NCBI GenBank assembly: GCA_951406725.2
Contig: OX597839.1
Coordinates: 36,022,001-36,086,000, forward strand
Length of the DNA stretch: 64,000 nt
Source: Octopus vulgaris
Taxonomy: Eukaryota
Direction: 5' to 3'
Positions 1-64,000 of this stretch are shown here, one piece after another. The notes beneath the pieces were generated by a model. That model saw only the letters and a list, made by a program, of their open reading frames with translations. It was not told where the DNA came from and made no database searches. How positions within the stretch are numbered: the stretch's first letter is position 1; each line of letters opens with the position of its first letter. The position numbers and the translations under genes are program-made.

Positions 1-170
1 CAACAAAGAAACGAGACATACAACATAAAGAATATTCCCCTTCTTCAGTTGTCCCTGTTTCATATACTCCACTTCCGAAGGCAAGGACAATACGCGACTT
101 CTTTGAAACAATCCTTCCCACAAAGCAAATTAAATAAAATTTGGAATTTTTTGCGGAGGGTGAAAGTGGT
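1..170 (-). mobile_element. Short repeat family E, copy 1 (permuted HHR-like motif at 35-109), probable non-autonomous PLE-derived element
   Basis: Homologous to 15860-16070 (shared ttccccttcttcag...gtttca...gaagg...tacgc...tgaaac). The minus strand has GUA, a GAAA-like segment and CUGAAGA with complementary flanks. Confidence 0.6.
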
Positions 171-251
171 AGTTCTATATGCTAGAAATAGCAACCAAAT
201 AATTCCTAAATAACACCCTTTATTATCTTGAACGTGAAAGACACGTTAAAT

Positions 252-507
252 CAGTGGTTCCCAACTATTTCTTACCAATGGATCCCTTTCATTGTTATCT
301 CACTTGAGTGGACCCTCTTAGGCATTGGATTATGTTATTCTTTTATTTGTTTTAGTTATTTAACTGCGACCATGCAGTTATTACTAGGAATTGTCGAAAA
401 AGTTGCTAAAATATTTTGTGCAATTTAAGAGTATGACCATCCATTTTAAACCTCAAAATATTATAGGGACCTCTAAGGGCCATATTGACCCCGGTTCAGA
501 ACCACTG
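252..507. mobile_element. hAT-type MITE
   Basis: TIRs cagtggttcccaac / gttcagaaccactg; 8-bp TSD cgttaaat (244-251) vs cgttaact (508-515), 7/8 match. Confidence 0.85.
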
Positions 508-565
508 CGTTAACTGATATAGTCATAGATAAATATAAAATTCTCTGAATGGTCATAGCAAGAAC

Positions 566-608
<43 letters not shown>

Positions 609-643
609 ACCCTCGGCCTTCACTGCACACTCAAGACTCCCTT

Positions 644-1165
644 GGAGATCTTTTCCCTTTGAACGGCAGATCGAGAAATTAATTTTTTGTAACTAAACAC
701 TTTCAAACTTCGGACACTGGTAGAATGTGTCATATAAAACATCTTTTACTCTTAGTGTTGTTGAGAAAAGTTTGTATTTTCAAAGTTATTTCGTGTTAAA
801 GTTGTCGTATTTCGGTAATTTCAACCAATCAATGACGTGTATTCAGGTGAATAAAATTACGACTGTTGTTTGTCAACAACTTCCGGCTGTTTATATTTTG
901 TTTGTCATTATTATTTATCGCATATTTCATCTCTGTTACGTTTGTATGAATAAACGAGTGTATCTGAAGCATGGTTACTTCATGGCACCACCACAATCGT
1001 TCATGCATTTCTACTGCTTTCAGTTATTTTTTCCTTCCTGTTTTTCAGCTACTATTTCCGATCAAAGGGCGAAGGTAAAGAATGCGCACACTCGGTGTTT
1101 AGGGTTAGGGCTTTTGCTACGCCGAAAACGGGTGGTGTGTGTATTCTTTACCTCTGCCGATCAAA
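644..1165. mobile_element. Non-autonomous DNA element with subterminal inverted repeat and short TTAGGG tract (Helentron/HINE-like or MITE)
   Basis: tttgaacggcag (658-669) vs ctgccgatcaaa (1154-1165), 11/12 inverted match; ttagggttaggg at 1099-1110; family assignment is inference. Confidence 0.45.
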
Positions 1166-1440
1166 GCCTCGTAAGTGGATTTGGTGAACGGTAACTGAAA
1201 GAAGCCAGTCGTAAATATGTGTGTGTTCCCTACTACCGCATGAAAACCAGTGTTAGTGCATTTATATCCCCGTAACTTACTGGTTGCTCAAAAGAACCAC
1301 GATAAAATAAGTACTAGGTTTTTACAAAATAAGTAAGTACCAAGGTCAATTCCTTCAACTAGAATTCCTCGAGGCGGTGCTCCAGTATGGCCGTACTCTA
1401 ATGCCTGAAACAAGTAAGACGTAAAAGATAAAAGATAAAA
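1156..1440 (+). mobile_element. SINE family A, 5'-truncated diverged copy
   Basis: Matches body and tail of 9975-10460 (gtggatttgg...gaaagaagcc...aagtactagg...gcggtgctccag). Confidence 0.8.
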
Positions 1441-1742
1441 ATAACATAATACTTTCGTAGAAATATTCTGGGAAGTCGCAGCAAACTAAACAGGGAGAGA
1501 AAAAAAACCGCTTTCCAAACAAGTAGAACATTGCATTTTAAAATGGCGCCCCTACGCTGCTTACTGCTACTTTGTTCAGCCATGCGCGCTGCTACAGATA
1601 CAGCCTGAAGACATTAGCTACAGCTCTTAAATTTCCACATCAAACGATTTTATTTAGAGCAACCGATGCTGGAATTTCGAAATTAAAAAAAGAAACCAGA
1701 GAAATTTCAATGAGGATTTTTTTTCTTCCTTTCTATGAGTGT

Positions 1743-1798
<56 letters not shown>

Positions 1799-1927
1799 TC
1801 GAAAGCTGGTTTTTATATATGATCGACATCGTACAGAAACTGTAATTTACATGTCACTCATGCACATATATATGTTATGTGTGAGTGTGTGTGTATGTAT
1901 ATGAATATATGTATGTTTGTATGTATG

Positions 1928-1981
<54 letters not shown>

Positions 1982-2375
1982 TGTGAAATTCGAGTTATGA
2001 TATAAAAAATTGAATTTTAATCAAGTCATATTCATTCGTTCTCTCTGTCTCTCTGTATATCTACCTACATATGCATATGTGTGCGTGTGTATAAGCATAT
2101 ATATATATGTATATATACGTGTATATATATGTATACATGCACACACACACACATATATATAGCGATTACATCGTAGAAGAGTCACTTTAGAACTCGTAGA
2201 ACTAATTACATTCACTTTCCTGTTAACTCTTGAGCTTCTAAAGATTTCGTCACATTCCTGCAGCGTAATCATTGTCACAGTTCGACAGTTCCAGATGATA
2301 ACACCTGCAAGATCGTAAATCTGCGTGTGTGTGTGTGAGATAGAATGCGTGCTTGAGTGTGTGCGAGCGTGTGTA

Positions 2376-2421
<46 letters not shown>

Positions 2422-2424
<3 letters not shown>

Positions 2425-2555
2425 GGGGGGGGAGTTCACGAAAAAACAAAAGACGAAGACAGGCGGTGTAAAAACAAACAGATGTATTAGTATAACGCTC
2501 AGGAATAGAAAAAAAGTATTTTACATTTCGAGCCTACGCTCTTCTACAGAAAATA
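2422..2555 (-). mobile_element. Family D HHR-bearing mini-element, copy 1 (HHR 2519-2552)
   Basis: Minus strand UUU-CUGUAGA-A-GAGC-GUAG-GCUC-GAAAU-GUA-AAA; flanked by (TA)n; homologous to four other copies in the window. Confidence 0.75.
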
Positions 2556-3129
2556 TATATATATGTATGTATGTATCTCTCTTTTCTCTTTTACTTGTTT
2601 CAGTCATTTTGACTGCGGCCATGCTGGAGCAACGCATGTATGTATGCATGTATGTATGTATATATATATACACACACAAATATACATATATCTGTAGGTA
2701 GCTATGTATATAATGGAGAGATTTACGTTCCAATTTGCTGCAATCCTAAAACCAAAAAGTACCAAACAGAAAACCAAATGGTTTAACTTCCCTTGCAGTC
2801 ATGCAGTAAACACAAGCATCGCAAACTATTTCCTTAAATTAATAAGAAAATATACCTTTTTTTTTCACACGACAAATTCCCCATAAATCTGTAAATCTGA
2901 AACCTAACGGCAAAAGAAATTCGATACACGGCAAATAGACTCAAACACGAGTTCCTGCAACTGCTGAAACCCAGTAAATTGCCTCCTTAATTATACAAGC
3001 CTATTCAAAGACAGTATTAACTAAGGTAGCCACAAATTCCCCTGAAAGACACTACATAGGCCTAACGGCAAACAAATTGAAATTACGATAGACACAATAC
3101 TTACATTCATTCAGGAATACAGTTCTATA

Positions 3130-3295
3130 TTTAAGAGATGAGGAATTATGTACATTATTTACATTTACAATTGTCAGATATTTGTCCTCATCTTGTTTGT
3201 TGTTAACACAACATTTCGGCTGATATACCCTCCAGCCTCCTTCAGGTGTCTTTGGGAAATTTCAAACCTGGGTTCTCATTCCTAAGGTATTTTTT
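3130..3295 (-). mobile_element. Family F PLE-like repeat with type I HHR-like motif (3205-3250)
   Basis: Minus strand GACAC-CUGAAGG-A-GGCUG-(10 nt)-CAGCC-GAAAU-GUU-GUGUU: stems I and II intact, core slightly decayed. Confidence 0.65.
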
Positions 3296-3344
3296 TATGT
3301 TGTTGTTGTTGTTGTTATTATTATTATTATTATTATTATCATTT

Positions 3345-3458
3345 CTTTCTTCAGATTTTCTTCCGCTTCTCGCCGAGTGTTTTCCGTACACCTAGGGCAG
3401 AGAAGTATGCCTGGAATCCTGGGGTTAGTAGCCTGCGCTCTTAACCACTACGCCCTAT
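3345..3458 (-). mobile_element. tRNA-headed SINE fragment (additional family, internally deleted)
   Basis: Minus strand ggcgtagtggttaagagcgcaggctactaacccc = A-box/D-arm and anticodon-arm-like tRNA head. Confidence 0.5.
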
Positions 3459-3647
3459 GGAATCATGAAAACTATCATTCCTTACACGATCATCTCGAGT
3501 AGATCGGAGAGGGTAATGTTGTACAGCCTAGGATGAAAATTTTGTTTCCTATGCATTTCCAAAAGGGTGGCAATCCCTATTATCACTCACAACGTATTCA
3601 TTTATTTGGAGGTGGTTTTAATTAGTACGAAACGGATATATATATAC

Positions 3648-3874
3648 GGAGAGCTGGCAGAATCGTTAGCACGCCGGGCGAAATGCGTAGCCGTATTTCG
3701 TCTGTCGTTACGTTGTGAGTTCAAATTCCGCCGAGGTCGACTTTGCCTTTCATCCTTTCGGGGTCGATAAATAAAGTACCAGTTACACACTAGGGTCGAT
3801 GTAGTCGACTTAATCCCTTTGTCTGTCCTTGTTTGTCCCCTCTATGTTTAGCCCCTTGTGGGCAATAAAGAAAT
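3648..3874 (+). mobile_element. SINE family B (tail type B1), full length
   Basis: Head gagctggcagaatcgttagc...gagttcaaattcc (B-box), central ctttcatcctttcggggtcgataaataaagtaccag, tail agccccttgtgggcaataaagaaat; near-identical to 22516 and 42022 copies. Confidence 0.9.
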
Positions 3875-4239
3875 ATATATATGTGTGTGCGTGTGTGTGT
3901 ATATATGTGAGTGTGTGTGTGTGTGTGTATGTATGTGTATATATATAAATATGTGTGTGTGTGTGTATTTGTTTTCTTCTATGTTTCAGGCTAGTGGCTG
4001 CGGCCATGCTGTATGTATATATATTGTATGTATGTGTACATGTATGTATGTAAGTATGTGCATATGTAAAAGTATTGATGTATAATGTATCGATGTATAT
4101 AAAAATCCATTTACCTATATTTCTTTGAAAGAAAGCAAAAAAAAAACCCCAAACTTCCCTCTACCGAATCCTACTACTGCAATTAGCCACTTTAGTCACA
4201 TGACTTCAATTATTTCGTGACCTTATAATACTAACAATA

Positions 4240-5400
4240 ATAACAACAACATCGATACCGCCATCGCCACCGCCGTCGCCGCCACCACCACCACCACTAC
4301 CACCACCGATATCACCTTTGAACATCAATATTAATTGGTAACCTGGGGATAAATAACTCCATCCCTACTCACCCCCACCCCCGCTCATTAACACTGCTTA
4401 TACCAACACCACCACTACCGCTACGAATACTGGAATTGCTAACACCACCATCCTCAAAAGCAACCTCCGCCATCATGATCGTTGACACTTCCTCCAACAA
4501 CAACACCACCACCACAAACACCTCCCCCCATCAGTCCCACCGCTAACGCCACCACCACCACCACCACTAGTGCAAATCACACCGCCACCGCTAACACCAA
4601 CACCAACTCACTAAGAACGCTAAAATCACCACCACCACCAACATCACATCACATCACTACCGTCACCATCATCATCATCATCATCATCATCACAAACATT
4701 AAGCCACAAACACCGGCGCCAGAACCGCCACAATAACATCACATCGTTACCGACACCACCACCACCATCACTCAATACTAACATCACCACCATCACTAAG
4801 GCAACACCACCAGCACCACTACAGTACAGCACCAGAAACTGCTAACATTACCACTATTATTATCATCTCATCACAACCATCACCACCACCGCCACCACCA
4901 CTACCACCAACACCACCACCACCATCACCACCATCACCACCACCACCACCACCACTACTGCTACTACCACCACCACCACCACCACCACCATCACCACCAC
5001 CACCACAACCATCACCACCGCCACCACCACCACAACCATCACCACCACCACCACCACCACTGCTACCGCAACCTCGACGATCACCACCGTCCCCACCACC
5101 ATCATTGTCACCACGAAAGCGCTAAGGCACTAGTACAAACCACCACAAGCAAACTACATCGACATATAACATCGCCAGCATCATAAACCTACAACCACGC
5201 TACCAATTAACATTACCACCACCACCACTAGTTTCAATCACCACTACTACCAATCACCAATACTAACAAATAATACCACATCGATACTACCACCACCTTC
5301 ACCACCACCACCACCACCAACACCAATGCCAACACCACCACCACCAGCACCGCCACCACCAGCGCCGCCACCGCCACCACTATATTATCCCAGCCATTAC
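4240..5400. repeat. Degenerate (CAC/CAT/AAC)n trinucleotide-rich low-complexity tract
   Basis: Runs of accaccacc/catcatcat; produces poly-T/P/V ORFs. Confidence 0.9.
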
Positions 5401-6184
5401 CAAATAGCAATTTCTGCTGAAATGAGATCAACGTTATCGTCTGCATTCTTCAATTTCTTCCTTATCTCTGCTTTTTCATTCCTCTCCTCCCCTTCATCTC
5501 TCTCTTTCTCAAACTCATCTTCCTCCCTCTCTTTCTCTCTCTCTATCTCTCCCCTCTCTCTCTAACTCGCTATCTTTCTCTTTATCGCTTTCTCTGTCTT
5601 ACATTCGCTATCTTCCTCTCTCTCTCTTTCTCTCTTTTTTTCTCTATCGCTCTCTCCCTCCCCCCTCTCTCTCTAACTCGCTATCTTTCTTTTTATCACT
5701 TTCTGTGTCTTACGCTCGCTATCTTCCTCTCTCTCTTTCTCTCTCTCATTCTCCTCCCTACTCCGTCTATAATCATACATTGACTCTCTTTCTCCCCCTC
5801 ACTTTACCGTACCATAACTCACTCTCTAACAACATTCCTAATTTGTATTCTTCCCCACCAACACCATTTGTTTCTCTCTGTTTCTCTCTCTCTCCCCTCC
5901 CTCTTTCTCTCTCAGTCTATCTATTTATCTCTCCTCTTTCTCTCTACTTGGGAAAGAGGAGGAAGAGATAGATAGATAGAGTGATAGTAAAATAAAAACT
6001 TCTCACACACACACACATATTATAATTTCTATATTATATATAGGAATACATACATAGTCGGCTAAAACCCTTCAGGGCGGTGCCCCAGCATGGTCGCAGT
6101 CCACTGATTGAAAAGTAAAACATACATATAATACCGGTGCCCCAGCATGGCCACAGCTCATGAGCTGAAACTAGAATCAATCAA

Positions 6185-6437
6185 TCATATATACATACAC
6201 ACATACATACACACACATATATACATATACAGATACATACATACATACATATATATATATATATACATACACATACATAGATATATATACATACATACAT
6301 TCACACAAACATACATATGCACATACATACATGTACATATATATATACATACATGTACATATATATATACATACATACACACATACATATAATACATACA
6401 TACATACATACACAGATACATACATACATACATACAC

Positions 6438-6468
<31 letters not shown>

Positions 6469-6532
6469 CATACATACTTACATACATACACACATACATA
6501 CATACACACATACATACACACACACACACACA

Positions 6533-6564
<32 letters not shown>

Positions 6565-6830
6565 CATACATACTTACATACATACACACATACATACATA
6601 CATACATATCATACATACATACATACATACATACATACATACAAACATACATACATACATACAAACATACATACATACACACATACATACACACACACAC
6701 ACACACACATACATACATACAAACATAGATATATACATACATACATAGCATACACACACACATACACACATACATACATAGCATACACACACACAGAACA
6801 TCATACATATTTGCATACATATATATCTAT
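6185..6830. repeat. Compound (CATA)n/(CA)n/(TA)n microsatellite
   Basis: Directly visible. Confidence 0.95.
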
Positions 6831-7507
6831 ATGAATCCGCAAGTCTCATTTTTCATGAAAAATTTTTCCGCCTCGCTCCATTCCTCTTCTCCTTCCCTCC
6901 CCCGTTTCTCCCTCCTCCCCGCAAACATTTTAATCCCAAAACATCAATCCCACCACTACCACCACCACCACCACCACCATCACACCCGCCCGCCTGACCT
7001 CTTTCTCCTCTCCCCCATCCCCTTCTCCCGTGCCCCCCTACATCCATCCCATCTATCTTCCTCCGCCACATTTACACACACACACATACGCACGCATACA
7101 CGCACACACATACACACACCTCCTCCTCCTCATCATCTCTACCGCCACCTCCACCTCCACCTCAGCCAATCATTCCATCCAATTTGACAAACGGTGCCTC
7201 TTTAGCGACACCAATTCCGTTACCAAATCTATTGTTATAAACTGAGTACACAATTAGTGAGTCTCTTGTGAAATTCGTGTCTGTTGTCGCTACCGTGGCG
7301 TCCTCGTCCACTTGTTGTTTTGTCATAAATATTGTTTGTTCATCAGGCATTACACATTTTATATGTTTATTTTATGTGTGAACGTATTTCTGTGTATTTC
7401 AAATGGTATCTAATTAATTATGTATGTGTATATTATATCTATCATTTTAATACGATAAAATATATTATATGTATGATATGATAAATATTATTATATATGG
7501 TAAATAA

Positions 7508-7741
<234 letters not shown>

Positions 7742-7779
7742 TATATATAATATATGAATTATATTATATATTGGGATAC

Positions 7780-8095
7780 ATGCACCGCTGTGTTGTTAAG
7801 GTTCACCCCTACAGCGCGGCACCTTGGACAAGTATCTTCTATTTTAACACCAGACTGACTATATTTATCTTATAATAGACGAAAACTGTGTGGAAGTCCA
7901 TCGTATATGTGTGTGTGTGTCTCGCAACCGTTTAACGAGTGTTGCTTTGTTTACATCCCCGTAGCCTAGCGGTTCGGTAAAAAAAAAACTGCTGGCTTAA
8001 AAATAAGTACTTGGAGGTTGATTTTTTTTTTCAAGTAAACCCAACAGGCGATGCTTTAGCATGGCCACAGTCCAATAATTTAAACAATTAAAAGA
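7780..8095 (+). mobile_element. SINE family A, old diverged copy
   Basis: gcggcaccttggacaagt...gtttacatccccgtagcctagcggttcgg...gcatggccacagtccaat. Confidence 0.7.
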
Positions 8096-8619
8096 GTGTG
8101 TATGTATGTGTGTGCATGTATGTATGTATATATATATGTATGTGTGTGTGTGTTGGGAAAAGAACTTTCAATCCATCCCGTAATTTTAGGAAGGTCGTTC
8201 TGGCCCACCCAGGTGAAACAGATACTTTATTGAGTAGACACTTTCCAACTGTGGCCATCCCCTAATCACAATTCATTCAGTTTAACTATGTCTTTTTTCT
8301 TCTAAGGCAAACAGAGTGTGATTTCAATGAAATTTAGCTGCTATATCTAGCAGCTCGAACGACCACGTAATCTCCCCCCCTCTCCCCCCTCTCTCTCTCT
8401 CTCTACCGTTGGTACGTCATCGTAGAGAGGTGGTGTGTTTCTGGCTAACCAATTCCGCAATATAAAAGTTCTTCAAGACTCGGTCGAAGCGATTCACTTC
8501 TCTTATCCTCACCCACCCACCCCGCCACCATTTATTTCGCCTTCTTCCAGTTGTGCCAGAACGTGATGTAGACTAAAAAAATGCCATTTTCTTTTCACTA
8601 CATAATTGATGTAGACAGC

Positions 8620-8965
8620 GTGTGGGCAGAATCGTAGGTATATCGATCAAAATGCATAGCCTCATTTTCTTCCGGTTGTTTACCTCCTGAGTTCAAATCC
8701 AGCCGATATCAACTTCGCCTTTCATCTCTTCGAGATCGATAAAATAAATGACCAGTCAAGCATTGGAGTCGATGTCATCGATTTCCCCCTCCACTTAAAA
8801 TTGCTGTCCTTGTGCCACAAATTAAAAGTTTTTAATATGGCGGCGAACTTAGCAGAATCGTTACTACACGTGGCAAAAATGCTTAGCGACGTTTTGTATG
8901 TCTTCATGTTCTGAGTTCAAAGTCCGCCGAGGTCGATTTTCCGTTTCATCCTTTCAGGGGGCGAT
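8620..8965 (+). mobile_element. Two adjacent diverged SINE family B copies (B2 tail, then truncated copy)
   Basis: gagttcaaatcc...ctttcatctcttcgagatcgataaaat...ccttgtgccac; second head ggcggcgaacttagcagaatcgtta at about 8839. Confidence 0.7.
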
Positions 8966-9169
8966 GCATCGTTGGATTGCAGACCGACGATGGTATAGCA
9001 GGCCAAAACCTCGAAGTCACTATCAACAACATTATTGCTTAAGAATAATACATACACACATACATTCATACATACATACATACATACATTCATACACACA
9101 CACATACATACATACATACATACATACATTCATACATGCACACATACATACACACATACATATATTGTG

Positions 9170-9347
9170 ACACTCCGTTGGTTATGATGACGAGGGTTCC
9201 AGTTGATCCGATCAACGGAACAGTCTGCTCGTGAAATCAACGCGCAAGTGGCTGAGCACTCCACAGACACGTGTACCCTTAACGTAGTTCTCGGGGAGAT
9301 TCAGCGTAACACAGAGTGTGACAAGGCTGGCCCTTTAAAATACAGGT

Positions 9348-9348
<1 letters not shown>
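9170..9348 (-). mobile_element. SINE family C, 3' fragment
   Basis: Matches 10615-10798 (cactccgt...gacacgtgtacccttaacgtagttctcg...tacaggtaca). Confidence 0.85.
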
Positions 9349-9384
<36 letters not shown>

Positions 9385-9387
9385 GAA

Positions 9388-9697
9388 CTGCCACTCTGTC
9401 GGTTACGATGGCGAGTGTTCCAGTCGATCCAATCAACGGAATGGCTTGCTCATGAAATTAATAGGCAAATGGCTGAGCATTCCAAAAACACGAGTACTCT
9501 TAACGTAGTTATCAGCGTGACACAGAATGTAACAAGGCTGTCCCCTTTGAATTACTGGTACGACTCATTTCTACCAGCTGAGTGAACTGGAGCAGCATAA
9601 AATAAATTATCTTGTTTAAGGATATAACGGACCGCCGTGAATCGAACTCACGGTCGTGTGCCAAATGCCCTAAACACTAAACCACGCGACTTCACAA
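9388..9697 (-). mobile_element. SINE family C variant (C-type 3' half, different central module)
   Basis: Shares the C tail but has ccagttcactcagctggtagaaatgagt centrally and a diverged tRNA head (gagttcgattc). Confidence 0.7.
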
Positions 9698-9974
9698 TGT
9701 ATGTAGAAACTTCATCTGCTCTTAAAGTGCAAATAACAGTCAGAAGCTATTTTCGGAATTCTCGACATGAGAAAACCTGAGAGATGCCAGTCTCACCCAG
9801 TGAAATACAGCTGCACTATTTGACGACCGCACTTACTCATGCATAAGACGCACCCCTAATTCAATGTTGAATCTTCGTACAAAACATTTTTTCATTCATA
9901 GTTTTAGCTTTGCTCCGTCAGTTTTTTTTTGTTTTTTTTGTTATTGCTATTTTTTTTCAGTAAAAAATCAAGTA

Positions 9975-10141
9975 TAGGCGTAGGAGTGGTTGTGTGGTAA
10001 GTAGCTTGCTTACCAACCACATGGTTCCGGGTTCAGTCCCACTGCGTGGCACCTTCGGCAAGTGTCTTCTACTATAGCCTCGGGCCAACCAAAACCTTGT
10101 GAGTGGATTTGGTAGACGGAAACCGAAAGTAGCCCGTCGTA

Positions 10142-10231
<90 letters not shown>

Positions 10232-10460
10232 TGTGTCTGTGTGTGTATGTTTGTGTATCTGTGTTTGTCCCTCCAACATCCTTGACAACCGATGCTGGTG
10301 TGTTTACGTCCCCGTCACTTAGCGGTTCGGCAAAAGACACCGATAGAATAAGTACTAGGCGTCCAAAGAATAAGTCCTGGGGTCGATTTACTCGACTAAA
10401 AGCGGTGATCCAGCATGGCCACAGTCAAATGACTGAAACAAGAAAAAGGGTATAAAAGAG
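9975..10460 (+). mobile_element. SINE family A, full length with internal (TA)n(TG)n
   Basis: tRNA-like head (tggttgtgtgg / ggttcagtccc), accttcggcaagtg CORE-like motif, internal microsatellite, tail cagtcaaatgactgaaac; about 20 related copies in the window. Confidence 0.9.
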
Positions 10461-10609
10461 GGTATTAAATAATGGGATTTGTACACCAGGAAATACGACC
10501 CTTTATAGAACAATGGAAGGCAGCTAAATTTCACCTCACCGCGATTTGAACTCGTAAAATGAAGTGAAGTATTTTTATCTTGCCTCGGCCGATCGTTAAC
10601 AGCTGGTAG

Positions 10610-10996
10610 GTAGGAGCACTCCGTCGGTAACGACGATGAGGGTCCCAGCTGATCCGAATCAACGGAACAGCTTGCTCGTGGAATTAACGTGCAAGTGGCT
10701 GAGCATTCCACAGACACGTGTACCCTTAACGTAGTTCTCGAGGATATTCAGCATGACACAGAGTGTGACAAGGCTGGCCCCTTTGAAATACAGGTACAAC
10801 GGAAACAGGAAGAAAGAGTGAGAGAAAGTTGTGGTGAGAGAGTACAGCAGGGTTCACCACCACCCCCTGCAGGAGCCTTGTGAAGCTTTAGGTGTTTTCG
10901 CTCAATAAACACTCACAATGCCCGGTCTGGGAATCGAAACCGCGTTCCTACGACCGCGAGTCCACTGCCCTAACCACTGGGCCATTGCGCCTCCAC
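10610..10996 (-). mobile_element. SINE family C, full length, tRNA-derived, with 13-bp TSD
   Basis: Head ggcgcaatggcccagtggttagggc...ggtttcgattccc (A and B boxes); perfect TSD taacagctggtag at 10597-10609 and 10997-11009. Confidence 0.92.
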
Positions 10997-11312
10997 TAAC
11001 AGCTGGTAGACAGATATGAAAAACAAGTAGTTTTGTTATTATATATTTCAACTGAATGGGGAATTAATAGATGTTGCGATATAACTGCGAATGACAGCAA
11101 AACGGTTTCATCAAACGGAATCGAATTTGACAGTTTCCTAGCGAGAAAAATTAATAATGTGCTATTTTGCTATAATTTATGTATGTAATGTTGAGACTAC
11201 GGAACGAAAACGATGATATAATCTGCTGTAGATACGCTCAGTGAAACAGACATGGACGTACGCGCGCACACTTACACACATACACACGCCCGCACACATA
11301 CACACACACGCC

Positions 11313-11347
<35 letters not shown>

Positions 11348-11620
11348 ATACACACACTCACGCACATATTTATTATAGAGGAAAATGTGTGCCTGATGAA
11401 TATTAATGAAAAAAATAAACTGGAAGCAACATAGGACAAATAAACATGGAAATCCTCTCGTCAGCTATGGTGACCAGGCGGCAAGTGCAGTTTCCGCACA
11501 GCTTCTATATTAAACGGACGGTGCGTACCGGTCCAAATCATGATATGATTACATCATTATTTGCCTAAATTTACTAGTGCCACACATTTGGAATTTACCA
11601 AAGAAAAGACTAAGATATAT

Positions 11621-11787
11621 GTGTAAACAACAAACAGATGTATTAGTTTAACGCTCGGGAAGTGAGAAAGTATTTTACGTTTCGAGCCTACGCTCTTCAA
11701 CAGAAAGGAACGGGAATAAATAGGGAGAGAAAATAAAAAAGGTTTAGTGGCGCATACCGGACAGCAATCAATCATGGCGAATGCCGA
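11621..11787 (-). mobile_element. Family D mini-element, copy 2 (HHR 11673-11706)
   Basis: Minus strand UUU-CUGUUGA-A-GAGC-GUAG-GCUC-GAAAC-GUA-AAA; abuts (TA)n. Confidence 0.75.
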
Positions 11788-12519
11788 TATATATATATAT
11801 ATACATGTTTTATCTTTTCAGTCACTAGATTACGGCTATGAAGAATTTTCACCACCTTTTGTGATATATCTCTTACAACTTTTACCTTCATTTCTGGAGC
11901 AGACCTATGTCCAGAGTTTCTCTTTCTCTCCATCTTTTTCCCTTCTCTCTCTCCCTTACCCTCTTCTTTCTGACCTGCAAACCTGACAAAACTGTTTCTG
12001 TTATCTCTATTGTTAATATTATGATTATGGCCATTTGTGTGCGCTAAAGTATGAGAATCAACGTTCACAAAACTGATTGTGGAATTGTCAAGTACATTTT
12101 TCAAAGTATAATTCGCTTTCGTAACGTGTCTGTTTAATCGTCACCATATTCGCAATTTAGTACTTTTTATACATCTGTAATTTTCTTTTCAAATTATTTC
12201 TTTCAGAAATTATCGGAGATATATATATGTTGCAATCACGTTTATAGTTTACACCAGTTACTACCATCTCAGATAAAGTAGCCATATTGACTAACTAGTA
12301 AATAATGTTTAAAGAAATATTAAAAAAATTTTTTTTGAAGGACAAACTAATTTTATTTTACTCGATCAGTTCCGAGAGCCCTTTTTACGGAAGCGATTGG
12401 TCGATTAAATCAACACCGAATGGAAAACAAAATCGACCATGACGAAATTTGAACTCAGAACGAAAAGCAGGAAGAAATACCGCTAAATATTTTGTCCAGC
12501 GTGCTAATGATTATAGCTT

Positions 12520-12680
<161 letters not shown>

Positions 12681-12681
12681 T

Positions 12682-12852
12682 TGTTTCAAATTTTGGTACG
12701 ACGCCAGCAATTTCTGGAAAGGGGACAAGTCGTTTGCATCACCCTCCAGTGCTCAACTGGTACTTACTTTATCGAACCCGAAAGGCTGAAAGGTGAAGTC
12801 GACCTCGGCAGAATTTGAACTCAGAACGTAAAGTCGGACAAAATGCCGCTAA
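12682..12852 (-). mobile_element. SINE family B (B2 tail), partial
   Basis: gtttcaaattttgg...actggtacttactttatcga...gtcgacctcggcagaatttgaactcagaacg. Confidence 0.75.
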
Positions 12853-14452
12853 AGTATGAAGGCTTAAAATTCAACACTGTGCCCTCCCTGTGTTAGCAGT
12901 GCAATTCAATAACGTTTTTAAAGTTATCTCCAAAGATTTTCTATGGAAATTAGAGCCACCTCTGAAAGTTACGATGTTTCATATACGAATACGTCCATGT
13001 AAAATGTAATCGAAGAAAGGGTAAACAGGGAGTGTATTATGGCCGCATAACGAAGGTAGTATCACTACCAGCAATTGATGTGTACATACCAGCTGCTAGA
13101 ATTGTATTTAGCACGTAAAACTGGAATATCCCATTGTGTATCACCGCTAACGCTTGCGACTATTTATTTAAGAAATGAGTTCATGGAAGGTTAATGGATC
13201 GGATTTGATACTGATGAAGGAGTAATAATGCTTGAAATATGCATATACATTCATTCAACTACTTTCCTTTCTTCGATTGCATTGTCTACATAGATGTATT
13301 CGTATCTGAAATGTCGCAAGTTTGCTGGCTGTAATTTCTCCATAGAAAATCTGTAGAGATAACGTAAAGACTTTGTATGTTTGTATGTGTGTGTGTATGT
13401 GTGTGTGTGTGTTTCAAAATTATACAAAAACATAAGACAGAGATAGGTGAGATTGTGCTCATCCACAAAAAGGAAAATGAGGAAAGAAAACAGGGATATA
13501 TATATATATATACACACATACATACAGAGAAAGGGAGAGAGATGAAAGATTTATATCAAATAAATAAGAAGAAACCTCGAAAGAAAAATATGCTACATAA
13601 TATTTGAAGATGAGAATCGAAACTCAAGCCCTTCATATTGATATATATATATATATACATATATATGTGTGTATGTATGTATGTATGGCCACCAACACCG
13701 ACATTATTATCATCTCCACATTTGTGCAACGAAGTCTTCCCAGCAGTGGCCTACTTTTCTCTGTAGTTGCTATGACAACCGAAATTTCGCAGACCCACCA
13801 CCACCACCACCATCACCGCCGCCGCCATCATCACTTCCTCCATCATCCATTTCTCTTCCTCTGCACATTTCATCTACGATTTATTCTCTTCCTCCTTCTG
13901 CTCTCATTCGTACTCTATTTCTCTCTCTCTCTCTCTTCCTCTCTCTTTACTTCTCTCTTTCTCCCCCTCTCTCGTTACTTCTCTCTCTCTCTCCTCTTCT
14001 CTTTCAACTCACTCCAACTTCGTCGTTTCCATCGTTTCACTACCGCTTTCCACTTTCTCTCTCATACTACTACCCCTTCTCTCTCCACTCTCTCCTTTAC
14101 TCTTTCTATATCTTCTCTCTCACCCCGACCACCTCAACTCAGCCAATTACATTGTTCTCTTACTGTTACAGACCCTCTCTGTCACTCTCTCTCTCTCTCT
14201 TTCCCACTCACTCTCCCTCACTTCTATTTTTCATGACAAAGTCATTTTCCTCCCTCTATGTCTCTGTTTCACACTCTCCCTCTCTCTCCCTTTCTCTCTC
14301 TGTTACTCTCCCTCTCATATTCCATTCCCCCCTCTCTCTCTCACTCTTCAAGCTCCCTCGTTACATTACTCTTACTCTTACTCTCCTTCCTTTTTCATTA
14401 CATCACACCTTCCCTTTCTCACTCATCCACCTCTCTCATTACATCACACACA

Positions 14453-14484
<32 letters not shown>

Positions 14485-14551
14485 TCGACTATCTGCCTCT
14501 CTACATTTCTTCATACATCATACACCTTCCCTATCCATCTCTCTTGCTCTG

Positions 14552-14752
14552 CCTCTCTCGTTACATCATCCTTTCTATCATTCCTCCCCCTCTCTCGTTA
14601 CATCATCCTTTCTATCATTCCTCCCCCTCTCTCGTTACATCATCCTTTCTCTCATTCCTCCCCCTCTCTCGTTACATCATCCTTTCTCTCATTCTTCCCC
14701 CTCTCTCGTTACATCATCCTTTCTCTCATTCCTCCCCCTCTCACGTTACATC
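14552..14752. repeat. 37-bp minisatellite, about 5.5 copies
   Basis: gttacatca recurs at 14560, 14597, 14634, 14671, 14708, 14745. Confidence 0.92.
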
Positions 14753-14992
14753 ACACTCATCTCCGTGTTCAACTCCACCGCCACTGCCACCTTCATTGCA
14801 TCAAATCAATTATTCTTCGCCTCCATTTTTTTTTTCTTTTACACTTCATTTCAGCCGCCGCTCCATCACGTTATCTCCTCCTCTTCCACACTCCTTATCT
14901 TGATTTCACATCGCAGCATCAACTCGCACATTACATTTCATACACACACACACACACGTTCAATAGCGCGCGCACACATACACAAACACACA

Positions 14993-15040
<48 letters not shown>

Positions 15041-15139
15041 TATATATATGTATATATATATAACCTCACCACTCTTTCTTTCTCTTTCTCTTCCTCTCTC
15101 TGTATATATATAAATATATGTGTGCGTATACATACATAC

Positions 15140-15187
<48 letters not shown>

Positions 15188-15859
15188 ATGTATGTATGTA
15201 TGTATGTATGTATGTATTTATTTATGTATGTATGTATATATGTATGTATGTGTGTATGCATATTGCAAAGGAAATTTTTAAAACTCAAATAGAATAAGAC
15301 AGCGTAGGACGAACAAGATTTTCTGAACATTGTCTTTGCTTAAAGCTTAAGAAGGAAGGAAAAGAGTCGACGTTTCGGAGACTAGTTCTTCACCAGAAGA
15401 AAGGTACGTATAAAAGAAAAGTAAAGGTGGTGTATGAGAGGAAAAGAGATAGACATAAGACAAAAATATCCTGAGAGGAGTTAGAGGCCAGGTGAGAATG
15501 TGGTTCTATGGGTGAGGGAGTTAAGAAAGGAAGAACGAACGTATGTCTTTCTGCTTTGGTTTGTCTCTTCCCCAGTTGAGAACCGCTTTTGACTTGTTTA
15601 GGTCCCTGTAGCATATCAGTTCGATAAAAATAAAAAAAGGGCTGATAAAATAAGTGTCCCACTAAACAAAATATAAGTACTGCGATCGATTTTTTATCGA
15701 CTGACCCTACAAGGTAGTACTTCGGTAGAGATGGAGTTCAATGACTGGAAAAGTGAAAGGGCATATAAGTGTATAATAATTTAATAAATAAAACATATGC
15801 ATATATACATACATATATGTACGTACCTACCTCTACGTGTATATATACATGCATATATG

Positions 15860-16070
15860 GGTACAGGACACTAAAAAAAAAACGTCGAACACAATGAGAA
15901 ACGAAAACATAAACACAAAACCAAGGAACTGGAAATTTTTCTTAAACAACGAAAAAATAGAGTACAGGACAAATAACACAAGGAAAATTCCCCTTCTTCA
16001 GTCGCCATGGTTTCATCTACACTGCGTTTCGAAGGTGAAGGCGATACGCATCTTCGATTGAAACTTTCCA
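15860..16070 (-). mobile_element. Family E copy 2 (permuted HHR-like motif at 15988-16064)
   Basis: Minus strand UGCGU-A-UCGCC-UUCACCUUC-GAA-ACGCA-...-GGCGA-CUGAAGA-AGGGGAA; homologous to 1-170. Confidence 0.65.
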
Positions 16071-16429
16071 ATGTATAAGTGTATACATCGCTACAGAGAA
16101 ACCCAGGCGAATAGTAAAGCAGCTAGGTAGACAGGCATGCAGATAGACAGAAAGACAGACAAATAGATACACCGACTGACAGACTTATAACTAGTTGTTG
16201 AGAAAAAAAAGGGCGATAAACTTATTTTTCTATTTGTGTGTACGTGTGAGTGTTTGTGTGTGCGCGTGCGCGCGCGCGCGCCTGACAGTATATCTGTGAA
16301 TTTTGTTTTTGATAAACTAGATACTCGACGTGTGTGGCTGACGGGCAAAATAACTTTGGTGGGAAAGATAGCATGAATTGAACCAGTATATAAGACACAA
16401 CCGGTATACCAAAATCTGTTCAATTCTTG

Positions 16430-16650
16430 AAAATGAGAGTGTGAAGATCTGGAAACGGCGAATATAAATGTAGAAACTTTATAATTCCAAACGTATGGGA
16501 TGGCTTGGACATGTTAGCCGTATGAAAGATGGCTGAATCCCCAAGGACATACTCTACGGAGAGCTTGCTAGGGGCACTAGGTCTGTGGGAAGACCGTTCT
16601 TACGATACAAGGATGTTTGAAAAAGGGACATGAAGGCCTGCGATATCAAT
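16430..16650 (+). pseudogene. RTE-clade LINE ORF C-terminal fragment
   Basis: From 16489 reads [52 protein letters not shown], the typical RTE WLGHV...LYGEL...GRP...KD motif, with two in-frame stops. Confidence 0.88.
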
Positions 16651-16672
16651 ATATATATATGCACATATATGT

Positions 16673-16745
<73 letters not shown>

Positions 16746-17119
16746 TATATACATATACGTAACCAGCGTCCATCTTTCTTTTCCTGCACGGACGTTCAAA
16801 AGAACGGACCTTTTTTTTCTCTCGCTCGTCGATCTTTTCTCTTTTGAAACAAAGTTTCTTAGAGCGTTCACTATTTTCTTCTCGTTCTGGTCTAACGACT
16901 CTCCATATTTGTTTTCGTTGTATTTGTCTCATTGTATGTTTCCATTGTCATGGTTTTGCTCCCAACTTTGACCCTCCATAAATCCTGAATTTTAAATTAG
17001 AATTTAATGGGAGCAACTTTGACGACTCGTATAGTTGTTAAATGCTTGGAATGAGGAGTACATAGACAGCCGACAACTAATGAAGGGTTCTTTTCTCTGT
17101 GCATGTGCATATATATATA

Positions 17120-17294
17120 ACGGGAAGGTTTACGAAAATAAACAAAAGACGAAGGCAGGTGGAGTACAAACAAACAAATGTATTAGTATGGCGCTCAGGA
17201 ATAGAAATAGAACAAGTCTTTTACGTTTCGAGCCTACGCTCTTCGACAGAAAGATACACAGAAAAAGAAACAAGGAGAGAAACAAGGAGAGAAA
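17120..17294 (-). mobile_element. Family D mini-element, copy 3 (best HHR, 17217-17254)
   Basis: Minus strand UCUUU-CUGUCGA-A-GAGC-GUAG-GCUC-GAAAC-GUA-AAAGA; 5-bp stem I, 4-bp stem II, palindromic ACGU stem III; TA repeats on both sides. Confidence 0.8.
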
Positions 17295-18019
17295 TATATG
17301 TATATATATATATATATCGGTCTGTATGGCCACCGGTATAATTATTTTAATGAATATATCCTCATTTTATACGCATATATATATATATTCATGTGTTGAG
17401 TCCTATTTTTCCATTTTCTATCGCAAAACATCCATACAAACACACACGCAAGCATATATGTGTGTGTGTATATTACCAACCTAATGCTATCAATTGCTCC
17501 TACTCTGCCTAATACCGCAACTACATTCCGCTCCCACCTCCTGCCTACACCACTGCTACCATTTACGGCCGCCACCATTAACCTTCATCGCTACTACCTC
17601 TTCCACTTCCCGCCCGTCAGCCTCTTTCCTCCGCCAACCCACCATCAGCTACAACAACAACAATAATATCACCATCACCGCCACAGATCATCCATTGCTT
17701 TTGCCAACACCAGCACCGACACCATCGTCTTTCATTTTTAATTTAATCTCTCCTCTCCTTTTGCATACTGTTCTAACCTCCATCTTTAACTCTACAACGA
17801 ACGCTGCCGCCGACACCACTTTGTGCTCCATCATAACCGCAACCGCCACATCGGTCTTATGACAACCAACACGCATTCACATTCACATAACACACAACAT
17901 TCATATAAGCAAAGACACACATACACACACACACAGAAACGCAAACACACACACACATACTCGCGCACACACACACACACACACACACACAGAGGGAGAG
18001 AAATTTAACTAAGATAATT

Positions 18020-18101
18020 ATGTATATGCACATACATACACACATAATATATACATATATATAATATACACACACATATATATGTATGCATACATAATAT
18101 A

Positions 18102-18139
<38 letters not shown>

Positions 18140-18164
18140 TATACTAAGTATATACATACATAAT

Positions 18165-18218
<54 letters not shown>

Positions 18219-18393
18219 TTATATATAGATGAATGTATACGTTTATACACATAAGTATATATATGCATACGTATATGTATATATGAATATATATATATAT
18301 ATACACACAATATATGTATATATATTTATATATAGATGAATGTATACGTTTATACACATAAGTATATATATGCATACATATATGTATATATGA

Positions 18394-18480
<87 letters not shown>

Positions 18481-18603
18481 CATATATATATATACACATA
18501 TATATATATATACATACACAATATATGTATATATATTTATATATAGATGAATGTATACGTTTATACACGTAAGTATATATATGCTTACGTATATGTATAT
18601 ATG

Positions 18604-18646
<43 letters not shown>

Positions 18647-18693
18647 CATATATATATACACACGCATATATATATATACACACACATATATAC

Positions 18694-18724
<31 letters not shown>

Positions 18725-18785
18725 TATATATATATATATATACCCACATATATATATATATATATATACACACACATATATATGC
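18020..18785. repeat. TA-rich compound microsatellite with three copies of a higher-order unit
   Basis: atagatgaatgtatacgtttatacac recurs at about 18224, 18332 and 18543. Confidence 0.9.
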
Positions 18786-19125
18786 GTGTGTGGGTGTGGG
18801 TGTGTGCCCATGTATGTATACATACATACATGCATACTCATACACCGACACAGCATTTTTATCAATTTACTTCCTCTCTGCCGCTCATAACACTGTTTCT
18901 CCCCTTCACATCAACCTTTCCTTCACTTTTTCTCTCCCCTCCTACCACCTATGTGCAACACGTTTTTCTCCAAACTTACTCCCACTATATCTTAAATCCT
19001 CTCTCTTCCGTTCGTCTTCTCTCTTGAGAATTTTTTTTCCTCGTCTTCTTCCTCCTGTCTGCCATCTTTGTGTCTTCATTAAGGAATCTTCAGCTTGCCA
19101 ATTACGCACAAACACGCACGCATAC

Positions 19126-19175
<50 letters not shown>

Positions 19176-19336
19176 ATATCTATATATATATATATATGTG
19201 TATATAAATATATATATATGTGTGTATATATATATATATATACATATGTACATATATACACACATACATTTTCATATATTTCCATTACATTATTCTCTCA
19301 TTCAACTCTCTCTGCCTCTCTCTCTTTCCCTCATTC

Positions 19337-19387
<51 letters not shown>

Positions 19388-19594
19388 CAACGTTAAATCC
19401 TCCATCTTGCTCCAGAATAAACTAAATAGACAGATAGGTAGATAGATAAGCAACTCTAGTTCTTACAGATCACACACACACAGAGGCAGATAGGTTTAAC
19501 AGCTACATTCTTTTATTCTTTAGTTTCAATCATTTGACTGCGGCCATGCTGGAGCACCACCTTTACATCGTTATATTTCCCCTTCTCACAATAC

Positions 19595-19660
<66 letters not shown>

Positions 19661-19774
19661 GCACATATGTATATACATACATACGTACATATATGTGGTT
19701 ATGAGTTGGTTTGACTCTAATTTCTAGTAATACTGGTGCTAAATAGTGCCCTCAGTCGCTTTAATGATGTATAT

Positions 19775-19937
19775 ATTTTTGTCTTTCGGTTGAAAAATCG
19801 CTAACAAGCCAAAAACTGTCCGACGAACGGCAACGGGAAACTCAGAGTAACAGGTTTTGTTGAATTTTCTGCTGCTTTAAATAAAGCATATTACTCTACC
19901 ACTGGTATTTGAGTACTTTTTTTTCCACCTTGTTTCA
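19775..19937 (+). mobile_element. TA-embedded mini-element with type I HHR-like motif (19812-19858) and AATAAA
   Basis: AAAACUGU-CCGACGA-ACGGCAACGG-GAAA-CUCAGAGUA-ACAGGUUUU; downstream aataaa and a tactc/gagta hairpin. Confidence 0.6.
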
Positions 19938-19955
19938 CGTTTATGTGTTTACTCC

Positions 19956-20062
<107 letters not shown>

Positions 20063-20081
20063 ATGGATGGATGGATGGATG

Positions 20082-20192
<111 letters not shown>

Positions 20193-21074
20193 CATTGAAA
20201 TGAGAATGTGAAAGAGTGAAACAGCTACAGACACACATATTTACAGAGAGACAGACACTTGGACACGCTGAAAGACTGACAGGTTTTCGACGTCTGATAT
20301 TTCCTATACGAAGAGCAATTGTAGATTTTTGTAAAATTTAATTTGTCCATTGACTAAAGATACGACATCCTGGGAAACATACTTTCGTTTGTTTTCCACG
20401 AAATATATCGAAGGAGAGGTGCAGAAATAGGATCTGGGATGGTTCATGGATTTCCATAGAATGTTACTAGCGTGAATAAATGAATTAAATAAAGTCCAAT
20501 CTCAACTAAAATTGAAACCGTGCTGCCATTGTAGCTCAAAGACACAACAATAAACGCCATATTGGATTCATTTTGCTGTCAATGCATATAAAAAAAATTG
20601 TGTGTAGATGTATGTACGTATGTGTATGAATATGATTTCGTGTAAATGTGTGTGAGTATGTATGTGTGCGCGCGTTTAAATGTGTATCTATATCCGTGTT
20701 TATCTGTATATGTACGCATGTATATGCGTGCGTGTGTGTTTCTGTCTCTAAGTTATAATGCGTATGTGTGTGTGTGTGTGTCTGTGTGTGTATGTCGGTG
20801 GGACTGTATACGCTTGTTTGTATAGATATGTGATTGTATGTATAGATATATCTGTGTGTGTGTGTGTGTGTGCCAGTGTGTGCGCGTGGTAAGTGTATTT
20901 ACATGCGTACACATCTGTATCTATGTCTGTCTCTCTCTCTTTACATTAGTGTATGCGTGTGTGTGTGTGTGCGTACCTCTGTATATATATGTGTGTGTTC
21001 GTGTACGTGTCTGTGTGTGTGTACGTGCGTGTATGTGTGAGTGTGCGTGATTGCGTATGTGTGTATGTGTTTGT

Positions 21075-21112
<38 letters not shown>

Positions 21113-21655
21113 GTGTGCTCATTACGAAAGGACACATAAACAGAAAAAGCTTAAACAGCTTCAAACATTTGCCATCTTGTATTGTCAGAACGCGTGTCTT
21201 ATGATGTTGCAAATGAATATGTATCTGCACACACGCACACACACACACACAGAGGCACATACATTCACGAACACTACACACATGTATGGATACGCATTGT
21301 TTTGTTACCATGGAAACCACCCGTATCAATGACAACGAGATCTAAATGTACTTTAATCGGGTTTGTTTAGAGACAATAGAAACGTAACGACCATCGCCAG
21401 CAAGTCTTCCCATCTCTCCCTCCCTCTCTCTCTCTCTCTCTCTTTCTCAGTATATCTGTATACATACATACTCACACACATACACACACGCATACATACA
21501 TACACACATACGTATACAAACATTCCTATATTTAAGCGTACATACATACATACAAACATATATGCATCGGTCTGTGTCCATCCATCACAATTATTTCTCG
21601 TTTTCTCTCCCACTCTTTCTATAATCTCTCACATCACTTTCTCAACATAGATAGC

Positions 21656-21728
<73 letters not shown>

Positions 21729-21751
21729 ATGGATAGATAGCTAGATAGATG

Positions 21752-21824
<73 letters not shown>

Positions 21825-21972
21825 ACATACATATAGATAGATAGATAATACATACATAGATAAACACATATATACATACATAGGCTCACACATACACATA
21901 AATAAGAGATGCTAAACGACAAACACATATACAGTAAAACGAAAAGTACACTCGTTCATACAAACACACACA

Positions 21973-22012
<40 letters not shown>

Positions 22013-22515
22013 CACACACACATACACACACACTCACCCACAATGACTCATTCACTTACTCGCATGCACACACACGCATACACTGAATAACCAAAATATA
22101 AAAATGTTTCTCAATATTTCTATCTGGAAAAGAAATTACCTAAATGTATGTGTCTCTGCGCGAGTGTGTGTGTGTCTGTACATTTTCGGTGCGACTCTGT
22201 GAATATGCGTACATCTGTGTATATCACTGTGCAACCTCCACCAAACTGAATGTTGGTGCCGTGCGCGAAAACTATATAGGTATGAGAGAAGGTCAGTTTA
22301 AGACACGAAGCTTCAATCATAGTCTTATTTTAAGAAGGAAAGAAAGGCTGAAAGCAAAGAAGTTGTCCAAATGCTGCTGGTATTTGAGACAAACATAGGT
22401 AACCATTGTTAGCGCAGGTGACAGAACCGAACGCATTATAATTAGAGGTTTCAAACCTCTGCGATGCTGGTTCGTATTCCTTGAATAATAATAATGGCTA
22501 TCAGAATATTTTTTA

Positions 22516-22930
22516 GGCGGCGAGCTAGCAGAAACGTTAGCACGCCGGGCGAAATGTTTAGCGGTATTTCGTCTGTCGCTACGTTTTGAGTTCAAGTTCC
22601 GCCGAGGTCGACTTTGCCTTTCATCATTTCGGGGTCGATAAAATAAGTACCAGTTACGCACTGGGGTCGATATAATCGACTTAATCCGTTTGTCTGTCCT
22701 TGTTTGTCCTCTCTGTGTTTAGCCCCTTGTGGGTAGAAAAGAAATAAGTATTTCGTCTGCCGTTACGTTCTGAGTTCAAATTCCGCCGAGGTCGACTTTG
22801 CCTTTCATTCTTTCGGGGTCGATAAAATAAGTACCAGTTACGCACTGGGGTCGATATAATCGACTTAATCCGTTTGTCTGTCCTTGTTTGTCCTCTCTGT
22901 GTTTAGCCCCTTGTGGGTAGTAAAGAAATA
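22516..22930 (+). mobile_element. SINE family B1 with tandem duplication of its 3' ~185 bp
   Basis: Unit gtatttcgtctg...aaagaaata at 22564 and again at 22748. Confidence 0.9.
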
Positions 22931-23251
22931 GGTATTTGAAACAAACATGTTACTAACTTTTTAACATTAAGATGATCACTGAACCATGCAGATCATACAG
23001 CAACAAAATAAAATTTGCAATTTAAGTGCAGTGCAAAAGAGGCATCTACTTAAAAATCTACCATAAATGCTAGATCGAACTTTTTTTTTTACAAAAGGCC
23101 GTCACTTCAGTAGATATTTACTAAACAGAAAATTGACTTTAATACTAGCAATAGATAAATAGTTCTACACTCTGCGTTTCGAATGCTTTAATTTTCTATA
23201 TAATCGAGCATAACTTTCTCCATCTTAATTTTGATATCTCTGAGTCCTCTA

Positions 23252-23485
23252 TAGGCGCAGGAGTGGCTGTGTGGTAAGTAGCTTGCTTAACAACCACATA
23301 GTTCTTGGTTCATTCCTACTGCGTGGCACCTTGGGCAAGTGTCATCTACCATAGCCTCGGGCCGACCAAAGCCTTGTGAATGGATTTGGTAGACGGAAAC
23401 TAAAAGAAGCCCGTCGTACATATGTATATATATATGTATGTGTGTGTATATGTTTATGGGTCTGTGTTTGTCGCTTGACAACCGA
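23252..23485 (+). mobile_element. SINE family A, 5' portion
   Basis: taggcgcaggagtggctgtgtgg...gcttgacaaccga. Confidence 0.9.
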
Positions 23486-23798
23486 CATACTTTCCCTGCT
23501 CGAGCCAAAATTCAAAACAGGATTGCCGTTGGTAAAATCCCATTGCACATGGGTATGCGCCATTTTGATTCATTAGGGTTTCAACCACCACCAACAACAA
23601 CAACGATAACAATAAATGAATGTTACATGTGTGACTAAGAATTCATTTAGCATTTTCTTTCTCTTATTTAGCTTTTATCATAGAAAATGCGTTACACCTC
23701 CAGCCTCTAATATTTACCACAAAACCAAACGGCTGAACATTAAGTTGGTTAATAGACTATAGCCTCTATTCGTTTGCCTTTGAAATGGTAACTTAAGA

Positions 23799-23852
<54 letters not shown>

Positions 23853-24077
23853 GGAGGAGCTGGTTTGAGTTCCAGTGAGTGTCTGCATTTGCGTGTGTTG
23901 GAGTCAGCATTAATCGTATTAAAGTTGAACATGACTAAATTACACTAGAGATTATTATTATCAATACAGAATTTCATGTCGGTGAATTAATATCATATAT
24001 TCATATACGTAATTTCTCACTCCATTTCTGTTTGTCTATCTGTCTCTCTTTCCATATATATATACATATATATATAA

Positions 24078-24240
24078 ACGGGGGGGTGCACGTAACGCCG
24101 CGATAATATAAGAATAAATGTTTTTATATATAAAGAACGTGAAATACAGGAAGGGACGAACACGGAACACAGACAAATCATTCGAAGCCTTCAATCTTCA
24201 GTCAGACACCGAATCATCATAGCAAATTTCGGCTGTTCAA

Positions 24241-24243
<3 letters not shown>
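24078..24243 (-). mobile_element. TA-embedded mini-element (family G) with partial permuted HHR-like motif
   Basis: Minus strand AGCC-GAAA-UUUGC...UCUGA-CUGAAGA-UUGAA-GGCU; (TA)n on both sides. Confidence 0.45.
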
Positions 24244-24279
<36 letters not shown>

Positions 24280-24907
24280 TCTCTCTCTCTCTCACTCACA
24301 CACACGCACATACACACACAACACACATTGACAAACAGCAGATATTCTGCAAACGAGGCTGAGAAGATTTTCCAGGTGCAGATTCATGATAGTACGACGC
24401 GCGAGGCAAACGAATGCCAGTCTTACATATATGTATATGTGTGTGTATACATACACACACACACACATACAGGCATATATGTGTATGTATGTGTGTGTGT
24501 ATTTCCACGTATTTGGCTGAAATCTTCGCTCTATTTCATGCATTATAACATATGCATGTGTATGTATACACACGCATACACACGCATATATATATACATA
24601 CTTACATGCATACATACGTGCAAGCTGAACGCTATACGTGTTTTAGTGTATAGGGAATTCAAAGAAACACATCAAACGGACGCACACACATATTTATGAC
24701 TGCATGCATACATACATGCATACAAATACATACATGCATGCATACACACACAGTGATTGCGCATGGACAGAGATCAGTGTATATATGTGCCGACAGCAAC
24801 AAATTAATGCATCTACATACATACCGTACATACAAACATACATTCATTTAAGAACACGTACAAATAGATAAACACGATCATACATAATATATACGCACAC
24901 ATATATA

Positions 24908-24938
<31 letters not shown>

Positions 24939-25645
24939 TATGCATGTATATATACATATGTGTGTGTGTGTGTTATATATAACATAGATGCAAACATATA
25001 GATCCATAAAGCACGGTGGCTTCCGTCGATTATAACGAAAAGTAAGAAGGGGATGATGGCGTTACATTTGATATGTCAGCTACAAAAAGGTGGACGCTTT
25101 CATCATTTTCTCTTTATTCAGCACCGAGAGTGGATGAGTGTTGGTTGTGATGGGGGAACATGGAGGACAATGTAGGTGGGAAAGAAACGGTTGGTTATTA
25201 GGTGAGGGATATCTGGGTGACGGGAGGTGGCGGGTATTGAGGTAGAAAGGTTCGCCTTTCAGTTGCAAAGACAGGAAAGGAGATATTTATAGACAAAACG
25301 ATCGTCTGTAAACAGAAGTTTACAATACTGAGACAAAGAACTGTGCACTCGGATTACATACATATATAGATGCGTGCATGCATACACACGAACGCACACA
25401 CACTTGTACACACGCACACTTATATACCTACAATCACACACTTATACTTGCGTTTATAGCATTTATATACACTCACTCATATACGCAGACATTTGTATAT
25501 ATCGAAACAGAAGATCGGGAAACAGATTGTTAAACAGACAGATAGACAGACAAGCAGGCAGGAAGGCGGGCAGAAAGATAAATGGACAGATAGACATGAC
25601 AGACAGATGGACAAACAGATCTTTGTGTGTGTTTGTGTGTGTGTC

Positions 25646-26040
25646 TCTTTTTACGCTTTTTACTTGTTTCAGTCATTTGACTGTGGCCATGCTGGAGCAC
25701 CGCCTTTAATCGAGCAACTCGACCCCTGGACTTATTCTTTTGTAAGCCCAGTACTTATTCGATCGGTCTCTTTTGCCGAATCGCTAAGTAACGGGGACGT
25801 AAACACACCAGCATCGATTGTCAAGCAATCCTAGGGGGACAAACACAGACACACACACGCATATATATACATATATACGACGGGCTTCTTTCAGTTTCCG
25901 TCTACCAAATCCACTCACAAGGCTTTGGTCGGCCCGAGGCTATAAGTAGAAGACACTTACCCAAGGTGCCACGCAGTGGGACTGAACCTGGAACCATGTG
26001 GTTGGTAAACAAGCTACTTACCACACACACACACTCCTGT
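25646..26040 (-). mobile_element. SINE family A, full length
   Basis: Reverse complement of the 9975-10460 type. Confidence 0.9.
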
Positions 26041-26055
26041 GTGTGTATGCATATG

Positions 26056-26214
26056 CTCTTACTCTTCTATACGTTTTAGCCCTAAGGATGTGGTCATGCT
26101 GGGGCACCACCAGTGGGCTGCTTTACTAAGCACATGACTCTTAACGGCAAAATTAACGCTCCTTCCTATGCCGAGAATCGAACATGGGCTTCCTGGGTAA
26201 AAGCCAGGAAATCC
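26056..26214 (-). mobile_element. tRNA-Glu-derived SINE/pseudogene with family-A-type tail
   Basis: 26163-26214 minus ggatttcctggcttttacccaggaagcccatgttcgattctcggcataggaa resembles the 3' two-thirds of metazoan tRNA-Glu(TTC); followed by ggtgccccagcatgaccac tail. Confidence 0.65.
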
Positions 26215-26219
26215 ATATA

Positions 26220-26392
26220 TAGGCGGAGGAATGGCTGCGTAGCAACTTGCGTACCAACCACATGGTTCCGGGTTCAGTCCCACTGCGTGGCACCTTGGGC
26301 AAGTGTCTTCTGCTATAGCCTCGGCCCAAAAAAAGCCTTGTGAGTGGAATGGGTAGACGGAAACTGAAAGAAGCCCCTCGTATGTATGTATG

Positions 26393-26439
<47 letters not shown>

Positions 26440-26526
26440 ATATGTTTATGTGTTTGTGTTTGTCTCCCTTCTATCTCTTGAGCGATGTTGGTGTGTTTAC
26501 GTTCCCACAATTAGCGGTTCGACAAA

Positions 26527-26530
<4 letters not shown>
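26220..26530 (+). mobile_element. SINE family A, 3'-truncated
   Basis: taggcggaggaatggctg...ttagcggttcgacaaaaga. Confidence 0.88.
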
Positions 26531-26594
<64 letters not shown>

Positions 26595-26605
26595 CATACA
26601 TATTC

Positions 26606-26764
26606 ACGGGTTTCTTTGAGTTTCCGTCTATCAAATCCACTCATACGGTCTTGGTCGACTTGAGACTATGGTAGAAGACTCTTGCCCAAGGTGCCACGCA
26701 GTGGGATTGAACCCGAAACCATGAGGTTTGGAAGTAAACTTCTTACCACACTGCCACGCCTACT
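26606..26764 (-). mobile_element. SINE family A, 5' half
   Basis: ccaaggtgccacgcagtgggattgaacccg...cttaccacac. Confidence 0.8.
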
Positions 26765-27389
26765 TTACAGTAATTCCTCCGGTTTGCTGTGCTCTGTGTT
26801 AAAATTGTACCGGGGTCGATGCTATCTTTCATCCATTCGGAAAAGTTAAGCAGAATATCGCTCCTATTCTGGGGTCTGTGGCTTTCTATTCTGTCTCTTT
26901 CTGAAGAAACTAACTCTTATCAGACCTGGTCTTAAAAGATCGCTTCATACACCACAGTGCAGTGCAATGGGACTAAACCCGAAACTTTTCGGTTGCAAAG
27001 CGAGCGTCTCAACTACACAGTCGTGTGTACATATATAACTTATTTTTTCAAGATTCCAATTAAACTACATCCCGATGCAAATATTGTATAACGACGAAAA
27101 AAGCCCGCAATGTATTAAAAATGGCGTTGTTAGAAATATATATAAAGGTCCACAGACATGCAATACAAATATATACAGTGAAAATTGATCGAGAAATTAA
27201 TACTAAGTCCAATTGTACGTAGATATGTATGTATTTTGTGCGTATATGTAAGCATACACACACGTACACATATCTATGTCAGTATATATATATATACACA
27301 CACACACATATAGGTATATAAAGGTATGTATATTTATACATTTATATTTACATACGCACATATATATGTATATATATATACGTACGTAC

Positions 27390-27468
<79 letters not shown>

Positions 27469-27503
27469 CGTACGTACATATATATATACATATATATATA
27501 TAT

Positions 27504-27546
<43 letters not shown>

Positions 27547-28846
27547 TATATATATATACTGCGTATCTTTTAAGCATCATTCTTTCCTCTTGTATCTACA
27601 CATCTCTCTTCAACTAATTATATCCTAGCTATTATTCTCTTCTTCCTGTTCTATCAAATAAATAAATAAATAGCGATAAATAAAATGCGGTAATGATAAT
27701 AACAATACAACAATAATAATAATAGTAATAGCAATAATAATAAAGATGATGATGATGATGATGATTTTAAGAATCCCTTATTCTTCTCATTTTCTAGTTA
27801 CATCCACGACTCCATTCCAATATAATATTTATTTCTTCCAATTATAAAAGCTATTCAACAAAACTAAAATAAAATTGAAAACAATATAATATTCAATAGA
27901 ATTATAAATCCACTTCAACCTAAATGCATCGATACTGACACAAAGTCCATAAATTTCTAGATTTCATCTCAACATGCTATCGTCTGGCTATTTTCTCTGG
28001 AAATTTCCAAGACTGTTCCTCATTATAATAGAGCTCATACAATTTATTCCTTTTCCAAGCAAATTTTTTTTCTTCCATTTTCTTTCTCCATTTCTTTTGT
28101 CTACCACTCAATTTATCGTTTCATTCCTTTTCCTATTTAAAATCTAACCCAGCTTTCTTTATCGTTCCATCAAATCGTCCATCTTGCCCTGCCTTCCTTT
28201 TGAATGCGTTGCATGTTTGTTTGTTTGTGTGTGTATGTATATGTGTGTATGTGTGTGCGTCTTTGTGTGACGGTGTGTTTAGTGTTCGAGTGTATGTTTT
28301 GATTGTGTGTATGAAGTAAGTCTGCGTGCGTATTTGTCTACATGTATGCATAGGCCTTTTTCTCGATGTGTGTTGTATGTTCATACATGCATACATGTAT
28401 AACATGAATGACGCAAGATGTAAAACGATATGTACACACACACACACACATATATATATGTGATTGTATGTGTATAATTATTTTGAACATGCACATACAT
28501 AACTGCAATTGAGATAAACGCTGCGTCGCCATACTCAGGCAAGCGGGGCACAACTACCGACACATCAGCCGTCATTATACGCTTTCCCTGTCTAATTACA
28601 GCTACCTTCTCTGTCCTTGTCCATCAATCAAAAATTCTCCTCCTACAAACTCCCACCACCACCACCACCCTCCATCTCCTAAGCTCTGCCAGTCCCTCCA
28701 ATACCTCATCTCCACCTTCGCCATCTTTATCATTCTTTGTTCTCGCGTTTCTCCCCGTTAATCTGACCAGCTCAGCTTCAACCAAAACTTCCTTTGTCTT
28801 GCACAAAGGATGCCAAACAGCGTTGCTGAATGGACAATTCTCTCTG

Positions 28847-28887
<41 letters not shown>

Positions 28888-29425
28888 TACACACACACAC
28901 CATCTCTTTCTTTCTCACTCTTTCTCTAATCTCTTTGTCGCTCTCTCTCTTTCTGCCTTTCTCTCTCTCTCTCACACACACACCATGCCTTTCTTCCTCA
29001 CTCTTTCTCTAATCTCTTTGTCGCTCTCTCTTTCTGTCTTTCTCTCTCACTCTCCTCACAGATTATTATAAAGGAGAGGATATCTGCACCACGTGACATC
29101 GGCATTCAAAGTTCCTATAACAGTTGGCATTAGAGCGACAGTCGTTGCTGTTATTGTAGCTGTGGGTGGATAGGTGGGTGGTCGAAGGGATTGTGTTGGG
29201 GCGTGGGGGGTAACAATGACGGTGGCGGTGGTAGGAAAATGGGTGATGGTAGTAGCGGTCGTGGTACACGGCATTCCATGTGATTTTGATAGTGGTGGTG
29301 GTAGTGGTGGTACTTGCAGTGATGACGACGAGAGGCATTGAAGATTAAGTTGGTAGGGGTGCGGGGAGTAGTATTGTATTTATTTTTGTTTCTCGACAGA
29401 AATTGTGGTATTAGTTAAGTATCAG

Positions 29426-29670
<245 letters not shown>

Positions 29671-30227
29671 GTAGCTGTTGGTGATAGTATAGTATCTCTG
29701 AAAGCTTGTGTGGTAGTTGCTAACGAGAGAGAGAGAAAGGAAGGAGAGTTTGACTGGAGAAGGAAAACAGCTTTAGAGGAAGTAAAGGATATTGAAGAGA
29801 GGAGGAGGCACAGGAGAAATGGATTGGAAGAGCAAAAAGAGTGGAAGAAAGGGAGTGAATGGGTGAAGGAGGAGGAGGAGGAGGAAAGAAAAAGACTGAG
29901 GAAAAGATTGGAAGGTGGAGGGGTGAAAAGAAGAGGAGAGAAAGAAGTATACATTAAAGGTAGTGCTAGGGATTCAGAAAAAGATACTGAGATTTCAGGT
30001 TCAAACCCACGATGCAGCACATTGGGCAAGTATCTTCTGCCATATCTTTGGGCCGAACAATGCATCGTAGAGTATATTTGGTAATCGGAAACTGTGTGGA
30101 AGCCCTTCGACTTAGCCTCTTTCATTTTCCCTTGGTGTATCTCATCTAATTTACTAAAGCTTTTGTAACATTGCTGTATTACGATAGCATAGGGTTTGGA
30201 GATTTAGCTATGTGTGTGTGTGTGTGT

Positions 30228-30503
30228 TCTTTTACTTGTTTCGGTCATGCTGGAGCGCCGCCTTTAGTTGAACAAATCGACCGCAGCACTTATTCTTTGT
30301 TAGCCTAGTACTATTTCTATCGGTCTCTTTCGCCAAATCGCTAAGTTACGGGGAACATAAATACACTAGCATCGGTTGTCAAGCGATGGTTGGGGACAAA
30401 CACAGACACACAAGTACATACACACTCACACACACACACGCAAGCACACATACATATGACGTGCTTCTTTCAGTTTCCGCCTGCCAAATCCACTCACAAG
30501 GCC
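30228..30503 (-). mobile_element. SINE family A, 5'-truncated
   Basis: cttttacttgtttc...ccaaatccactcacaagg. Confidence 0.85.
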
Positions 30504-31206
30504 CGTAACTATACGGGTATGACAGCCAATGACTCCATGGGGAAGTATACACAGCATATATTGTAGTCTCTGAGAGGTAACACAAACTACACCAAACTGT
30601 AGTATCCATCAACAAGAAAAATTGCTACCAGATGTATATGCCTTGTCAAAGAACCTGAGTTGACTAATAAAGGTTTAACGTCTAGAAGCCATGTTGAATT
30701 TGTCTCATTTCCTGTTACTCGACCTCTAAACGCTTGATCAGTTTCGTTTCTTTTACGAACCAACGAAACTTTAAGTCGAGTGAAACTGTTATTAAATAAA
30801 ACATTTTTACTCCGACGAAATGTGTTGGGGGTCACTTTCTTTCGTTTGTCCACTCACGAGTAGAGAGTATGCATGTAACTTCGTATCTGTGTATGAATAT
30901 ATACAGTATATGTATATAATTTAAGAATAAAGTGTAGAACGCTGTGCTCATTTTTATGGTGTATATTATTTCTAACATTCCGGTATATTTTCTGGTGTAG
31001 AAAGCGAAGCCTCATATCGTATGTGCTATTGATAATAATCGATATAGCTTGCCAAAGCTACATTGATTTATCGAGCAGTAGAGAATGGAAAGAGAGACTT
31101 TATAGATGTTATCCACCAGTTTTGTTTTGAAAGAGGCAGAATTTGCAATTCTTTTTATCTATATTCATCTCTCTTTCTCTCTCTCTCTCTCTCTCTCACT
31201 CTCTGC

Positions 31207-31269
<63 letters not shown>

Positions 31270-31336
31270 ATATATGACTGAGCGCCCTCGCGTCGATTCG
31301 ATTCGATTCGTTTCGTTTCTTCTTCTTCTCTAAGCT

Positions 31337-31384
<48 letters not shown>

Positions 31385-31427
31385 AATGTAATATGTGTAC
31401 ATATATATAATATATAATACAATGTTC

Positions 31428-31809
31428 ATGGCTGTGAGATAAGTAGCTTGCTTACCAACCACATGGTTCTTGGTTCAGCCCCACTGCAAGTGTCTTCTAC
31501 TATAGCCTCGGGCTGACCAATGCCTTGTGAGTGGATTTGGTAGACGGAAACTGGAAGAAGCCCGTCGTATATATGTATATATATGTGTATGTGTGTGTAT
31601 ATGTTTGTGTGTCTGTGTTTGCCCCCCCTTCCAACATCGCTTGACAACCGATGCTGGTGTGTTTACGTCCCCGTAGCTTAGCGGATTGGCAAAAGAGACC
31701 GATAGAATAAGTACTAGACTTACAAAGAGTAAGTCCTGGGGTCGATTTGCTCGACTAAGGGCGGTGCTCCAGCATGGCCACAGTCAAATGACTGAAACAA
31801 GTAAAAGAG

Positions 31810-31810
<1 letters not shown>
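31428..31810 (+). mobile_element. SINE family A, near full length
   Basis: Head, body and tail match; short deletion after cccactgc. Confidence 0.9.
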
Positions 31811-31875
<65 letters not shown>

Positions 31876-31994
31876 GTGTATGTGTTTATGTGAATGTATG
31901 TGTACACATATATACATACACGTGTTTGTACGTACGTATACACATTCAGACACATTGGCGTTTCCATATTCAGTCTTCAATTTCTTCTGTCGTG

Positions 31995-32026
<32 letters not shown>

Positions 32027-32740
32027 TACTCTTCCTCTTACTTCTAGTCCTTACCCAGGAAATACAGATACCAGCCCATATACATCTATCACACACGGTA
32101 GCACACCGTGGCAATCTAACAAACTTACCGACTCATACCAAATCTAGTTCCTGGCCTCCAGCCATTCATTTGTTTCTTAAAGTGCAACAAACTATTTTAC
32201 CTTCTCCGTGAAATAATTTTAATAGAATTTCTGGGGATTTTCCAAAATAAAGTATTTCATCCTCTCCCTGCAATTGCTGCTATTGTTGTTGTTGTTGTTG
32301 TTTCTTCTTGTTCTTCTTCTTGTTCTTCTTCTTCTTCTTCTTCTTCTTCTTCTTCTTCTTCTTCTTCTTCTTCTTCTTCTTCTTCTTCTTCTTGCCACTG
32401 TCGTTCGCTCTCATTATTTTCATTGCTTTTCATTTTTAGCCCCTGGCCAATCTCGACTCATTTGACCACTGGTGGTCGATCGGGGTCCCATATAAGATTT
32501 CGTTGTTAAACTTTAACTACTGTAAATTAACTATACTTCTACAATGCTTTTAATATTTTAACAATTTTCTTTTATGATATTCCTTATGATATTTAAGTAT
32601 AAAAATACGATAGAATCTCTTTACATATCGAGTGGCTAAGAGCGTCCACGAAGGTAAAAAAGGAATTGAAGATGTTGAGAACCACAGCATCAGACCTTTG
32701 ATAAAACTAGTTCCCGCTGTGACAATCTCATTTTCTATTT

Positions 32741-33104
32741 GGATGGAAGCACTCCGTCGGTTACGACGACGAGGGTTCCGGTTGATCCGAATCAACGGAA
32801 CAGCCTGCTCGTGAAATTAACGTGTAAGTGGCTGAGCACTCCACAGACACGTGTACCCTTAACGCAGTTCTCGGGGATATTCAGCGTGACACAGAGAGTG
32901 ACAAGGCCGGCCCTTTGAAATACAGGTACAACAGAAACAGGAAGTAAGAATGAGAGAAAGTTGTGGTGAAAGAGTACAGCAGGGATCACCACCACCCCCT
33001 GTCGGAGCCTCGTGGAGCTTTAGGTGTTTTCGCTCAATAAACACTCACAACACCCGGTCTGGGAATCGAAACCGCGAGTCCGCTGCCCTAACCACTGGGC
33101 TTCC
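32741..33104 (-). mobile_element. SINE family C with TSD
   Basis: Matches 10610-10996; TSD cattttctattt at 32729-32740 and 33105-33116. Confidence 0.9.
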
Positions 33105-33127
33105 CATTTTCTATTTAGACAGTGTAT

Positions 33128-33322
33128 CGGTGAACTGGCAGAATTGTTTGCAGCTAGAACAAAATGCTTAACGGTATTTCTTCCGGTTTTTTACCTTCTG
33201 AGTTCAAACCTCACCGATGTCAACTTCGTCTTTCATCCCTTAGGGGTCGATAAAATATAGTACCAGTTAAGTACTGTGGTCAATGAAATCGACTTGTCCC
33301 CTCACCACAGAATCGCTGGCCT
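33128..33322 (+). mobile_element. SINE family B (B2 tail), diverged
   Basis: gaactggcagaattg...gagttcaaac...tttcatcccttaggggtcgataaaat. Confidence 0.75.
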
Positions 33323-35896
33323 AGAACCTTGCAACGGATCGATGTCGTGTTCTGGGGGTATATTATGATTTTGGTTACTTATACGTCGTGAATCCTAAGC
33401 TTGGGGATTTTTTCTTAATGTGGTGTTTAGGGTTACTTGGTATCTAGTGCGGTTTTGTGTGGCGGATAGTGTCATATAATATAGCGGTCCTGTGTGTGAC
33501 CAAATGCAAATGACTCCAGTACACCTGATTGAAATCTGGTACAGCAACAGGTACAATAGTGGCACCGCCATAAGCTTCATTTGTGTTTCATTAGCTTGTT
33601 CAATTGACCACTTCTGGCAGTTCATATATTTTGGATTGGAAATGGTTAGATTGCACTACATTGCCTGTCCCCAAATATATTGCTGGTTATGAATCCTGCG
33701 ACAGACGAGTGTCGTCAGGGATATGTGATCTCGGTCATTTATACGCCGTAGAAACCGATTAAGCGGCTTTATGAGTCCTAGGACTCAAGAAAAATATACA
33801 TGGCAGTCACTCGAGTCCGAGAGAGACGGTTCTGCAATTGCTTGCTAAACGACCTGCACAAATGATTTATGTATAATGATGAAATGTCCCACGGACAGTG
33901 GTTTGCCCATGACTGCGGTATATCCGAGGGTAAGGTATGAACTTCACAACCTCATTTGGTTTTCTTCTCCTACGATAAAAGAACATTTTAGCTATGATTG
34001 GATTGTTCCATTTGTAAGGGATCTACTCCCTTTTATTCAGGAGTGTTGCTGTTGTTGTTGTTGCTTTTGTTTTAATAGTTATATTTAGGAAACTTCACCA
34101 CTACCACCACCACCACTTTCACACAACATGATTTACCCCCTCCCCTCTCACTTTTTCCCATTACCAGTTTCTAATTATTCTAAATTAATTTTTTTTTTTT
34201 TTTCGTGCGAAATATTTTCAATTATCACAAATTATTGATTTGGAAGTCAGCAAACGTAAAAATGCCATTGCCTCACCAAAGACTGGCAACACACACACAC
34301 ATACACACACACACAGAGCAGAAATGAAACCGAGAGGAAACACGAATGTTTCCGAGATATGTAGGTCATCGGAGGTCAGTTTGTTTGTTGTCTGAGTTGC
34401 AAGTGAATCACAAATTTTTTATTTCTCTACCACCTCCGTCCTTTCCCTTCTTCTTTAAACCTAACAATCGACTCATTGTAAACAAGAGAATGAACACTTT
34501 CTCATGGAACAATCTAATTTTAGATAAATATTTTCTTCATATATGTGTTCAGCTATTTAATTCTCTGACATCCACCCGTTCCCCGCCAACAGGGAAGCAA
34601 GCGATCGGCAGGAGGAGGAGGAGGAAGACGGGGGAGGCGGGAAAAGGAAGTATGAAGAGAAAGCAGACGATAACTGTGTTAATGGAGACGAGGTAGGGAG
34701 GAGAGGAAACGAAGGAGATACGATAACAGAAAATAACTACACGACCCCCTTGTATTTCTTTTCTAAATGAAGCTTCTGTGGAACCTCTTTTTTATATATT
34801 TTTCTCTGTACGATTAATCTAAAAGGTATTTTCGTCAGATATTTACAGACCATAACACCAGAATCAGTTTAGTTTCTTTCTGATTTTTTTCTTTTTTTCT
34901 ATGTGGAATTGCTTAAGTCTTTATTGAATAAAGGCAATTGTAAAGATTTTGCACCACATACATTCAGTCATATACATATATGTATGTATATATGTTTGTG
35001 CGTTGTGTATGTGTGTATGTGTCTGCGAGATGCCAAACATTTACAAAGCGTACCAACCGATCTAAAGATATGTACAGATACACTCACTTATTCACGATAG
35101 ATGCACACATACATTTTCACATACATACCCACACATAGACATATATATATATATATACATATACATTTCCACACACATACATACGTACGAGCAAACATAT
35201 ACACATAATACACACAAATATCCATACATACATACATTAGATATAATTTTGTATGGAATCATTTAACTTTCTGTTCCCCCCGTCTTCTCTGCTCTCACAT
35301 CCTCTCGCCTTCTTCACTCTTGCCCCCCCCCACTCTCTCTCTCTGTATCTCTTTCGACCTCTCAACCTCTTTGTCTCTCTTCCTTTGCCCTATAACCAAC
35401 TATCTTTCGTTAACCAGATGCCGCGCTATCTAAAAAAAAATCTCGTACAAGACTCATGCATCTGGTATTTAAGAAATTACGTTCCCTTAACGATTGAAAA
35501 AGGAAAAAAAAAAACGACCCAAATTATACCCTAATACATCTTCAACTGTACTTCCCTTTAAGGGAACGTTTTATGTAGATATTTCACCCTTTTTCATGTA
35601 GAAGCTATCGCCTATACTTTCTTTACAATGGCGTACGTCAATCCACAACACACAGTGAATACAGCTATTTAATAATTCTCTTTAACAAAGCCCAAATTCT
35701 ATGTAAGATTTAGAGATTCTATGAAAATGTTTTCAATTGATCACGTGAAATCAGGTGGTGCAGTACCAACTTAGGCAAGTTTCTTTTACTAAAAGACCAG
35801 GCCGATCAATACAATACCTTCTGAGAAGATTTGTTAGACTGAAACAGTGAGGAATTACCCCTTATATATATATATTTATTATATATATATATATAT

Positions 35897-35978
<82 letters not shown>

Positions 35979-35983
35979 TATAT

Positions 35984-36049
<66 letters not shown>

Positions 36050-36120
36050 GTGTGTGTGTATGTATGTATATATATATATATATATATATGTGTGTATGTA
36101 TATGTATGTATGTGTGCGTG

Positions 36121-36154
<34 letters not shown>

Positions 36155-36263
36155 CCTTTATTTGTTTCAATAATTAGACTTCGGCCATGCTGGAGCACAA
36201 CTTTGAAGGATTTAGTCGAACAAACTGACCGCGGAGTTTTTTTCTTTTTTTAAAGCCTGGTAC

Positions 36264-37033
36264 GGATCATTTCTGTTTAGTTGCCGGCGTCAATTTTCTG
36301 TTCGAATTGATTTCAAATTCAGTGTAACGATACATTTTTACAGGCTAATTAATTACGTGAAACTAATTTTCGCCATAAATCAATAAATAAAAAGTTATTA
36401 GTAATTAAAGTTTTTAAATTTTTGTAATTTTAGAGCGAATCGTAAGCCACAGACACGTTCATGTCTGTTCCGATAGTAACAAGAGGAAACATGAGAACAC
36501 CTTTGCCTGTTGCCATAGTAACAGTCTTTCAAAAGTCTGCAAGGAAGCACGTGTTGACACCCGACTTGTTTACTCATTCCTTTTTATCATTAAGTATTGA
36601 GGTGGTTGTGAGGTGTGCTAAATATAACAGCTAAATAAGATTTTTTTCAATAAATCTTTTAAATCAAAGTTTATTTGCCAACAACTCGCTCAGAAATTTA
36701 AATCTAATTGATTTTCTCTTTTAAATTAACACAAACATTTATTTACATGAAAGAAATTACAGGAGACATATCACGTGTTGTTTACAAATATTGACAACAC
36801 GTGCTATTTACAGGATATTGCAGTTATGCACAAAATGACAGCTTCCAAATCCTGTTTCCTGACCGGGTGAAAATGATCAAACTTTAAACCTCTGTAACTT
36901 TTAAAAAACTTTTTTTGGGGGTAAAAATGAAATAACTCCAGCAATTCAGTTTGGACAACTGTATTGTGCCAAATTTTAAAATTTTCGGTAAACTTTAATT
37001 TTTGTAGCCATTGGCACCAAACAAAAAAAAACC
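36264..37033. mobile_element. Non-autonomous TIR DNA transposon (about 770 bp) nested in a SINE A copy
   Basis: SINE A (minus) breaks at aagcctGGTAC and resumes at GGTACttattc; imperfect TIRs ggatcatttctgtttagttgcc / ggcaccaaacaaaaaaaaacc. Confidence 0.75.
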
Positions 37034-37185
37034 GGTACTTATTCTGTCGATCAGTTAAGCCGAACTGCTATGTTACAGGGATGTAATCACACAAATAAAA
37101 AAGGTTGTCAAGCTGTACTGTACTGTGGAACAATCACAGACGCAAAGATACAACACACACACACACGCATATACAACGGGCTTCT

Positions 37186-37250
<65 letters not shown>

Positions 37251-37561
37251 AATATATATATATACACACATATACATACATGTGTGTATGTGTATGTTTC
37301 TGTATGTGTGAGTGTATATATGTATATGTGTATGTATATCAGCAAATGAGTTTGAAAAATAAATAATAGTATCGATTTATTCGACTAAAATCCTTCGAAG
37401 CGATGCTCCAGAATGGCCGTAGTCCAATGACTTTCACAAGTAAAATCTAAGAGTTAAGGGACACGTCTCGAAATATAACAATATTTCAACAAACGATTTC
37501 ATATCAGGGATCTTATAAAACAAATTCATAAACGTATATGTGTGTGGAGCGTGTATAAACA

Positions 37562-37726
37562 CCGCTAGCCACTACACATTCTCTATTTTCTCTCCTTGTT
37601 TCTTTCTGTGGCAGAGCGTAGGCTCGAAACGTTAAAGACTTTTTCAGTTCCCAAGCGTTATACTAATACATCTGTTTGTTGTCTACACCAGCTGTCATCG
37701 TCTTTTTTTTTTTGTGAATTCTCCCT
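37562..37726 (+). mobile_element. Family D mini-element, copy 4 (HHR 37601-37638)
   Basis: UCUUU-CUGUGGC-A-GAGC-GUAG-GCUC-GAAAC-GUU-AAAGA; 3' end abuts (TA)n. Confidence 0.75.
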
Positions 37727-37879
37727 ATATATATATCTTTTATTAAACTTTTAATACTTTTGATATATTTTTAAAATAATATAAATTAAATTAATTTTAT
37801 GTATTGGCTTATGTCTTTCATTGTTTGATTTGCCTAAAAGTGGTTTTATCTCTAATATAATATAATATATATATATATA

Positions 37880-38016
37880 AACTTATAAATAAGGGCTAAA
37901 GAAAATTATTTCTATGCCAATATGCTGATAACAGACTTTTAAATCGTCAATTTCCACATATTGTTTACTCGGTACAGAAAACACGAAGAATTTTCTTTAC
38001 CCCTTATTTATAAGTT
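37880..38016. repeat. 28-bp inverted repeat (27/28) in a TA-embedded insert
   Basis: aacttataaataagggctaaagaaaatt (37880-37907) / aattttctttaccccttatttataagtt (37989-38016). Confidence 0.85.
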
Positions 38017-38109
38017 GTTTATAACTTTAACCTTAAAGGTATTTTAATATGCTGCCACATTTTTTTATGGAATTTTTTTCTGTAATAAAAACTTCATCCT
38101 ATATTAGTA

Positions 38110-38174
<65 letters not shown>

Positions 38175-39143
38175 GCCGATTGAATAAGCACTAGACTTAC
38201 AAAGAATAAGTCCTGGAGTCGATTTGCTCGACTAATGGCGGTGCTCCAGCATGGCCACAGTCAAATGACTGAAACAAGTAAAAGAGTAAAAGATATATAT
38301 ATATATATATGTATGTATGTATGTATATCTATATCATCTGAATGAAACAGTTCTAGTCCTGTAGAAGCTCCTTCTATAAAATAAATTACTTTACTCTGCT
38401 ATGTATTGAGTACCTTATTTACTGTGGTTAACCCCGACTCAACCCGGGACCTACATATATATATATATATATACATAACAGTATAGAGACGTACACACAC
38501 ATTGAACACAAAATATAAACGCACGTATGTATATATATATATCTAGTGTATGTAATCAATGTGTGCGCGGGCGCTCGTGTGTGTGTGTGTGTGAGAGAGA
38601 AAGAGTTTCTGTTGCGCTCAAGAAAATCTACTGCAAGTATTAATGCTAATACCGACCAAAACTGGTTTAAACTGCTTCGTTCCTGCTGACGTTTCCCTCC
38701 TCCCCTTCTTTCTGTCTGTCTCTCTCTCTTTCTCGCTTCGCTTATATCTTTGTCTTTCTCCTGTAATTGCTTAAATACAAAAAAAAAAAAAGAAACAAAC
38801 ATAGAGATAAAGAGAGGAGGTGAGGGTAATAGTGTGAGGAAAGTGCCATTTGTTCGTATTTCAGAAAGTTGGGGGGGAGGAGGGGAGTAATAGAGAGAAG
38901 AGACAATGGATAAAGATAAGACTAGTCGTAGTGGGTGGGGGGAGAGGAGGAGAAATGAGAGAGGGTGTTCCTATGAAGGAGACGGTGTTGGTGAAGGAAT
39001 GACGGCGTGAATTTTCCAAATTGTGTGGGAGGTGTGTGCGTGTATATATATTCTTTTCTTTCATTTTGTTTCAATTCTTTGATTGCGGCCATGCTGTAAC
39101 ACCACCTTCTATATATATATATACATATATATCTAAAATCCTT

Positions 39144-39270
<127 letters not shown>

Positions 39271-39317
39271 ACAAAGGGTAAAACTAATTAAGAAGTAATC
39301 AATAATTTCACCAAGTA

Positions 39318-39373
<56 letters not shown>

Positions 39374-39425
39374 CGTTTTGGGATTTGGTTTGCAAGATTC
39401 TTTATATGAGTTCGTGTGTTGAAGC

Positions 39426-39651
39426 ATATTCTGTTGTGTCTGGGGAGAGTCATTGTCTTTTAGTGCCTTATTATTTAACACACTCACCGGTAAAATTTCC
39501 ACTTATTCCTTATTTTTATTTTCTAAAATTTTCGTTGCGTCTTGCAACCTTTTCAATAGTCTTCAAGACTAAATAAGCGGAAATTTTACCGGTGAGTGTT
39601 AAATAATAAGGCACTAAAAGAGAATGACTCTCCCCAGACACAACAAAATAT
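39426..39651. repeat. ~80-bp fold-back inverted repeat enclosing an HHR-like motif (39523-39559, minus)
   Basis: Arms 39426-39507 and 39572-39651 are near-perfect reverse complements; whole insert (39371-39651) is flanked by (TA)n. Confidence 0.9.
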
Positions 39652-40803
39652 ATATATATATATATAAAGAAAAAGGATTTTTGAATAAAAAGTATTTATT
39701 TATCGCTTTCGTTCCTTTCATGAATTCATGGTGAACATATTTTATAGAAAATTTATACCTTTTACATATATGTGAGTTGGTTCAAAAAAATCTAGAGTGG
39801 AATTTTTCTTGGGTTTTGGGAAGAGAATGTTTTGCAAGTGGTTGAGATGTTCTTCGATATTTCGAATATATATATGTGTGTATATTATATATATTTCGTA
39901 TTGTGCTTCGAAGCGTTGTGCAATGCCAGAATTTTGGATTCGAGTCAAATAGAACAAACTACTCCAAATCTGCGCTAGAGTATCTCCTTAGAGTTAAGAT
40001 CGACTAGTTTGTACTGGCACCAAATCGGATGAGTTATAATAAGGATGTCGAACCAAATATATATATATATAGTAGACACACTCACACACACGCACACATT
40101 TACACACGTAAGCACATACAAGTTTAATATAAATGAATTCATAACGAATGACTTTCAGCATTTTTGGACGATGTCGAATATTTGGTAAATTTTTTAGATT
40201 AACATCAGTTTTAGCCTCTGAGTAAAAACTAAGTAAAAAACATTTTATTGATAGTTATATACATAAGCATATAATCTGCTGTCGCTAACCCCACACAGTG
40301 TGTGTGTGTACGTGTGTGTGTGTGTGTGTGTGTAGAAAAATGTATGATAAACACAAGATACAGTTTACATCATTTCTTCCCTACGCATGTTTCAATATAT
40401 TTGTCCTGCCGCGGTCGATTTTGCCTTTCATCCTTTCGAGTCGCTAAAATAAGTACCAATCGAACACTCGGGTCAATGTAATTAACTTATCCCTTCACCT
40501 CTCTAAACATGCTGGCCTTGTGCCAAAATCTGAAAGCAATATATTGGTTATTTGCATTCCCTGTGGTGGATGGACCAAATGTAATTGGATTCTGAACTGC
40601 AGCAGTTTATCGTTAAATTTTGTTACAAATTCTAAGCTATGTATGTATATATGTGAGATTGCGTTTACTTAAACCTGCATTACATTAAAATAAAGATATG
40701 TGTAGCATCTATTATGTATATACAAATGTAGGACAATGCTAGCTATGGTATTTTGTTTCAGCGAAACTTCTCTGAAGAAATATGAGTGCTAAAACCGCAG
40801 TGC

Positions 40804-40896
40804 TCGCTCAGAATGATGTCAGCAGATCGTCAGACATCAGCGTTTCGACGTGATTTAGTCTCCTCAGAGATGAACTTCAGCGAATATTCTGAGCGA
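40804..40896 (-). ncRNA. Decayed type I HHR-like motif within an 11-bp inverted repeat
   Basis: Minus CAUCU-CUGAGGA-GAC-(8 nt)-GUC-GAAAC-GCU-GAUG; outer tcgctcagaat/attctgagcga. Confidence 0.5.
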
Positions 40897-41285
40897 AATC
40901 GAAACTTTCGTTAATATATAAAACGTACATATACATCGACTCTTGCACATGGCGTCCAAAATATTGAATTTCATTTGTATTTGAGTAAGGTTTGTGATAG
41001 TAGGTGCATTGCTGGTGATGACTGTGATAGGGTTGTTATTGTTGTTATTAGTGATGGTGGTAATAAGATTGTAGTGGTGTCGTGGCAGTCGTTGTGATAA
41101 TGGCGGTACTGACGGTTGCTAAAAAGCCAAGAAGGAAATACAAAAAGAAAAGTAACAAAACTGATGGAATTTTAAAGACGAGGAAGGAGTGAGATTACAA
41201 CTGCCTTATAAGACGTTTAATTGATGGAACAACTTCAAAATACTGAATTTTGGTAGTGTTAGTTGTAATATTGTTTTCAAAGTAT

Positions 41286-41830
41286 GCGTAGGAATGGCTG
41301 TGTGGTAAGTAGCTTGCTTACGAACCACATGGTTCCGGATTCAGTCATACTGCGTGGCACCTTGGGCAAAGTGTCTTCTACTATAGCTTCGGGCCGACCA
41401 AAGCCTTGTGAATGGATTTGGTAGACGGAAACTGAAAGAAGCCATGATAGATCGTTAGCTCCTACACGCATTTTTTTCTCTCCTTGTTTTTTTCTGTGTA
41501 TCTTTCTGTCGAAAAGCATAGGCTTGAAACGTAAAAGACTTGTTCTATTTCTATACCTGAACGCCATACTAATACATTTGTTTGTTTGTACTCCACCTGC
41601 CTTCGTCTTTTGTTTATTTTCGTAAACCTTTCCGTAATATATGTGTGTGTGTATATGTTTGTCCCCCTCAACATCGCTTGACAACCGATGCTGGTGTGCT
41701 TACGTCCCCGTAACTTAGCGGTTCGGCAAAAGAGACCAATAGAATAAGTACTAGGCTTACAAAGAATAAGTCCTGGGGTCAATTTGCTCGACTAAAGGCG
41801 GTGCTCCAGCATGGCCACAGTCAAATGAGT
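41286..41830 (+). mobile_element. SINE family A interrupted by family D copy 5
   Basis: A head to gaaagaagcc (41442); resumes at about 41637 with atatgtgtg...cagtcaaatga. Confidence 0.88.
41440..41636 (+). mobile_element. Family D mini-element, copy 5 (HHR 41501-41538)
   Basis: UCUUU-CUGUCGA-A-AAGC-AUAG-GCUU-GAAAC-GUA-AAAGA; the first stem II pair is A-U instead of G-C. Confidence 0.8.
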
Positions 41831-41834
41831 AAAG

Positions 41835-42342
41835 CTTTGCACAAAGCCAACAATTTCGGGGGATGGGAATAAGACGATTACATCGATCTAAGTGCTTAAG
41901 TGGTACTAATTTTATCGACCCCGAACAGATGAAAAGCAATGTCGACCTCGGCAGAAATTGAACTCAGAACGTTAAGACCGACAAAATGCCGCTAGCCATT
42001 TCCCCCGACGGGCTAACGATTCTTATTTCTTTATTGCCCACAAGGGGCTGGCTAAACATAGAGGGGACAAACAAGGACATACACACGGATTTAGTCAATT
42101 ACATCGACCCCAGTGCGTAACTGGTACTTAATTTATCCACCCCGAAAGGTTGTCAAGCTGTACTGTACTGTGGAACAAACACAAAGATACAACACACACA
42201 CACACACACACGCATATACGACGGGCTTCTTTCATATATAGGATGAAAGGCAAAGTCGACCTAGGCGGAATTTGAACTCAGAACGTAACGGCAGACGAAA
42301 TACGGCTACGCATTTCGCCCGGCGTGCTAACGTTTCCGCCGG
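41835..42342 (-). mobile_element. Two SINE family B copies (B2 41835-42021; B1 42022-42342 with a 90-bp foreign insert)
   Basis: Reverse-complement matches to 3648-3874. Confidence 0.85.
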
Positions 42343-42877
42343 TTGTAATATTGAAACTAGTACGAGTAGAAGTGTAGGTGGTAGTGTATTGGTAACAGCA
42401 TAGGTGGTAGTGCCTATAGTAGTGTTGATGACGGTGTAGGTAACAGTGGCGTTAGTAGTACTGGTGATAGAATTGGAGGTAGTAATGACAGAAGCATTGG
42501 GAGTAGTGCTGGCGTAAGAATTATTAATAGTTTTGGTGGTAGTGTTGGTGGCAGTGTTGATTATAGCTTTGGTGGTAGTGTTTGAGGCAGTATTGTTCCC
42601 TAGTGGTGTTTTAACGTTGGTCGTAGTAGTATTGGCGGTATAGATTTAGTGGTGGAAAATTACATTGACGGTCGTATTGCAGTTGTGGGTGTTGTTTTTA
42701 TTGTTGCTGTCGTTGTCGGCGGTGGTGGTCGTGGCGGTGATGGTTGCGGTGGTGTTGTTTACTGAACAATGATTCATGTTTCAGTTACGTGACTTGACTT
42801 GCCGAGGTGAACACCTGGGTGTCGTGGTGTGAAGCGGTGTACTACACACACTCACAATATACATATATGTGTGTGTT

Positions 42878-42928
<51 letters not shown>

Positions 42929-45283
42929 GCAAACACACACATATATATATATATATATGAATAATTATATGTATGTATACTCAAGAATACACCTGGGTGC
43001 CAACGCCTCACACACTCGTCCCATTTGCCCTTTCGCTTCCATCTACTTCTTTTCCTCCCTCCGATACAGTTATTTCATTTATTTATGCTGGCGCCTTTTT
43101 TCTCGTGTTTTTTGTTTTCTCTCTCTCCTACATCTTCCTCCCTCATTAACTATTCACATTCCTTTTTGTTTGCTTTTCTTTTCGATTTTATTTTAATATT
43201 CTTTTTTATCTCTTTTCTCTAACAAACACACTTAACTCCACTCCTCCTTTCTGTCTGTCTGTCTATTTCTTTCTTTCTCTCTCTCTCTCTCTGCTTCACT
43301 CTTTCTCTCTATTTATTCAACGCCAACACTTTCGTTCTCACGCTTTTTGTTTTTACTTTCCAGCCCTCTCCACTTCTTCTCCTCCTCTTCCTCCTCTTAC
43401 ACTCTCTGCCCTGCTCGGTTTTACCAACTTGGGCAATGAATCGGCACCATAAACAACACACTACTAACTTACACTCCTAACTTCTGCTATCTCTCTCTCT
43501 CTTTTATCTTCTTTATTCTTCTCTCCTTCTCCTTCCCTTTCTCTGTTCCGTCTATAGTAGTTACTCCATTATAACGAAACAGTGTACCACTTAAGTTGTT
43601 AGCTATCTCACCCGTCTTCACTTAGCTTTATTTATGTATTATATCCTGCTTCCTTTATCACTCTCCACCATCACCACCAATATCATATGTATGTAAATCT
43701 ACTCCGTCTACTTGATATTCTCGTTGGCAACCTTCAACAATCTGCTGCGCAGCAGCCATCTTGCTTGCCTTTCAGTAAAAATCCTGCTAAGTGAGAACGA
43801 ACCGGTTGCCTACCGCCTAAAACACATTTTCTACTACTCGCAGCTTTGTCTAAAACAACCTAAACGAAACCAGATAATAATAGTCGACAGACGAAATAAC
43901 AATGTGTGAGTGTGTGTGTGTGTCTGTATGTGTATGTGTTCCCAAGAAAGGAATGAGTCGGAAAGAAAGAATGAGAAAAAAAATTAGATATTACAAAATA
44001 ATGAAGGTGTTTTAAGTATTTGTGCGTTTGCAACGGATATATACGTGTATATATGTATATGTGTGTGTGTATGAATAATGTAAAATTTGTAACAGCCTTG
44101 GTTTGGTTTTAAATTCTATATTTAATATATGATAACGATTCCGGGAAAGGGAACACACACACAAAGAAAATATGGAATGCCTGGGAGAAATTAAGTGGGC
44201 ACACTTGGCTTTATTTTCTACTGGATAACCAATCTCGGTGAAAACGTATCTCGTATATTACCCCCCTTCTCTCTTTCTCTCTCTCCCCCCCTTCTTTCTC
44301 GCTCTCTCTCTCTTTCTGTCTTGCTTCTCTCTTTGTTTCTTTTATGTACTTCCATAAGCTATTCAGCTACACTTTTAAAATGATGACAAATTGCTGTTGT
44401 TACCACTGACTGTTCGGGTCAAAATTGCTAACGAAAATTCGGATTTCAGTCGCAAAATCACAAAAAGAAAAAAGCCCAAAACATAAAAAAATATTTTGTA
44501 TATATATATATGTATATATATTTTATATATATATATATGTATATATATATAAAAGCATACTCTTTTGTTCAAACCTACAAAAAATGGAATTTATTAAAAA
44601 AAGAAAGAATTTGAAATATATTTATATATCACTGATGTCGTTGGATTAAATTATTTTTTGTTTTTCTCTTCTGTATAAAATAATAATAGATTTTTATTAT
44701 CACCCGAGTCCCCGTTCCAGATTATTTTGTTGGAAGTTGTTTTTCACAAAATTTTCCAACATGGCGCCTGCCTCTCCCATACACCCAACCCTCCTCCTCT
44801 TCCCCCCTTCACGGTCGATTCTAACTAAAATCTCTTACAAATGTCGGATATGATGTATTGACTATAATGAGAACGAAACGACTCTGGTGAGATATCATGG
44901 ACCATACATATATTTAGTACCGCCACGTTTTCTATTCCAAGGAGCAAAAAAAAAATATCTTTTGACAACTACCACTCCAACAATTTGGTGCTTACAAATA
45001 CGCTACAACAAACGGAATATTATCATCATTACCATTATTATTATTATCATCATTATTATTATTATTATTTTCTACCCTGTTATCTGTTCATACAACGTAG
45101 GTGATGAAATGGTGGTAAATTTTGCATTTTATTAAATATATATACTTTTTTTCTCATTACATATTAATTTTCTTTTTCTTAATTTCAACTGTTTCGTCTC
45201 TAAAAATATTCCATATATATAATATATATATATTTCATATATACATCATATGTATATGTAGACATAATTACATTGTGTATATT

Positions 45284-45318
<35 letters not shown>

Positions 45319-46257
45319 TTATACATATATACACATTTACATATATATATACATTTACATATATATTTATATATATACATATATATACACATTGTATGTA
45401 TATGTATACATATATATACATATATGTATGCTTTATATATATATATATATACTAGATATATATGATATGTCTAGATTATATACGCATATATGTATTATAT
45501 ATAACATACATATATTCTATATATACATTTTTTCATTTTTCAAATTTTTTTTTTTAAATATCAAATATTTTATTTCTTTAATTGTTAAAACAAATCTTGG
45601 AGTAGTTTTGCCAATTTCTCATCTATGTTACATTTCTAAAATATAGATTAATTTAATATTGGCCTCCTCCATTCTGCAGCTGCTTTCAAAGATAGGCTGT
45701 TTTAGTGATGTATTTTGGAGTAAATTCTCACGAAATATTCCTCATTACCTAATCCTATGTGCAATCAATTCCTCCCAATTGAAATATTTTATTTTAGCAA
45801 TATCACTGTTTGAAAAGAGATAAGAGTTAGAAGTCAGTCAAATTTTTTCTGCGTTGAAGCCATTTTATCTTCCCATTAATGCTAATGTGAAAAAGACAAG
45901 GATCACAGCATGGAAATTTCAAAAGCTTTATTTATTACTTACTGACTAAGGGAGAAATGGCCCCACCCACAAAAAAAAAAAAGATATCAAATTTCTTTAA
46001 AAGGTTAAAAATAAATAGAAAATGTTAAATAATATCTGTCTTTTTATAAAAAAAAAATGTCACTTCGATAAACGACTTGTCATCCCCTGTGTCTATAATG
46101 GTTAGAAACTAACAACCTAACACCCCCTATATTGCCTAGCTTGCAATATATTAGTATGTTCCATTCTGAACATGAGATTATCTCACGAACACACACTCAC
46201 GCATATACATGGGTAACTACACGTGCGTGTATGTATGTATACATTATATATATACGT

Positions 46258-46595
46258 CTTTTCTCTTTTACTCGTTTCAATCATCAGACTGCGTTCATGC
46301 TAGGGTTTAGTTTTATGTAGAACATCCCTAGTTCTTAGTTGTTTTTTTTTTTATTTGGTAGCTATTCTATCGGTATCTTTTAACAAACTGCTAAGTGACA
46401 GGGGCGTAAACAAACCAACGCTGGCTCTCAAGCGGTAAGATGGGACAAACACGAGGACATACACATACTTCTACACGACTAAGGCCATTGGGGTCAGCCC
46501 TGGGCAATAGAGTCCAAGGTACCGCACAGTGGGACTGAACCCGAAACTGCATGGCTGCAATGCGAATTTCTTAACCACATAGCCAAGTCTGCGTG
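46258..46595 (-). mobile_element. SINE family A, diverged
   Basis: ctctttactcgtttcaatcat...ccaaggtaccgcacagtgggactgaacccg. Confidence 0.75.
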
Positions 46596-46607
46596 TAATA
46601 TATATAT

Positions 46608-47092
46608 AGTGCGCACATATATATTTTGTTTGCTCATAACTTTATGAAATTTGCATATTTTTAAGAAATATTTTGCAGGGATATGTTTTCAAGGGTATAA
46701 ATTACAACTGTGTTCATAACAGAAAAAAAATGTTTTTTTGTAAAGGGTTTCGAATCCTTCTTCCCCTACCTAGTCCCAGCATTTTTTTTTTTTTATCTAC
46801 TACCAATAACCATGAATTTGGCAGTTTACACTTTTGAGAATGTTTCCAGATTTTTTCATCTGGGATATCAACATCACACACTCAGAAAATTATTTTAAAA
46901 TATGCATTTCCAAGACAATTTATGAAGAAATAAAGTGGTGAAGGAGGGGGGAGAAAATTATCGGAAATATTTTTTTTTTAATATCAATATCGTCGTAATT
47001 TACCCCCTCGAAAATGTATCTGTTCGAAATTTTAATTTCAAAAATATGTACTTTTCAGAATGGTATAAAAAATCTAATTAATTATGCTCACG
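46608..47092. mobile_element. MITE with long imperfect inverted arms
   Basis: gggatatgttttcaagggtataaattac vs gtaatttaccccctcgaaaatgtatc, plus further imperfect pairing of both halves. Confidence 0.5.
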
Positions 47093-47189
47093 CATGCGTA
47101 TGCATACACTGTAGGTGTGTGCGTAGATAAATAGATATACACACCTACATTTAACTATATAAGTATATAAAAATTATATATGTGTGTGT

Positions 47190-47425
47190 GTGTGTCTTTG
47201 TTTCTATTTGTATCACACCACCGCTTGGCAACCGGTTCCGGCGTGTTTACGTCCCTGCCTGCAACTTAGCGGTTCGGCAGACGTTAACCCGTAGAATAAG
47301 TACCAGGTTGTAAAAACTGGATAACTGGGGGTCGATTCATTCGATTAAAAAAATTCAAGGCGGTTCCCCCCCCCCCCCAGCATGTTCGCACTCAATAAGT
47401 GAAACAAGTTAAAGATACAAGATAG
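47190..47425 (+). mobile_element. SINE family A, 3' half
   Basis: gtgtttacgtccc...ttagcggttcggc...tagaataagtaccagg...ggggtcgatt. Confidence 0.75.
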
Positions 47426-49279
47426 ACCCACACACACACACACACATTCAGTATTGAACTTCGGAGCAAAGGCCGACTGCTGCCTCACACTCAAGTCTTA
47501 GATAAATCCTGTGTCAATGTGTGTGTGTGAATAGTCTTGTCTCAATGTGTGTGTGTGTGTGTGTGTGTGTGAATAGTCTTGTCTCAATGTGTGTGTGTGA
47601 ATAGTCTTGTCTGAATGTGTGTGTTGTAGGCTATTTTTAATGCAGTCCACCTCTTGTTTCCTTGGTTACATTTCCTGCTTATTGACGTCCTATTAGCTTA
47701 AGTATTAATCTGTAGACTTGGACTGATAATTGCTTAGTAACCAAGGTGAACATATCCATGTGTCAGCTACTAATTCCCTTCATTATGAACCTGCCTTATT
47801 ATACCCTTTGGGGAGTGAATATGTGTGTGTGTGTACGTATAATATATTTGTATATATATATATGTTTTTGTGTGTATAAATATACATATATAGAGATCTC
47901 TAATAATGTAGTTAGATTTGTGTATATATATATATACACACATTATGTGTATATATAGAGAGAGAGAATGAGTGAGTGAGACAATATGGATAGACAGCTG
48001 CATATGTATATATATAATATGTATATACATAATATATACATATTTAATATATAATATATATATATATATTTTATATATATATATATATATAGATTAGAAA
48101 GTTTCAGCGGAAGTTAGCCCAGGCCATGTCTAATTCAATAATACCACCTGGAAGATATAAATATGCTTGTGTGTATATATATATGTATATACATATATAT
48201 ATATATGCATACATACATACACACTCCCCAAATATATTGTCCATATGTTCTCTAGTAATAGGACTATAGGGTTCGCATGGCCACATTCGTATATAAAGGT
48301 TTTAGAGGTCTTTTATCTAACATACGTAGAACACTTAACCCTTTATATCGCATTGGATACATCCCTCTCTAAAACACCTACCATTACATTATTGTATACC
48401 CTATATTCCTATGTTTAGATCCTGTTAACCCATTTATAAATATTTCATTTACATTGCCCATATTATCCCATACGCTACTACACTTTTGATGCAATATGAC
48501 TGAGATTTTAACTTTTGTTAGCCTTGTTAGCCTACATACAATTTCTATGGTGCTTGGGATAACAGTGATAATAGTATAATGTGCTCCAACTATCTGAAGA
48601 GAACCCTCTGTTGTCCCATATATGTTGCTTACCACATACCCTATATGCTTATGTATGTTAACCCATATAATATATTCTATATGCTTATGTATTTTAGCCC
48701 ATATTAACCCGTATATATACCTTGTTTACCTATAGGTATGTTACCCCGTATATACCCTGTGTACCTACATGTATGTTAGTTCATGTTAGCCCCTATATAT
48801 TCGAAGGCTATCATTCATGTGTCTACGTTTGCTTGTATAGACGGGTAAGTCATCTGTTATCCCACTTAGACGTCCCTCTTGTTGTCCCATCTCTTGAATA
48901 CTTACAAAGCCATCTGTGTATCATAGTTGAAGCAAATTACATCACGAAAGCGCAAACTAAACCGACGTTTTCGCCCAGAGATGCTATATCTCTCTTATGA
49001 ACGTACTGCGTTTAAAAATACTCAGATACGCCTGCGTTTCTTTAACCATTGCTTACTTACTTCACCTTGCTGTATGTAGGTAACGTGAAGCACAACTTCA
49101 GTGCAATGCAACCTGTTGTCTGCCCTGTTAATGAATCTCTGACTGAACTTTCTGTCTTTATCAAAGACAGTTAACCCGTTTGTCTGTCTTATGTATCACA
49201 TGTGATGGTAAACGGGACATTATCTGTTGTCCAGGAACCATATAAGATGCACATTCCTAGTTTCATCTTCAGCCAACAG

Positions 49280-49630
49280 GTGCAGGCAGGGCTGTGCGGT
49301 AAGAAGTTTGCTTCCCGATCACGTGGTTCCGAGTTCAGTCCCACGCGGCACCTTGAAGAAGTGTCTGACCAAAGACTTGAGTAGATTTGGCAGACGGGAA
49401 CTGATGAAGTCCATCGTATATGTGTGTGTTTGCCCTCCCACCCATAGCGCTTGATACCGGTGCTGCTATGTTTATGCTCTCGTAATTTAGCGGTTCCATA
49501 AAACATAGGACAGACTAAGTACCAGGCTTTAAAAAATTGAGTATTGGGGGTGGGTCGATTCGTTAAAATTCTTCAAAGTAGTGTCCCAGCATGGCCGCAG
49601 TCTAATGACTAAAACGAGTAAAAGATACAA
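49280..49630 (+). mobile_element. SINE family A, diverged
   Basis: ggctgtgcggtaagaagtttgct...cccagcatggccgcagtctaatgact. Confidence 0.75.
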
Positions 49631-49991
49631 AAGAAAATAGAGTACCTTTGGACTTAGGAAAGGAAAGCTTTATGTGACTCAAAACGTATGAAACAAGATG
49701 TAACAAGAAGCCTAAAGTCTGAAAACACAGTATGGCCGTGTAAGAGAAACTTATGAAAATGATTTGAATTGGCAAAGAGTTAAAAGGAAAAAAACGAAAA
49801 GAAGGATTTACTCTGTCGCAGGTGAATTCATTCAATGTAACCAACCGATAATTTTAATCATGTTTGGATGAGATGGAGAAGAATTTTGATATGGTTGTGA
49901 CAAGAGAAAGGACGATCGTCTGTATTTAGCAGGAACAAGAAAATGGAGGATGTGGAGTGTTCATACCTCTCCTGGGTGTGTTTATATTTCA

Positions 49992-50265
49992 CTTTTTACT
50001 TGTTTCACTCATTGGACCGTTGTCATACTGGAGCACTGCCTTGAAGGTTTCGGTCAAATAAATGAACCCCAATTGTTAAGCAATGTGGGGAGTGACAAAC
50101 ACACACACACACACATACATACGATGGGCTTCTTAGAGTTTCCGGCTACCAAATTCACTAACAAGGAGTTGGCTGGCCCGGGGCTATATTAGAAGATATT
50201 TGGCCAAGATGCCGTGCAGCGGGACTGAACCCGAAACCACATGGTCGCAAAGCCACACAACCAAC
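49992..50265 (-). mobile_element. SINE family A, diverged and internally deleted
   Basis: ttttacttgtttcactcatt...gggactgaacccgaaaccacatgg. Confidence 0.7.
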
Positions 50266-50834
50266 TACTCATGCGCATAAATTCGGCAAAAAAATTTCAA
50301 GCAATGATCAAGACTTGTTGCTGTCTCAACGTTATCTGCGATCGATTAAAGTGAAACGTCAATGGGTCAAAAGACCCATTGGTACCTAGTTGTTTGATAA
50401 ACCCGGATTAGCAATTTCTAAGATGTCAAACTTCTTTCGAGATCAAGCTGCCAACGAGCGACGTTTCTATGCTGTCGTTTCGATTTCCTAGAAATAGCAA
50501 CCAAATCCTCCTCATGTTACATCAGACCCTACTATCTTAATAATAATAATAATAATAATAATAAAATGGGGAAATATATCGATTGCTGTTGTACATTATG
50601 AAATGTAGATAGAAACTTCGAGAAAGTATGAGATACCGTTGCATTCATTAAAACATTCACTATTTTCTGTTTTCGGTTTTTAAGCAAAATCTCAACATCC
50701 AAGGAGAAGGATAAGTCTCATTCTTATTTTAATTTATTTTATTTTCAGTTTTGAATTTTATGTTAGTGGTAGTAATGAGGGTACTGTTTGTGGTAGTGTT
50801 GGAGGCGGTTGAAGAAAGCATTTGCGATCTTGGA

Positions 50835-51145
50835 CATGATTGTATGCTTAAGAAGGTCACTTGGAGACCAGATGGTTCCAGTGTAGCAGCACCTCGGGCA
50901 TGCGTCTTCTGCAATAGCCCCAGAGCCGACCAAAGCCTTCTGATTGAATTTGGTAGACAGAAACTGCGTGGACCCCTATCGGATATACATGTTTGTGTTT
51001 CTGTGTTTGTCTCCCCAACTGTTTGTTTACGTTGGTTTGTTTACATCCTCGTTGTAACTTTGCGATTCGGCAAAAAGAGAGCGTCAGAATAAGTGTCAGA
51101 CTTAAGAAGAATAAGCACTATAGTCGATTTTGTTTTCGACTATCC
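50835..51145 (+). mobile_element. SINE family A, diverged
   Basis: gccgaccaaagccttctgattgaatttggtagacagaaactg...cggcaaaaagagagc. Confidence 0.7.
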
Positions 51146-53127
51146 CTTCACACAAGCATATATCCTATTCAGAGTAAAAAATAAAAAAAACTAAAGAAAG
51201 AACAAACCGAAGTCTGCCTAAAATCGAAACCCGGACTCAAAGTTTAGTTTCTAAAAGTAAATAATTTTCTTTTATCTGAGAGGATTTATTTCAGTCAAAC
51301 GGGAGACAATGCACTGGAAGAATCGTTATAACATGGGGAGCGGGGATTGTTTTTCAGTATTTGTTCCAGCTCTTTAGGTTCTGAGTTCATATCCAACCGC
51401 CGTTGGTGGTTCTAAAACCTGACCAGCTCTAACCTTCATTGTCTGTATTGTTCAATAACCGCAGATCAACTGCTCTCATTCGAGTTACTACCCCACCACG
51501 TATTTTTAAAGGTCAAAGATCTATTGGGGTGGCGAAAAACTCTTTGTTTCCTTCTCACCTCAAACGGATATTTTGCACATCTCATTAGCATAAGGAGTTT
51601 TTATTTACTAATGGCATTGATAATCTCAGTCGATCAGTTTTTCAACTCTCTGCAATACCAACGTGTTCTCCCTCCCCCACAGCCTCCGATCAAGAGAAAT
51701 TGTGGAAAGCGGAAGGAGATTGCTTTCGGGTCACCACATGAAAAGGTGATGGTTCCACTTCTCCTTCCATCAGAAATTCACGAACCATTCTTGGGTCACC
51801 AGGCCACACCTTGAATCTCCAAGCTTATTTTCGGATCCCTGAGCCTCTCCTTAGACCTCCGGATCTTCCTTGAATCTCCGAACCCTCCATGGATCTCCGG
51901 GACACTTCCTTTGAATTTCTGGAAACTTCCTGAGATCTCCGAACCATTTTTTAAAGCTATCCAGGCAACCGGACATTTAAGTACCTGAGCCCCACCCTCA
52001 TAAGCTGTGCAAAACCCTACCATATTTAGTATTTGATATTTCCCACCAGGTATTTTCCTGCGACCATATTGCTGACATTTACATTTATATCACCAGTTAT
52101 ATCTTCCGCTGTATTTATTATTGTTATTTAGTTCCAGATCAGTAGATAGTCTTTGATCAAAGGTTTTCCAGTCAGGAATAACAACCATTTCTTTTAATCG
52201 AACAATATCAAAGAATATCTTATCCAATCTGTTATCTTTTTAAAGACAACAGTGTATCATTCGAGATAGATTCAGCAGCTATTTCTCGCGATTCGAATGA
52301 GCACATAGACCTAAACAGGGGTCGTCGTTAACTCATCAAGATATGAAAGGTTTGAGGCTGGAGTTAAATAGTTAGACACCGTCAAATTGTATCTTCATAA
52401 ACTGACACGAAACTTAGATGAATGTTAAATAGTGCTGAAGGTGCACAAGCTAAAGGAGGAAATGGGAAGGAATGTAACGTAAAATCAGGTGACTAAATTT
52501 GGGACAAAGATCAACTCCATTTACGGGCCTCCATCTTTCATCTACATACATAGAATTTTTTTTCAAGATACCGTTTCACAATACAGTACTGCGATTGAGT
52601 GCAGAAGCCAAGATCAACCTTACTGCTCTCTATCTTTCTTCTACAAATATAGAATGCAAACGATGCCGCTTCAACAATACTGTGGCGAACAACGATTGAG
52701 AGCAGAAGTTATTATTTAATCGCGAAGGTGACATTAAAAGAACTATGCAGAAATAAATAAACGCTGTGTATTTATTGTATTTCACACGCAATATCCATCC
52801 ATGCAGTAATATGTAACAGCAGGATTATATATCCACATTCTAGAAATATTTGTCTGGAGAATGAGGCGGAAAAAAACCGAAAAAGATAGATTGAGAATAA
52901 CAGCCTCTGTTATGGCGACCACTGCCATGAATTATGATGGTGATGATGATGATAAGGAGGTGGAGGAGAACGAGGACTAAGATATGTTGGTGATGTGGAG
53001 TGAGAGGAGAGCGGAGGGAAAGAAGAAGCAGATGAGATAATAGAGAATGTTTTAAAGGGAGGAAGCTCGAGAGTGTTGTGTATTAAACACATATACGCAC
53101 ACACACATACATACAGTGATGTGCATA

Positions 53128-53168
<41 letters not shown>

Positions 53169-53342
53169 CCCCACGAATACATATACGCACATTTGAACGT
53201 TTTATATAGAGATAGATATGTTATATATACAATATGTATGTATATATGAGTATGTATATATACATTACGTGTCTGTATATGCGTTGTGTGTGTGTGTGTG
53301 AATGTATTATATGTATATATATACATACATACATATATATAT

Positions 53343-53402
<60 letters not shown>

Positions 53403-53583
53403 GCATTCAAGTACACACGCGCACTCACGCATTTCCACACAGACGCATCTCCACGTTACAGAAGTGTACCCGTTCTGATTCCCGTATTGTAATGCGTACA
53501 TATCTTCGAAGGATTCTCGTTACGTGATTACAGATTACGACAATACTTTCAAAAAACGCAACAGAGGAAGATCCCTATGAATA

Positions 53584-55050
53584 CAGGCTATCCCCAACAC
53601 ATGTATACACATATTGAATGATTCATTAAGTCAAGTGTTTATTAAAATGTTTCATTTTGAAAATTGAATAGGATCTACAGATAGAATTCGTGTTTTTTTT
53701 GTTTTATGAATACCTGTTTTCATACTGATGGCCGGTTCTGGTCCAGGCCCTGCTGATAACGTGAAGCGATAGAATCTGAAACATTAAAAAAGATTTGGTT
53801 CGGTGTTTGTACACATTTTCTTTAAATGGCTGCCCTCGAGTCGCCGATTGTCGCCGGTGTTGTACATAAACTTCATCCTTTTAAGTTCTTCCGTAAAATA
53901 AACTTTTGTGTTGTGAGATCCGGTGAACGCAAAGAGTATTCTACTGAACCTCTTCGTCTAATCCACTTTGATGGCAAAATTTCATCAACGTAGGTCCTTT
54001 TACATTATTGGTGTAGTATGGCGGTGTCGCAATTTGTTGGAAATAAATCTCTACATTTTTAAAATCGTCTTGAATGCTTGACATGACACATTGCCGTAGC
54101 AAGTTCAAGTAAACAGGACCAATCATAGTACCGTCAGAAAAGAAATGTCCAATTAAACCATTTGGGTGATAAGTTGAACCATATTTTACTTCACCCTGTG
54201 AGAAATTAAAATGTTTTTCATGTGTAATAGGCAGATTCTCGGGGTCCCCAGTAGGTACAAGTGTTGCGATCAACTGAGCCATTCAATTTAAATGTAGCCT
54301 CAGGTGTGGCTGTTGGGTAAGTAGCTTGCTTACCAACCACATGGTTCCGGGTTCAGTCCCACTGCATGGCACCTTGGGCAAGTGTCTCCTACTATAGCCT
54401 CGGGCCGACCAAAGCCTTGTGAGTGGATTTGGTTGACGGAAACTGAAAGAAGCCCGTCGTATATATGTATGTATATGTATATATGTGTGTGTCTGTGTTT
54501 GTACCCCTCCCCAAAATCGCTTGACAACCGATGCTGGTGTGTTTACGTCCCCGTTGGCAGTTCGGCAAAAAGAGACCGATAGAATAAGTACTAGGCTTCC
54601 AAAGAGTAAGTCCTGGGATCGATTTCCTCGACTAAAGGCGGTGCTCCAACATGGCCATAGTCACATGACTGAAACAAGTAAAAGCGTCATGACTCCAAGC
54701 AATCATTTATGAGAACATACGCATTTTCTACACACCTTGCGAAGAACCACTCGCAAAACATTGAGAACATGGATTATTCTTGGAATGTAAATTTGTCAAT
54801 GATTGCACTTCAAAAGGCGATAGACACCAAATTTTGGGAATACTATCTCACGGCTTGCTTCCTGCACAGATTTTCTTGAAATCTGGAAATAAGTTTCCTA
54901 GTGTCCCCCTTTATTTTTGTTTTTTGTTTTCTGGGATCGTCAGTATCTGCAGCCTTCCAGAGGGCTTCTTGTGGACATTCTGAACAGCAGTTCTAATCTG
55001 CTTTGCTTCAAACTCACCGCTAATGAGAATGAATCTAAGTCGTATAGAAA
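53584..55050 (-). pseudogene. Decayed Tc1/mariner transposase element, interrupted by a SINE
   Basis: Minus-strand fragments VQNVHKKPSGR (HTH linker), FCEWF, WSHE|ATFKLNGSV, GLIGHFFSDGT..GPVYLNLL, YFQQ, WIRRRG..YSLRSPDLT, DSIASRYQQ..DQN; TIR-like TA-caggctatccccaacacatgtatacac at 53582-53610. Confidence 0.9.
54301..54686 (+). mobile_element. SINE family A inserted into the transposase
   Basis: Near full-length match to family A; tca repeated at both junctions. Confidence 0.9.
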
Positions 55051-55090
55051 GGATATGTTCGAAACATATACGTGTGTGTGTGTGTGTGTA

Positions 55091-55241
55091 CAGGATGTCT
55101 CGAAAAATGTATACATCAAGTGGCATTTCCATTTAGATTTCACCCATTCGAAATGATGAAAGGAGCTTCAAATATAGGAAGTTTTGCTCTGAACTGCCAC
55201 TGGAAGTTTACAAATGAAAGACTGACTTTTTGAGACACCCC
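55091..55241. mobile_element. Small mariner-type MITE or terminal segment
   Basis: TA-caggatgtctcgaaaaatgtatac / tttttgagacacccc imperfect TIRs, related to the 53584 TIR. Confidence 0.5.
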
Positions 55242-55633
55242 TTTCACACACACACAGATGCCTATGTCATTAGTCAGTTGTTCGTAAATGAAAGAAAAAC
55301 AGTACACCTTAAAAAAGAACTTGAACAGTCAAATTTTATATACATACAAACATACATACATATATACATATACATGCATATATACATGTGTGTGTGTAAG
55401 TATATATATATATATATATTATATTAAATTAGAGACAAAACCACTATTAGGCAAATCAAACAATGAAAAACTTAAGCCAATACATAAGATTATTTAATTT
55501 ATATTATTTAAATATATAACAAAATTATTAAAAAAATATAATTAATATCACACTACGATCGTTTCATGCCTCCTAAATCTGATTTTTCCCTGTAAGTTTG
55601 GATTTATTCCCTAATATTTATTATTAATTAATA

Positions 55634-55694
<61 letters not shown>

Positions 55695-56159
55695 TTATAT
55701 ACATTTTCACTGTATATATTTGACTATAGACAATAGACAAATATTGGGACAAATGACGGAAAAAATAGGTTGGGCGCGCGTGAAAATCGAACCCATACTT
55801 CATGTGTGTGTGTGTCTGACTGTCTGTACATAAACTGGTACTTATAGTGCGTTTATTACATGCATTGTACATATGTAATATACATTACAGTATTAATAGA
55901 TTATTGTTGATATGTATATATGAACACACACACACATATATATATATATAGATGGAATATATTAAACACATGTCTACGACAATTTCCCACTTATGATATA
56001 CATACACGCTTGAAGTGTATACATTATGTCTCTACTTATTATGTACATCATATATGAATATTGCTACTGATCGTATCATATAGTCTCGCTATATTGCTAC
56101 GTGTAATATATATATATATATGTATACATATATATATAATGTATATATATATATATATG

Positions 56160-56264
<105 letters not shown>

Positions 56265-57252
56265 CACACCAGTATGTATATGTCCATTATACAGACCCGT
56301 TATATAAATCCGGTAATTAACACGAGTAAGTCATATATGCATGCATGTAGAATATATATATATATATATATATAAAATATATATACATACATACATATAT
56401 ATATATAAAATATATATACATACATACATATATATATATATATATGAAATATATATATACAAATATATATTTATATACATACATATATATATATATATAT
56501 ACAGACACACGCACATATATATGTTTGTGTGTGTACGTACGTATCGTTATTGTACAAGCGATATACACATGCATATAGAAACATACGTAGAAGTATATAT
56601 GTAAATGGTATGTGTGTGTGTATACATACATACATACATACATATATATATGTATGTATATATATATATACATAAGTATATGTATATTATATATATATAT
56701 ATATATACACCTATAAAAAATATAATATATATGTGTACACTGTAATGTTATACGTATGTCATGTATACCCAATAAAGTATATACAAGCTGTATATGTATA
56801 TAATTTAATGAAAACACTGCAAAGCAACTGAAGTGTATAACGTAGTTGAGTATATAAGAGATGACAATTGGTAGACTTGGCCTGCGTGTGAAATATAGAT
56901 ACAGTCAGGCTATTGTTTATTGTACATGCGGCACTTTAATAAGAGACGAATAATCAACAGCAAATGAGAGAGACAACTATACGGATAGGTGAGTGTGTGT
57001 AAAGTTGGCGTGGAGAGGATCTATAGTTGTATGTGTGTATGAATAAATATATACATATCTTTCTATGCATGTATGTATGTATGTATCTGTCTATCCATCT
57101 AATAGATAGATAGACAGATTGGTAGATAAATAGATAGACAGATACATACATCTAATAGATAGATAATATGTGTGTATGTATGCATAAATATATACATATC
57201 TTTCTATGTATGTATGTATCTGTCTATCTATCCATCTAATAGATAGATAGAC

Positions 57253-57318
<66 letters not shown>

Positions 57319-57546
57319 GCAGACACATACACAGTCTACCTATCTGTCTATAACTAGATACACAGATAGGTAGGAAGATAAGTGCGTATGTATTTATGTA
57401 TATATGTATGAATATATTGATGTGAAATTGATGTGGAAAGTGTATATTAAGATGTTCTCTGTTTGGCTGGACGGATGGATGGATGCAGGCGTGAAAGAGT
57501 TTTATGCATGCATGTGTGTATGTATATATGTATGTGTATATATACA

Positions 57547-57750
57547 GGCGAACCCTTGGAATGAGTTAGCACGCCGGATACAATGCTTAGGGGCATTTCT
57601 TCCGTCTTTACGTTCCGAGTTCAAATTCCGCCGACGTCGACTTTATCTTTCACTCTTTCGGGGTTGATAAAATAAGTACCAGTTGAGTACTGGAGTCGAA
57701 GTAATCGACTAGCAACTTCCCACAAAATTTCAGACCTTCTGCCCATAGTA
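57547..57750 (+). mobile_element. SINE family B (B2 tail), diverged
   Basis: gagttcaaattccgccgacgtcgacttt...gataaaataagtaccagttgagtac. Confidence 0.78.
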
Positions 57751-57854
57751 AAAGGGATATATGTATCTTGATGTGTGTGTATGAATGTACATGTCAAGTT
57801 TCTATAGAGAGTGTATATAAAAATGGGTGTTACTATAGTATTTATTATATATTT

Positions 57855-58125
57855 ATGCACCCTTTTCAAGTCTAACCAGGCGCATGGGCCCGATTTCCCG
57901 GTTTCTATGGCGTATGTGTTTCCCCCAGGTGGATGGGACGCCAGTCCATCGCAGCGTTACTTAAGAAATAGGAAGAAAGAGTGAGAGAAAGTTGTGGTGA
58001 AAGAGTACAACAGGGGTCGCCACCACCAACTGCCGGAGCCTTGGGGAGCTTTCAGGTGCTTTCGCTCAATAAACACACACAACGCCCGGTCTGGGAATCG
58101 AAACCGCGAGTTCGCTGCCCTAACC

Positions 58126-58127
<2 letters not shown>
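57855..58127 (-). mobile_element. Chimeric SINE: family C head/body with a different tail
   Basis: Matches C up to ggaagaaagagtgagagaaagttg, then minus ctgcgatggactggcgtcccatcc...gccatagaaaccggg. Confidence 0.8.
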
Positions 58128-58190
<63 letters not shown>

Positions 58191-58505
58191 TATCTGTGTG
58201 GTTGTATCTGTATATGTGGGTGTGTTTGTGTATATATGTATATGAGTTTATGAAAGTGGACGTTCAGGTGTGTTTGAGTACTTGTGAATGCACGTGCATG
58301 TATGTGCGTGAATATGTGAAATGTCTAATTATTAAAGAAGCGAAACAATCAATAATTCCATTTGCGGCGCTCGGCATTTTTTCCTTGGCTATTTCATCTC
58401 TACAGTTATCTAAGTACTTGGGTCAACAACAGCGATAAAGGATATATACTTCAACTGACAAAGACCAAGAAGGTAGAAACGTTCCCAGTTGTCTACCTTG
58501 TATAC

Positions 58506-58705
58506 CAGCGGTTTTCAACCAGGGTTCCGCCAGTACAGTCCAGGGGTTCCGCAAGAAGTTAAAAAACTGCTAAAATCGGCAGTAATTTTTAATTTTCCTG
58601 TGCAGATATGTGTGCATAAGACTATAAAATATTGCACAGGGGTTCCACGAGCCAGTGGAATGTTTCCTTGAGGTTCCGCTCCAGCAAAAAGTTTGAAAAG
58701 CACTG
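58506..58705. mobile_element. hAT-type MITE
   Basis: TIRs cagcggttttcaac / tttgaaaagcactg; internal ggttcc motifs; TSD ttgtatac / ttgtatta. Confidence 0.8.
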
Positions 58706-59221
58706 TTGTATTACAATAACATAAGGCATACAGTAATATTTCTCCTTACTGACGTATCCACAGTCGATATTTCTGACGTCGAAAACGTTGGATGCACGCA
58801 ACTCTACTTTTAATTTTTAAGCAATAATCTACGTTCTCCGTATCAGCTAATTTACATAAAGAGGAGCAATGTCTTAGGTTCAGAGAGAAACTCACTACCT
58901 TTTAACGTCCTGTCGAACATCGAGAACGATGTTCGATTCCAGTTTTCGTGGGAGTTACATATATTATTAACAATTTGAAGTGTGTGGATTTGGTTTGAAG
59001 CCGAAAGAAGCCCTTCGCAAAGAAATTATGAACTTATGTTTGTTCTGCCGTAACTTAGCTGTTTGGCAAAGGGACCGATAGAATTGTTATCGGGTTCAGG
59101 AAAAAAATACTGGAGGCCACTATATACCCTTCAAGTTGTCCCCAGGATAATCGCAGTCTAATGAGTGAACGAGTTAAAATAAGATATTTACACACAGAAT
59201 ACAGATAAAAGCATATATTCC

Positions 59222-59520
<299 letters not shown>

Positions 59521-60677
59521 TATTGATATGCCTATATGCGTGTCATATTCACTGCATTTAAACACACATAGTGTTTGTGTATGCGTGTGTATAAAATACA
59601 TGTGTGCAATATGTTTATAATACTTTCTAACTAACCCACCCATGTATGTGTCTATATGTATATAGAGGCATGTATGTGCATGTGTGAGTGTGTGAGTGAG
59701 TGTGTGTGTGTGTGTCCGTGCATGCGTGAATGTGTGAAATGAGTTTTATTGATAAAGCTTTTCATCCGTTAATCTAGAAATATAAGACGTCACTAGCAAA
59801 CGTCTTGCTATCCGTGGATTGTATGGGTTTGTGAGGAGGTAGCAGCTAGTTAAGGGGAGCGGGCTGAGGTATGGACTAGTACTAGTATAATATAAAGAGA
59901 GAGAGTGAGGGGGGGAGAGCTGAAAATAGAATGAAGTGTAAGCGGGGAGGAGTGAGTGAGGGTAAGTATTGAGATAAGGGAAGGGGTGGTGAGTGACACT
60001 TGAGTAGAAGGTAGAGGAGTGTTGTTGGGGGGGGGATTTTATAATGTGAGAGAGAGAGAGAGAGGAGGAGGGAGAGGAGAGGAAAAAGAGTTTGTGTTGT
60101 TATGTAGAATAATAATAGAGAAAGGAGGGAGTTGAAAGATAGAGAAGTTGGTTGGGGATGATGAAATGTGAGATAAAAGTAAGAGGAGAGATCAGATGAT
60201 AGATGAAGAGGAAAGAGATGAGTGTGTGTGCGCTAGAGAGGAAGAGAGAGGGGGAGGATGAAAGAAAAGAGATAGAAGGAGGGTGAATAGTAATGTATGG
60301 GAATATACAGGCAAAAAGGAAGAGAAGGAAAAAGAGACAGAGAGAGGGAATGGTCGAGGAGAGAGGCAGAACATGCAGTAAAGGAATATAGAGGGGGAGA
60401 ATGTGAGAGAAGGGGGAAGAGTAAGAGTGAAAACATGATGTGTAAATGTGAGGAAGAGGGAGAGGAGAGGTAAAGTGGGGAAAAAACAGCGATAAAGACA
60501 AAGGAGGAGCAAGGTGACGTGTACTAGAACGAGGAATAGTGTGAGGAGAATAGTTGAGGGAGAGGGAGTGGTGTGTGTTGTTAGCTGACGTGACATTAGG
60601 TATGTGTGTGTGTGTATATATATATTGTGCGTGTGTGAATCTCTTTCATATGTATGTGTGAGGGAGCGTGTTTATAA

Positions 60678-60724
<47 letters not shown>

Positions 60725-61569
60725 CATATATCTATATAGATCGAAAGAGAGAGAGGCGAGTACACACATACACATAGGCGCATATATATATACACACACA
60801 CAATTGTATGTGTGTGTGTGTGTGTGTGTGTGTATACATAACATGTGTGCGTGCGTATGATTGTGTGTTAGACAAAGCAGGTCAGAGGAGCGGGGAGGTA
60901 TGATTAGTTTAGCAGAGCTGAAGGGGAGGAGAGAAAGGGAGAAGGAGGAGGAAAAACGATAAAGCGAGTGGGGTAGGGGTGGCGACGGGAGGGGAGGCGA
61001 ACACATGATGAAGGGAGCGGTGTGTGGTAGCGGGAAGAGGAGAAGACATGCAGGTGGTAAGTGTTGGGAAGGGGATGGTAGGAAGATGGTGCTGGGAGGG
61101 TTGGGTGGTGGTAAGAGGAGACTTAATGTAGCAAATTGGCTTTTTTTTTCTCTCTGGCAGCAATTTTTATTGCGCGCATGACTGTGTGTGTGTGTGTGTA
61201 TGTGTATGTATGTATGTGTGTATTTGCGTGCGTGTCTGTTAGTGGTTATGTGTGACTATACGTGTGTATGTACCTGTGTCTGTATATATATATATATATA
61301 TTTGTGTGTGTGTGTGTGTGTGCATGTGTGTATATGTGTGTGACGCTTATTAATCTTTTGTATTCTCTTTTTAGAAACGTTGGTATGTAGACAGGGTAGT
61401 GTGTGTGTGCGCCCGTGCGCTTATATACATGTGTGTATGTATATATATATATAGATATATAAATACACGCATATATATCTATACATATATATATATATAC
61501 ATACTTAGATACATATATATATAAACATGTATAAAAACATAGAATTAGTTATATGTATATATATGTATA

Positions 61570-61780
61570 TACACGTACACACAAGCATATATATATATGT
61601 ATATACACGTACACACAAGCACACATATATATATATATATGTATGTGTATATACACGTACACACAAGCACATATATATATATATATGTATGTGTATATAC
61701 GTACTCACAAGCACATATATATATATATATCTATATACACGTACACACAAGCACATATATATATATATATATATATGTAT
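61570..61780. repeat. Minisatellite tacacgtacacacaagca(ta)n, about 5 copies
   Basis: Directly visible. Confidence 0.9.
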
Positions 61781-62369
61781 ATACACACAGAATGTGTGTG
61801 TGTATGTAGTGTATTTCTGGATGAGAGAAGGGGGGTGTATTTCTGGAGGAGAGGAGGGGTAGGAGTGGCTGAGTGCTTCTCCGTATACGTCGTACGTGTA
61901 TATAAATACATGTATGTATGTATGTATGTATGTGTGTGTGTATGTATATATGGGTTTAGTGTGAGTGTGTGACAGTAAATATATGTGTGTGTGTGTGTAT
62001 GTTGGGGGGGATTATCTTGCTAATAAAATACCTATATCTATGTGTGTGTGTGTGTGTGTGTTTGATTTTGCTCTCGTTTCACAAACATTGGTATGCAGAG
62101 TGTAGACTTAGTTTTAACACTAACAGCATGTATTTATGTGCGTGTGTGGCGGTGTATATATTCGTATATGTTAGTGTATATTTTTTTTGTATATATATGT
62201 ACGAGAGGTATTTGAATATATAATGTGTGTGTGTGTATAAGACTACATATTTGATGTATTTTGTATATGATGAAAATATACGTCGAAACTATATTCCCAC
62301 TTTAAAAAAACGTATATTTGGAAGATATTGCATACAGCAATACAGACTATATATATATATACATATATA

Positions 62370-62424
<55 letters not shown>

Positions 62425-62780
62425 CATATATATATGCTATATATATGTATGTATATACATATATATACATACATATGTGTATAAATATATCATATATATA
62501 AATTCATTAATACATATATAATATACAAATTTGTATGTGTATATATATCTATCTATCTATCTATATATATATGATATATGTGTGTGCTTATGTATATATA
62601 TATATATATATATATACATATATGTATGTGTATATATCTATATATATATATATATATGAATATAAACATTTACATGTACGTATGTATACGTGTATATTTA
62701 TCTGTATGTATATATAACTATTTATATGTATTTCTGTTTATGTGTGTGTGTATACGTATGTATATATATATATGTATATA

Positions 62781-62874
<94 letters not shown>

Positions 62875-63409
62875 GTATATAAATATACATGTCCTTAGAT
62901 AGAGACAAATAATACACATATATATAGATATGAATATGTAATATATATATAGGTATATAATATGAATATTATATAGACTACATATATGTGTATATCTATA
63001 TCACATAAATAAATAAATATATTTCTGTGTAATTTCTGTCTATTTTTACGATTCCCATTCTGAATATAATTGGTTCTGCCAAGCAGGAGAAAGTATTTTT
63101 TATTCGTCATCGTTGTTTCAACCCCAAGTCGTCCCTGATCGAAGAGAGAGACATGATCAAAGCCATACCAGCCGTGGCTGTCCCTTCTTTTAAAGGCTAT
63201 ATAACACAACCTAATCTAATTTGGCCTCACCCACCCATACTTTTTTTGGTCTTTCAATTTGTTGTGTATATTTCGAGGAAAATTTTGTTGCTATAGCAAG
63301 AATATCGAATATATATATGCGTACATATGTATTGGTGTATATATATGTCTATAGCTGTGTGGATATATTTGAGTTTCGTGTATATATGTATGTGTGTGTG
63401 TGTGTGTGC

Positions 63410-63585
63410 GTCATTATGGTTAATGTGTGTGTGTGCTTATTATACAGTCTGAGTGTGTGTGTGTCATTATGGTTAATGTGTGTGTGTGTGTGCTTATTAT
63501 ACAGGTCTGTGTGTGTGTGTGCGTCATTATGGTAATGTGTGTGTGTGTGTGTGTGTGCGTCATTATGGTTAATGTGTGTGTGATT
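63410..63585. repeat. Minisatellite gtcattatggttaat(gt)n, about 4 copies
   Basis: Directly visible. Confidence 0.88.
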
Positions 63586-64000
63586 ATGTGAAAATAGATG
63601 TGAGTGTTGTGTGTTTGGTGTGTATATATGACTGGTTATTTGTGAATTTAGCATACGTGACTAGGTGTGTTTAGTATTATTCGTGGCTGTAGGTATGTGT
63701 CCTTGTGTGTGGGGGTGGGGTGCGTCTGCGTGTGTCCTTTATGTGTGTGTGTGCATGTGCGTGTGTGTCCTTTGTGTGTGTGTGTGTGTGTGTGGATAAG
63801 TACGAAGACCGACTACAAATAGATGATTGACTGACGAAATATTTTTCTGTAACTAATAAAACCTAGCAATTCATCTTTTCATAACAAATGTCTGACATAA
63901 ATGGGAGAGAAATAAAAGCAAATTATGAGCGTGTGTGTATGTACGCATGCAAGTATTCATATATTTATAATATATATATATGTATGTGTATATATATTAT

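Follow-up and report, generated by a model that had tools for sequence, protein, structure and literature searches.

The closest described systems to the repeat family analysed here are the minimal type I hammerheads of Penelope-like retroelements. In the consulted part of PMC4209133, the published descriptor of these motifs fixes cuganga, so that A is required at position 6 (A6), and a motif without stem III is described as able to work only as a dimer via its ACGU palindrome. Neptune and Naiad elements prefer (TA)n targets, and Naiad elements thrive without hammerheads, according to the excerpts of PMC8557442 used here. For PAc, the Poseidon element of the green anole, the relevant passages of PMC11167929 place the cut site at 26 nt and the starts of reverse transcription at 111-118 nt into the ORF (85-92 nt apart), name uncut RNA as the dominant substrate of an element whose ribozyme cuts only with protein, and describe ribozyme-dead anole Penelope mutants that insert normally in vitro, with no RNA ends at the cut site. 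In a complete pairwise mutagenesis, the C3:G8 swap was the one CUGA change that escaped low activity, and none of the others was rescued (PMC9901934, in the part consulted). A6C strongly lowers the rate in Mg2+, and a natural A6C hammerhead cleaves at <0.1 per minute and prefers Mn2+ (excerpts of PMC3088659 and PMC7151607); PMC7151607 doubts the relevance of Mn2+ in cells, and the consulted part of its text does not contain A6U. Our literature search, made mostly by title, returned no natural A6U family, and a 2017 study of dimer-cleaving Penelope hammerheads could list such variants; one literature match to CUGUCGA was a chance string and was discarded. Here we describe a dispersed repeat family whose minimal hammerhead carries U at position 6 (U6) in an otherwise largely intact core. 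The family bears on why Penelope-like elements keep slow hammerheads at all, given that one of them transposes in vitro without cleavage and that whole clades lack the motif.

Five copies in the window

The window, meaning the whole stretch of 64,000 nucleotides that was analysed, is AT-rich and contains many microsatellites and short repeats, among them SINE-like repeats that presumably resemble those of octopuses. An earlier note, prepared from the letters of the window, had proposed a five-copy mini-element at 2519, 11673, 17217, 37601 and 41501. A blastn search with the 17217 region recovered the four other copies at 77-94% identity, and alignment confirmed all five as homologous and added their strands (three minus, two plus). 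The copies and the repeat that one of them interrupts are as follows.

17217..17254, minus strand: minimal type I hammerhead motif (alignment, descriptor and column-by-column read)
17121..17292, minus strand: copy 17217, entire; U-rich leader, hammerhead and ~100-nt tail, flanked on both sides by (TA)n
2423..2553, minus strand: copy 2519; 5' truncation within stem I, which keeps 3 bp; A7, U15.2; flanked on each side by (TA)n
11590..11786, minus strand: copy 11673; hammerhead at 11671-11708; U7; 3-bp stem I
37550..37725 (5' boundary approximate), plus strand: copy 37601; hammerhead at 37601-37638; G7, A9C, U17; (TA)n at its end
41444..41636, plus strand: copy 41501; hammerhead at 41501-41538; sister of copy 17217, 94% identical
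41280..41828, plus strand: SINE-like host repeat with a microsatellite between its two halves; interrupted by copy 41501
near 9970-10432, 25673-26027, 31428-31791 and 54307-54668: uninterrupted paralogues of the host repeat, microsatellite empty in all four

The copies are solitary, lie 4-20 kb apart on both strands and reach a density of 78 per Mb in this window. Made up of U-rich leader, hammerhead and tail, the individual copies are 130-200 nt long and share their 3' end but not their 5' end; the element thus extends beyond the 38-nt hammerhead flagged earlier. The tail ends at (TA)n 99, 102, 92 and 103 nt past H17 in four of the five copies. The 5' ends all differ (~4 to ~83 nt ahead of C3), and three of them adjoin (TA)n. 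The longest 5' part (~83 nt ahead of C3) belongs to copy 11673, which begins after (TA)n and whose 3' end has no microsatellite; the leader of copy 17217 carries a 12-nt duplication.

Two side observations concern the surroundings of these copies. On the minus strand, copy 11673 continues into ~230 nt (11365-11590) that are unique in the window and run up to a (TG)n tract; this stretch contains a lone CUGACGA half-core and is possibly a longer form of the element. Directly behind copy 37601 lies an AT-rich repeat with short inverted ends (37749-38016); it may be a miniature DNA transposon, and another copy of it is present near 55419-55533.

Motif structure, descriptor search and folding

The 17217 motif consists of a 5-bp stem I, the core bases C3 U4 G5 U6 C7 G8 A9 followed by an extra A, a 4-bp stem II with a tetraloop, GAAA, a palindromic ACGU replacing stem III, and A17; U6 is position 17246, N7 is position 17245, and the predicted cut falls at 17222/17221. 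This anatomy matches the published consensus of Penelope-type minimal type I hammerheads, as represented in the consulted part of PMC4209133. Compared with the type I core (C3 U4 G5 A6 N7 G8 A9, G12 A13 A14, A15.1-U16.1, H17), all elements are present except A6, and copy 37601 lacks A9 as well. The core described earlier as uniform is thus intact apart from U6 in four copies, while A9C in copy 37601 had been overlooked. Likewise, the GAAAC box ascribed to every copy is broken by the U at 15.2 in copy 2519. Stem I is reduced to 3 bp in copies 2519 and 11673 and comprises 5 bp in the remaining three, stem II pairs in 5/5 copies, and the base at position 7 is A, U, C, G and C across the copies, all as originally reported. 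In the five-copy alignment stem II was 100% paired and stem I was paired in 84% of cells; ACGU occurred in 4/5 copies, the extra A in 5/5 and G10.1-C11.1 in 4/5.

The exception at 10.1-11.1 is copy 41501, whose hammerhead has three private transitions (G10.1A, C11.1U and a G-to-A change in the loop) although its tail is 97% identical to that of copy 17217. The A-U pair that had been put forward as a compensated change is real, but it carries no significance: 87/500 shuffles equalled the covariation score of the five-copy alignment. Amplified covariation was absent, the stems being simply invariant. Because the pair is private to one copy, with neither G10.1A nor C11.1U reaching 2% in any of the four sequencing runs described below, we rejected it as evidence for the fold and read it as private decay. 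An A-U pair at 10.1-11.1 also occurs in 3/56 rows of Fig. S3 of PMC4209133.

The unmodified published descriptor had 0 window matches. Freeing position 6 gave four, all from this family, whereas 100 local shuffles averaged 0.01 per window; copy 37601, with its damaged core (A9C), failed even this version. The 38-mers folded no better than shuffled sequences (z-scores: -0.2 to -1.6). Local Rfam scans produced no hammerhead match at E-values up to 10, and they likewise missed the published A6 motif in control locus L123 (see below). Over the whole window Rfam produced 352 matches, of which the 150 listed were microsatellite-driven miRNA matches, and ARAGORN found no tRNA gene.

Three further motifs were recorded on the minus strand. 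An unrelated, single-copy motif at 15369-15396 resembles a minimal hammerhead in which position 6 is G; it follows a U-rich leader, its stems are damaged and its tail ends ~115 nt on at a microsatellite, so that it may be a second non-A6 core or plain decay. At 40833-40867, within short inverted repeats, canonical-looking CUGAGGA and CGAAAC boxes accompany a long stem-III-like arm, and this motif fails the descriptor and has no other copy in the window. One match to a U3-A8 version of the minimal hammerhead descriptor, at 39526-39556, may be due to chance.

Position-wise conservation in public contigs

Contigs from four public runs were aligned to positions 17121-17298 at 80% likeness, and differences were listed from 2%. 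The runs were X1 (organism A; 15,577 contigs), X7 (organism A, only guessed to be RNA; 206 contigs), X9 (organism D; 5,907 contigs) and X16 (organism F; 5,858 contigs), for a total of 27,548. Because contigs lose rare variants and tend to end where the sequence varies, the variation listed is understated; depth is not copy number, the copies are related to one another, and haplotypes are not resolved.

Position 7 was the sole site of 178 at which three alternative bases were listed, and all four bases were present in every run, each above 4% (C/U/G/A in %: 41/30/7/21 in X1, 20/31/5/44 in X7, 24/45/8/22 in X9 and 28/41/27/4 in X16). The comparison suggested by the earlier note therefore came out in its favour, with position 7 far more variable than its neighbours and position 6 fixed: U6, found in 5/5 window copies, had no variant at 2% or above in any run. 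Extending this to 13 core positions (U6, C3, U4, G5, G8, A9, G10.1, C11.1, G12, A13, A14, A15.1 and U16.1), 0/13 had a variant of at least 2% in the four runs, vs 17/54 adjacent tail positions (Fisher's exact test, p 0.014). With the whole 3' flank as reference (17/96 positions variable) the contrast was not significant (p 0.095), because no variants are listed for 17121-17162. A17 and the extra A similarly had no variant of 2% or more in any of the four runs. Elsewhere in the motif, variants made up 3.5-8.6% at the CpG of 15.2/16.2 and as much as 21% at the first loop base; the rest fell on positions 10.4 and 11.4 and on the outer stem I pairs. Loop bases 2-4, which were expected to be free, were also invariant in the four runs, a pattern suggestive of sequence recognition or of a shallow history.

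The hammerhead is the best-conserved part of the element. Contigs covered it 1.5, 7, 4 and 370 times more deeply than the tail in the four runs (370 in organism F), which indicates that diverged subfamilies keep the motif and change their flanks; subfamilies were 63-80% alike in the tail (20-37% different) and 79-92% alike in the motif (8-21% different). Among the five window copies, 28/38 hammerhead columns were invariant vs 41/91 tail columns (p 0.002).

Tandem or inverted layouts of the pseudo-LTR type were absent from the window, and one back-joint contig was found among the 15,577 of X1. This contig joins 17285 back to 17214, which gives a head-to-tail unit of ~72 nt holding the whole motif; such a rare natural tandem could form the dimer in cis.

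Insertion pattern and element identity

Copy 41501 occupies the microsatellite spacer of its host repeat, and the same spacer is empty in the four window paralogues. A common 3' end, variable 5' ends and filled versus empty sites would be the marks of target-primed retro-insertion with 5' truncation. The features of an endonuclease-positive (EN+) Neptune-type element, namely a fixed short tail past the hammerhead, variable 5' truncation and (TA)n targets, were found: the tail has its fixed length and ends at (TA)n in four of the five copies, and the 5' ends are five different ones. The repeats likely represent the 3' ends (terminal repeat and tail) of a retroelement of the Penelope-like group, probably a Neptune-type one, and their motif very probably descends from a Penelope-element hammerhead. 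The description of the family as successful was borne out, as it is a very abundant dispersed retroelement with a preference for microsatellites. The label retrozyme-like was not, since the copies are solitary and show no tandem monomers.

Searches for coding capacity returned no Pfam match to RT or GIY-YIG among the 140/201 filtered window frames that were scanned, and tblastn of the L123 protein (see below) gave no match in the window, where the copies themselves are too short to reach an ORF. Short motifs of the element had no relevant match in a text search of the Naiad supplement on octopuses (PMC8557442, the part consulted), a format in which line breaks can hide matches.

Coral-type control family

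The most similar published motif, judged by eye, is the Neptune motif of Acropora digitifera. Sequences from outside the window were searched with an exact family pattern and with a relaxed control pattern in which position 6 could be A, C or T and G was excluded; for the relaxed pattern the metagenome scan covered 3/64 parts. The exact pattern gave 0 matches in the metagenome contigs searched. The relaxed pattern gave 0 matches in viral contigs and, in the other sequences covered, only an A6 coral-type family of 134 matches in 124 loci, nearly all of them the Acropora Neptune motif of Fig. S3 (PMC4209133). Position 6 was A in 133/134 of these matches and U in one, and position 7 was C in 129/134.

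In locus L123 a frame with a GIY-YIG match (E-value 0.00024, just below the Pfam cut-off) and an upstream cysteine linker precedes the motif by 34 nt. The L123 protein was found within 400 nt upstream of the motif in only 10/124 loci, of which 99 have at least ~300 nt to inspect. As few control loci reach the endonuclease gene, short stubs are nothing unusual in an autonomous element, and the earlier description of the window family as non-autonomous cannot be drawn from stubs; its copies may be 5'-truncated remains of an autonomous element. Between the window element and the Neptune control loci there was no similarity outside the motif, and the likeness within it was built into the search pattern, so the Neptune label is to be taken as a lead, one helped by the (TA)n preference described in PMC8557442.

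Some control loci had features of their own. Ten (L001, L021, L023, L055, L058, L059, L063, L091, L110 and L111) carried a second, adjoining motif in the opposite orientation (5' inversion), and the lone A6U lay in one of the two motifs of L091 (338-365 region). Loci L122-L124 combine animal Penelope-type sequence and a GIY-YIG frame in assemblies filed as bacterial, probably through host contamination.

Predicted dimer folds and the position of the cut site

For the 17217 motif the double hammerhead, at a computed -14.7 kcal/mol, was less stable than a pair of monomers (-16.0) and than the most stable co-fold (-22.4); the corresponding values of the A6 control motif were -9.5, -24.6 and -26.6 to -30.0 kcal/mol. 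The active dimer fold is therefore predicted to be favoured in neither, and its predicted cost is lower in 17217 because the inactive monomer is weaker there (-8.0 vs -12.3 kcal/mol). In the 17217 monomer U6 pairs with A15.1 with a computed probability of 0.42.

The 3' ends of four of the five copies lie 92-103 nt past the cut site, near the 85-92 nt computed for PAc, and all five copies span the predicted cut site.

Interpretation of the U6 core

Our working interpretation, which we put slightly below even chances, is that the repeats are Penelope-like stubs carrying a throttled hammerhead with U6 whose fold is still selected. We consider continued selection on the fold after U6 became fixed likely, because the other core positions are conserved in three organisms. 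That residual cleavage is the property under selection is a closer call that we would not quite bet on. In the mechanism that we envisage, an RT/GIY-YIG protein would nick (TA)n, and reverse transcription would start ~100 nt 3' of the cut site and in most cases break off early, leaving stubs. Cutting is predicted to be slow, to occur in the dimer and to be aided by the element's protein. As every copy spans the predicted cut site, the templates would be uncut RNA, in which case a slower ribozyme would cost little or might even leave more template. Some residual cutting, which would release the element from host read-through transcripts, could keep the remaining core bases in place. Against this interpretation, and above all against fast cleavage, speak the low activity of altered CUGA cores (PMC9901934, in the excerpt used) and the reduced rate of A6C in Mg2+, together with the absence of covariation, the invariant loop bases, the non-significant contrast with the whole 3' flank and the low predicted stability of the double hammerhead.

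A rather unlikely alternative is that the motif does not cut and is kept as the signal by which the Penelope protein binds its template RNA, so that A6, which serves catalysis only, was lost and position 7 is free. Loop bases 2-4 and stem II, invariant and without covariation, would fit a binding signal, as would a cut site spanned by all five copies, the strongly deleterious A6 substitutions with no pairwise rescue (PMC9901934, in the excerpt used) and the ribozyme-dead anole mutants that insert in vitro, with no RNA ends at the cut site (PMC11167929, likewise in excerpt). However, conservation of the catalytic G8 and G12 and of the NUH triplet is as strict as that of any other position, and an exact catalytic set including the ACGU palindrome would not be needed for pure binding.

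We regard as improbable that the motif is a passenger, i.e. that a founder lost function by A6U and was amplified anyway, with position 7 a mutation hot spot (a CpG when C). The weak stem I, the absence of covariation, folds no better than shuffles, the modest contrast between core and flank (p 0.014 or 0.095, depending on the flank) and the prosperity of Naiad elements without hammerheads (PMC8557442, as excerpted) all agree with a passenger. Yet CpG decay does not account for the transversions to A and G at position 7, which together make up 12-49%, and the CpG partner G8 stays below 2%. Nor would a passenger be expected to differ by 20-37% between subfamilies in the tail and by 8-21% in the motif, or to be covered 370 times more deeply than the tail in organism F.

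Less probable again is a switchable U6 core, poor in Mg2+ and putatively active in Mn2+ or when bound by protein, on the model of the phage motif with its natural A6C. Such A6C motifs are efficient in Mn2+ but cleave poorly when the metal is Mg2+ (PMC7151607, in part), the selection pattern fits a live ribozyme, and the inactive monomer is much weaker than that of the A6 control (-8.0 vs -12.3 kcal/mol); against this, PMC7151607 itself questions the importance of Mn2+ in cells, and A6U does not occur in the part of it consulted. A non-LTR retrozyme spreading via small circular RNAs is very improbable, although retrozymes have type I hammerheads thought to derive from Penelope terminal repeats (PMC7229834; bioRxiv 10.64898/2026.07.22.740005; both consulted in part) and one X1 contig contains the ~72-nt head-to-tail unit, as each of the five window copies stands alone, with its own 5' end and a shared 3' end, and not in a tandem array of ~170-400 nt units, and no joint is listed in the RNA-labelled X7 (206 contigs, weak evidence here).

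In a further reading, which we think rather unlikely, the U6 class as a whole would be a working conditional ribozyme, switched on by the element's protein, by dimer formation or by Mn2+. If it were true, a conditional U6 ribozyme would be among the commonest ribozyme motifs in these genomes and would have been missed by searches that fix CUGANGA. Such searches miss whole high-copy families, so animal ribozyme counts may be too low. The U6 family is also a natural experiment, in which a base needed for fast catalysis was lost and the remaining core was kept across related species.

Comparison with known systems

As in the metazoan Penelope minimal hammerheads described in the consulted part of PMC4209133, the motif has a U-rich leader, a stem I of 3-5 bp, an extra base between 9 and 10.1, G10.1-C11.1, a 4-bp stem II with a tetraloop and an ACGU palindrome (15.2-16.2) replacing stem III, and it occurs mostly as single truncated copies. 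It shares 22/28 bases, counted by eye, with the common coral-type motif, for whose likeness the search pattern was built. Unlike the published motifs it carries U6, where A6 is present in 56/56 rows of Fig. S3; A17, fixed here by the contig data, occurs in 5/56 of those rows. Position 7, highly mixed within this family, is C in 129/134 control matches.

The A6C hammerhead of phage Bcep176 (PMC3088659, PMC7151607; both in part) also has a natural pyrimidine at position 6 in an otherwise intact core. It is a single phage motif with C6 and demonstrated slow, Mn2+-favoured cleavage, whereas the present motif has U6, is a candidate ribozyme of the minimal dimer type and belongs to a very high-copy animal repeat. 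PAc, in the consulted sections of PMC11167929, similarly combines an insertion end ~90-100 nt past the cut site with AT-rich targets and uncut templates; in contrast to the present family it is autonomous, its ORF starts inside the hammerhead, and its cleavage has been shown and depends on protein.

Non-LTR retrozymes (PMC7229834; bioRxiv 10.64898/2026.07.22.740005; excerpts) are likewise non-coding, with a type I hammerhead of probable Penelope origin. They are tandem, have mostly canonical hammerheads and form circular RNAs (PMC7229834, in part), whereas the copies described here are solitary, 5'-variable and minimal. Minimal Penelope hammerheads, the extra base and high-copy stubs were thus already known, and a U6 core fixed family-wide appears to be new.
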